64,000 nt of DNA from Selaginella moellendorffii. Its lineage: Eukaryota; Plantae; Lycopodiophyta. This document shows positions 1 through 64,000 of the stretch, in pieces. The notes below the pieces were generated by a model that did no database searches, had not been told where the DNA came from, and saw only the letters and a list, made by a program, of their open reading frames with translations. The position numbers and the translations under genes are program-made. The stretch is taken from the NCBI RefSeq assembly GCF_000143415.4, contig NW_003314300.1, positions 656,825 through 720,824 on the forward strand. The letters are read 5' to 3'. Position 1 is the first letter of the stretch. Each line of letters begins with the position of its first letter.

Positions 1-483
1 TAAAGTGAGTGATCTCTAAAGCAAATTCGCTGGTGGCAACACGTAACTTTGTTTTTTCAGGCATCGGCAAAGCAGGGAAGCTACTATCTTAAAGGCTATC
101 GAGGCCGGCGCAACGAGTGCGTTCGCCATAGTTTCCAGTGCGTACAAGCAGACAAACATATTGCTCTGGCCAGCAGCGTTGATCAACGTAAAGGTTCACG
201 TCGACCACCTGCAAAGGCAGCAAAAGCTACCACAGGTATAATTCTCACACCAGCGCTGCTATCGTGTATCGGCTAAACATCTACCGCGTTCTCATCGCAG
301 GGGTTTCCCGTGGAGAAATTCAAGCGTAGCTGCGGACTCGCTTTCAAAGTGCGATGGTTTGCGAGATTCATCGGTTCGTACGCTTTCCAGCGTAACGCAT
401 GGAGACTCCTGCTATGCCTTGTCGCGATTTTCTTCGTTTGGTACAAATGGGGCCAGGGATCGGGCGAGGAAGAAGAGTGGTGA
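1..483 (+). CDS. 3' end (last exons) of a metallo-beta-lactamase-fold, LACTB2-like hydrolase with C-terminal TM segment; partial
   Basis: Exons 61-234 and 301-483 with GT-AG introns read HRQSREATILKAIEAGATSAFAIVSSAY...WPAALINVKVHVDHL...LPQ/GFPVEKFKRSCGLAFKVRW...LLLCLVAIFFVWY...TGA(481-483). This resembles the C-terminus of plant LACTB2-like proteins (recalled). Not in the ORF track. Confidence 0.7.
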
Positions 484-1034
484 ATCTACCAACTTTGATA
501 GGTGACTATAAAACTCTCTTATACAGCATGGGACTAATATAATGCTCCTGACAATGTTATAAACAATGTATATACGCAAATTTCTTCCTTCTAGAACAAG
601 GTGGTGGATCGTCAAAACTCTAAGATATGATAGATTCAATCAGACAAAGAAACTCTAGCTGATACGTGTAACAATGATAAGAGCTGGTCTTGAAAACAAT
701 GCATATAGCGAGCTTGACTAAGCCTCGTAAAAGCAGGAGCCTCTGCTAGAGTAGAAGTGATACCTGGCATTCCACCAAGGACGCTGCTTTAGACAATGTG
801 ACGCCATGCTTGAACACCACGCTTGATTTTCCCCTGCGTTGAAGCTTTCCACCGCCCGCTTTTCTTTTCTTTTCTTTTTTTTTTTCTTTCTCCGAAGTAT
901 TGCTTCGTCAGTAGCTTCTCCAGTCCCTTTATCAAAGCGAGACGTTGATAGCTCTCGACAGAAGAACGCTCGCTCGATCGAAGAAGAACCGTGCCGAAAG
1001 AAAGAAATCTACTTGGCTTTTGCTCGCTGCGACG

Positions 1035-2307
1035 ATGGCTCGTAGAAGTTTTTGCTGCTCGATCACCACGGTGGTGGTGCTGGTCGCGGCATTCTTGCCG
1101 CTGCTGTGTGGAGCTCAAACTTTCCCAGCTCCGGCACCTGGACTGGCCTATGGATTCTACAACACCTCCTGTCCCAGCGCCGAGAGCACCGTCCAGCAAA
1201 TGATGCAGTCCATTCTCACCTCCAACATCTCCGAGGCCGCTGGGATCATCCGGCTCTTCTTCCACGACTGCTTCGTCCAGGTTGCTCGACCTTTCTCTCT
1301 CTCTCTTTGTTTCTTCCGAGTTGTTCTAGGAACTTTGCTGTGATCGCAGGGATGCGATGGCTCGCTTCTCATCAATGCTACCAACGGGGAGCTCTTCTCG
1401 ATCCCGAACTTGACCATTCGTCGCTCTGCTATTGCCATCGTGGAGCAGATCAAGGCGAGATTGGAGTCGGCCTGTCCGAACACTGTCTCTTGCTCGGATA
1501 TACTCGTCTTGGCTGCTCGAGAATCCGTGACCCAGGTACTACCAAAGTCCTGTAAGCTTTTGTCGTGCCAAACCTCACAACAAATCATGTGATCCTTTGC
1601 TGTGTTCTTGCCTTCTAAAAGGCTGGAGGACCATCGTTTCCTGTTCCAACCGGACGTCGCGACGGCACGACCTTCGCCACTAACCAGACTGTTCTCAGCT
1701 TCATCCCGGCTCCCAGCTTCAACTTCTCACAGCTTAACTCCTCCTTCCAGACCAAAGGCTTGAACGAAGCGGACTTAACAGCTCTCTCAGGTAAAGCAAG
1801 CTCCAAAACTTCTCTTGGACCGTTCCAAAAACTCTGTCCTCGCTGCCGCTGCTTTCAGGAGCTCACACCATCGGAATCGCGCACTGCTCGGCCTTCATTG
1901 GGAACCTGTATCCCAACGTCAGCTCCCGTTTCAACTCTTCCTTTGCACAGACCCTGTTGCAGTCCTGCCCAAGCAACACTTCCAACAACGTCGTCAACAT
2001 GGACCTGGTCACCCCGAATGCCTTCGACAGCCAGTACTTCAGCAACGTTCTCTCTGGCTCCGTCGACTTCGACTCGGACGCTGCTCTTCTTAACAGCACC
2101 ACCACGCAGAGCAGCGTGCAGGCTTTCGCAGCGAACCAGACCCAGTTCTTCAACCAGTTTGCCGTGAGCTTCATCAAGATGAGCATGATCGAAGTCCTGA
2201 CCAACTCGAGCGGGAACATTCGCAATGTCTGCTCGGTCTTCAACTCCAACAGCAGTAGCACTATTAGCCTGAACTCGTCCCCTGAGAACTTTGTCGAGCA
2301 AGTGTGA
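1035..2307 (+). CDS. Class III secretory heme peroxidase, 4 exons
   Basis: Signal peptide, FYNTSCP, distal RLFFHDCFVQ/GCDGS, CPNTVSCSDIL, GRRDG, proximal LSGAHTIG, TPNAFD and C-terminal IRNVC. Three GT-AG introns (starting 1281, 1536, 1791) at canonical class III positions. Confidence 0.96.
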
Positions 2308-2356
2308 GATTCACATTATTTGGCAATATCTACAAGCGAGACTTTCATCACCGATC

Positions 2357-3269
2357 TCAGTAATGAGAAACCTGTTGTTCTATGGGAGCGTTGTAGTGTC
2401 GCCTGCGAAGTTCTGATTCCGGCTCCAGAGGCTGTTGGAGGTAGAGTCTTGTGGGATCGTTTGGATCGATATATCTGGGAAAAGAACAAAAGTTCAATCA
2501 GATTACCGCACGAGGAAAACGACCAGACTCACGCATGGCGTATCATGTCGTCCACCGGTGCCTGGGTCTCTGGAATGGGATTTTGAGCAGCAGCACGCAT
2601 GGATTCAGTAGCACGGATGGATCGCAACAGGCCGAAGAAAATAGGAATGAAAGTTCCAACACCACCTTCTTTGAACAGAATCTTGAAAGGATATGGAGCG
2701 TAGAGTGCGGGATTGGCACCCTCTTGAATAACCTTAAAAAAACAGAGAGAAGAAAGTCACAAACAAATTTCGATGAAGGGAAAAACGATTTCTTAAGTCT
2801 GAAGAACTAGAAAAATTAACGAAAGGAAGGAACTTACAGGATGGACCTTCCCGGATAAGTTGTTGCAAAAGAAGATAGGCTGGTTGAAGCTCTCTTCGTG
2901 AATAAACATCTGTGGCAACAAAGGAAAAAATCACAGCTTTGTGAGGAAAAGGAGAAGATCTTGCAAAATAAATGCTATGCGTAAATTACCAGAGGCATGT
3001 CAAACGCGAAGAAATTCCCTACTGGCTGTCGCGCAACGAAGACGAGGCGAATATTGGACAGATAGATCGTCCCCTTGGTGACGATCTTGCCACTGGGAAC
3101 ACTGAAAAACCCAAGGAAATCCATGACTCGATTGAATCGATCGAGAATGCAATGCTTACTCTGGCAGCTTCTCGACCTGGAACTCCACGCCATCTCTGGC
3201 GAGCGCCAGAACCTCGTTCACAAACGGCAGCGGGAACCCGGATGGATGGAGCTGCGGATTGAGCGCCAT
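2357..3269 (-). CDS. WBP2/GRAM-like (UPF0664-type) conserved protein, multi-exon
   Basis: MALNPQLHPSGFPLPFVNEVLALARDGVEF...KGTIYLSNIRLVFVARQPVGNFFAFDMPL...HSFKILFKEGG...TPVDDMIRHA/IDPNDPTRLYLQQP...TGA at 2357-2359. Confidence 0.88.
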
Positions 3270-3348
3270 CGTCAAACCCTAAAATTTCGCCCAGAGAGGA
3301 GGACGAAGAACCCTAATATCTGAGAGGGGTTTAAGATAGAGTCGAGCT
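3270..3348. promoter_or_regulatory. 79-bp divergent intergenic region with telo-box motifs (AAACCCTAA, AACCCTAA)
   Basis: ATGs of head-to-head genes at 3269(-) and 3349(+). AAACCCTAA at ~3274 and AACCCTAA at ~3309. Confidence 0.6.
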
Positions 3349-4825
3349 ATGGTGTTGCGCCAATGCGTCTCGGCCCCGGCGGCGCTCGCCAATCGCTCGC
3401 TCTTCCCTTCCAAGGACTGGTGCATTGCGCTCCAGAGCAGTGGGCGCGTCCAGCGCGGTTTCCAGTCGGCGGTATGCGTCCACGGGCCAATGCTGGGCAG
3501 GATTCGCGCGAATGCGACGAGGAAGAAGCCCGTGTCGATCGATTCTCTCAAGAACAAGAGCCCTCCGCCAGTGGTGAGCTTGACAGGAGTGTCGCCGCAT
3601 CCAAATGTTTACAGGGATTTCTCGGATGGAGACGACGAGGCCGAGCCAGAGGGTAGCGTCATCCAGCTCAAGAAATCTCCCTCGAGCAAGAAGAAATCCA
3701 ATGCCAGGCCGCCAAAGAAGGAGCTGCGATTCAGTGACTCCGAGGAGGAGCAAGAAGAGATGGATGCTCAAGCAAGTGATAGTGATGAAGAGCTAGAAGA
3801 AGAAGATGATGATGATGATCAAACCGGAGAGATATCGCGAAAGCCAGTGCTCACACTTCCGCAAGAGAAAAACGTGGAGGATCTCATGAACAGCTCCCGA
3901 GCGATTCTCTACGAGAGATTCGTGTTCAAGCATCTCGGAGAGAGGCCGACGAGGCAGCTGTTTGGTTCAAACATCCACGTCCTGGGCAACGCGTCCCGGG
4001 TGAAGATAAACTCGGTGGAGTTTATCAAGAGCAGCGATGGGATCAAGGACTGTCCCATGGATGGTTTTCCAGAGGTGGCTTTCGTTGGGCGATCCAACGT
4101 CGGGAAGTCCTCGCTCGTGAATCTTCTCATGGAGAGGAAGAGCTTGGCTTTGGTGTCGAAGAAACCCGGTAAGTTCTTCACGGTTTTGATCTTCTTCTTG
4201 GAAGAACTTTGGAATTTCTTTTTGCCAGGGAAAACGCAGCTTATCAACCATTTTCTCGTCAACAAGCGATGGTATCTGGTGGATTTGCCGGGTTACGGGT
4301 ATGATCTTTCAGCGTTTCTCGTTGTTCTTCCATGGTTTTAACTCTTGGTTTTGGTTTCTTAGTTTTGCAAGCGCTCCAAAAACTTTGTGTGTCAAGTGGA
4401 ACGAATTCACCAAGGATTACTTCCTCAAGAGGAAGACGCTCGTCATGGTTGTCCAGCTGATCGACTCCTCCATCCCCGTGCAGCAGATCGACATCGATTG
4501 CGCGACTTGGCTCAAGCAACACAACGTAAGTCTCGATCGAGCGAGCGAGTATTCGCAAAAACTCCTTTTTTGTTGGTTTTAATCCTTGGTTTCTTGGCGA
4601 TCGTAGATCCCATCGACGCTGGCTTTCACGAAGTGCGATCGAAAGAAGAAGAAGAGGAAAACCGGAGGAAAGCATCCGGTGGACAATGTGGTGGAGTTCT
4701 TGCAGCAAATGAGGCTGGTAACTACGCAAACTTACCCGTGGATTTTGACGAGCTGCGTTACCGGGCAAGGCAGGGACGAGCTGATGATGCACATAGAAGA
4801 GTTTCGAAATTACTGGCACAGTTAA
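3349..4825 (+). CDS. EngB/YihA-family ribosome-biogenesis GTPase with probable organellar transit peptide
   Basis: [16 protein letters not shown] (G1), SKKPG/KTQ (G2), LVDLPGYG (G3), FTKCD (G4). Three introns; ends RNYWHS-TAA at 4823-4825. Confidence 0.93.
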
Positions 4826-5314
4826 AAAGTAAATCTCGGTTAAAACAGAGCGGGGTTTAACAAGCGGCGCCGCTATGGGCGAAGCGGCGCCACCAACCTC
4901 ACGATATAAAATGTGTTGCCATAAACCCTAGTTTGTGGAGTGGAGGGAATTTAGGGCGAGCGCGGAAGAACACGACGCAATGACCCCAGCGCGCGCGAGG
5001 CAGGGCAACGGCGCACTCCGGATTCGGCTGTGATCGTCTCGGATTCTCCTCAGCTTCTCTCCAGGTTGGTCTTTTCTTTCTTCCTTCGGATTTCCTTCGT
5101 GTCGCGTGTAAATCTCGTTGCTCGTTTGTGGATTTCGCGCAATCGCTGTGAGTGTGTCGAGAGTGGGAGGGAATTGGGAGAGATCTAGTATAGGAAAATG
5201 CGGTGTCGGGATGGATTGAGAGAGGGAAAGAGGTGTTGACGGAATTTACATGTGAGGCGTTCTTTCAAGCTAGTTTTTGGGGGGGAGGGGAAGGGAGAGG
5301 GAGAGATAGAAAAA

Positions 5315-6342
5315 ATGCCAAACTCCACGGAGGAAGGGGGAGGGAGCTCTGGGGGTAATCACTCTGGGTCGGGGTCTAGGAAGGAGAAGAAGAAGCAGGC
5401 CAAGGAAGAGAGGGACCGACTCAAACAGGCCGAGAAGAAGAAGCGCAGGCTTGAGAAGGCGCTAGCAACTGCGGCGGCAATTCGATCCGAGCTCGAGAAG
5501 AAGAAGCAGCGGAGAAAAGAGGAGGAGCAGCGGCTGGACGAGGAAGGTGCTGCTCTCGCCGAGGCTGTGGCTCTGCAAGTTTTGGTCGAGGAGGACTTTG
5601 AAGGTGGCGGAAAAGTAGAACAGGAGGAGGTTTGTAGCTTGGAAAGTGATGAGAGCGTTGTTGGTGAGACGAGGAGGCAGTCGGGGGGTGTTTTCAGTGG
5701 GCAGCGAGTGTCGGGAAGCTCGACTTCTACTACGGAGAATGTGAGGAAGGGGACGAACACGAACGAGAAGGGGTCATGGGTTTGTGAGTGGGACTCGCCG
5801 GTGGGAGGGGGGCAGAATGACGATGAGTTCCTTAGCAAGAAGGGACTTATCACCACGGCCGAGGAGAAGGCGAGAGTTAGCACCGAGAGAGCTAAAGCAG
5901 CGGAGATGGCCGCTGGACTTGCTGCTGCGCAGGCTGTGGCTGCTCTCAGGATCGCCGAAGAGGCTCGAGCTGAGGCTGAGGCTGCCAAGAAAGCCGCAGA
6001 AGCGGCCATGATCGAAGCACTTGATCAGCGTGATCCTCAGCACAAGAGAGACCAAGAGATGGTAAACGTTCCAGTTGTCCATGTTTTGGGATGACGAAAC
6101 TTACCGCTTTCTTGCAGAGTGTGGTGCGTGAACCCGAGGAAGACAAGGCGGAGTTGAAAGCGAGGCTTATCGAGACGGAGAAGAAGTTATTGGAGAAAAC
6201 CAGAAGGGTTTCAGAGCTGGAGCAGAACCTTGATGAGGTTACTCAATACTTACTGGAGTTCAAAGCCAAGTTTGAGAGCGATAAGAACGCTACGATTCTC
6301 AGCTGCACAGCGGACGGAGTTACATCACAGGTGGGACAGTAG
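5315..6342 (+). CDS. Uncharacterised plant coiled-coil protein with basic NLS-like stretches, 2 coding exons
   Basis: ERDRLKQAEKKKRRLEKALATAAAIRSELEKKKQ...LDEEGAALAEAVAL resembles a conserved plant family (recalled). Intron 6062-6117 joins in frame to ORF 6091..6342. Probable 5'UTR intron from ~5065. Confidence 0.75.
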
Positions 6343-6879
6343 GCCATTTTGCGAGTAAGTCCATACGGAGGTGACGCAGCCACCGCTGCTGATCCTGTGG
6401 ATCGCTTGGCATGGGGGCTCGTACGTAGTATCAGTCAGTGGATCATCGTCAAGGCAAGTTCTAAGGCAGCACTATGGTGGACGCTGCTGCACAGATGATG
6501 GGGTACTATGGCTTTCAGAGCTATGGAATTCCTGGTTTCGGCTGGCAATACGGGGGATAAGGATAGGACAGGACTCAGTTGCGTGGCCGAGACGATACGA
6601 AAATGGAGATATGTTCAAGCGAGAAGGAAGCGATGAGCAGATAAAACGAAGATAATTGTCTATAGACTCGGTCGGGGGCTTCGGACAAATAACAAGCTTT
6701 ATATCCTTGGTGGACATTGAGGCTGCTGATGTGGATGGACCAAAATCCAGTCTTGGGAATTACGTGGCAGAGTGGAGACCGCAGGGTTGAATGTTTGTTT
6801 CACGCAAAGTCTCTCTCGGCAGCTACAACTACTCTAGCACTTGCACAATGGCGTGGTGACTGATTTGTGGAGCACCCAT

Positions 6880-9320
6880 ATGGGGATTCTATCGCCGGTG
6901 TTTGCAGCAGCAGTTTTGACACCGTCGAGGCCGTCCAGTAGCCAGCAGCAGGATGTCTTGAGCTATGAGGCCGGTCAGCGATTGTACTTGGATCCCAGGG
7001 CAGGGAATGTGTCTGCCGCTCTTGCTCAGAATTATGTGAAGCCGACTGTTTCTCGAGCAGCTAGCCAGAGAAATGATGACGCCGAAGCTGAGGCAAGGGC
7101 CCTCGCACGAGCTGTGAATGCTCCGAAGTATGATCCGGCTGAGCTCTCTAGGCGCTATGGAGGACAGCCACTCCAGGTACTTAATTTTCAGTGTTTGTAG
7201 TTTTGTCTCCCAAGAATGGAGTTTTTGGATTGATTGTTTGTCGCAGGTGACTAGAAGGACGCTGAATATACTGCTCGAGCTTGGCTCGTTTGCAGCCGAT
7301 TTGTACTTGGACAAGCAAAGAGGCGAGCTAGAGCGGAACAAACGAGTCCGTGCAATTCAACTCAGGCAGAAGCTTACAAAGCTTGGTCCTACTTTTGTGA
7401 AGATTGGCCAGGGGTTATCAACCCGTCCAGATTTGTGTCCGCCCGAGTACCTTGAAGAGCTTGCTGAGCTTCAGGTAAGCACCCATATTTCACAGCATGG
7501 CAAGTGAGTAACGCTTGCTTTCCAGGATGCTTTGCCAACTTTTCCCGATGCCGAGGCATTTTCATGGATTGAAAGTGAACTCGGGGCAAGGCTTGAAGAC
7601 GTTTACTCTTCTATAACTCCGTCTCCGGTAGCAGCTGCTAGTTTAGGACAGGTTTACAAAGCGGTTTTGCGATCTACTGGAGAAGTTGTTGCTGTGAAGG
7701 TACAGCGGCCAGGTATAGCTCAAGCCATTGGCCTCGATTTTTTTCTTCTCAGGAACGTATGCCAACTCATTGATAAGTATGTGGATGTTGTTACTACTAA
7801 TGTCGTTGCTCTGCTGGATGAATTTGCTAGCCGAGTATATCAAGAGCTTAATTACGTTCAGGTGGGTGCTACATTTTCTCTCCAGTTGTGTTTCGCTAAC
7901 GTTTGTTTCCTTTTTACCAGGAAGGCTTTAATGCGAAGAAGTTTATGGAGTTATATGGAGACAGGGTAGACGTCAAAGTACCCAGTATTTGCTGGGATTA
8001 CACAAGCGTGAAGGTCTTGACTATGGAATGGATTGATGGCACCAAGCTTAGCGAACAGAAGGTTATCGAAAGCCAGGGACTCAACGTTTTGAAGATGGTG
8101 GACATCGGCATTCAGTGCAGCCTTCGTCAGCTTCTGGAGTATGGTTACTTCCATGCGGATCCTCATCCCGGGAATTTACTCGCAACTCCAGAAGGGAAGC
8201 TGGCTTTTATAGATTTCGGGATGATGAGTGACACTCCGCCTCAAGCAAGGTTCGCAATCATCGGGCATGTTGTCCATATGGTAAATCGGGACTACGAGGC
8301 TATGGCTCGGGATTACTACGCACTTGACTTTCTATCCCCGGACGTGGATGTCTCTCCAATAGTTCCCGCGTTGAAGTCTTTCTTCGATGATGTTCTGGAC
8401 GCCACCGTAAGCGAACTCAACTTCAAGACAATTGTGGACGGACTTGGAGCTGTTCTTTACCAGTATCCTTTTGATGGTACGTGCCTTCTGGATTGTAAAC
8501 TTGCCTCACTAATGTTTCTTTTCTCTCTTTTTCTTTTTTCAGTTCCACCATACTATGCTTTGATCTTGAGGTCCTTGACGGTGCTCGAAGGCTTGGCCCT
8601 GTATACCGATCCAAATTTTAAAGTTCTCGCGGCTGCTTATCCATACTTCGCAAAGAGGCTGCTCACGGATCCAAATCCTTACTTGCGTGATGCTCTGGTT
8701 GAGCTCCTTTTCAAAGATGGTAGCTTCAGGTAGGCCTCCCAATTGTTTTTTTTCTTTCTTCGTGTGTCTTACTCTTGTGCTTCAGGTGGCAGAGGTTAGA
8801 AAATCTACTAGTCCAGGGACGGAAGTCGTCCGATTTTGTAGCAAAAGATGCGTTACAGCCCGTTTTGCAGCTCATGCTCGGAGAGGAAGGAGCTGAGCTC
8901 CGCCGCCTCGTCGAGAAAGAAGCAGTACGAGTCCTGGAGGCGCTCGTCATCGGTAGCACGGTAGAAGGTTACAAGTCCTTGCCGGAGCCCCTCAAGTTCA
9001 TAGTCAACAGGGGCAACAACGGGCGCGTGATCGCTCTCAAAGAACACGAAGAGGCCCAGATGCTCAAGCTTCGCCAGCAGGTGCTTCGGGTGTGGGGTCT
9101 CCTTCGAACATCCTCGGGTTTTGATCCAGCAATGCTTCAACCGGTTGTCGAGGTAAGAGAAACTCTTTGAAAACTTCGTTCGTCACTGTTTTCATGGCAG
9201 ATTCTCAGGCTCCCGGAAGCACAGTCTATGGGTGCCCACGTTGCGACAGGCTTGACTAAACGTCTCGCTGCGCGACTGTTGCAGCAACTTCTCAAGCCAG
9301 CGACACCATTGCCAGCTTAA
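6880..9320 (+). CDS. ABC1K3: ABC1/UbiB atypical kinase, plastid ABC1K3-like
   Basis: AEARALARA...[64 protein letters not shown]. Seven exons with GT-AG introns; stop 9318-9320. Confidence 0.92.
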
Positions 9321-9447
9321 GCACCTTGTAAAAAATTGTTCGCTGTAAGCTCAGAATTATGGATTAATGTATTAACTTGGTTTATAAAGATCCTTTACGA
9401 TTAAGCTAGGGCTTGTATTCTTCCAATTTTATTTTTTCTTCAGCGCC

Positions 9448-10092
9448 ATGAAAAGGACGAGAGAGTATGGGGATTGGAGTTTTTCTACGCTCGACATCGC
9501 CACCAAAGAAAAAAAGAAAAGGGTGAAGGTGACACACAATTCTTTGCCGCTACCACCAGCTTTGGAGGAGAAACCCACTCTTGTGTTAGACATGGACGAA
9601 ACACTAATCCATGCCCACAAGGCCACAGCATCCCTCAAGCTCTTCAGTGGGAAAATTCTTCCATTGGAGCGCTACCTTGTGGCAAAGAGGCCAGGCGTGG
9701 ATATATTTCTAGATGAGATGAGTAAGATCTACGAGATTGTGGTTTTTACTCGAGCCGTGAAGCCATATGCGGACAGGATTTTGGATAGGCTCGACCCAGC
9801 TGGGAATCTCTTCGCCCATCGCCTCTACAGGGATTCGTGCTCGACCAAGGAAGTCGGAGGGAGAAAGGTTGTGAAAGATCTTTCGAGATTAGGGCGGGAC
9901 CTCAGACACACAGTGATCGTGGACGACAAGCCAGAGTCCTTTTTCTTGCAGCCCAACAATGGAATTGTCATCCGAGCATTCAAAAACAGGAAAGGGCATA
10001 AGTATGATGAATTGAAGACAATAAGCAATCTACTCAAGGAAATTGCAAGAGTTGAAGACGTAAGGCAAGCATTGGAGAAGGTAAAAAGTTAA
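9448..10092 (+). CDS. CTD small phosphatase-like (SCP/FCP1/NIF HAD domain), intronless
   Basis: PTLVLDMDETLIH (DxDxT), KRPGVDIFL, YEIVVFT, HRLYRDSC, VKDLSRLGRDL, VIVDDKP. Confidence 0.9.
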   Translation: MKRTREYGDWSFSTLDIATKEKKKRVKVTHNSLPLPPALEEKPTLVLDMDETLIHAHKATASLKLFSGKILPLERYLVAKRPGVDIFLDEMSKIYEIVVFTRAVKPYADRILDRLDPAGNLFAHRLYRDSCSTKEVGGRKVVKDLSRLGRDLRHTVIVDDKPESFFLQPNNGIVIRAFKNRKGHKYDELKTISNLLKEIARVEDVRQALEKVKS

Positions 10093-10828
10093 ACAAAAAA
10101 TCTCATAAAAAGAAACTCATGTATCCACTGTTTATGCTGTAACACTGCTCACTCTAAACTGATTGGGGCATTGTTTTTCTCATGTCCAATTTAAACTTTG
10201 GAAACAATGTCAAGCATCTTGAGTTTCAGTCTGATTAATCACTTGAGAGCCAATAGATAATTGTGCTACTTAAGCAGCAGTGTAAAGAGAGACAATCGAT
10301 ATATTATGCAAAGAGGAGGTGCTCACCGCCGAGGGACACCTGCCGCAGCTCAGCACCCCCGATGTCGTGATCCCAGTGTTGCTACGCCGAGAACATGTCC
10401 TGTCCTGAAACGCACCATAGAGCCTCTCAAAATCTCATGGCTCGATTAACTGGCCTATCCTTTTAGCATGGCAGTTAGCAATAACACTGTGCATTACTTA
10501 GAAACCGTCAGAGATAACCAAGATCTCAGTAGGACGAACTTCTTAAAACTTGAGGAAAAAGATTGACAGATCTTGAGATCCTCTGGAGATATCAGCTGCT
10601 GGATGTGGTGGAGGCAGAGCAGAACCTCAGGTCAGACCCTGCTTATCTTTCTTACTATCACTCGCATGTCCAAGCCACTTCTTTGAGTGGTGCTAGACGC
10701 TCCACATCTTCTTCTCTCCAAACATTATAGTTTACTGTGTGTTCTTTCTCACAGCACGAAACCTCAGAGCTATAGAAACGTTAGCTTTCAATGAAAACAG
10801 TTCAAAGTTGATACTAGAGAAATGGACA

Positions 10829-12838
10829 ATGGCACATACTTTTTCCTCTCCTTTCGAGATCGTGGCACTACTAAAGTCCTGCAAGGATCTCGCCCAAGGC
10901 AGGCAAATCCACGCGCAGATTTCGGCTAGCAAACACCACAGCAAGAACATTGCCCTCTCCAACCTCCTCGTCAAGATGTACGGTAGATGTGGCAGCCTCG
11001 ACGATGCATGGCGGGTTTTCGACGGCCTGGATCAGCCCAACGTTTACTCCTGGAATATCATGATTCGAGCATATACCGAGAATGGGGATATGCTGCGAGC
11101 TCGCGCCCTCTTCGACAAGATGGCTCAAAAGAATGTGGTCTCCTGGACAACGATCATAGAATCTTATGGACGAAGCGGGAATATACTTGAAGCCGAGAAT
11201 CTTTTTGAGTTGATGCCTGACCGCGATGTAGTTTCTTGCAATGTGATGATCGAGGCATTTGCCCAGAACGGGCATCTCCAGGCAGCAAGGAGGCTGTTTA
11301 ACGAGATGGACGACAGGGATGTTGCCACGTGGACGACCATGATCACGGCCTACTCCCAACGGGGGGATCTGGTCGTCGCCCGCGAGTTCTTTGAGGGGAT
11401 GCCGTACAGGAGCATTGTTTCGTGGAGCGCCATGGTCACCGGGTACGGACAGAATGGCCAGCTCCAGCAGTCGCGCTGGGTGTTTGAATCCATGCCCGAG
11501 AGGAACCTTTTGACGTGGACAGTCATGGTTGCGGTGTATGCCCAGTGTGGGCATTTGGAGGAGGCCAAAGAGTTGTTTGATGCGATGCCGGAGAGGGATG
11601 TGGTGGCCTGGAATGCGATGATTACCGGGTTTGCGAAGAACTTTAAATTGATGGAAGCGCGCAAGATGTTTGATTCTATGCCTCGGAGGGACTTGGTGTC
11701 GTGGGCATTAATAATCTCTGCATATGCTCAGAACGGGAATATACTACAAGCGGAGGCTTTGTTTAACTTAATGCCTTGCCAAAACTTAATAGCGAAAAAC
11801 ACGATTATGGATGCGTATGCATCTCACGGTCAGATTGACAAAGCTAGATTCTTATTTGATCAGAGTCTAGAACGAAATCTAGTGTCGTGGACAACAATGA
11901 TCACTGCATATGCCAGAAACGGGCATCTGGAAATGGCAAAGGATCTGTTTGATCAGATGCCAGAGCGCGACACTGTTTCTTGGAACACTTTGATCAACGC
12001 TTACGCGCAGCAGGGATTTTTTGATGAGGCATTAGATATTCTCAGCCAGATGCCATGGAAAGATGTAGTGTCGTGGAACATTATCATCGCTGCAAATGCC
12101 CAGAACGGGGAAAACGAACAAGCAATCGCCCTCTTTCGGCAAATGGACCTTGAGGGCATTCCTGCTAACGAGATCACATTTATCACTGTCCTGGACGCCT
12201 GCACAACGATATCTGATCTAAAGATCGGGCGGGCAGTCCATGCCGAGGCAGTGACGAGTGGAATTGGAGGTGTGGAGGCAGTGACCACGGCTGCAATTAC
12301 AATGTGTGGGAAATCCGGGAGCTTGCCAGAGGCTACGAGGCTCTTTCAATCTATGCCGGTCAAGAGCACAGTAGCATGGGGCGCGATGATCACAATCTAC
12401 GCACAGGGTGGTCAAAGTGAAATCGCCCTTGATCTCTTTCGGGACATGGAGCTTGACGGGATCCAAGCGGATGGCATCACTTTCATCGCTGTGCTGTCAG
12501 CTTGCTGCCATTGTGGGAGATTTCGGGAGGGATGGGAGTTTTTTGTGAGCTTGAGGCTGGACTATGGAGTGGAACCCATGGCTGAGCACTATGAGTGTCT
12601 TGTGGATCAGTTGGGAAGAGCGGGCAAGCTGAGAGAGGCGGAAGAACTGATTGAGAGCATGCCATTCTATCCCACTCCAGTTGCTTATACTCAGCTCCTG
12701 AGTGCTGTAAAGACGCAGGAGGGTGATCAAGGTGATCGTGGCAATACCATCAGGTCTAGTGCTGAGAATTTGGCTACTAAAGTACAAGAACTAGATGATC
12801 AAAACTCGTCTAGTTATGTGCTTCTATCCACCTTGTAA
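10829..12838 (+). CDS. PLS-class PPR protein with many S-type repeats and truncated E domain, no DYW
   Basis: Tandem ~31-aa repeats (MPERDVVAWNAMITGFA...), ITFIAVLSACCHCG, EHYECLVDQLGRAG, ends SSSYVLLSTL. Intronless. Confidence 0.95.
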   Translation: MAHTFSSPFEIVALLKSCKDLAQGRQIHAQISASKHHSKNIALSNLLVKMYGRCGSLDDAWRVFDGLDQPNVYSWNIMIRAYTENGDMLRARALFDKMAQKNVVSWTTIIESYGRSGNILEAENLFELMPDRDVVSCNVMIEAFAQNGHLQAARRLFNEMDDRDVATWTTMITAYSQRGDLVVAREFFEGMPYRSIVSWSAMVTGYGQNGQLQQSRWVFESMPERNLLTWTVMVAVYAQCGHLEEAKELFDAMPERDVVAWNAMITGFAKNFKLMEARKMFDSMPRRDLVSWALIISAYAQNGNILQAEALFNLMPCQNLIAKNTIMDAYASHGQIDKARFLFDQSLERNLVSWTTMITAYARNGHLEMAKDLFDQMPERDTVSWNTLINAYAQQGFFDEALDILSQMPWKDVVSWNIIIAANAQNGENEQAIALFRQMDLEGIPANEITFITVLDACTTISDLKIGRAVHAEAVTSGIGGVEAVTTAAITMCGKSGSLPEATRLFQSMPVKSTVAWGAMITIYAQGGQSEIALDLFRDMELDGIQADGITFIAVLSACCHCGRFREGWEFFVSLRLDYGVEPMAEHYECLVDQLGRAGKLREAEELIESMPFYPTPVAYTQLLSAVKTQEGDQGDRGNTIRSSAENLATKVQELDDQNSSSYVLLSTL

Positions 12839-12885
12839 AAAGACAAAGATTTCACTTCGATGTATGTTTTAGCTTTCCAGCCACA

Positions 12886-14268
12886 TTATCTACCACTGAG
12901 CAACAACTGAATGGACTTTCGAAGTTCCATCCCTTCCTCCAGCTTTCCACCCCTCATAAGCATGTCAAAAATGCAAACATAGTGATCAACCATGCTCTCA
13001 ATCCCAAAGTCCTGGATCATGGAGATCAGGAAATGTTTGGCTTGGCAGAGTGATCCTCCATGACCACAAGAAGCAATAATGCCAATAAATGAGATCTCGT
13101 TTGGTGTCACGCCTTCAACAAGCATGCTATGGAAGCATTCAACAGCCCTTCCAAAATGCCCAGTTCGGGAAAGTGCTGTCAACATCGCCGTCCAGGAAAT
13201 GATACTTCGATTTGCCATTCTTGAGAAAACTATCTCTGCCCATTCAATCGATCCACCATTACCATACATGCTGATGACGGCATTTGCAATCTCAATCTCC
13301 TCCGGGTGTACAACTCTCTGGTGGATTTCCCTGCCCTGGAGAAGATCTGGGATGCTAGAACATGCCTCAATCACCGTAAGAAATGTGATCTTGTTTGGTG
13401 GCACATTCATCCTATAAAACAAATCAATTGCCTTCCTTGGCTGGTTATTGCGTGTGTAAGCACAGATCATTGCATTCCATGATGCTGCATTTTTATCTGG
13501 CATGCTCTCAAATAAAATAATTGCTTCTTCCAATTGCCCTGCCTGTCCATATGCGGCTACCATGGCGTTCCACACAATTGTGTCATATGAAGGCATTTGT
13601 ACAAACAGACAATGGGCTTCTTCCAGGTGCCCTGCATGGGCATTTGCTACAACCATAGTTGTCCACGTCACTACATCCTTTTCAAGCATGGACTGAAAAA
13701 CTTGTTTAGATTTAGTTAAATTACCGTCTTGGCAATATGCCGACAATATCGTGTTACACGAGAAAATATCCCATTCAAGCATTCTATTTAGCAGAGTTTC
13801 TGCACTATGCAGATTATTTGTTTTGGCAAAAGCTGCTAGCATTGCATTTGATGCCATGAGATTTTTTTCTGGCATTTTTTCAAAAAAGAGATTTGCCTTA
13901 TCAACACAAGAACATGTGGCATATCCAACGACAAGTGCAACCCATGATTCAATGTCTCGTTCAGGGATGCGATGAAACAAAATTTCTGCTTCTTGTAAAT
14001 GCCCTGATTTGGCATATGCAGCGATCATGTTGTTCCAGGTAAGAATGTTTCTGTAGGGCATCTGGTTGAAGACGTCCAGCGCCCGTTCAATGAGACCACA
14101 CTTTCCGTAAAGTTTGATGATGAGAGTGTTGAGGTAGACATTGGCATGGTGCTCACTTCTTGAAATTTCTGAATGGAGACAAATCCCCGTTCCTAGATTC
14201 TTTGTGTTATAACATGCTTTAAGAAGAGTGCCCAGTCTTCCCACATCAGTTAGGGTTGATTGAAGCAT
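12886..14268 (-). CDS. PLS-class PPR protein lacking E/DYW
   Basis: Repeats of the MPDKNAASWNAMICAY type, PNEISFIGIIASCGHGG, VDHYVCIFDMLMRGG. First ATG at 14268. Confidence 0.9.
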   Translation of the reverse strand: MLQSTLTDVGRLGTLLKACYNTKNLGTGICLHSEISRSEHHANVYLNTLIIKLYGKCGLIERALDVFNQMPYRNILTWNNMIAAYAKSGHLQEAEILFHRIPERDIESWVALVVGYATCSCVDKANLFFEKMPEKNLMASNAMLAAFAKTNNLHSAETLLNRMLEWDIFSCNTILSAYCQDGNLTKSKQVFQSMLEKDVVTWTTMVVANAHAGHLEEAHCLFVQMPSYDTIVWNAMVAAYGQAGQLEEAIILFESMPDKNAASWNAMICAYTRNNQPRKAIDLFYRMNVPPNKITFLTVIEACSSIPDLLQGREIHQRVVHPEEIEIANAVISMYGNGGSIEWAEIVFSRMANRSIISWTAMLTALSRTGHFGRAVECFHSMLVEGVTPNEISFIGIIASCGHGGSLCQAKHFLISMIQDFGIESMVDHYVCIFDMLMRGGKLEEGMELRKSIQLLLSGR

Positions 14269-14680
14269 GCTAGAGCAAATCAATCAATCTATACATTTAT
14301 TTCAAAGAATGTTTAAAATGTATAGCAGAGAATATTATTAACAAATCCTATTACAAATTAAATTTTTTGCACTGCAACATTTTAGTATTTTTATAGGTGT
14401 TTTAATTTAGTATCTTGTCAAATATTAAAATTAACTATGAATTATTTATTATTTAAAATTAGAAAATATTAAGAGTATTAATACAAATATGCTACACTTG
14501 CAATGACAAATATAAGGTGGCAAAACAACGTGCTTTGCTTGTAAGTAAAATTTAGGAATGTCTAATTAATGCTTGTGAGGTCAACTTTACCTCATTCTTG
14601 AGATTACCTTTATAATTTCATCAATTAATGATTTCTAAACAAAAAAAAACTCAGAGAGAAAGAGAGAGATCAAATAACAT

Positions 14681-14827
14681 TGGCAGGCTTGCAACGGTAG
14701 AGATCTAGGAAGTCAAGGATGGTGAAGATGGCAAAGCTCTATTTCTTTGTCCACTGACAGTGTGAATATTTGTGAATGTGATGTGGAGTACGACTTGGGG
14801 GATGCACAGTGATTACTTGCTGAGTAA
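14681..14827 (+). pseudogene. Deleted relic of the 3' end of the kelch-like gene (inverted copy)
   Basis: Collinear blocks match the reverse complement of ~24504-24780 (GTAGAGAT..AAGGATGGTGAAG; ATTTCTTTGT.CACTGAC; TACGACTTGGGGGATGC; TTACTTGCTGAG-stop = LLAE*), with several internal deletions. Confidence 0.8.
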
Positions 14828-14975
14828 AAGAGCTAGATCATTCTTTCTTCCGTTTGTTCATTCGAAACATGTTTCTCATTGTCTCTTGACACGTTTTCAC
14901 AATCAACAATCTCCGGAACTTAAGTTCCATCCTTGTTTAAAACCGAAATGTAATTGGAGATGGAAAATATTGATG

Positions 14976-16294
<1,319 letters not shown>

Positions 16295-16346
16295 CGCTCT
16301 CTGGAAGGACAAGTTAAAGAACAACACCAGAAAGTACACTTATCAC

Positions 16347-18681
16347 TTACCAAAAGGTAACTTGCTGAGAGAGTATCAGATCCGATAACGTTTTACCATG
16401 CCTGTCAATCCTCCTTGAACAAGTCACCCCTCCATCCAGTACATTCCTTACAACAACGTTGAGAGAATGTATCCCTTCGACCAGATAAACAGAAACTTCA
16501 GCTTCTCCGGCCTGACCAACGAAGGCCGTCGCGAATACATTTTTCACCCATTTGGCCGTTACGACCTCTTGCAGTCGAGCTATGTCGTCGGTGCAATGCG
16601 GAATCAAGCTGAAGTTCAGTGTATTCCCCTTGTCACCAGTTCTGCTGTGAGCAATGTGATATAGAGGAATGCCAACACCTCTTGGAGCTGGAGCTGTCTT
16701 TGCAGATGGACTTGGCGTCGGTAAAACATCCATGCAAACCACGGAGTTTGATTGACAACACTCGAGCCTCCTCTGTGTGCCTGAAAACGCAGTTTTCCAG
16801 GACACGGCATCGCGGGAGACTAATTTCTTTTTCAGTGTTATTTCTCTCTTGATCCCTGAACTGCAAACGTATGTCTCGTCAGTAAAAACAAAAGACAATT
16901 ATGAACGACCATACCGTATGCCACCTCCTCCAGCAGGTCCATTCGTGTAGAGCGCTCCAAACTCTCGGACAAGTGCAGCAGCCTCCTCTTCTGTTCCAAA
17001 TGATCCATCGACACGCAGCCGAGCTTCGTGACAGACTACTGGCGGACTGGGACTTGCGAACAGACTATCTTTACCAATGACGCACGAAAGAATTCTTTGC
17101 TGAATTCCAGGGAACGATTCCTCCAACCACGACCGAACCTGCAAAATACTAGTTGCTAAGGTGAGACGACAATCTTAAGCGACAAACCAGTTTATCGGAT
17201 AGATTGGCACGCTCGTCGCAATATAAGCCACCGTACGAGATTTCTCCCCAACCTTTCCAGCCACAAAACTAGACAAACAACAAGTCAGGACAGTACCTTT
17301 GTGCTGCTAAACTTACGGATGGGATCAGGCGAAGTAGCAAGCTGGGAGAACAATGAGCCTCAGCGCCGCTTACAATTACTTTGTCTTTTGAGAGCTCCCT
17401 GAAATTGACCTTGCGGAGATCTAGAATCTGTTTTGCAAGGAACATAAGAAGCGTTAAATGAAAGGGTGCAGTCTGTACCACATCAGGGGTGATATACGAA
17501 GAAGGATCGTCCACTTCATATATAAGCTGCTCAGAGCATGTTCTCTCACTTATTTCTCCCCCAGAGCCTTCAGCTTTGGCGACGACTACTTTTCCGTCCC
17601 AGGAAATGTCAGCGTATGGCAGCGAAACGTCAAGAAGTTCTGGAAACGGAAGACTTCGAAGCTTGTCACCTGCATTTGTTTTTATTTGAGTTAACAGTTT
17701 CGGAAGAGCTGGGACAGAAAGCACAACCTGGATGCACGTAGTACCCTCCTGTCAGCTGGCATCCACATTCCAGGAGATGAGCAGCGACCGCACCTTGAGC
17801 AAGCTCTTTGTAGCTGTTCCAGTTCCAGCCAAGCTCGAAAATCTAGAAAGCATTCCTTGGAGATGTCTTTGCAAGAACTAGCTTCTTACCATCGGTCCCA
17901 GGAAAAGCGCAACATCGGCCACACGACTGGTGATGATAACATGAGGCCGACATTGCTGTAATACTTGCACGATTGGAGCTGCTCCAAGGTAAGTGCTAGA
18001 ACCCTGTCGTCAACTAGTTAGATCGGATAAACATCGAGCCATATCAATCACTTACATCAGAAGGAAGCGGATACTCGTAGGCCACAGCCACAGAGATATG
18101 AATCCCAAGTTTTGAAGAGAGCTTGAGAACCTCGTCTTGTGCTCCCAAAGGATCCACTGAAAAGACAAAGTTCCTTAAACATCTCTTTTAAAAAGCAGGA
18201 GAGACCTCCGCCCATGTTTGTGACGATGCAAACTCCTTTCTCCACTGCTACTGGAAGAAGAGAAGTCATCCATTCCGAGACTAGAATTTTTATCTGGAAA
18301 CCATCAGCCTTGCTAGAAGATGGAAGAACCAAGACGAAAAACATAAAAAGACAAGCTCTTACTTCGAGGATCATAGCCTTGGCCACCGGCGGCTTTAGCT
18401 TCCACACGCTCCACAAAGGTCCGCTCGGCGAGACACTCTAGAACCAAGTACTGCAAGCTTGGCACCCGATGGAGGAGCTTCAATGCCGCGCGGGGCCTGT
18501 CGCCAGCAAAGCCGGCGCCACATCCAATCCTCACAACATCTTTCTGCCGCAAAGGATTCTCCCTCTGAAAGAAAGAGGATCGAACGCACGATTCGAGCTA
18601 CTTGCTACTCACCAGCGTCACTGTGCTCTCGGACGATGGATCGGCGTGGAGCTCAAACACGCGATCGTTGCCAGTGGCCAT
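16347..18681 (-). CDS. AtuA/DUF1446 acyclic-terpene-utilisation-family protein, multi-exon
   Basis: RIGCGAGFAGDRP, YLVLECLAERT, GYDPR, TNMG, STYLGAAPIV, TSRVADVALF, AAHLLECGCQLTGGY, YITPDV, LYTNGPAGGGG, AHSRTGDKGN, LDGGVTCSRRIDRHGKT. Confidence 0.92.
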
Positions 18682-18719
18682 AGGACCTCCCTCCCGCCCT
18701 AAGATATAAATCTAATTAA

Positions 18720-21700
18720 TGTGGAAGTTTCCAAATACAAGTTTGCTTAACAGCATATTTTCTAAGCAAAAGGCCATTGTTTTCCCTATTTTATTCGAAT
18801 ATATAGAATGGTCATGAAGTATATATGATAAAGTTTGTAAATATATCCAAGAAAAAACTAAGATAACCAATATTCCTCTCATCAAATTATGTAGAACAAT
18901 TTACAATTTGAATGAGATAACTAGAGTTACTTTTTAGCTATTTAGTTTACTTTGACAAGCTTAACTATAATAGAACATTTTTTCCCTAAATTTCTAAATA
19001 TAACTGGTGAATATTCAAGTATCAATAACTATTAATTACACCCCTTTTCCTAATCAATTAAGGATTTTAAGATAAAGTGTTTTTTGAATAATATTGGGCT
19101 GGGTGACTTCTCGGGAAGTCTAAACTTAAGAACTTATAAATTTATTACTTTTGTTAATATTTTGTTTTCAAGAATTTCCTTTACAATCTCTTTGATTTTC
19201 ATCTTTTCTTTATTTTATTAAAGGCTATAATGACAATAGGTGGTTTAAGTCCAAGGATATTTAGGTTTTTAGTTCTCTAATCAAAACCTTTAATTATGAA
19301 TATGAAGTAAAAATCTTCTCTCCTCTAATATATATTTCAAGTTGAAATATCACTTTTGTTTCATTAAAGGCTATAATTCACAATAATGTGGGTGAGGTGG
19401 TTTAAGTCCAAGGATATTTAAGTTTTTAGTTCTCTAGTCAAAACCTTTAACTATGAATGTGAAGCAAAAATCTTCTCTCCTCCTCTAATATGTAATTCAA
19501 GTTGAAATATCACTCTTAGGCCATCCCTAAATCTTGCAAGTTCATCATTAGTGATAATTATAGTAGTCTATAATGCTTTCTAGTTGTCTTGCTTGTCAAT
19601 TTCCCTAAATCTTACAAGTTCATCATTAGTGATAATTATAGTAGTTTACAATGCTTTCTAGTTTTTTTGCTTATCAATTTATATGTGCCTATTTTCTTAT
19701 AGATCTTTGAGCATTTCTTATAAACTCTTGAATTTAAATTTTCTGAGAGGTCATTTAGCCTAAACCTAAAGACACTTAGCCTTAAGTATCCCAAAACTTT
19801 TAATTAATTGGAAAAAGGGGTATATTTTTATTCATGGGCCTTTTCCCTTTATATTTAAACCCCATAAATCATCTCTTAAATCATTCTTTTTTTTTTTTTA
19901 CACTTCCATCCTCATATAATGGCAACATCTTTTTAAAATTATACCACTGTTAATAGTTTTAGGTCTAAATGTAATTAGAGGATGAAGACCAAACAAAACA
20001 TCCACAACTAGTGTAAATAAAGACCATACACATCCATTGTAGTGATATATATCCCCATGAAGAACTTCTATATAAAAAATATCATGAAATGAGCATTTTA
20101 ATTGTTAATATTCATGGTTCATTATGATAGGCATTTTAAATATGTCAATAACACATTTAATTAAGATCAAGAGACATTTTTTAAAGCTCTACAATCAATC
20201 ATCTAGTTTATGACACCATTATTATTGGATTCAATTGTTAATTTTGCAAGAATATATGGTTGTATCATACCAGTTGCAAGGCAAAAATATCCTCACAATA
20301 GCCTATGTGGCAAAGTTATAATGCATGTTAGCACACATGCCCATCTAATGTAAGAAGTGATATAGAGGAGTTTTGTGAATCAATTTAAAAAAGCAAAAAC
20401 TACAAGGAACTCAACTATAGCACCAAAATATATTCAAAAGATTATGTTGAAGAATTTTATTGTTGGGCTACTAAAAGAATCTATACTAGCTTATGGGAGA
20501 TATTATGTGGTCTGCAACCTAATACAAGCTTAAAGAGGTATATTTGGTAATTTTAAGAAATATCTTCCTCATTTTTTGCTTTATATAAGATTGTGCAATT
20601 CTAAAAAGGGGAAAAGTGCATCCTTAAACTAAAATAGACCTAATCATTTAATAATACATAGTTACATAATGTTGAATATTAAGGTATCTTTGACCTTAAT
20701 TAGTTTAATTACTATATCCTTATAATTTTATAGTAGTAATTTATTTCCAAACTAAGTTGTTAATGAAAATGAGGACCCTTTGGTTATAAGATGTCTATGA
20801 TAAACTTGGATCTTGTCTCATATTAAATATGATTGGCTCAAGTGACTTAGTAAATTCTTAGATATATTGCATTGGGTATGAATCTTTACATATTTGTCAA
20901 ATCTAATGCAAACTATAGAGTAGCTTTCACAGAAAAGGAAAATAATTAGGAATAGAGCCATTTGTTAAAATATTCATAAATGGATGAAAAAGAAAGTGAT
21001 TCTAACTACCTGAATAATGACATTTGCCATTGAAAAGGCACACTACAAAGCACATGCCTTGGGCTTCATCCACTTTACATATTGGTTTTCCTTTGGTTGT
21101 GAAGATGGTGGGATGGACTTTGGAGCTACAATCTTGACATTATTCTATTCTAAGAACCCACTTCTTGACTGAGCTAGCTCAAGTGTCAGACGAAGAAAGC
21201 ACATCCTAATAAGTTAAATCTCTACAATATTTTTCTTAATAAGATATATTTTGCAAATACAAATTTTAGATCTAATCAATTTACCTTTGAGCAATATGGT
21301 AGCTCATATACAATCTTTACCATTTTAAAAAACATTTTGTGATAGTCTTTCAAAGTGACATTGCAATGTATTATACTATTATAACTCTTGTTGCCATTGC
21401 TTCCACTAAATGCCACAAAACGTATAATCTTGAAAGTCACCACATTACAATTTTTTTAGGTGAGGTAGTTATTTTTCTCTACATGATTTGTTGTGGTCTC
21501 AATCATTGCATTTGTCTCTAGAATCATCCCTCTCTTATGTATGGTTTGGCAATGGGATTACTAATGTGGCTCCTCACTCTTGAACTACTGCGAGAAAAAT
21601 TGCAAAAGTTAAAACTACCAACACTTAGGATGTTTTTCCCAGAGTGCAAAAGGTAATTGATAAAAAGAATCTAGTTTCAAATTTAATATTATGAACCTAA

Positions 21701-21860
21701 CATTGAATGAATGGATTGAAAATATTTGGAAAGAAGTTAATGTTTTTTATATATTTAAAGTGTGCCATTCTGAAACACTCAGCAAAAACAAGTTCAACTC
21801 TTTAACTTGGGAGATGAAGAGTGGTCCACCCTCTGTTTTACTGTTTTTTCCAATACTAGT
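18720..21860. other. AT-rich, ORF-poor island, probably decayed repeat/TE sequence
   Basis: Sharp drop in GC and CpG, no long ORFs, internal tandem duplications. Confidence 0.55.
19218..19680. repeat. Two adjacent tandem duplications (~146-bp period x2, then 78-bp unit x2)
   Basis: TTAAAGGCTATAAT...GTTGAAATATCAC at 19218 and 19364. CCCTAAATCTT...TCAATTT at 19525 and 19603. Confidence 0.9.
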
Positions 21861-22004
21861 GTATGGAATCAAATTCAAAAACAGTCAGCTACAAGAGGAT
21901 GGTCATCGATGCCAGGTTTTGCCTTAAATCACAGAGGAAGCCGGGCTTGGAGATGGTGCCACTGATGTCCATGTCACCCATGAGCAACCCCAGCACTCTA
22001 TACA

Positions 22005-22372
22005 TCACAAGGACGCATTCGTGGAGTTGTTCGTCCCAAATCTCACTAACACAGTCCCGTTTCGATCATACACGCCCAGCGTCACCGTCTCCTCAAGAAC
22101 AAGCTCGCACTCCCGTCCACTCCCCTTCGTTCTCGCCTGCCACAAGACCTCGTTGCTCGAACTCTCGCTAAACACCGCATTGCAACCTTCTCCCATCTCC
22201 AGAACGTACTCGGGCCTTCTCACTGGCAGCGAGGGATTGTTGTAATGAGGGCTAAGAACCTGGCGTAGAGCTCGTTGCTGGCGGCATGGGTGAGGGTGTG
22301 ATCGTCGTCTTGGGTGTGCATGAGGAAGTTTGCTCCAAGGATCATCAAGAGGGTCAGGAATAGCGTAATCAT
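22005..22372 (-). pseudogene. Frameshifted secreted GNA/bulb-type lectin-like gene
   Basis: ATG 22372 gives a signal-peptide-like MITLFLTLLMILGANFLMH...SNELYA. A frame change then gives QVLSP...YVLEMGEGCNAVF...VLWQARTKGSGRECELVLEETVTLGVYDRNGTVL, matching the bulb-lectin pattern (NxLYxG, MxxxCNxV, WxxxT, CxLxL..VY). Confidence 0.6.
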
Positions 22373-22846
22373 GACAATAGCTGATCTGATCGATCAGCCC
22401 CCCTCCCCCGTTTGCCCCAATTGCTGTAGCCAGAGGGAGCACCTGGCTCGCAAATTCCTCCGGATTCAAGCTGCTGGTTGCACTTGATCAGCTCCAAGAG
22501 TGCTTGCTGCTAGCGAATATAATCGGGGACACAAGGGGGATGCAAACGCATTTGAAGTTCAAAAGCTCAATATGCTTCTTTCTGGCACACGAAGTTTCCT
22601 CACAGTCTTGTCCAACTCGGAAATAAAGATAGCACGAAATGTGTGCCTCGTACTCCTCGCAACTATAGTCAACTATGAGTTGCGTGCCTCAGACTCTTCG
22701 CCCGGACGAGAGAGGCCGGAGCATTCCATCAGTGCATGGTTTTTTTACGGTCTCGATCAGTGATGCGGTCACTATTTGGCCAACGCGATTCCAACCCATG
22801 GCAAGCTAGTCTTAGACGGATCTTGACTTTTACCAATGGCAAGTGG

Positions 22847-22992
22847 GAGGTTCTTAAATTCTCTTCAAAGCTTGGGATTCATATTTCTGTGGCTGTAGCC
22901 TACAAGTATCCACTTCCTTCTGATGCAAGTGATTGATATGGCTCGATTTTTATCCGATGTACCTACAGCAAGGTCGGCCTTGGAGCACCTCC
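22847..22992 (+). pseudogene. Inverted relic of an internal AtuA exon/intron segment, fused to the upstream region of OPR copy 2
   Basis: GAGGTTCT..CTCTTCAAA.CTTGGGATTCATAT.TCTGTGGCTGT.GCCTAC.AGTATCC.CTTCCTTCTGATG.AAGTGATTGATATGGCTCGAT..CCTTGGAGCA.CTCC equals the reverse complement of ~17975-18143. Confidence 0.88.
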
Positions 22993-23027
22993 TTGGAGGT
23001 GTTGCTCTTTAACTTGTCCTTGCAGCA

Positions 23028-24345
<1,318 letters not shown>

Positions 24346-24503
24346 CATCAATATTTTTTATCTATCTTACTCCATTTCTATGCCTTTTCTTTGTAAGATC
24401 GTCAGGATGGAAACTTGTGTTGATAGATTGTGAAAACGTGTTAATAGACAATGAGAAACATACTTCGATTGAACAAACGAAAGAAAGCATGATTTAGCAT
24501 CTT

Positions 24504-26483
24504 TCACTCAGCAAGTAATCCCCAGATGTTTTTTTCAATTGGATAGCACGTCCACTGCGCATCCCCCAAGTCGTATTCCATCACCCTGCTCGTCTCCAGC
24601 GAGTCTTTGTTCTCCATCACATTCACAAATATCTTGCTCACACCGTCAGTGCACAAAGAAATACACCCTTGCCATGCCCGAGCTTTGATCGTGGTCACAA
24701 GTTTGCTCCTCGTCCCTTCACCATCCTTGACCTCCCAAATCTCTACTGTCTCAGTGTCTTCAATGTCAAGCGATCTTCCCACCACAAACAGCCTCCCGCC
24801 ACAAGCAACCATGCTTGATCTCACGTTCTTGTTTCGACCATCGGGCTCAGTGGGCGAGAGAACTCCATCCTTTGGAAAGATATCGTCCCACACATTGTTA
24901 ACGCTGTCATACGCAATCACCCGCATCTTGTTGTTGAGCCTCCAACCCTTGACACCCTCTGGCACTTTCCCCCTGTAGAACTGGATGCTAGACAAGTAAA
25001 TTTTGTCCCTGCAGCTGGAGCTCGGCCCAGAGACCGAGCAATGCCAGCCGTAGCTCCGGGCGTCAACTCTGCATGGGCCTATCGGCACGTCCCACGACTT
25101 CGTAAGGGAGTTGTATCGGTGTACGTGAGCATTGGATTCTTCCGAGTTAACTGTCTCCAGGAAGAAGTAATACAGAAAGTACGTGCCGGGCGCTTGCTGC
25201 TGCTGCTTCAGAGTTATGCCAATGAATTCACAAGGGAAGGGAGAATATTCGTCACTCTCTTTTTGTTTTGTTGCCTTGTTCTGTATATCCTGGCCGAAGG
25301 TGGTGATGTTTGGGATTTCCTCCCAGCAGTACGTATCTGTGCTGCCAATATAGATCCGTGCAGGGAATTGTACTAAGGCACGATACTTCCGTAACTCCGG
25401 CACGCAAATCAGTCCCAGCTCTTTCAACAACGCTCCTTCCGCAGGCTTACAATCACAAGAACGAGGAAGCTCGAGAGCGCGTACGCTTGAATTCGAGATC
25501 AGCCATAGCACTGATCCATCTTGACAAGGCACAGCCTGTCGTGTTATGTGAATTGCCTTGACAATGTGAGGCTTGCAAGGACGATGCTTATGACCCGAAA
25601 ACATCCTCTTTCCACCCTCTCTTTCTTTGTTAGAACCATAGCTCGACCACTCGTTGCTCTCGATGTGGTACTCAATAACACGTCCCGGAGTGCGTGCTAT
25701 GATCTTGTGGTTTCCATCACTTGCGAAGAGGATGGTCGTGTTTCTGGCGTTGTAAAAATACTCGGAGATGCAAATCATTTTGTCCGCCACCAATTTCCAG
25801 ACCCTCAAGAACCTGTGGCATGAGGTTCTACCGATTACGTACAAGCTCCCGCGGCACACAACCAGTGTGGGGTCAATGATTGAGTGACTGGAACGAATAT
25901 CCCAGCCGCCTTTGTCGACGAGAACTCCCTGATTCACGCCCTCCAGTTCTTCGCTGTCCATGTCATATGTTGCAATATCCATCGTCACACAACTGCCAGT
26001 AGCAATGTAAGCCTTGGATCCATCAGCCGCGAGCATAAAAGAGCAGCGTCGCAAATTCCACTCCTTCTTGCAACTCCACAAACCCGTCTCCGAATCAAAC
26101 ACCACTACCCGGATGAAGGTTGAATCTTTGGAGATGAACCCAAACAGCTTGTAAGCAAAGAAGTTCCCCACCACCTTGTGTCTCATAGCAAACCCTATGA
26201 AGTATTCACCCCGGCTGATCTCGCTCAGCTGTATGGTTCTCCAGTTTTCCAGCAGTGGATTGCCAACAACAACAAAGGAAGCAGAAAGACTTTTCGAATT
26301 ATACTCATCCGAGGTCGCCTGATACAAGCACAGAAGGCCCAAAGCGTTTTCGATGGCTCCAACCTCCATGCCTGCACAGTTTTCCGGGAGATTGAAAAAC
26401 TCCTCAGTATGCGTCGATAGATCATAAGCCCAGAGCTTGTAAGGCCTGTCCCACCGTGGGCTGGACGTCGCAAACAACCACAT
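24504..26483 (-). CDS. Intronless F-box-associated/kelch-like beta-propeller protein with two internal repeats and no F-box, copy A
   Basis: ~659 aa from ATG 26483. GLLCL..VVVGNPLLENWRTI, VFDSETGLW, LVVCRGSLYVIGR / MVACGGRLFVVGR, EYHIESNEW / EYDLGDAQW. Confidence 0.65.
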   Translation of the reverse strand: MWLFATSSPRWDRPYKLWAYDLSTHTEEFFNLPENCAGMEVGAIENALGLLCLYQATSDEYNSKSLSASFVVVGNPLLENWRTIQLSEISRGEYFIGFAMRHKVVGNFFAYKLFGFISKDSTFIRVVVFDSETGLWSCKKEWNLRRCSFMLAADGSKAYIATGSCVTMDIATYDMDSEELEGVNQGVLVDKGGWDIRSSHSIIDPTLVVCRGSLYVIGRTSCHRFLRVWKLVADKMICISEYFYNARNTTILFASDGNHKIIARTPGRVIEYHIESNEWSSYGSNKEREGGKRMFSGHKHRPCKPHIVKAIHITRQAVPCQDGSVLWLISNSSVRALELPRSCDCKPAEGALLKELGLICVPELRKYRALVQFPARIYIGSTDTYCWEEIPNITTFGQDIQNKATKQKESDEYSPFPCEFIGITLKQQQQAPGTYFLYYFFLETVNSEESNAHVHRYNSLTKSWDVPIGPCRVDARSYGWHCSVSGPSSSCRDKIYLSSIQFYRGKVPEGVKGWRLNNKMRVIAYDSVNNVWDDIFPKDGVLSPTEPDGRNKNVRSSMVACGGRLFVVGRSLDIEDTETVEIWEVKDGEGTRSKLVTTIKARAWQGCISLCTDGVSKIFVNVMENKDSLETSRVMEYDLGDAQWTCYPIEKNIWGLLAE

Positions 26484-26548
26484 GGTATAAACCAATCAAC
26501 CAAACCCTAGATAGAAAAAGCTTTTGGTATAAGCCCTAATCAAGCAAA

Positions 26549-26654
26549 ATGGAGCGAGTAGTGGCGGCCGAGCACGCTGCATTTGGATCTTTCGATGGCC
26601 TGCGAAGAGCTCAGCCGCGATCGCGCAGCTGCGCTCCAAATGCCGGCGGGAATC
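26549..26654 (+). pseudogene. Truncated duplicate of the 5' end (transit peptide) of the LL-DAP aminotransferase gene
   Basis: MERVVAAEHAAFGSFDGLRRAQPRSRSCAPNAGGN is a copy of 28822-28927, cut at the duplication junction. Confidence 0.85.
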
Positions 26655-26791
26655 TCACTCCATTTCTATGCCTTTCCTTTGTAAGATCGTCAGGATGGAA
26701 ACTTATGTTGATAGATTGTGAAAACGTGTTAAGAGACAATGAGAAACATACTTCGATTGAACAAACGAAAGAAAGCCTGATTTAGCATCTT

Positions 26792-28753
26792 TCACTCAGC
26801 AAGTAATCCCCATATGTTTTCTTCAATTGGATAGCACGTCCACTGCGCATCCCCCAAGTCGTATTCCATCACCCTGCTCGTCTCCAGCGAGAATTTGTTC
26901 TCCATCACATTCACAAATATCTTGCTCACACCGTCAGTGCACAAAGAAATACACCCTTGCCATGCCCGAGCTTTGATCGTGGTCACAAGTTTGCTCGTCC
27001 CTTCACCATCCTTGACCTCCCAAATCTCTACTGTCTCAGTGTCTTCAATGTCAAGCGATCTTCCCACCACAAACAGCCTCCCGCCACAAGCAACCATGCT
27101 TGATCTCACGTTCTTGTTTCGACCATCGGGCTCAGTGGGCGAGAGAACTCCATCCTTTGGAAAGATATCGTCCCACACATTGTTAACGCTGTCATACGCA
27201 ATCGCCCGCATCTTGTTGTTGAGCCTCCAACCCTTGACACCCTCTGGCACTTTCCCCCTGTAGAACTGGATGCTAGACAAGTAAATTTTGTCCCTGCAGC
27301 TGGAGCTCGGCCCAGAGACCGAGCAATGCCAGCCGTAGCTCCGGGCGTCAACTCTGCATGGGCCTATCGGCACGTCCCACGACTTCGTAAGGGAGTTGTA
27401 TCGGTGTACGTGAACATTGGATTCTTCCAAGTTAACTGTCTCCAGGAAGAAGTAATACAGAAAGTACGTGCCGGGCGCTTGCTGCTGCTGCTTCAGAGTT
27501 ATGCCAATGAATTCACAAGGGAAGGGAGAATATTCGTCACTCTCTTTTTGTTTTGTTGCCTTGTTCTGTATATCCTGGCCGAAGGTGGTGATGTTTGGGA
27601 TTTCCTCCCAGCAGTACGTATCTGTGCTGCCAATATAGATCCGTGCAGGGAATTGTACTAAGGCACGATACTTCCGTAACTCCGGCACGCAAATCAGTCC
27701 CAGCTCTTTCAACAACGCTCCTTCCGCAGGCTTACAATCACAAGAACGAGGAAGCTCGAGAGCGCGTACGCTTGAATTCGAGATCAGCCATAGCACTGAT
27801 CCATCTTGACAAGGCACAGCCTGTCGTGTTATGTGAATTGCCTTGACAATGTGAGGCTTGCAAGGACGATGCTTATGACCCGAAAACATCCTCTTTCCAC
27901 CCTCTCTTTCTTTGTTAGAACCATAGCTCGACCACTCGTTGCTCTCGATGTGGTACTCAATAACATGTTCCGGAGTGCGTGCTATGATCTTGTGGTTTCC
28001 ATCACTTGCGAAGAGGATGGTCGTGTTTCTGGCGTTGTAAAAATACTCGGAGATGCAAATCATTTTGTCCGCCACCAATTTCCAGACCCTCAAGAACCTG
28101 TGGCATGAGGTTCTACCGATTACGTACAAGCTCCCGCGGCACACAACCAGTGTGGGGTCAATGATTGAGTGACTGGAACGAATATCCCAGCCGCCTTTGT
28201 CGACGAGAACTCCCTGATTCACGCCCTCCAGTTCTTCGCTGTCCATGTCATATGTTGCAATATCCATCGTCACACAACTGCCAGTAGCAATGTAAGCCTT
28301 GGATCCATCAGCCGCGAGCATAAAAGAGCAGCGTCGCAAATTCCACTCCTTCTTGCAACTCCACAAACCCGTCTCCGAATCAAACACCACTACCCGGATG
28401 AAGGTTGAATCTTTGGAGATGAACCCAAACAGCTTGTAAGCAAAGAAGTTCCCCACCACCTTGTGTCTCATAGCAAACCCTATGAAGTATTCACCCCGGC
28501 TGATCTCGCTCAGCTGTATGGTTCTCCAGTTTTCCAGCAGTGGATTGCCAACAACAACAAAGGAAGCAGAACGACTTTTCGAATCATACTGATACAAGCA
28601 CAGAAGGCCCAAAGCGTTTTCGATGGCTCCAACCACCATGCCTGCACAGTTTTCCGGGAGATTGAAAAACTCCTCAGTATGCGTCGATAGATCATAAGCC
28701 CAGAGCTTGTAAGGCCTGTCCCACCGTGGGCTGGACGTCGCAAACAACCACAT
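26792..28753 (-). CDS. Intronless kelch-like beta-propeller protein, copy B
   Basis: ~653 aa. Differs from copy A by substitutions and two in-frame indels (15 bp and 3 bp). Confidence 0.65.
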   Translation of the reverse strand: MWLFATSSPRWDRPYKLWAYDLSTHTEEFFNLPENCAGMVVGAIENALGLLCLYQYDSKSRSASFVVVGNPLLENWRTIQLSEISRGEYFIGFAMRHKVVGNFFAYKLFGFISKDSTFIRVVVFDSETGLWSCKKEWNLRRCSFMLAADGSKAYIATGSCVTMDIATYDMDSEELEGVNQGVLVDKGGWDIRSSHSIIDPTLVVCRGSLYVIGRTSCHRFLRVWKLVADKMICISEYFYNARNTTILFASDGNHKIIARTPEHVIEYHIESNEWSSYGSNKEREGGKRMFSGHKHRPCKPHIVKAIHITRQAVPCQDGSVLWLISNSSVRALELPRSCDCKPAEGALLKELGLICVPELRKYRALVQFPARIYIGSTDTYCWEEIPNITTFGQDIQNKATKQKESDEYSPFPCEFIGITLKQQQQAPGTYFLYYFFLETVNLEESNVHVHRYNSLTKSWDVPIGPCRVDARSYGWHCSVSGPSSSCRDKIYLSSIQFYRGKVPEGVKGWRLNNKMRAIAYDSVNNVWDDIFPKDGVLSPTEPDGRNKNVRSSMVACGGRLFVVGRSLDIEDTETVEIWEVKDGEGTSKLVTTIKARAWQGCISLCTDGVSKIFVNVMENKFSLETSRVMEYDLGDAQWTCYPIEENIWGLLAE

Positions 28754-28821
28754 GGTATAAACCAATCAATCAAACCCTAGCCCTAGATAGAAGCTTTTGG
28801 TATAAGCCCTAATCAAGCAAA

Positions 28822-30689
<1,868 letters not shown>

Positions 30690-31086
30690 AAGCTTTTCAC
30701 GGAGAAAATGAGAAGAGCAAGATCAAAACAAGAACAAAGAACTCCTCCAAGAACTCCAAGTCAGACAAAGCAACGATTTTTTTTCCTGGGAATTTTCCAC
30801 CGAGAGAGCGATTTGATGTTTCGGGCAGTATTAAATCGTTCTTCTCGTGCCACACCCATCGCAGCTTTTGCGAAAAGTCTATCTTTTTGGCACGAGGAAT
30901 CTCCCCAGTGTAAGATCTTGCTAGTGTAACCAACACCACCATTAAAAATCTTTGTTGACGATGACGTAGGGGTGGGTCATCCACGTGTAGCGCCAGGATT
31001 GACGCCAGCGGAATGTTCTATTGAAGATCATATATTTTCACGATTGTATGGAGTGGAGTTTCTAGGTTTTTCGGCGATCGATTGGA

Positions 31087-34000
31087 ATGGTGGACGATGG
31101 CGCCAGGGCCAGCGGCTCCAGGCGCGGTGTCTTCGATTCGGATGACTACGACACTGACAATGGGAGCGATGGATCCTTGGGAAGCAGCGATTGCAAAGGC
31201 AGCGATGCCAGCTTCGATGTCTTCTCCAAGATTATCATCGGCGTCTGTGTCATGGAGAAGAAGGTGCGTTTCTTTGGAGCTTGTAGCAGCTACTGGATTC
31301 TAGGCAAAGAATGCTCGAGCTCTTTCGAGAGATTTTGGTGATTCTGTTCTAATCCCGTTTTTGGATGAAGGCATTGTCTCCTCCGATGACGGAAATCTTG
31401 AATCGTCTACGCTCTTTTGGAGAGTTTGAGGTAAAACTGAGCTGCGATTTTGCGAATGCCGCGTTTTTTGATTCGTCTCTGTGCGGCGTAGATCATCAAC
31501 TTCGGAGATAAAGTCATTCTCGAGGAGCCCGTGGAAGAGTTAAGTCGCAAAGTTTGACATTTCTTGTTCTTAACGTTTTTTTCTTTTCTCCAGATGGCCC
31601 GTGTGTGATTGCCTTATCGCATTTTATTCGTCTGGTTTTCCCTTGCAAAAGGCAGAAGCATACGCGCAATTGAGAAAGTGAGTATCGTTTTCTTTTTTCT
31701 TTTCTTTTTTCTCTACTTTTTCCAGATTGTCAAAAAGTGCTTATCATTTCAGGCCTTTTCTTGTTAATGAATTGGAACCCCAGCATCTTTTGCATGACAG
31801 GCGCAAAGTTTATTCGGTACTATTCCTTCTTTTTTACTTTCTTTATTGGTGAAGGGACTACAACTTTTTTCGTTCTCGTTGTGTGTAGCGGCTGGAAGAA
31901 TATGGGATAACCATTCCAAACTATGCTTTGGTGAATAGAGAGTTTCCAAACCAGGAACTGGAATATTTCTTGGAGGAAGAGGATTACATCGAAGTGAATG
32001 GCAAAAGAATTTTTAAGCCATTTGTTGAAAAGCCTGTGAATGGTGCGTATAGAACTTCATATATACAGGTTTCACTAAAGTGGCTATGCAAGCAGGAGAT
32101 AATCACAGCGTCATGATCTACTATCCTAGCGCTGCTGGCGGTGGAATGAAAGAGCTTTTCCGCAAGGTGATGAAGCATTAAGCAAAATGTAACCTCTTAC
32201 CCGATGTATTAATGCCGCAGATTGGAAATCGTTCAAGTGAGTTTCATCCCGAGATAAGACGAGTTCGAAGAGAAGGCTCTTATATCTATGAGGAGTTTAT
32301 GCCAACTGGGGGAACAGATGTCAAGGTAGACAACTCAACTTCTTGTTCTTAGCAGCCGCCTCTTCTGAACTGCAGGTATACACTGTTGGACCAGAATATG
32401 CTCATGCTGAGGCACGAAAATCACCTGTTGTTGACGGGGTTGTTTTGAGAAGTCCCGATGGAAAAGAGGTACAAGAAGTTGTTTGTTTCCTAATTCTTAA
32501 AATAGCTTGGCACAGATACGATACCCAGTACTACTGACGCCAGCCGAGAAGCAGATGGCCCGAGAAGTCTGTGTGTCTTTTGGCCAAGCAGTAAGTACAT
32601 TTGGTAACTTCCAAGTGGAAGAGTTCTCATTTTAACGTTTTGGCAGGTGTGTGGTTTTGACCTCTTGCGATCTCAAGGGAGGTCTTATGTTTGCGATGTC
32701 AATGGATGGAGTTTTGTAAAAAACTCGTACAAGTAGGCAATGTTGTCCATGTTAAACTTGCTGCAACTTGCTTTCTTAGGTACTACGATGACGCTGCATG
32801 TGTTTTAAGAACCATGTTTTTGGAGGCTAAGGCACCACACCTTTCAAAGATTCCGCCCTGCCTCTCCTGGAGCGAACCCAGGCCACTTGAATTACCACGA
32901 CAGGGAAGTAGCGTGATGTCCGGTACTTTTGGACAATCCGAGGAGTTGCGCTGTGTCATAGCCGTCTTACGCCAGTAAGTGTTCCTTTTCTGCCTCCATT
33001 GTGCTCACTTGTCAGCTGTCAGTGGTGATCGGACCCCCAAGCAGAAAGTAAAAATGAAAGTCACGCAAGATAGGCTACTGAACTTAATGCTAAAATATAA
33101 CGGCGGAAGACCAAGAGCGGAGGTAAGCTAGCTCAGAAACTTTAATATGATTTGCTAATGCTTTCTATGCAGGCAAAGCTGAAAAGCGCTGTTCAATTGC
33201 AAGATCTTCTGGATGCTACAAGAATGCTTGTACCAAGAGCAAGGTTTGAGTTAGATCTTTTCCCTTCGCCCGAGGATTCTTATACTTGCATATGATGTTT
33301 CAAGATCTGGAAAGGAAAGCGACAGTGAGGCTGAGGACCTTGAACATGCAGAAAAATTGCGACATGTCAAGGCAGTTTTGGAAGAGGTACATACTAATTG
33401 TTGGTACTGACTTGTTCTAATAACTTGTTCTAATAGGGTGGCCATTTTTCTGGGATTTACCGGAAAGTGCAACTTAAGCCTCAAAAGTGGCAGGAAGCCA
33501 CAGATGGTGAAGAGGAAAGACCAACTGAGGCGCTTATGGTTCTGAAGTACGGTGGTGTTCTTACACACGCCGGAAGGAAACAGGTTCGATGTGTAATGAA
33601 TTTTACATATTCTCACTTTGCTGCTTCCAGGCCGAAGAGCTTGGACGTTCTTTTCGGAACACTATGTATCCAGGTAGAGTTTAACTATAGCCTTAACCGA
33701 ATTTTCATTGTTCATTTTTTTGCAGGGGAGGGAACTGGATTGCTTCGTCTGCATAGCACTTATCGTCACGATTTAAAGATCTATAGCTCGGATGAAGGGC
33801 GGGTGCAGGTGATCGTTTTTCTCCTTTTCGTTCTTATGCAGATGTAACATGATAATCGGTACCAGATGTCATCTGCAGCCTTTGCAAAAGGTCTTCTTGA
33901 TTTAGAGGGCCCCCTGACGCCTATCCTGGTACTATAACTTTGCAGTGACATTATATGGCCTCACCATCTTTTGGCAGGTTTCGCTTGTAAGCAAAGATTC

Positions 34001-35956
34001 ACCAATGCTTGATGGACTAGATACAGCCAGTATCGAAATGGAGGAGGCGAAGGTAAAATAATAGTCGTTGATGTATGCTTTAACAGTTTGCTTGCAGGCC
34101 AAGCTGTACGAAATCATGATGGCTGGCCAATCATGTTGCGAATGCACAAATGAGCCTTGGATGGTAGATGGCGCTGGACTACCTCCCAACGCTCTGGAGT
34201 TGATGAAGGAAATGGTATTTCTTTCCTGTTTTTGGAACAATCTCAGCATTGACCCGATTTTATAGGTACATCTGACAAAGAAAATTACCGCACAAGTCAA
34301 GCTCCTCTGCAAGGCGGAAGAGGAGCGGCTGGCCGATGGTTTAAATGAAGAAATACCTCCATACGATCAAGCCAGGGCTTTGGGGAAGACGAACATGGAT
34401 GTGGACCGAATTTCTGCCGGTTTGCCTTGCGGCAGTGAAGGCTTTCTTCTTATGTATGCACGTTGGAAGAAACTCGAGCGTGACATATATAATGAGCGTA
34501 AAGAGTAAGTGGTCTATTAGTGTTATCAGACGTGAGGCGAATTTCCTGATTTGCAGGCGCTACGACATAAGCAAGGTTCCGGATGTGTACGATTCTTCCA
34601 AGTAAGGAATGTTCCTTTGACTGCATTATATCTTTCTCACGATTTCTCGCAGGTACGATCTTCTACACAATGCTCATCTAAAACTGGATGGTCTCGAAGA
34701 CCTTTACACGGTGGCAAAGGTGCAATGTCAAAACGGATTTAAGGAATGCTAAATTCGTGTTCGCATGTGTCCAATACAGGCACTAGCAGATGGAGTCATA
34801 CCGAATGAATATGGTATAAACCCAAAGCACAAACTGAAAATTGGATCGAAGGTACTGCTTATTGATACTTTATACGCGTTCTAATCACTCTCCTGCTTCC
34901 TTTGTACCTAGATTTGCCGTCGATTGCTGGGGAAGATTTTGATAGATCTGAGGAACACCAGAGAAGAGGCTATCAGTGTTGCAGAGTTGAAAAACGAAGA
35001 AGTTAAAATAAATCCAGATTCTGTTGGCCCACCCAAGGGGAAACATGAGGAGGACAATAAGTCTCAAAAATCTAGTGTGAAGAGTGATTCTCGGAGGTCC
35101 AGTTTGACGAGTGAGAAGTCTAATACAGACGATCACGACGACAAAGAAACGCAATATCGCCTCGATCCAAAGTAAGTTTTTTCTTTCGTTTTCTCTTTGG
35201 ATCGCTCTAAACCACTTTGATGTTTCTACACAGATACGCAAATGTTAAAACACCTGAAAGGCACGTCCGCACTCGGCTGTACTTTACTTCGGTACGCTCC
35301 TTTTGTGCTCGTCAATTTCTTAACTTGGCTGTACCGCTTTGATATCTAGGAATCCCATATACACTCGCTGATAAACGTGCTACGTTACTGCCATCTCGAC
35401 GATTCGTTGGAAGGAGAACCTCCACTTGTATCAACTGAGGCGCTGGAGGAGATTTTCGAGACAAAAGAGCTTGACTACTTGACTCACGTCGTCCTACGGC
35501 TTTACGAAAACACGGAGGTAAACGAATTTCACCTTTGTTTTGCTGTGGACTTACACTTCTTTCATTTGCTAAAACGCAGGTAGCGCTGGAAAGTCCTCGG
35601 CGATTTAGAATCGAGATTATGTTCAGCTGTGGTGCTGCTTTGAGTCCTTTGGAGGTACATTACTTGTGACAAAAGTTTAGAGCGGTGCTAATGCGAGATA
35701 TATGATCCAGGCATCCCCACGGTTTCGGGATCACACACTCCCGGTGCTGTCGCCCTCAACACTCCAGGAAGAGGGAGCTTTCCTGTCCTTGAACAGGCTG
35801 GAGAAGATGATCCGCGCGTTTGCCATGCCGGCGGAGGACTTCCCTCCGGCAACAACGCCGCAAGGATTCTCGGGGCTCTTCGTCAAAGGAGGTGGTGTTC
35901 TCGAGCGCCTTGCTAGCCTGTGGCCGTTTAATAAGAACGCCAACCTGAAAGCCTGA
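31087..35956 (+). CDS. VIH: Diphosphoinositol-pentakisphosphate kinase (VIP1/VIH/PPIP5K): ATP-grasp kinase plus histidine acid phosphatase domain, >25 small exons
   Basis: [122 protein letters not shown]. Stop 35956. Confidence 0.96.
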
Positions 35957-36133
35957 GATATGATTGACAAGCTCTTCCACCGTTCCGATGACTTGACAAC
36001 ATCAAAGTAAAGTTTTGACAACGAGGAACAAACAGTAAGTCTGGTCGGTAAGAGGCTGATTTGCGAGTGACGGTCGAGGATGGTCTGGTTTTCTCTTTAC
36101 CTTCCGACTAATCTATAGTTTTTGTAGGCTTAG

Positions 36134-38084
36134 ATATCATCTAAGTCCTTGAACTGGTGCCAAAATTTTCCCAACTGGCTAGTTCGCTCAAGAGGAGGTA
36201 CTGTTAATTTGCTTGCTTGTTCTTGAGAGGCTTTTCTTGGTTTTCTTGTCTCTGTGTTGTTGAGCTGTCGGGAAATTTATAGCTTGTTCTTGGCGTTTGC
36301 AGGGAAATTTATGGCAGCAAGGTCTAACTTTCCACCCAAGTGCTTACACTTCAAGCGCTAGAAATTTTGTAAATGTAAAGTGCGGTTTAAGTTCTTTCGA
36401 ATATAACCACCTCTTGCTTAAGTTTATATTCTACCACCTCTTGCTTAAGTTCATATTCTAAGTTTAATATATAAACTACGACCACGAACTTAGCAAGGCA
36501 ATCTGGCATGGGCGTGTTGGACGAGTGGAAGAGATCTCTCAAAGCAGACCTCAAGTCCGGTAATCCATCGTCAACGTCCATCCCGCACTCAAGTAAGACT
36601 CGACACACTCCAGCCTTCCGAGCGCTGCAAGCACTGCGGAGAACCGTATACCCCCCTGGTTTCACGTTGATATTGCTGGCCGCCTTTGCCATAATTCGCA
36701 AGATCTCTTCATCTTCATTCAAGAACGCCGCTCTGGCAAACGGGCAAAAACCGTCGTAAGTCGGCAGCATTGGATCGTTCGCCAATTCTATTCGATTCAG
36801 CGCAGCGATGAGGGGGAGCCAGCCCTCCGGCGAGGTCCGGTTGGGATCCATATGAGGGAGCTTGAGCAAGAGCTCCAGATGCTCGGGATCGCGAGCGTTG
36901 CACAAGTGCTTGCTGTTGAGAGTCTCGACAGGCCGCGCCATGGGCTTGAAGAGCGTGACCAAGTCATCCATTTGATGGGCGCTGAACGGCCAGGTGGGTA
37001 CGCCTGGAAAGAGAACCAACCATACGAGTGACAATGTAAAGGATGTGACAAGAAAGAATGTTACCTGACCAATGAAATATCTCATCCGGCGATGGAAAAT
37101 CTGGGTCTGCCCCGTTTTCCAAAAGATACTGGACAAATCCATCACCAGCAGCAGAAGCACCCAGTCGATGGTGCCGCTTCACTGCTGCAAGAAGCGGGGC
37201 CTCTCTATTCTCGCCTGGGACCAGCATGTTTAAGCTGTCTACGAGTGGCTGCGTACGCAGTTTCCAAGTCCGACTCCGTAATGGCTTGCACGAGTCGCGC
37301 CATTCTCTTGCCGAGGGTCAGAGCCCCGGTCTCCCATCCTCGACCGCACAGCTGCGACAAGATGAGCCTGAAACCCGGTAGGCGAGGAACGAACGCTCCC
37401 ACGTCGATCGATATTGGTGACTCGAGCGCAAGTAGCTCCTCGCCTTGGTGGTCGTAGACAAGAGCGCAAGTAGACAAGAGTGCAAGGACTTGGAAAAACC
37501 AGAGCATGGTCACCCCTCCGGTTAGCTCTTTGCCGCCGCTGCCCTCTCCTGGGGCAAACACGACAACGAAGCTCATGAGGTTGGCTTGTGGTTGCTCCTC
37601 TTCATCCTCGCTAGAATGGTGAGCGTCGTCTACAATAGTGAACACGGGAGCCAGCACACTATCTCCTCTACGAATGGGCTCATCATCGTGTGAGCACTTA
37701 TGTGACCACAAAAGATCATTCATCGCTTTCCGCCTCTTACGATAGTTGTCCGTAAAACTGACTGTCTGCCATGCCTCTCGTTAGCACGATTGGATCACGG
37801 AGTGATTGCATCCTGTCATCCTCGACCTGCACTAACATATACAAACTTCACTTCAGAGTGCTCAGGAACCTTGCTCCCCGGCTTTCCCCTCGGCCGCTGT
37901 CGCTTCATCGTAATCCCAAACCTAAAATGAAGGATAGCTTTTATAGTAGGGGAACTAGGATTTTACACATGAGATCGTTCCTCAATCAATCCACTCCATA
38001 TCATATAGGACCTTGAACTGGTGCCCCAACTGGCTAGTTGGGGGGTAGCGTTTTGGCTGCTAATTTACTTGCTTGTTCTTGAGA
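36134..38084. repeat. Imperfect ~90-bp direct repeats (36134-36228 and 37998-38084) bracketing the ankyrin locus
   Basis: ATATCAT...CCTTGAACTGGTGCC...CCAACTGGCTAGTT...CTG.TAATTT.CTTGCTTGTTCTTGAGA is present at both positions. Confidence 0.8.
36387..37723 (-). pseudogene. Ankyrin-repeat gene, probably frameshifted; start uncertain
   Basis: ANK-like segments APLLAAVKR..FVQYLLENGADPD, HLELLLKLPHMDPN, GYTVLRSACSARKAGVCRVLLECGMDVD lie in three frames. One join is an intron (~37007-37066); the other (~37250) has no clear intron. 27-bp tandem repeat at the C-terminus (EYELKQEVV/EYKLKQEVV). Confidence 0.6.
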
Positions 38085-38199
38085 TGTTTCAGCGTGCCAT
38101 GAATCTTATAAACTTCAAAGGTGGCATTGTGCTTGTTTATGATGGAGCGTGCGTATTGGCAACAAAATTCTCCTGGAAGGTATAGGTGATGTAGAGGGG

Positions 38200-39000
38200 T
38201 GGCAAAATGCGCTATTGTTTTTGCTTGTCAAGGAACACTTCCATGTGGCTCTTTGGCAAGGTTGCCAAAGGTTTTCTCAATTTAATGGAGGATTTATTGG
38301 AATTGTCTCCATGCTCCTCACCTACAATTTCAGAAGTTTGCCAATTTCCATTGTTTTCATATTGTGTATGAGCTTGGATCATATGACATCCAGGTTTGGA
38401 AGAGATAAACAGATGAAATATCATTAAGCTCCTTGACCCAATGCTTGTACGATTAAGAGTGTACAATTTAAGGGTTTACTTATCCAGTTTTACAACTATC
38501 TGTCTGTGTATTCTCTTGATTCACTTGAAACAAATGTCCTTAGATGATACATGACTACCTGTAGCCCAAAAATTCTCCACCAGGCCCTTCATCAATTGCT
38601 GTACTCAATCACTCCTTCACTTATGACCACCTAGTGCCTATCTACCAGCTTCTGATCCTTATCATCTTCCTCCTTGCTCATGCAGCTGGTAGGTTTCTCC
38701 TATGAATCCCAAGAACATTTGCAAGAGTAGTGTTTGGAATGTTGTCACCACCAATGGTCATGGAAAGAATTGCTCTCTTTGCAACTAGATGATCGCATGA
38801 ACGTGCTCTCTTCATTAGTTGAAGCGATTGATGAATGTTGACGCACGTTTTCTTCTTAGAGTTGCTTGTCAAAACATTTTCTAGTAGACTAATTATTGGG
38901 CAAATCACTTTGTTGTGGCACGCTAGAAAGCTATGGATGATCAATGCTTTTGTATATGAATCATCCTGTCAAATAAGTCCCCTATAGCTTTGGCCTTTCT
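38200..39000 (-). mobile_element. Highly decayed coding remnant, possibly from a DNA transposon
   Basis: Broken ORFs (KRARSCDHLVAKRAIL...LANVLGIHRRNLPAA) with many stops. No terminal repeats identified. Confidence 0.3.
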
Positions 39001-39169
39001 TCTTACTTTTATCATACTCATATACTCATGATGAAGTATTCCCTACTTGATATAGGTGATCTTTGGTTTTATCATGATCACTTGAAGTAGTGGCCATCCT
39101 GAAGACAAATTAAGAACTTTGGTTAGATATGAAAGTAATTAGAAAAAATACTATAAATATCTTACGAGA

Positions 39170-39830
39170 TATGTGTTGTTGTTGCTACTACTTGTTGGTG
39201 CTTCTAGTTGCTGTTGCACCTCTTGCTTATTGCTGCTACTAAGCTCACTGGCCTAGAAGGAGTAGGGCTGTCAGGCATGATCCAGCTACTACTTGATAGG
39301 CACGATCTTATTGCTGCTAACTAATTGCTACTAGTGTTAAGGCTTGGCTGGTTGCTCCCTTGGTTGTTGCTACTACTGCAAATTGCTGCCACCGCTGCTT
39401 GCTATCCACTGCTACTGCTTCTTGCTGCCCTTGCCATTGGTGCTACTAGTGTTGCTACTTGCTGTTCCTACTGCTTTTTCTTGCTACTGCTGCCATTGTT
39501 GGTGTTGCTGCTTGCTGGCCCCGCTGTTGCTGTTGGTGCTATTTCTTGTTTGCCATCAATGCCGCTATTGCATATTGTTGCCACTACTATTGTTGCCCCT
39601 ACTGCTGTTGCTGTTGGTCCTGCTCTTTGCCACTAGTGTTGCTGTTGGTGCTACTAGTGCTGTTGCTTACTACCAATACTGCTTTGCTTGTCACACTGCT
39701 ATTGGTGTTGCTACTGGTGCTGGCGCTGCTCCTTGCTACCACCGCTATTGTTAGTGTTGATGCTTGCCCCACTATTGCTGCTACTTGCTACTTTCTACTG
39801 TTGCCTCGATCACACACTAAGATGCTCCAT
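39170..39830. repeat. Low-complexity GCT/GTT/ACT trinucleotide-like tract
   Basis: Degenerate (TGC/TGT/TAC)n repeats that produce spurious Leu/Ala/Cys-rich ORFs in all three + frames. Confidence 0.8.
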
Positions 39831-40329
39831 TCTAAACCATAGCCGAATCAATCCACAAATGTAAGCAAGGTGATGGTAAGTAGGAGGAGGGGAGGAGAAG
39901 AGGAGGATTGGGAAGATGAGCACTGCATATAAGTTGCCCCATGACAATGCTCCACACCTTTTCATAAGTGATAATCCAAGGAATTCCCAAGTTCATGAAA
40001 TTTAGAAAATTTCAAGTTTATGCAATCTAAGAAATATTCTCCCTTACCAAATCAATAAGCAATCAATGCATGTTTCTGTGTTTTTAGGCATTGCCTGAGG
40101 TGGTGATGTGGCTTGCTATATGGTTCCTGTAGGTTGAGGTAAACAAGAACCAAGTAAGCCTTAGTTTATGTTTGTTTCAACTTACTTAGTGCATTTTTAA
40201 ATGTAGAGTAGCATTTGGGGGAATATTAATTTTTTATTTCATCACTTCCCAAGTAGCCATTAGTTTTTCATTAGCTTTTGTTGTTCTCCATTAAGATTTA
40301 GCATAGTTTTCCATATAGGACCTTTTCTA

Positions 40330-40983
40330 AATTTGAAAATTGCAACACTAAACCTCTATATTGTAAAATTAATTTTCCACCACCCTATAGTTATTAACTC
40401 TTTGGAGGTTTCCTTATTGAAATCCTCCTCATGTAAGGATTTTTTATCAACTGATTTTTATTTGACTAAAAGCTTCATCTTTGTAAGTAATTTAATGTTA
40501 ATCTTTGCTCGTTTATGCTTTATCTTAGCCATCTTCTAGTGATTTGCCTTTATCCTTCATTATAACTGAGAAAATGGCTTTGATACCAAATTGTAAACCA
40601 TAATTTTTTTTTTCAATTTGTCAATTTACCTTGCCTTTCTGACCACCTTTACATTAGCCATAATTACATTATTAATATCCACTTCTATTGTATTAGCTCT
40701 TATTTAGTTCTATCTGGTTTCAATAACTCACGACACAAGTTACAAAGTGTGAGCCATTTCTTCATGGATTCCACTCCATCTGATTTCTTTTCTGAAGTAT
40801 CTTTTGAACATTTCCTTAAAGGGCCTCCCTAGCAAGTTTAGCAAATGTTGGGCAACATATTTATAAGCTGAAGTTGGTGGTAAAGATGCTTTGAAGTCAC
40901 TCTTAAAAAGAAACTCATGAGAGATCATGTAGAAAGCTCTAGAAAGTGGCAAACCTAAGGAAAAAAGGACCTAAAAAATCACA
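40330..40983 (-). mobile_element. LTR-retrotransposon relic: tRNA-Met primer-binding site plus probable 5' LTR
   Basis: Minus strand reads ...TTTACA-att-TGGTATCAAAGCC (40576-40588), an LTR end followed by the PBS (consensus TGGTATCAGAGC). Candidate LTR 40592-40983 (TG...CA); the outer boundary is uncertain. Confidence 0.6.
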
Positions 40984-41589
40984 GCGTTCCACAAAAGCAT
41001 CTAGAGATCTTGCGAGGGTTAGGTCTCCTGGAGCTCGCAAGAGGGCAGGGAGGTTCTTAACTCTCCATCAGGCCCATTCCCCCATCCATCACATAAGGTC
41101 GTAGGATAACCTTACAGTTTTGAGGCCTAGGTCATGATCCGACATTAGAATGCCCTCCATAAAAATGTGAAGCGTCATTGGGTGGTATAAGTTTTCTACT
41201 CACTGTTGTGGACCATAGTGCATGACCCACTCAAGTGCCAGAGCAACATAACACTTCATCTTTGTACATCTGCTTCTTAATGTCCTGAGAATGCTCTACT
41301 ACTATGTTCTCATAAGTTGAGATGGGGTAGTATATACCCACACTGGCAACAGCTAAGAGAGAAGGTTTTTCAGCCAGCAAGCACACTTTTAATGCCTAAT
41401 TGATGCACAAAAGCCACAAAATGACTCCTCATGACCAAAAAAAAAGGTGGAGGCACAGCACTGTAAGGCCTTCTACTTAATCCAGTCACAACCTCCATAT
41501 TGGGCAAATGTGGTGAAAGTGGCTGGCTCTAGAGGAGCTGTGCATGATGTCTTCAGCTATGCATTGCCAACACCCCTATACCACATCCC

Positions 41590-41735
41590 AAAGACATGAT
41601 CGAGGACATTGGCTGCAATCCAGCGACTAAGAAAGAGCTCGACCAGCTTCTCGCTTTCTTTGTGATGGTGACGAAGCAGGAGCACATCATGAATGTGGTG
41701 CTGGCATCCTCGGAGAACTTCTTTGGGACTTGGCT
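41590..41735 (+). pseudogene. Possible relic of a P-loop (archaeal-ATPase/STAND-like) domain
   Basis: With one frameshift it reads KKELDQLLAF/VMVTKQEHIMNVVLASSENFFGTWL, similar to the LLxxFVxxTKQExxxHVxLAxSxxFFxxWL segment of ATPase_2-type proteins (recalled). No Walker A seen. Confidence 0.3.
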
Positions 41736-42189
41736 TGCGGGCTACATAGGCAGCCTCCGAGCGGACACATCATAGTAAGTAGAGAAGAGGCATTGCTAGA
41801 TTGCCCGCCCCCGCCCCCACCCCCCCGACTGAAGCTGCTGATGGGCTCGAGGTTAGACCACATAAGCCCCTCTTCCACCACTAAAAGCCAGCCCTCTAGC
41901 TCCTCTAACCCAATTGTGCCTCAGTTGGAAAGTCAAGTAGCAAAAACGAGCCAGATGTTCACTCCCAGATGACAAGAGTGAGAGACATAATAGAGACGAT
42001 AAGAGTTTGTACCGTAAGAACTCTAAACCATGCTACCAGTATATCCCCAAAACATTATTTTCAAGGATAACCAAGTGGAACTGGAGCAACAACTTCAACT
42101 TTGCGTCTTACAACTTCAAGGACAATGCACTCATAATTTGTTGGTACTGCTTTCTTCTACAGGCTGCTGCTGCTTTGTTTCCCAGGCTT

Positions 42190-42890
42190 ACAGATCATAG
42201 CCCGGTCAATTACTTGTCCGGCTTGGGCCTGCTTTGCTCGCTGAAAAGGACATCTTTGCTGGCCAAAGAGTACTTTAATTAGAGATTTTTATTGGTTCTA
42301 AACCTGAAATTAAGAGTTTATTTTGTCTACAACCAAGTGACCAAAGAGTTTTGTCTGAAATTCTTCCTGTGAAATATTTTTTTTGCAGCAGCGCCTACAC
42401 CAAGCAAGAGCTCCTCGCGCATCACATGGGCTACGAGCAAACATGGAAGTTCTCATGGATTGCCGCAACCCCCTCTTTGCGAAAGGCCTTACATCACTGG
42501 GGACAGCCTTGGAGGAGCTCTGGCGGTGGTGTTTTGGACGCCATGAGGTGGACGAAATTTTGGTTCTTAACTCAATGTACTCTGAAACGGAGATTGATAT
42601 CGTCAAAGGGAACCTGCAGACAATGTAAACTAGGGTTCAAAGCTTTGTTTTTCTGCGAGTGCTGTCGTGGGTATTTTCGTTGAGACATGGCTTTGGTGTT
42701 TTGTTCCTTGCAGATCATAGCCCTGAATGCCGTCCGGCTTGGGCTCGGCATCTTTGACGATGGCCAAATCTTTAACCCAACACACTTGTTTTTTTGGTTC
42801 TAAACCGGTGTTATCAAGAGATTTTGTCTGACTTTGCTTTTCAGAAGTAAAGAGTTTTGCCTGAAATTCTTCCTTTGAAATATTTTTTTG
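42190..42890. repeat. Diverged direct repeat (~42190-42385 vs ~42711-42890)
   Basis: CAGATCATAGCCC..GTCCGGCTTGGG..CATCTTTG..TGGCCAAA..TTGGTTCTAAACC..AAAGAGTTTTG.CTGAAATTCTTCCT.TGAAATATTTTTTT appears twice, ~520 bp apart. Confidence 0.7.
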
Positions 42891-43069
42891 TCTTGTGATA
42901 ATTTTATTAACTTTTGAATGAGTTACTAATAATTTTATTCAGTGAATATTACCAATAAATCTTTCTCCTTGTATATTTCTTGGCGGGTGCAGAAAGACTT
43001 GAATAGTCAGTCATACCCAGGCATTATATAGCTTACACAGCCCTGGAGAAACATAGAAGAAGATCCATC

Positions 43070-44110
43070 ATGGAGCCTCCTCTATCCTTAGCATTTTTGA
43101 GGGCGCCAAAAGCTTTTACATACCACCGCACAGCTCTTATCATGTTGATTTGAATCCTGCTTATGATGCAAAGTTGGATGCTGAAGTTGACAAATGGTGT
43201 ATGGATTTTTTAAACCTGCATGATCTCACTGATCACAAGACTCAGTTTGTCATTCAGAGCAAGCTTGGAAAACTTGCAGGCTTTGCATACCAAGCCATTT
43301 CTTCAGAGAGATTGATTCCCATGGCAAAATTCTTGTGCTGGTTCTTTCTTGCAGATGATTTTATGGACGATCCTTCTGTCCCTGTCTCTGACCTGAAGAA
43401 TGCCACACTTGCAGCTCATCTTTAAAAACGACTATGATCAAGCGCTAACTCTGGTGAAAAGTAAAGACCTACTGCGGCAAATGGGGATGCTTAACGATGT
43501 CTACACTGATCTAAAGGGTTTCATGAAGCCTGGACATAAGACCCGGTTTTCGAATTCCATGATTGATGTGCTCGACATGTTTGAGGTGGAATCAAGTTGG
43601 CTTCACAAGAAACTGGTTCCCAACTTTGAGATTTATATGTGGATGAGGGAGGTAACGGCTGGGGTTATCCCTTGCATGGTGGCAATAGACTTCCTTAATA
43701 ATTTTGGGCTGGAAGAGGAAGGAATGCTAGACGATCTCCATATTCAAACGCTGGAAGTGATTGCAAATCGCCATTCGTTCCTAGCCAACGACATGGTCTC
43801 CTTCAAAAAGGAATGGGCTTGTGAACAGTACCTCAATTCTGTGGCACTGGTTGGTTACAGTAGCAACTGTGGCTTAAACGAGGCAATGGAGAAAGTTGCA
43901 GAAATGGTTCAGGATTTGGAGAAAGAGTTTGCTGACATCAAACAAAAGGTTCTGTCAAACAAGGACTTGAACAAGGGAAATGTCATGGGGTATGTGCAAG
44001 GCTTGGAGTATTTCATGGCTGGAAATATAGAGTTTAGCTGGCTCTCTGCGAGATATCATGGGGTGGGATGGGTTTCACCAGCTGAGAAATATGGTACCTT
44101 GGAGTTCTAG
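43070..44110 (+). pseudogene. MTPSL: Microbial terpene synthase-like (MTPSL) gene, intronless, two frameshifts
   Basis: LNPAYDAKLDAEVDKWC, WFFLADDFMDD (DDxxD), NDMVSFKKE (NSE/DTE), WLSARYHG (RY pair). TATA-like TATATA at ~43025. Frame breaks right after the ATG (ATG GA GCC) and at ~43413 (NATLA/LIFKN). Confidence 0.88.
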
Positions 44111-44301
44111 TTTGCTTCTACTTGCATTAGATGCTGGTGCTTAAAATAACACTGATGGACAATAATATTTTGAATTTCTCATACAACTGTTGAGTAATAT
44201 ATTTTCATTTCTGTCTCCACTTTTTTCTTTCAGTACTAGACATTTACTTTTTGATACAACAAAAGCTTAAGTCTAGCAAAAAAGAGAGAGAGAGAACTGC
44301 G

Positions 44302-47300
44302 TTAGGAATTTCCAGAGCTTACTTGGAGACTGGCAAGCATCTTCAGAGCCGCGTCTATCTTTGCAGATTTCCTCGGCTTCTCCTGGGAAGTTTCCACAAG
44401 TGATTCTTCTCCAAAAGTCACCCTTACTTCAGTCGTGGTCGCCTCTGTCCGGAAGAAACTGACTGTCATGCCTTTTCTCGCGCAAAGCTCCATGAGAATG
44501 CGCACAGGATGGAAACGCAGCGTCGCTGGAGTGACCAGAGGCGATAACAAAGGGCAGCACCACTCTCCACAACCTCTCCAAATCGAAGTTAGTGTCCACA
44601 AATATGGCACCGGTTATGCTTTCAAGTAAGTCTCCAAGCACCTGAGAAAAGAGAGGCCAGAATGTAGAGAAGACCACCGGAATATGTGTACGTACCTTTG
44701 GGGCCGACAAGTCTTCGAAGCATGAAGCGTCTGGTTTTTCCTTCACGTTTTGCACGAACTTTCGGATCTCGCAGTCAAGTTCCACCGAGCCATGCTGAAG
44801 ATGCTGATGTAAGCCGTGCCTCACAACCAGCCGAGCAAACCATTTGTTGTTCACGGCTGCAGACCGCAAGTCAGTGAGTGTTCCTGGAGGTAATCCTGGA
44901 TGAGTCTCGAAGAGGTGGCGGGATACAAGGAAGTCCAGGACGCCATCGCCAAGGAACTCTAGCCTCTGTATTTGTTTTCGATTAGAAAAAAAGCCAAGCT
45001 GATAAACCAAGGAACTTACCTGATAGCAGAGCAAGCAGTTCGGTTGAGATGCGTGAGTTATAGCTTCCACCAAGAGGCTCCTGTTTTGAAATTTATACTG
45101 CAGCTTATGCTCTAAAGACTCCAACGAGGCCTGGAGATGTTGAAACGATTCAGCCGGCAGGGAAGCTTGGCGAGCCGAGGCAAGCAAGCCTATGTCGAAT
45201 TCTATGTCAATGTCGAGCTGTTTCATAAGCTCCATGGCGCTCGGAGGTCCAGAGGTGGCCAAGTATGCACCGATAAGGGCCTCTACAACGTCGGCGAGAG
45301 CTTTCCTTCGAATCCCCCGATGGCCGCTCGCACAAGATGAAAAATAATTTTCCTCGTTTTCAAAGCTCCCCTGCTGGTGCCTACATTTTGATGAATCAGA
45401 GGTAAGCATGCCCGGGCCAGTCCAGTTGGAAGGATTGAATTCTTCGTCTCGTATGTATTCCTGCAAGGCAAAGTCAAACATTTACACTACAGGAAGAAAG
45501 ATCGCGCATACCGCAATGCCAGATGATTTTGCCAACTGATATAGCGCTGCATTGCAAGTAGCGCGAGACCTTCTCGCACTGAGCTGGCCTTCGTGTTTCT
45601 TATCGTAGACCAGGAACAGCTTTTGAGTCACGACGTATTTGAGAAACGAGTCCCCTAGAAGCTCCAAACTCTCATATGAGAACTCTTCGTGACATTTTTT
45701 GCTGGTAATTGCTTCGAGGATCTGGAAAACCATCTCACCACTAAGATGCATTTTCAAGGATAAAGATGAATACCTTCGCTGCAGGAATCCATGGCCACAG
45801 TGGTGAGCGCAACTGTATGGCACAGACGGTCGAAGTAAACCGGTGAAGAAACGAAGGGACGAAGTATAGCGATCGAATTAGTCCGGACTTAATCTCTAGG
45901 CACAGGCACAACTCAGGTGGTAGCTCTACAAAACTTTCTTCTTGTCTAGAACCTGCAACATAAACTCCAACACTATAAATTGTAATTTCTAAGCAAATAT
46001 CGAGTTTTCACCATGATCACCTTCTTGTTCCTTGGGTCTTATGAGGAGATTATGAAAAGCATGCGTAGGCTTGGCTTTCAGCAATGGCTGCTCTGGAAGC
46101 CGTAACGTCCTTTGATACCTGCAAAAACGTGAGCTTGGTGAGAGAATGTAGGCACAGGCTGCGATAGACGCTCACTTGTCTTTGTAATAATCTATGTACG
46201 TGAAGCCTCTCTTCGGTAGTAGTGATGCCGCAGTAAAATTCTCTAGAACCCCTGTGACACAGAAAAGCCTGCCATTGTGCACGGTAGCTACGACCATGTC
46301 CTGGAGCGCAGAAGAATGTACGTAGCCATTGGCAGTGCAGAGCATGTCCGCGTGCGTCTTCTCCCCCACACCATCCCCATCCATTGGAGAAGATGGTGAG
46401 AAATTACTACAAAGTGTCCTGTATACCCACGCAGTCGCATGAACACTCGTCCAATCAATACTATCGTTGTCATCATGCACAGGTAGCACAAGAAACGCTT
46501 GAGATTTGTCCCAGAGGATTTCTTGAGGACTTCCCGAGCAGCGTGCCAAACGGTTGAAAGCTCCGTTGAGCAGTAGCTCTTGATATGCCTTGGCTGCCTT
46601 TACCTGTATCAGAAGAAAGACGTGCCTTTATCAATCGTGTCTCCTATTCTTAATGAACAAAATCCTTCGTACCTGATTGGCATCCAGCTGAATTGGCCCG
46701 ACGCGATGTACTCTAGCGTTGACAACTCTATTTCTTGAGAACAGGGTCACTTCAGAATCGGTTACTTCTGCGTCAATGACGCAATTTACCAGAAATCCAA
46801 AGTTTGAGTATGTTCGTGATTCAGGTGGCTCAACCACGAAGCAGATTTTATAAAACTGCAACTGCACCCCTGACTCGTTAAACACCCAGCTTCCCTCGAA
46901 AATGAGTGGCTTTGCAGTCGAGAAGATCTCCTTGCGTTTTCCTACAATCCACGCGTCATTAATGGCCTTGCAAATTTAATAGACTAGTCGAATACCTGAT
47001 TCATTCTTCCGCATCGGCTGGTCTTCTTCATCGAAATCGTCAACATCTGGGCAAAGCGTGTCACGTCTAACTTCTCCCATGTCATAAAGTTTCCGGCATG
47101 CTTGCAAACACGCTGCTTTTTTCGCGAGCTGTTCTGTACGTCTTAGAGGACCTTCTACTGAACGCAGAGGAGCGTTGGGTGGAAATTCCACAGTGCAGAC
47201 GAACGAATCTTTGAACGAAAACTTTGGTTTTGCATTGTAGTACCTGCGGCACAGAAGATAAGCATAAGAGAGATAGACGAAAGAAATACCTGTCACCAAG

Positions 47301-49620
47301 ACGAGCACAATACTCGTGAATGAAGCTCACGCTGTCCTGCGAACTTTTACAAGCACCTGATTCCACACGGAAAAACTCCAGGTCACCTTCTGGAGGTGCC
47401 TCTCTCGTAATATCCATATAATTTCGGAAGATTACTTGATCTTCCACCACTCTTTCGCTTGTACACAACTGGTTGAACAGGTTCAGCTGCTCTACATTCC
47501 CCCTGTACGTATCAGATCCATGTTTAGAATGCAATTACAAAGGACGAACTATTTACGTTTCCAGAAGCCATACGTAAGTTGATAATAGGTTTCGAGCACG
47601 TCCTCGGGATTGAACATGGCTTCGCAAAGTTTGGCATACGTCAAATCTGATTACAGCGCAGCATGCCTGGACATCAAGACCTTCTTCTGCAACTGAGGTC
47701 GCTATTAGCAGATTAAGCTACAAGATATACAAGGAACGTTACACATAAAAAAGCATAAGAACTACCAACCTTGCCACCTGCAAAAGAGTGTAGAACCTCC
47801 TGCTGCTGGGTTGGATTTCTTGCATCCGTATCACGCACACCAGTCATATAATCACAACGGAGATGAGAAAGAAACGAAAGCCCAGATATGAGCTTGGCTA
47901 AGGCCATGGCCACAATCACACGTTCCACAAAGACAATGCAACGCATGTTTGTCATGCCCCTGAAAATGATTTAAGCAAAACTTTCAGGGAGGGCACAACT
48001 AACCTCAATCTTTCAAGCACATCCAATAGTACCAGTACTTTCGGGCTTAATGTTCCTGAAGTCATTTCCTCTAAGGTCGGATAAGAGCGCGAAGATACTG
48101 ATTGTGTGTTTGAACGGTTTAGACAAACAAAAACAAAAACAGAAAAGAAAAGAAAAGAAAAGAGAGATACGAACCTTGAGAAAACCTTGGTATTGAAGAA
48201 ACATTTTGTAAGAAACGCTCTTTCAAGCTCGTTTTCACCTCCTCCTCCTCCAACGAGACATCTGGCTTCCATTTTAAATGAAAAGTACTTTTGTTGCGAC
48301 TCTTGAGTATCTCCACTGCCTGCAGAAGTACACATTTCTAACACAACACATACGTTATGTGATTACCAGAAGCGCAGGTAGAAGGCCCAGGTCTACGAGG
48401 CAGTGGTTTATGCTCAGAAGAAGTCTGTCAATAGATTTGTTTATTTTGTTCTGCTGCTCATATTCGCTACAGTTACACGCAGCTTCAGAATTTAGCTGTA
48501 GTTCAAAGTGAGAAATAAGAATTAAATAAAAATTTAGGGGGAACTTACGCGGTCTTTTAGTATTTCTAGATCAGTTTGTATACTGGAGAAGCTTTGTTTC
48601 GGTCTGTCATAGTACTCCTTATATTGTGTCGGATTCGGATAATACTCTTCTATTTCGGACTTATCTTCCACTGTGTACACCTAACCATGACGTGAGAAAA
48701 AGTCATTCTCCAACATATAACTAAAACCTTGGCATCCAGAATGCTTTCTAAGACCGTTAATTTACAATTGCAGTCATAACTTGATGATACACCTGAAATA
48801 TTTCCTCGAGTAAGAGTTATAAACAGGAAACACAGAAACAACACTGTTACGGCACCTTTCTGAATAACAGGAGAAGCTGTCATTCCAAATATCTTTGGCT
48901 TTGATTTGAGACAAGAAACGTGGTAGTGCGTCTGGTTGTAAAGCAGAATAAGAAACAGGCCACAGACGAAAGATTTCACCTTCATAATCAGCGCGTATGG
49001 ATGATTCTTGTGGGCGTGATGACACTCGTCCATGACAAGGATTTCCACAAACTCGAGCTTCAGCGCAGAAGTCCCGAGCGCATTTAAAAACACCTGAGGC
49101 GTCATCACCAGAACCTGTAGACAAAATCCATAAGAAAACAACGAAAAGATTGTGATCGAAGACGCTCACTTGATGAGAATCCACCTCCGCCTGCCATTGC
49201 TTGACGCTCCAAGAATCGACTCCTTTGTCACCGTAGTAGTCACCGACCTTGAGCACCGTAAAGGATTCTATAGCTCGAGCTTGCTATTAAAGAAGAAGAG
49301 CAAAAAAGTTACAGTCTAAAGAATTGGAGAACTCGCGAAGAAGAACAGTACCTGGATCACCAAATTCACCGTTGGTGCTAGAAACACCGCAATTCGCTTC
49401 TCCTGGGGCATGGACAGCCTGTCCTCGAAGCTCTGGATGAGCATGATCGCGATCATCGTCTTCCCCGTTCCAGTGCCGAGATTGACGATGATATTCTCCT
49501 TCAATGCCCTCTGGAACACATCTTTCTGGTAGCTGCAACGCGAATCAGGTAGAATGTAGGCTACTAGATCGTCTCTTACCCGCGCGGGATCATCGTCTTG
49601 GCCCGCTTCGCGCAATCCAT
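44302..49620 (-). CDS. DCL: Dicer-like RNase III (DCL3-like by RNase IIIa context): DExH helicase, DUF283, PAZ, RNase IIIa/b, one dsRBD; +1 frameshift near 44553
   Basis: MDCAKRAKTMIPR/YQ, NLGTGTGKT, DECHHA, GMTASP, TSVAEEGLDV, VQSRGRAR, ESLELLGDSFLK, ALADVVEALIGA, QRLEFLGDGVLD, LGDLLESITGAIFVD, HPVRILMELC...AAL. Confidence 0.92.
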
Positions 49621-49909
49621 GACGCCAAAAACCCCTGTCTGAAAAGCCCTAGCCTAGTGCCAAACAACTTTGCCTTTAAAATGGGTTTTTAATTTTGTTT
49701 CGTGCTCGCCAAGGAAAAAAGAACCAGCCAATGGTGGCGATCATCGATCGATCATCTTCTCTCTCTCTCTCTCTCTCTCTCACTCCTGGTCTTGGGCACC
49801 ACTAGAAAATCTACAGGGCATAAGAGCTTTCTTTTGTACAAATTTGGAGGAGACCCTCTCCCTCTCTCTCCCTCGAGACGATCGTTTGATAGAGGCGGTA
49901 TCAAATCGA

Positions 49910-51090
49910 TCACCTGGTGCTGACGCGAAGAATCGGCTGCGCCACCGCGGGAGTGAGGATGCTGGAACAAAACTCCTCCCAGGATTTCTGGTTTTGATCG
50001 TCGGAGTCACTGCCACTGCTGCTGCTGCTCGTCTCGGAGAGATTGGAGCTCACGTCCGGCTGTTGCTGGAAGGCCGAGTGGAGCTCCACCACCAACTTAC
50101 GAGCGGATTCGCGAGCCTCGGGGAGCTGGTCGATGAGCTGCGCAGCGGCGATTTGCATCAAAGCTTCCAATCCGTAGTCCCTGATGCCTTCGGCGCCCTG
50201 GAGGAAACAAGGAAAATGTGAGAAACTTTTGATCGAATCCATGAAGATCTCGAGCAACTTACGAGTTTGGCGACGCTCTTGGAGATACATGTTGCCGACT
50301 TTGCACGGACGCGGGGGTTCTTGTGCGTCGTATACGGCTGGAGCTTGTGGATCAAAGAGACGGGCGATATCCAGGTAGTCATTCCCAAGAGAGCCTTTTC
50401 GGCTTCCTCGCAAACGAATTTCTTGTCTTGTGATGCTTTGAGCAATAGTTGGAGCAACTGGATCACAGAAAAAAATAAAGGACCAAAAGCTTAGAACCAG
50501 TATGAAACTATCTGCCTATGCATGGCGAGAAGGGAAAAAAAAGAGGGCAAGGAGAAAAAAAGTACCAGAGGATCGAGCATTTCGAGCACTTGATCTTGAA
50601 ACGCCTGGAACAAATCCGAGCATGCCATAATCGCCGTCTTGCACAGCGCGCTGCGAGGATTCTTCACGGCCTTCAAGACTAGGGTCATGACATTCTCCCT
50701 GCGGCGGCGGCATCGATCATCAATCCACCAGTCCGAAATATCAGATCTAGAACCACTCACAGCACGGGGAGGAGCAAATCCGACTGGAAGATGGAGATCT
50801 GGCGCACTTGATTCAGCGCCGCGCACACGGTGAGCCAATCTCCGGAGCCGAGCCTTGCTGCCAGGGTCTGCCACCAGCAATGCCGTGAGCAAGAATGCAC
50901 ATCCCCATAGATCTGCGCCATAGAACCCTACCTTGAGCTGCGTCTCGGGATCTTTGAGCGGCTTGAGATCCCTGGAAAGAATGTACTCCACTTCTTGCAC
51001 TGGCGGCCGATTCTCATCGTTGATCTTGCCTAGAACCGCTGGCGCTTGCTGCTGCTGCTGATTCTTCTTGACGATTCCTCCAGCCATCAT
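49910..51090 (-). CDS. TOG/CLASP_N-like HEAT/ARM repeat protein (FAM179/TOGARAM-like)
   Basis: VEYILSRDLKPLKDP, DWLTVCAALNQVRQISIF, VKNPRSALCKTAIMA, LLLKASQDKKFVCEEAEKAL, HKNPRVRAK, DQLPEARESAR. Confidence 0.88.
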
Positions 51091-51379
51091 CTGGCGGCAA
51101 CGATCACTGGACCGACCAAAGCGCCAAACCCAAAAGAAGAAGAAGAAGAACAAAAAAAATGGGGTTTTCTCTTTTTTTCCTCTCGTCCTTCTCTCTTCAC
51201 GGCCGCCTTATCTTCAACGGCGAGCTAGGGAATATTACGACGGGCGCCCGTCAAGATGCCGGCCGACGTGACGTCCCACCGTTGGAGTGATGTCCTCCAC
51301 GTGGCACTGCTCGTGGTGGGAATCGAACGCGAGACCTTTATAAGCTCGAGATTGAGTTAAATTTTTTTGACACGTCTAC

Positions 51380-52164
51380 CTAGTCGAGATTAACGTTCTT
51401 CACCCCGCACTGCTTGCTCACGAGCTGCTGTTGCCGCGGGCTCACAGCGATCTCGCAAGAAATCCCCACCTGGAAGAAGAAGCCAGTGAGAATCTCTCGA
51501 TCGATCGCGACCAATCGAGCGATCGAACGGTCAATCGAGCGAGAGAAGAAGAAGAAATCGTAAGACGAAATTAGCCCAAGAACCCTAAAAAACTGACCTC
51601 GATCCGGGGCGTCTGGATTCCCAGCACGACGATCCTCGCCGGGATCTTCCCGCGCAGATCCAGCTTCACAATCCCGCTGGCCGCGTCCTGGAGCAGATCC
51701 TCCGCCGTCGCCTGGAGCACATTGACCCTGTCCACGACGATCGACGCCCGGACGAGCCCGCTGCTGCGCGCCGGCTGATAGAACGCTGGAGCCACCGCCA
51801 ATCCCACGAAATTCCGCCTGTAGTAGATGTAGATCCGCGTCGCCGAGTACCTGATCCCGACCTTGTTGGGATTGTGCGCCGCCAGCGTGAGCTCCAGATC
51901 CATGGACAGCAGCACCGCCATGCCGCTAGTGGTGAGCGGCGCGGGCTGCTCGACGCGAAACGAGACAATGCGCGCGTCCTGGAGGGAGAAATCTGGCCGC
52001 CTGGGGCGCAGGACGAGGAAGAGGACGAGCGCGACGATCGCCGCTAGGACGACGACGAGGAGGAATCCAATGCAGCAGCATCGCCGGCAAGCCCTGGATC
52101 GATCGTAATCGTCGTAGTAGTCGTGATGGAGATGGAGCTTGCGCCGGCCACTAGCGCTTCTCAT
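51380..52164 (-). CDS. LEA_2 / NDR1-HIN1-like (NHL) membrane protein, 2 exons
   Basis: CCC followed by a TM helix, RPRRPDF, AHNPNKVGIRY, PAFYQP. Exon 2 VGISCEIAVSPRQQQLVSKQCG...TAG at 51380. Confidence 0.88.
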
Positions 52165-52601
52165 TCTCTCTCCCTCTCGCGCGCGCGTTTCCCTCGTCTA
52201 AAAAAGAGAGCTCTCCTCTCTTTTGCTAAAGAGATTTCTTGGAAGGAAAAAACTACCTATGGAATTTATAGACAAGGACGATCCAAAGGTTTTTTTTCAG
52301 TGGAAGCTTTCATTTTCCTTTCAATCACTGTTTCCTCTATGCTTTGCCGCTTCACATTCCTTGGATTCGATCAAAAGATATAAACTTTTTGCCCATGCGT
52401 GATTCTTATGCTACACCAATCCAATAAGTCCAAGATCAAACAACGTACATATTCTCTAACCTTTGATAATTCCCCGGACGTTTGGAGTTTCGATCTTCTT
52501 GAGGCAAAACGTTGAAGTGCTTGTAACTTTGACGAAGAATTCCTTGTAGCTCTTCCCGAAGACCTGTGGTGGTACCAGATTCGATTTTTTTTTTGTTTGG
52601 T

Positions 52602-53780
52602 CTACTCCGAGTCACTGTCTTCATACGTCGTCGTGCGGATCCTTGTCTGTCCGTAGTCGTCTTCCACCTTTTTCTCTGGAACTATCAAGATCCCTGTCAC
52701 GAAACTCGAGGTTAGCAAGCAATCGAAGCTTAGAGACAAGCTTTGCTTACCTTTCTTGATCAGGAGCTTCTCGAGCGTAGCTGTGGGAAAATCGTCCACG
52801 CCTCCCAGTTCTTCAAACCCGACAATTCTCTCGCTTGCAATGCCGTTCCTGCGAGAGGCAAACGAGTGAGCTTTCCAGACATCCGGGACCGAAAAGTCTG
52901 TTACCTGAACAAGATGACGCACGGCAGCGTCTTGATCTTGAGCTTTGAAACGAAGAATGGACATTTCTGTACGGGGATAAATGAATCAAGGAACTGAACG
53001 ACAGGAACGAAAAATCTCACCTCCGCATCCACCATAATGAATTTTGTCTCAAAGTGTTTAAGAGCTAGAGCTTTCAGGTGCTTGTTGATGATCCTGTGTA
53101 CAGCAGCATTACAGAGTTAAAGCTTCCACCGAGAAAAAAAAATCTCCTGCAACTTACTTGCAGCGGAAGAACTCGCGATGGTAGAAGTGACACACAACCT
53201 TGTTACTGCCAGTAACTTCTCCGAGAAAATCTTCTTCGGCTACCTGAAGAACACATCTCGAAAACCAAAAATCTCAAAACTAATGGAATGAATCTCTTGC
53301 TTTTACCTCTCTGTACTCTCCATGTCCCTGCCTTTGCAAAACTTGCCTCTTCTCAGCTTCCCTCTACAAAAACCAAAGAAAAAATTTCTCTCAGAAAAAC
53401 TCGAAAGAAACAAACAAGCAAACCTTGAGTGATGCAATCCTATCGGCATGAAGCCGCTCCAGCTCTGGATCCTGAAAACAATGAAGTAAACCACGGCAAA
53501 GAGCTCCATCAAAAACTCACATCCATGAGCTCGTCCAGATCTACTTCCGGCGCCGCCTCCTTCGTCGATTGCTTCTCTGCCGCCAGCATTTCCTGACCAT
53601 GAGCCCACAATCCTTGAGAACAAGGTTCCACAAAACCTCGCTCCCTTGGAAATATTTCCAGCCTACATTCTCTCTCTCATCGGCGGCGATGCCTACCTTC
53701 TTGTAATCCCGCGCCGCAGCTCCCATGGCGGATCCAAACGCCAGGTCGGAGAGCGTCGATCCAAACTTGCTGGGATCCAT
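52602..53780 (-). CDS. PLP3: Phosducin-like protein 3 / TXNDC9 homolog
   Basis: MDPSKFGSTLSDLAFG...DPELERLHADRI...GHGEYRE...VVCHFYHREFFRCKIINKHLK...FETKFIMVDAE...KLKIKTLPCV...VGFEELGGVDDF. Confidence 0.92.
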
Positions 53781-53869
53781 AGCTGCGAAGAACAGAACTT
53801 CTCCCCAACAAAACAAGAAGATTAGGGCTCACAGACCTAACGGGTGTGGGATATTCCTTTAGAAGAATT

Positions 53870-54342
53870 ATGGAGCAGCGGGCGCCATCGCTACTGGAGC
53901 TGAGCACCGAGTGCGCTGTGCGCAATATCCATCGATTGCCATCGCTCGGATCCATTCCAGATCACATCGTGCTTCACTTATTCCGCGTAAGTCATTCTCG
54001 ATCTAGGGATTTCCTCCTCCTTAGGATTCCTTCCATGGGATTTTCTCATTCTGGATTCACTCGTATTTTGATTGATGAGAACCATTGCTGTTATTTGAAT
54101 CTTTCTATTGTAGCGATTTTGAGCAATCGATTTTCATTGTTCTTTAGAGAACTCTAGAGTGTGGGAAGCTAACCGAGGGAGTGTTACAATTGTTCCTGGC
54201 CACGGGTCACAAACAAATCCAGGACTTTGTGGCACAACACATCCATCCAGTTCTAGAGCCCATTCTCCCAACAAGTAAAAAATTATAGCTCCTTTCTTCT
54301 GTGTTTCTTATTCCAAGCTTTCCAGGATGCTCAGATCGGTGA
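53870..54342 (+). CDS. Small (~86 aa) conserved plant protein with an N-terminal BC-box-like PSLxxL motif, 3 exons
   Basis: MEQRAPSLLELSTECAVRNIHRLPSLGSIPDHIVLHLFR/RTLECGKLTEGVLQLFLATG...PILPT/RCSDR* with in-frame GT-AG introns. Confidence 0.75.
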
Positions 54343-54399
54343 TAAGTATTTCATATAACTGATGGAACTATTTTCTTGGTTGTATAAACAGAGGTTTGT

Positions 54400-57300
54400 T
54401 TATTCATTTTTTCTAAGCTAGAGTGCTGAAGATCTGAATTTCTAGTTTTGTTGACGTGAACCAAAAAGATTCAAATCAAGAAGGTAATAATTATTTTTTT
54501 CAAATTTTTTGCATAGATATTTGTAAATTATATTATATTTTATTCTATATAAGTCTAAGTATATTTTTACCCCTAAATTAGTAATGCATAAATAGTTTTT
54601 TGAGTGTTCAGAATAGATATATTAATTAAGGTTTATAAAAATGAATGGATAATATTTAATCCCAAATGGATGGTCCATATATTATAAATTTACATTATCC
54701 TCTTTTTTGAAAGATGAAAAGGTGATGATAATAAATCACTAGGCAATTATAAATTACCACAAAAATTTAAAGTTCCCAAAAACTCACTAATAAAGTTGTT
54801 GGTAACCATGATTTAAATAAAGCTTAAAACCTTAGCATAAGTAAGTTGCATAAAACTCCCAAATGCTTAAACCAACCATGTAACCATAACTTTGAACTGA
54901 AGTAAAGGATTTTGAGAGCCACTACAATCTATAAAACATTATTATAGTAAACAATACATTCCATCTCTAAATCTGCCTGTTGATAATTTTTCAAGACCAC
55001 TATTAACTCAAATTTAGATAAAACAACTATAAAAAGTTAGCACCCTAATCCAACACTACACATGAGAGGTTAAATTCACTCCATTTATCTTTTATATTTT
55101 CTTTATTCTTTCCTTAAAGGAAAATAAGTTTTGAAGCACTGGCTCCATTTGAATTTATTGTACTCGTCCTCACTTTGCCATCTATGTTTGGCCTCACTAT
55201 GTTGGGGCTAAATGTTTCATTCAAACTCACTATGTTTATCCTCATTTTAAAATTTATGTCATTCATCTTCACTCCATTACCATATTCAATCATCCTTACT
55301 TTATCTTCGGGGCTAGACTCCCATCCATCCCCTTTACCCCTTTCAAAGAAAAAAAAGTTCAAAGTGTCAAGGTGAAAAAGGGAAAATGAGAAAAATTGAG
55401 GAAAAATTATTGTGGAAAAAGAAAAAACATTAGAAGAAGAACTTACAATAGTTAGCAATATAGAAATAAGGAAATAAAAAAAAAGATATGTGCTCAAAGC
55501 TTAGAAAATAAAAGACTTTCTATCATAAAATATTTCAACCATCACAATATAAGTAATACAACCTCCTCAAACTTTGCATTAACAACAATAAATCAAAAAC
55601 TCTTAATAGCACTAAAAAATGGGAACACAACCTAAAATTCTAGCTAAAGTGATTCAACCTTTAGAACATAAGAATACTTAAGGCTAGAATTAATTAAAGA
55701 CTCTATCAACAAAACAAAAGTAAGATTCTCAATTTCATGTATATACTCAATATCTAGATTAATATCATTTCTTTTTTTAGCATATCGATAATTTATGATT
55801 CTTATGATTCTTATTCTCAGTCTAGTGTTGAGTTAAGTGTTTTCTATCCTAAATATTGTAGATGAGGAAGGAACATTAAGAACATGAGAACATGAGTTAG
55901 ATTGAGAAATAAGAAAAGGTTAGGAAAGAGCAAAAGGTAAAGAGAAAGAATTATATAACAAATTAAAAAATTGATACTTACCCCATGAAATCTCCACTTC
56001 ATCTCTAAAGTTATTTTTATAATAATTAAGTTTATCATCACAATCTGGAATCCATTCAAGTTCATACACATTGTCTTTTCATAAACTCAATCCTCAAACA
56101 TTCTCCAAGAACTAAATTACATCATTCATAACTCAATACTCAATGTCATGATCATGTTCCACATTAATAAGAAATTGTAAAACACTGAGAACAAAACAAA
56201 CTATATAATCATGTCTCACAAAAGTTGGAGACAATAACACACTAAGGATGGGTGCAACACCAATATAATAACACCCTATAGTACTAAACATTTGATCCAA
56301 CGAAGTAACATTAAAAGCCTCAAGTAACATACTCCTTGATCAATAATGGCGTGGTATGGTAGAAGAATAGAATGCAATGAAAATCAAAAGAAAGAGTAGA
56401 TCTAAGCATAACAATAATTAAAGTTCTAGATCTTGCACAAAGCTAATATACATCTAAATTATCCTTTCAATTAATATGGTTTTCTAAATTTATTATTATA
56501 TGTGTATTAAGCGTGCTCATTCTTATTGACTTAAGCTGGACATCCTCATCCTTCCAAATAATTCTATTCCAAGCTAATAGTAGAATGAAAAAATAACTTT
56601 GAAATGAAAAAAACTGATTAATTACTCACTTGTATAAAAACTTTCTCATGATTGATAATATATCACTATGATGGTACTTGCCCTAGCACCAATTTACATT
56701 GTTGTCTAATATAAGAATAAAACAAAATTTTAAAATTAGTTATTATGGTAGATTTATGGCACTTAGTTTAAGAAAATTAAAACTAATTCAGAACTTGTTA
56801 GAAAATTATTTCAAGTAAATTTTATTGTGATTACAGTGAGATTATTATTTATATGTAGATTCAAAAGTAAAGAATTCAACTGTAATATGATCAATATGTT
56901 GATAGCAATCTATAAATGACCAATTATTCCATCCATAATCACCTTTTGTTTTATATTTTGCAGAACCTGGAAAAACTATTAACTTATAAGGCTCATCTTT
57001 TACATACAAATCTACAATTTCTTGTATATAAAAATCTACAATTTCTAAGATAGAATTTGGATCTTTCTGATCTTCAAACAATTAATGCTCTTCTATAGAT
57101 AAAAACATTTACATCTCTCCTATAATTATTATAGTATACAGTTAGAACATAAGTCATAAATTTTTCCCAATCATAAGTTGGAAAGACCATGCTTAAACTC
57201 CGATTTAAAAAAAGTAAAAACCAAAAAATAAAGAAATAAATTATAATATGATACATCTTTTGATAAAATTAGAACTAATAAGTAGCTTATAATAATAAAT

Positions 57301-58550
57301 CGTTTATATTACAAGTAAAACCACATTAAAATTTTAAAAGTATATATTAATATAGAAAAACAAACAAGAAAAGCAAAGGAAAGTATTAATTTTCAGAGCA
57401 AAGATTTTGTGGCAAAAGTTTGTCTTTTAGTATTTTTGAGTTTAAGGCTGGTATTATTTTTAATGGTTATCTTTAACATGCATACATTATTAAACTATGT
57501 ACTATCTATCTTCAATTATAAATATTGTAAGATTTGAATTTACTAATGTTCTAAGTTGTGTTCTTATTAGTTGTATCTTTTGTTTCAATTGTTTAGGAAT
57601 GTTTTATTATATCTGCCACAAGTATAGAGATAAAATTATTTTATTGAATTGTAAAACTTACCTTTTTATTAGTAGGCAAGGTTATAATTTGAACCAAAAT
57701 TTATTAATAGTTTAATATCTTTTATATATATATATATGATCCTGTATGATAATTCTAATATTATATATTAATTTCTGTCCACTTTTAACATTATTTTAAA
57801 TTGATTTTTTTAAATACTAAATTTTAAAATTTTAAAGATATTTATTCAGTAAAAATTAGAGGATATAAAGATAAATTTAAAACATTTTAGTTCGTTCAGA
57901 GCTACTAGTCTGAAGTGCCATTGCAACCAAGCAATTGAATTGGCTTAGAGCATAAAGGATATTGTCCATTTTATTCGTATCAAGAGTTCATTTTCTAAAG
58001 AAGAAAAGATGGAATGATTTATGTTTGTTTAAAATTTAAAATACAAAGTCATATAAACCCATTTTAATAGAGTTTCTAAAAATTAATTTGTCAAACCTGA
58101 AGCTAATCAATAACTTAATGATGAAAATTACTTAGGGTATAAGCTATACTAATTAAATGTGCCCGTATCACTTTTAAATTTAAATCCAGTCAAGTTAATG
58201 TTTATAGTATCATTATGAATGGTGATGGCAAAAATATAGCGTTTTAATTGAAAATTTACATATAGTTGTCATTTCTTTGTTTTTGTTTCTGTATATTTCA
58301 TAAAGTTATTAGCTTATGAGATGTATAGATCTATTTTGTTTAGACAGAAATTGTAAATTTAAACTTAATTTTACAAGAAAAGAAACCAAATAAAATAGAC
58401 ATCGTTCGAAAATACTTTAACTAATAATACTTTAGAATATCTTTATACTATAGAATATAATTTTTGAATACAATTAGGATTGTCACAGGTTATCAATGTC
58501 CAACGGGGTACAAGATTAATTTTGAAGTGAAGTGAAGCACTAACTTTGGG
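54400..58550. other. Very AT-rich, CpG-depleted island containing decayed gene fragments
   Basis: Abrupt compositional shift between the small gene and INO80, with only short broken ORFs. Confidence 0.6.
56845..57256 (-). pseudogene. Decayed small secreted-protein gene with a GDxGWxNW motif
   Basis: Hydrophobic N-terminus, then FMTYVL..NYRRDVNVFIY, a frameshift, and YKLIVFPGSAKYKTKGDYGWNNWSFIDCY. Internal 24-bp tandem duplication. Confidence 0.4.
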
Positions 58551-58696
58551 AAATGGCTATACACAACTTTCGATTATGTACGGAGCGGAGTGGAACCAGT
58601 TTTTCCCATGTGTATAATACAAAAAAAAACCACCACCTTCTCAAGAATCCTAGAGTCTTTCAAGGAAAAAAAGAGAGAGAGAGAAATGGAAAATGG

Positions 58697-61600
58697 TCAC
58701 CTTGTCGCCGATGTCGCTGCCACCTTCTTCTCTACATCCTGCGAGGCTTTCTTCGGTTTAGCCTTGCTTCTCGGCTTGGCCTCTTTCACAGCATCGCTGG
58801 TTGGAGTTTCCTTGGCTACTTTGGAAGGCTTTGGTGGCTTCATCTCATCACCAGCTTGCCTCTGCGATTATCACTCGTTATATAAACTTGGCAAGAGGGA
58901 CACAGAAAAAATGTAAACAAATCGACCTACCTTTTGTCCGGACTTCCTCCTGCTAGGCGTGGCTTTCTCCGGATGCTTTTCGGAGTCTCCAGCACTCGCC
59001 GGGAGGTCGTCTTGCAGGGACACCACCTCATCAGCGTCGATTTGCACGACCTTCCTACTCACTTCATTCTTTTTACCTCTCGGCTTATCCTGCATGAAAG
59101 CAGTGGACAAACAGATGTTACGCTCAAGAGCTTTTAGAGTGTAGATATCTCACCGTTTGCTCCAGAGACTTCTGATGCTTTAATCGCTGCTCAAGCTCGG
59201 CATCGTCCAACAGTAAAGATACCACTTCGTCGGCCTCGAACACGTCTTGAGATTGCCCTCCAGTCATCACAAGCTGCTGGACTGTGTTTTTCTGGTTTGC
59301 TCGCTTCACAATCTTCTCTTCGACTGTTCCTTTGCAGATTAGCCGGTAAACAGTCACCTGAAATGACAATGATTGTAAGTAAAACCAGAGTATACTAGAG
59401 GAAACAACCTCCTTGGTTTGGCCAAGCCGATGAGCTCTGTCCATGGCCTGCAAATCCATAGTCGGGTTCCAGTCGCTCTCGTAGAAAATGACGGTGTCGG
59501 CTGCTGTCAAATTTATGCCAAGACCTCCGGCTCTTGTGCTCAGTAGGAATACAAAAATGTCAGACCTGCCACCAAACCCATCGGTATCAGAAATAATTTA
59601 GCATGACCAAACCTGTGTTGGAAATCTTTAACCATGTCGCGTCGATCCATAATCGTAGATGATCCGTCCAGCCGGAGGTACTTATACTTCCGGTACTTCA
59701 TATAGTCCTGCAAAATAGTTCCACATGTAAACCAGGAAACTCGAAAATGATTCCAAACCTCCAAAATGTTTAGCATCTTTGTCATTTGTGCAAAAACAAG
59801 GACTCGATGTTCCTCAGCTCGTAGTCGCCTAAATAAGATGTCTAAAGCTTGTAGCTTCCCAGAGTCCTACATCAACAAACCGCAAAGTTACTACGTCTAG
59901 CTTCTTCAAAAGATTACTTACCATGAGGGTCCGGGCAAAATCAATCGTCTGCAGAGGTGGCGCAGAACCAAAAATTTGGAAAGAGCTTGTCAGCAAGCAG
60001 TTTTGACCATGCACCTCTTTATCTATCTCTTGAATGAGAGGGTGCGGATCGAGTGGCATGGAAGGGCCATTAAACTCGGACGTTCGGCCAAAACCGACCA
60101 GAAGCCGCTTTATATATGGGTTGTGGAGCTCTTCCGCTCTTTGATATGCAAATGAGCGATCCGAACACAACTCTTCAATCTGTAAGCAAATAAGTTACTT
60201 CAAGGACATGATAGCAGAGCCTTTACATACCTGAGGAGCAAGCACTGGTGGAATAAACGCTTTCACAGAGCGAAGAAGCTGTGTGTTGCCAGTTAATCGT
60301 TCCTCCAAGGGAACAGCTAAAGCTTCGAAAGGCTCCAGAGTAAGACCGACAGCTCTTTTCCGCCGTAAAAGGCCAGACTCACAAGGAGTGCGTACCAGAA
60401 GTAGCCTCTTGATGGCTGTTACTCTTGGATCTGAATCGTCGTCATCATCTGGCAGAGCCGTCCGCGATTGCAGTACCCCATACTGACATCGTTCCAAGAT
60501 AGTTGCGTTGCTCAAAAATGACACTTCAGAAGATGACGTGTTCATCAGCCTTGTAAAGCCAAATGAACCACTTGAAGACTGCCCAGAAGATACAGCTGAT
60601 TTGTGAACATTTTCCGCAGAAAAAACGTTCATCAAATTAAACAACCATTTTTCTTGGAAGCCTTGGGCAGAACTACGCAAACTCGTGATACCATCTCGAT
60701 AAATAAGCTTGGGTATCTGTAAGAAAACCAGCAATTCTTTGAATGAAGAAAATTCGTAACGTACCTTAAAAGCTATGGGATTGTGATTTCCAAAACAATA
60801 CAAATCCTCTAAATCCCCAAAGGCTGCCGGCAAGAGATGGTTAACACTTGCTGCAAAGTGAAAGTACGTGCGTCCTTCGTTTCGTTCAAAAAGCTCGGGA
60901 TGGTTGCAGACCTGGACATTAACGTAAGGCGGGCGAAATTCAGCTATACGTGTTACCTTGCGTAGTTGAATTACTATATTCATAAGATTTACGACCTTCT
61001 TCTCGTTCAGATGGCCTCCGTCAAAAAGATCAGCTATAGAGATTTTGTTCTTCACAGCTTGATATATAGCTTGCTGACGAGAGCTAAGTAGGCAAGGCAC
61101 AACAACTTCCTTCTTTTTTGTCAGCTCGGACACAACGTCCTTTTTCACACGCCTTAACATAAACGGTTTTAGAATCGCATGCTGGAATCAGAAGTATCTT
61201 AGCATAATATGGCGACGAAAAGAAGAGACTCACCAATCTATTTAGCTGATGTTCATTTAAAGTACCTCCATGCTCTGCATGGTTCTCTATCCTGAGTCAG
61301 TGGCCCGTTAGTATAGACTATAACGACATTTTGCAAGAATCTTACCCTTTGGAAAACCATTCATTAAACTGTTCGTGACTATCAAAAAGCGTTGGCATAA
61401 TAAAATGAAGTAGCGCCCACAATTCTGCCATGTTATTTTGAATTGGCGTTCCAGTTAATAGTAAACGATTTCTGCAACTAAAACTCAACAGAATTTTCCA
61501 CCGCAAACTGAGTAGAAAGAACGTCAGGCATGAATTGTAGAAAAAATAAAACGACAAATTGAAAACCTGCTGGCACTTTTGATCGCTTGCGCTTCGTCAA

Positions 61601-63991
61601 GAACTAAATACTGCCACTTCACACGTTTAAAATACTTCTCATCCGACACCAGCAGTTGATAACTCGTTATTAGAATGTGAAAGCTCGAATCCCTGCCAAA
61701 AGACCAGAAGTTACGCCTTGGACAGGAATTTTGGTAATCAGACCTTCGATATAGCCTCTTCGGGTTGATGTTCTTCCTCAACACTGTCCGCTCTTGCAAC
61801 CCACCCCAGTAAGGAAGGATCTTCAACTCCGGGCAGAAACGTTTGATTTCATCGGCCCAATTGTTGAGAACAGTTGACGGTGCAACAACTAGGAACGGAC
61901 CCCATATGTTCTTTTCCTCCGCTAGATGCGCTAAGAAAGCCATTGCTTGGATCGTCTTTCCCAATCCCATCTCATCCGCCAAAATTCCATTTAACCCCTG
62001 TAAGAAATGCAGGTAACAAGCTTTCGTCGCTACAATAAAACCGACAGCACCTGCTCGTAGCAGTTGACAAGCCACTGCAGGCCTTTTAGCTGGTATTCTT
62101 TCAAGTTTCCGTGAAAGAGTGACGGTTGATCGACGGATGATGTTGTAGGCATAGTAGATCTGGAAAAATAGAGCGTCAACCTATGACAAGTAGAATGCGC
62201 AATGAACTTACGGATGCAATAAATCGATGTTTTCGCCATGTCCTCGGGCTTCCTCCCCAGGTCCAACTTCCCGTAGCTTTGAGCATTCGTTGTCGAACAT
62301 ATTTGTCTTCTCTTTCTGTTCAAAAGCAGCTTTCTCGGCAGCTCTTAAAGCCTCTTCTCTCAGAGCCGCTTCCTCTGCTGCATCGACTGGACCTTTTGAT
62401 CCAGCCGGATCAGTTTCAAGCTCTAGAGACGCCTTCTGCCCCGTCAGCTTGTTCTGCATGAAATGGCTATAGAGTTCTGTTTGAGTGAGCAGAAAGTTAA
62501 GACGTTGCTGCTGTCTTCTAGCTTCTCGAAACTCCTCGTCTCGCTTTAGAGCTTCAGCAGCATCCTTCTCTTCTCTTCTTCTGACTTCAGCCTGAAATAA
62601 GAGTTCAAAGTTAGCCAAGGCACAACGAAAACAGGAAAAACACTCACTTGTTCCTTGTCCAGTTTCCTCCAGAAATTAATCATGTCACGCGCAAGCTTTC
62701 TGTTCCGAATTGGCGCATTTTTCATTGCCCTCATGATTTTCGTGTTTCGAAGCTTAACCTGAGAGAAAGTACGTAAGAACTAACGTCAAACCATCAGTAA
62801 GTTTACCTCCTTTTGACAGGCATCCGTCAAGCGTTTACACTCAGCCATTTGCTTCTTGTGATAAGTTGTGAAGGCCTTAAAATGCTTAGGCAAGTCCCTT
62901 TTCACAAGGCTGACCCAGAACTTCGCAACCTTCTCAACATCCTCGTGCGCAATCTCTGTGGCATTCTTCGTCGTCGCTGGCTTCCTTTGTATTCTTCGTT
63001 GAATGACCTCATAGCCATCGCCCCTGTCAAGAACTTTTATGTCGTTCACCGGTAATTGCTTTTCTGTCCCCTGCTTCGTGACTGGCATCTCATACCCATT
63101 GATCAACCCTGTGGCCTTCTCCGCATCAAGTACACGTAGAGGAAATTTCGTCCTTGATGTGCCAGTCTTGTGCTTTACCACCACCAAAGGAACCGGTTCC
63201 TTCCCCACTCGTCGATCAGAGGCGATGATGTCCGCGACGCTTTTGAACGTCACAGGTCCGCTAAGAACGGATTCCTCAACCTGGATAGACGCCATGGTCG
63301 GCAGCTCAATGCTTTGAGCCAGCTGCTCGTAGAATGGCGGAACCAAAAACTTCAACCCCTCTCCCAAGTCGAGAAGTCGTTCATCCTGTAAAACCGACGA
63401 ATCGGCTTGTGAAGATCCCGCGACTGCCACCACCCCCGCCGTGTCCAGACACCTTCCCACAGCATTTGATGTTAGCCGAGCTGCGATGGCTTCCTTCAAA
63501 CAAGTCCGCCTATACTTTTGCAGATGCTCTCCAAGCAGACCCCTGTAATGCTCCTCGGATATCTGGACGCAATTGTCATCGTTGCTATCGGCATCGTCGC
63601 GGCATAAAGTCGCACTGCCAGCCTCGGCTTCCACTTGGACTCTTTTTCTTTTCAGCGTCATCTCTGCTTGGGAGCTCAGTGGAATTTCAGCTCTTTCCTC
63701 TTCCAACCGAAGCCTGGAGTTTCCTTCTGTAGAGCACACCACGACTTCGTTAGTCGAAACAAAACCACCGAACCAATAACAGTACCATCTTCTTGCTCCT
63801 CCAAGCTCGCAAAGTCATCCAGCTCCTCGGGAATGTGAAAGTTTAGCAATGGCTACGAGCAGAAATTTTTCTTAGCAAAGGCCAGCCACAGCCGATCGAC
63901 AGAATCCAACTGAAAAACTCACCTCCAAATTAAATAAGTCATCGACGGAATAGCTACACCCTTTCAATTCCCACTCCTCCGTCCTGTACAT
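58697..63991 (-). CDS. INO80: INO80 chromatin-remodelling ATPase (SNF2 family), apparently complete
   Basis: ATG 63991 (..[15 protein letters not shown]), [99 protein letters not shown]. Stop 58697. Confidence 0.97.
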
Positions 63992-64000
63992 TGCGCGAAT

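What the first reader, a model, noticed from the sequence alone, without database searches (positions are those of the whole stretch)
16294..16360. AtuA and OPR linked by a 50-nt intron whose splicing creates the AtuA stop: candidate dicistronic or overlapping unit
Seen: on the minus strand, AtuA ends ...CAG CAA GTT ACC TTT TG|gtaagt...ctttaacttgtccttccag|A GAGCG ATG(OPR). The genomic AtuA stop (TAA, 16347-16349) lies inside a perfect GTAAGT donor, and a pyrimidine tract plus CAG sits 6 nt before the OPR ATG. Intron 16301-16350 is the size of the other introns here. Splicing gives TTT TGA gagcg ATG: AtuA stops and OPR starts 5 nt later. The 52-bp gap leaves no room for a polyA site and a promoter. 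Known: AtuA belongs to the Pseudomonas acyclic-terpene utilisation (atu) cluster, and OYE-family enzymes reduce alpha,beta-unsaturated carbonyls such as citral. Inference: either a dicistronic mRNA with stop/re-initiation coupling, or an OPR promoter inside the last AtuA exon, joining two enzymes that could plausibly act on acyclic terpenoids or enals.
Basis: partly seen in the sequence, partly recalled or inferred. Interest (0 to 1): 0.85.

Follow-up and report, generated by a model that had tools for sequence, protein, structure and literature searches.

The report
Two spikemoss genes spliced into one RNA
In the spikemoss Selaginella moellendorffii, a 50-base intron between two complete enzyme genes (AtuA-like and OPR) really is spliced out, leaving both reading frames 5 bases apart in assembled RNA; whether one molecule carries and translates both is not yet shown.

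Summary
Transcript-like contigs from four independent studies show the GT..AG intron 16301-16350 (minus strand) removed. This joins the last AtuA coding exon to the first OPR exon and gives ...UUU UGA GAGCG AUG. One 3,029-nt contig carries both complete ORFs (AtuA 597 aa, OPR 362 aa).

Words that overlap the unspliced gap were found only in DNA-like runs, not in 18 RNA-like runs. Both haplotypes of the public S. moellendorffii assembly have an identical junction, annotated there as two separate genes.

AtuA therefore has no 3' end of its own. Its stop codon lies on the splice junction and its 3' UTR is OPR sequence.

Not shown: that one molecule spans both ORFs (contigs cannot prove this), where OPR transcripts start, or that OPR is translated from the joint RNA.
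- Leaky scanning is excluded: 26 AUGs lie in between, with no depletion.
- No TURBS motif was found.
- OPR-A is under purifying selection, so it is translated somehow.

The proposed terpene or enal link is not supported. The adjacency is absent in pea, pistachio, a moss and 79 of 80 bacterial AtuA loci, and a duplicated OPR copy that lost AtuA is still expressed.

Verdict: a real co-transcribed or overlapping gene pair, a new member of the known class of plant read-through/bicistronic transcripts. Translational coupling is an open, testable possibility.

The parts
16351..18681 (-). AtuA-like gene (DUF1446), coding part. It has 11 exons: 18613-18681, 18363-18564, 18206-18280, 18055-18156, 17890-18002, 17726-17842, 17479-17667, 17317-17427, 17185-17268, 16915-17135, 16351-16860. 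The product is 597 aa when the junction intron is spliced.
   Evidence: Splice joints in contigs of four runs. Spliced ORF. Pfam AtuA and AtuA_ferredoxin. 100% match to SELMODRAFT_109756.
16301..16350 (-). Intergenic 50-nt GT..AG intron. Its donor GTAAGT (16350-16345) overlaps the genomic TAA stop (16347-16349). Its acceptor is ...CCTTCCAG, ending at 16301.
   Evidence: Joint 16300->16351 in X1, X5 and X6 contigs, with loose ends in X18. Words overlapping the unspliced form were held only by DNA-like runs.
16295..16352 (-). Stop-start junction after splicing: TG (16352-16351) plus A (16300) makes UGA, GAGCG (16299-16295) is the 5-nt spacer, and the OPR AUG follows at 16294.
   Evidence: The junction is identical in both haplotypes of the public assembly.
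14976..16294 (-). OPR-A gene (Old Yellow Enzyme family, OPR1-like), coding part. It has 5 exons: 16227-16294, 16031-16173, 15845-15973, 15346-15781, 14976-15288 (stop TAA at 14976-14978). The product is 362 aa.
   Evidence: Joints, ORF, PF00724, best solved-structure matches tomato and Arabidopsis OPR1. Allelic dN/dS is 0.18.
14832..14975 (-). OPR-A 3' UTR, and probably the shared 3' end of the unit. Contigs end at about 14832-14896. The only poly(A)-signal-like hexamer downstream of the AtuA stop is AATGAA at 14862-14857.
   Evidence: Contig pieces and hexamer scan. Contigs cannot fix RNA ends, so the 3' end is an inference.
22847..23027 (+). Upstream region of copy B. It holds an AtuA remnant (equivalent to 18133-18015, about 90% identical) and the last 28 nt of the junction intron with its acceptor (22998-23025). 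The 1,686 bp in between, including the whole last AtuA exon, is missing.
   Evidence: blastn and alignment. X6 record 10 reads through this region unspliced.
23028..24345 (+). OPR copy B, the inverted duplicate (365 aa, 93% DNA identity to copy A), expressed without AtuA.
   Evidence: tblastn and blastn. B-specific letters in contigs of X5, X6 and X18. Annotated as a separate 365-aa gene in the public assembly.

Best explanation
AtuA and OPR-A form one transcription unit. Transcription from the AtuA promoter (upstream of 18681) does not stop after AtuA, because the gene has no 3' UTR or poly(A) signal of its own. It runs on through OPR-A to the OPR 3' end near 14830-14900.

All 15 short introns are removed, including the 50-nt intron whose donor overlaps the AtuA stop. 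The mature RNA of about 3.0-3.1 kb carries two complete ORFs separated by UGA-GAGCG-AUG.

Shown:
- The junction splice.
- The lack of the unspliced form in RNA-like assemblies.
- A contig with both ORFs.
- An identical junction in both haplotypes.

Follows from the data:
- Any AtuA mRNA that has a stop codon must cross this junction into OPR exon 1, so AtuA's 3' UTR is OPR sequence.

Inferred, not shown:
- AtuA is translated by ordinary cap-dependent scanning.
- OPR-A, which is under purifying selection, is translated either by low-level termination-reinitiation across the 5-nt spacer or, more likely for most of the protein, from shorter transcripts that start inside the AtuA gene and share the same spliced leader.

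The pairing looks like a lineage-specific accident of a very compact genome rather than a metabolic operon.
For: -: the joint 16300->16351 with GT..AG appears in X1, X5 and X6, with loose ends in X18 (four studies). X1 record 1 (3,029 nt) runs from 14896 to 18693 through both ORFs. The AtuA contigs of X5, X6 and X18 continue 28-52 nt past the junction into OPR exon 1, up to the point where copies A and B diverge.
- of 6 sampled words that all overlap the unspliced intron, none is held by the RNA-like runs X1-X18. Only DNA-like runs hold them.
- both haplotypes of GCA_000143415.2 have the same 52-bp gap and the same intron sequence.
- spliced contigs carry hap1-type letters (X6) or hap2-type letters (X5), so both alleles are spliced.
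- there is no AAUAAA-like hexamer between the AtuA stop and AATGAA at 14862.
- in X5, at the A/B-diagnostic site 15378, A-type depth is 31.8 against 31.4 for the AtuA contig. This fits equal abundance, though contig depth is a crude measure.
- the OPR-A alleles differ by 10 synonymous and 6 nonsynonymous changes (dN/dS 0.18; binomial p = 0.0014 against neutrality).
- no second S. moellendorffii AtuA appears among the 120 best hits, so this is probably the only AtuA gene, and it must be expressed from this RNA.
Against: - Contigs are paths through overlapping short reads. A contig across two genes does not prove a single molecule, and the read-laying output says so itself.
- The runs are only guessed to be RNA. 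That reading rests on every intron being absent from their contigs.
- A full-length joint RNA would give AtuA a 3' UTR of about 1.24 kb. It would also carry four exon junctions more than 50 nt downstream of the stop, the first 73 nt away. In plants these features normally trigger nonsense-mediated decay, which argues against it being a stable main mRNA.
- In X18, A-type OPR depth at site 15378 (96) is 1.7 times the AtuA depth (56). This hints at extra OPR-only transcripts.
- Reinitiation after a 597-codon ORF is normally very inefficient. No TURBS-like UGGGA motif lies in the 130 nt before the stop.
- The test on the unspliced gap used only 6 sampled words.
Confidence: 0.6

Rival explanations
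1. There are two overlapping but separate mRNAs. AtuA mRNAs cross the spliced junction but are cleaved and polyadenylated at a weak site early in OPR. OPR mRNAs start from a promoter inside the AtuA gene, for example within the last exon, and use the 50-nt intron as a 5' UTR intron. The long contig would then be an assembly of the two overlapping species.
For: - De Bruijn contigs merge overlapping transcripts (caveat printed).
- The last AUG before the OPR start lies about 50 nt upstream of the AtuA stop and opens only a 7-codon ORF. A start site in the last ~50 nt of AtuA would therefore give a clean, short leader.
- OPR-A depth exceeds AtuA depth in X18.
- It avoids the decay and reinitiation problems of a joint RNA.
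- Plant poly(A) signals are degenerate, so the lack of an AAUAAA hexamer is weak evidence.
Against: - No contig branch or loose end suggests an RNA end in OPR exon 1 or intron 1 (table 7), although low-abundance tips are usually dropped.
- In X1 the whole locus is a single unbranched contig.
- In X5, A-type OPR depth equals AtuA depth.
- Copy B is expressed without the last AtuA exon, so that exon is not an indispensable OPR promoter.
Confidence: 0.3
2. The RNA is a true translationally coupled dicistronic mRNA. Ribosomes that finish AtuA at the splice-made UGA reinitiate at the OPR AUG 5 nt downstream, and this is the main source of OPR-A protein. Splicing would serve to set the stop-start distance.
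For: - The spliced spacer is 5 nt, and the OPR AUG has a strong context (G at -3, G at +4).
- In Chlamydomonas, a short unstructured junction after a full-length upstream ORF sufficed to express a downstream marker, presumably by reinitiation (PMC5144980). PMC11892635 describes that spacer as 6 nt.
- OPR-A is under purifying selection.
- Translation of the downstream ORF would clear the downstream exon junctions and could protect the RNA from decay (inference).
Against: - Reinitiation efficiency falls steeply with upstream ORF length (discussed in PMC11892635), and here the upstream ORF is 597 codons.
- There is no TURBS motif.
- Copy B manages with a monocistronic long leader.
- There are no ribosome or protein data.
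Confidence: 0.2
3. The junction splice is a rare by-product or an assembly artefact. The functional AtuA mRNA would be unspliced and polyadenylated just past TAA, with OPR using a start site in the 52-bp gap.
For: Both v1 gene models treat the genes as separate, with the TAA stop. Read-through chimeras at low level are common in eukaryotes (general knowledge).
Against: - The joint appears in four studies and on both alleles, with canonical GT..AG.
- The contigs that carry the whole AtuA ORF are the ones that carry the joint.
- No RNA-like run holds words of the unspliced gap.
Confidence: 0.04
4. The pair is a metabolic mini-operon: AtuA and OPR act in one pathway on acyclic terpenoids or enals, and co-transcription is selected for co-regulation.
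For: OYE enzymes reduce activated alkenes such as citral, and AtuA is named after the Pseudomonas acyclic terpene utilisation cluster (both general knowledge). Cotton polycistron partners tend to share pathways (PMC6797763).
Against: - The adjacency is absent in Pistacia, Pisum and Ceratodon and in an unidentified plant's AtuA transcript contig.
- Only 1 of 80 bacterial AtuA loci has an OYE-like gene within 8 kb.
- Copy B lost AtuA and stays intact and expressed.
- The biochemical function of AtuA is unknown.
Confidence: 0.05

Closest known systems
Read-through / polycistronic transcripts of adjacent plant genes (cotton Iso-Seq polycistrons, PMC6797763) and cis-spliced conjoined genes in animals (general knowledge)
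   Same: Same-strand neighbours with a very short inter-ORF distance. The RNA joins them, canonical splicing crosses the intergenic space, and both ORFs stay intact.
   Different: Here the upstream gene appears to have no terminator or 3' UTR of its own, so the joint form is not an optional extra isoform. The intergenic space is almost entirely one intron, whose donor overlaps the stop codon. Long-read proof, which the cotton work has, is lacking here.
Green-algal bicistronic loci (PMC7896298, PMC11892635) and the conserved CDC26-TTM3 locus of land plants (cited in PMC11892635)
   Same: Nuclear, capped-mRNA-type organisation with two ORFs a few nucleotides to tens of nucleotides apart, within Viridiplantae.
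   Different: Those loci have a short ORF1, a weak ORF1 Kozak context and AUG depletion upstream of ORF2, and they work by leaky scanning. Here ORF1 is 597 codons with 26 intervening AUGs against 30 +/- 5 expected, so leaky scanning cannot reach OPR.
Termination-reinitiation after long ORFs (calicivirus / influenza B TURBS; hypovirus UAAUG; PMC3035654, PMC2699510, PMC10275272) and the 6-nt-spacer bicistronic vectors of Chlamydomonas (PMC5144980)
   Same: A long upstream ORF whose stop lies within a few nucleotides of the downstream AUG.
   Different: No 18S-complementary UGGGA motif was found in the 130 nt upstream. This is a cellular gene pair, and no translation data exist.
[quoted passage not shown]
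   Same: A land-plant nuclear transcript carrying two full-size enzyme ORFs.
   Different: The PRO1 partners catalyse consecutive steps of one pathway. No pathway link is evident for AtuA and OPR, and here the stop-start spacing is produced by splicing.
APC15 / DNA polymerase iota shared transcript in the same genome (scan finding s1-363755)
   Same: S. moellendorffii, a tiny intergenic gap, and assembled RNA running through both genes, also without single-molecule proof.
   Different: That pair has a small upstream ORF, like the algal loci. This pair has a large one and an intergenic intron. I did not test that finding.

Membership tests
Read-through / cis-spliced transcript of adjacent genes | RNA joins exons of two same-strand neighbouring genes through a canonical splice that is absent from DNA | tested here: met
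   The joint 16300->16351 (GT..AG) appears in contigs from four studies. The unspliced words are held only by DNA-like runs.
Bicistronic / polycistronic nuclear mRNA | A single capped, polyadenylated molecule contains both complete ORFs | tested here: inconclusive
   A 3,029-nt contig contains both ORFs, but contigs cannot prove one molecule. No long reads or raw reads could be laid because the read laying cap was one call.
Bicistronic / polycistronic nuclear mRNA | Both ORFs are translated from that molecule | not testable with these tools
   No ribosome profiling or proteomics was available. The only indirect evidence is purifying selection on OPR-A (dN/dS 0.18), which does not say which RNA is translated.
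Green-algal type bicistron (leaky scanning) | Short ORF1 with AUG depletion between the ORF1 start and the ORF2 start | tested here: not met
   ORF1 is 597 codons. There are 26 AUGs in between (3 in strong context) against 30.3 +/- 5.1 in shuffles.
Green-algal type bicistron (leaky scanning) | Weak Kozak context at ORF1 and strong context at ORF2 | tested here: met
   The AtuA start is GGTCCT AUG G (C at -3) and the OPR start is AGAGCG AUG G (G at -3, G at +4). On its own this is not diagnostic.
TURBS-type termination-reinitiation | Stop and restart codons overlap or lie within a few nucleotides | tested here: met
   UGA GAGCG AUG after splicing.
TURBS-type termination-reinitiation | An upstream motif (UGGGA) complementary to 18S rRNA helix 26 | tested here: not met
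   There is no TGGGA in the 130 nt before the OPR AUG.
AtuA / DUF1446 family | AtuA domain (PF07287) followed by the AtuA ferredoxin-like domain (PF23544), with the conserved C-terminal ...DGGV..SRR.DRHGK..SDL motif | tested here: met
   Pfam hits, alignment of C-termini and full-length alignment with plant, amoeba and alga homologues.
12-oxophytodienoate reductase / Old Yellow Enzyme family | Oxidored_FMN (PF00724) TIM-barrel across the whole protein, with closest solved relatives being plant OPRs | tested here: met
   PF00724 hits on three exons. The best PDB matches are tomato OPR1 (1icp, E = 5e-54) and Arabidopsis OPR1. Substrate preference was not tested.
Metabolic gene pair / operon-like cluster | The adjacency of the two families recurs in other genomes | tested here: not met
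   Absent in Pistacia, Pisum and Ceratodon. Only 1 of 80 bacterial AtuA loci has an OYE-like gene within 8 kb. Other Selaginella species could not be examined.

The most novel reading that the evidence does not exclude
In a vascular plant, a cellular mRNA with two full-size enzyme ORFs is translated by termination-reinitiation. Removal of an intergenic mini-intron builds the upstream stop codon and sets a 5-nt stop-start distance, so splicing acts as the switch that couples OPR synthesis to AtuA translation. Together with the other tight gene pairs noted in this genome, it would mean that S. moellendorffii uses operon-like nuclear units with large upstream ORFs.
Probability: 0.18. Interest if true: 0.85.

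Novelty: new member of a known kind. Interest (0 to 1): 0.55.

Why it matters
Land-plant nuclear genes are taken to be monocistronic, and the few accepted exceptions have a small upstream ORF. Here a conserved and probably single-copy gene (AtuA) has no 3' end of its own, and its RNA runs by splicing into a second complete enzyme gene.

If long reads confirm one molecule, this is a clean, easily tested case for three questions:
- How a plant handles a stop codon followed by a 1.2-kb, intron-containing tail, given nonsense-mediated decay.
- Whether reinitiation after a long ORF occurs in plants.
- How gene boundaries erode in very compact genomes.

It also matters for annotation. The public gene models miss the junction intron, and the RefSeq model of AtuA is a truncated 296-aa product.

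Tried and rejected
1. Leaky scanning as the route to OPR. Rejected because 26 AUGs lie in between, with no depletion.

2. An in-frame AtuA-OPR fusion or stop-codon read-through product. Rejected because both the spliced and unspliced forms stop, the OPR AUG is out of frame with AtuA, and read-through of UGA would hit TAA after 21 codons.

3. The intron as an ancestral AtuA 3' UTR intron. Rejected for pea, whose mRNA contig is colinear with the genome through the stop and the 3' UTR.

4. Looking for the arrangement in other Selaginella species. This failed.
- No close relatives besides the two S. moellendorffii haplotypes turned up.
- Diphasiastrum P0370 was not on record.
- The exact 597-aa spliced product was not on record either.
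- The run index finds only near-identical DNA.

5. Exact look-ups of neighbouring intronless genes to name the organism found nothing. The organism was identified later through.

6. The first profile search did not retrieve the Selaginella protein. Re-ordering the alignment did.

7. Literature searches for nuclear polycistronic or bicistronic RNAs in Selaginella found nothing relevant. A search for plant AtuA/DUF1446 work was swamped by the Portuguese word 'atua'.

Full report
**The observation**

On the minus strand the last AtuA exon ends ...CAG CAA GTT ACC TTT TGG TAA. The letters GTAAGT begin at 16350, so the genomic TAA (16347-16349) lies inside a consensus donor. A pyrimidine tract and CAG end at 16301, followed by AGAGCG and the OPR ATG at 16294.

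Pfam confirms the gene identities. The last exon ORF matches AtuA_ferredoxin (E = 1e-41) and an upstream exon matches AtuA. Three downstream exons match Oxidored_FMN. The largest OPR exon is closest to tomato and Arabidopsis OPR1 among solved structures.

**RNA evidence**

Seventeen RNA-like runs of one organism hold 28-54% of the sampled words of window 14700-18750, and one run of unknown kind (X18) holds 50%; together they come from ten studies. This is what exon-only RNA would give.

I laid the contigs of four runs from four studies on 14300-19100. All 15 predicted introns of the two genes appear as joints with CT..AC ends on the plus strand (GT..AG on the minus strand), and they measure 47-82 nt.

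The joint 16300->16351 (skips 50) is present in contigs of X1, X5 and X6. In X18 the two loose ends at 16301 and 16351 read exactly the sequence across the joint.

X1 record 1 is a single 3,029-nt contig running from 14896 to 18693. It has every intron out except the first AtuA intron, so it holds both complete ORFs. In X5, X6 and X18 the contig that carries the whole AtuA coding region continues 28-52 nt beyond the junction into OPR exon 1. It ends where the two OPR copies begin to differ.

Rebuilding the spliced RNA gives AtuA of 597 aa ending ...QQVTF-UGA, then GAGCG, then OPR of 362 aa.

A second run search used window 16271-16380, where every 31-letter word overlaps the intron. Holders were found only among DNA-like runs (about 200 million letters, the size of the two-haplotype assembly) and small runs of one sample. 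None of X1-X18 held these words. Only 6 words were sampled, so this is supportive rather than strong.

**Organism and public annotation**

A profile search led by the last AtuA exon found SELMODRAFT_109756 of Selaginella moellendorffii at 100% identity. Its cluster also holds the allele SELMODRAFT_186105 (598 aa, ending ...VTFW) and a 296-aa RefSeq model that stops in a retained intron.

Both haplotype scaffolds of GCA_000143415.2 show AtuA, a 52-bp gap and a 362-aa OPR, annotated as separate genes. Their junction sequence is identical to the window.

The letters in the spliced contigs match haplotype 1 in X6 and haplotype 2 in X5, so both alleles are spliced.

**What follows**

The AtuA C-terminus lies at the natural end of the family, with or without the final W. 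Splicing therefore does not change the protein in any meaningful way.

The important consequence is different. Every AtuA mRNA with a stop codon must either retain the intron, which was not seen in RNA-like runs, or cross the junction into OPR exon 1. AtuA thus has no 3' UTR of its own.

Between its stop and the OPR 3' UTR there is no AAUAAA-like hexamer. The first is AATGAA at 14862, about 30 nt before the point where contigs end.

No second S. moellendorffii AtuA appeared among the best 120 hits. This RNA is therefore probably how the plant's only AtuA is expressed.

The simplest reading is a transcription unit that runs from the AtuA promoter to the OPR poly(A) site.

**Limits**

Contigs cannot prove a single molecule, a start, an end or a level, and the tool states this itself. 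A rival reading remains open, with about 0.3 probability. In it, AtuA mRNAs end early in OPR, and OPR mRNAs start inside AtuA and share the spliced leader.

Contig depths give mixed hints. In X5, A-type depth at the A/B-diagnostic site 15378 is 31.8 against 31.4 for the AtuA contig. In X18 it is 96 against 56.

A joint RNA would also carry a 3' UTR of about 1.24 kb with four exon junctions downstream of the AtuA stop, the first 73 nt away. By established knowledge of plant nonsense-mediated decay, these features should destabilise it.

**How OPR could be translated**

Leaky scanning, the mechanism shown for green-algal bicistrons (PMC11892635), is excluded. There are 26 AUGs between the two starts, against 30 +/- 5 expected by shuffling, and three of them are in strong context.

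Reinitiation is conceivable:
- The spacer is 5 nt.
- The OPR AUG has G at -3 and G at +4.
- In Chlamydomonas, a short unstructured junction sequence after a full-length ORF sufficed to express a downstream marker (PMC5144980); PMC11892635 describes that spacer as 6 nt.

Against it, the upstream ORF is 597 codons and no TURBS-like UGGGA motif is present.

OPR-A is not decaying. Its two alleles differ by 10 synonymous and 6 nonsynonymous changes, giving dN/dS of 0.18 and p = 0.0014 against neutrality. It is therefore translated by some route.

**The duplicate copy**

An inverted duplicate lies at 22847-24345 on the plus strand. OPR copy B is 93% identical to copy A. Upstream of it are a 119-nt AtuA remnant and the last 28 nt of the junction intron with its acceptor. 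The 1,686 bp in between, including the whole last AtuA exon, is missing.

The AtuA-intron-OPR layout therefore predates the duplication.

X6 record 10 (depth 270) carries copy-B letters. It reads unspliced through this region for at least 364 nt upstream of the ATG, a leader that contains 8 AUGs. OPR copy B is thus expressed without AtuA.

**Functional link**

AtuA homologues of about 640 aa occur throughout land plants, in a streptophyte alga and in Dictyostelium. They are mostly labelled uncharacterised.

The downstream neighbour is not an OPR elsewhere:
- In Pistacia it is a LIM gene.
- In Pisum nothing lies within 10 kb, and the pea mRNA contig is monocistronic.
- In the moss Ceratodon the neighbours are unrelated genes on the opposite strand.
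- An AtuA transcript contig of an unidentified plant has 980 nt of non-OPR sequence after the stop.

Among 80 bacterial AtuA loci with 8-kb flanks, only one has an OYE-like gene. The terpenoid/enal pairing idea has no comparative support.

**Comparison with known systems and verdict**

Read-through or polycistronic transcripts of neighbouring genes are known in several groups:
- Cotton (PMC6797763).
- Fungi and green algae (PMC7896298).
- Land plants, for CDC26-TTM3 and tomato PRO1, both known here only through citations in those papers.

The scan also has a followed-up case in this same genome, APC15 and Pol iota (s1-363755, not tested by me), plus many unchecked first-reader notes of tight gene pairs.

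This locus belongs to that known kind. Its particular features are a large upstream ORF, an upstream gene with no terminator of its own, and an intergenic intron that overlaps the stop codon and reduces the spacer to 5 nt.

I rate it a new member of a known kind with interest 0.55. The more novel reading, splicing-set termination-reinitiation in a vascular plant, has a probability of about 0.18.

Noticed in passing
window 22664-24345 (+): OPR copy B is transcribed with an unspliced leader of at least 364 nt. The leader runs through an AtuA exon remnant and holds 8 upstream AUGs, yet this contig has the highest depth of all (270 in X6). How this copy is translated, and where its promoter lies, is unknown.
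   Followed up: partly
window 18681 (minus strand, AtuA start codon): One X18 contig diverges exactly at the AtuA ATG into 91 letters that are not found anywhere in the 64-kb window. On the RNA strand the 30 letters the tool printed, those next to the ATG, end ...ATGCACCAGCAGCAG just before ATGGCC. This could be an alternative upstream exon from outside the window, a structural variant or a chimeric contig.
   Followed up: partly
window 18565-18612 (-): The first AtuA intron is retained in the X1 contig, with one extra A at 18571. X18 holds both the retained and the spliced form.
   Followed up: no
window 17428-17478 (-); protein P0407: The RefSeq model XP_024521001.1 for this AtuA gene is a 296-aa product that ends in a retained intron. 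The older model EFJ19997.1 is partial at 576 aa. Neither public model reflects the spliced 597-aa product.
   Followed up: partly
window 17317 (-): The last base of an AtuA exon, next to the donor, differs between the window (C on the minus strand) and the contigs of X1, X5 and X18 (T). This matches the haplotype-2 difference at that position. It made the aligner report a non-canonical CT..CG joint.
   Followed up: yes
window 24504-26495 and 26792-28765 (-): Two tandem intronless paralogues of about 655 aa both begin MWLFATSSPRWD. At the corresponding place the public assembly annotates beta-propeller (At3g26010-like) genes.
   Followed up: no
window 10739-14283: Two intronless PPR-type genes lie directly downstream of OPR-A, one on each strand. 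The minus-strand one starts about 550 nt after the OPR 3' end.
   Followed up: no
L003 (Pistacia) and protein P0270 (Turnera): In eudicots the AtuA homologue is followed closely by a LIM-domain gene (935 bp away in Pistacia). One Turnera gene model fuses the two into an 815-aa AtuA-LIM protein, which is probably an annotation merger of close neighbours.
   Followed up: no
runs X19, X20, X25, X26 (sample S19): Many very small runs of one sample (3-8 million letters each) hold the unspliced gap, or 20% of the locus, or nothing. They look like low-coverage DNA subsets.
   Followed up: no
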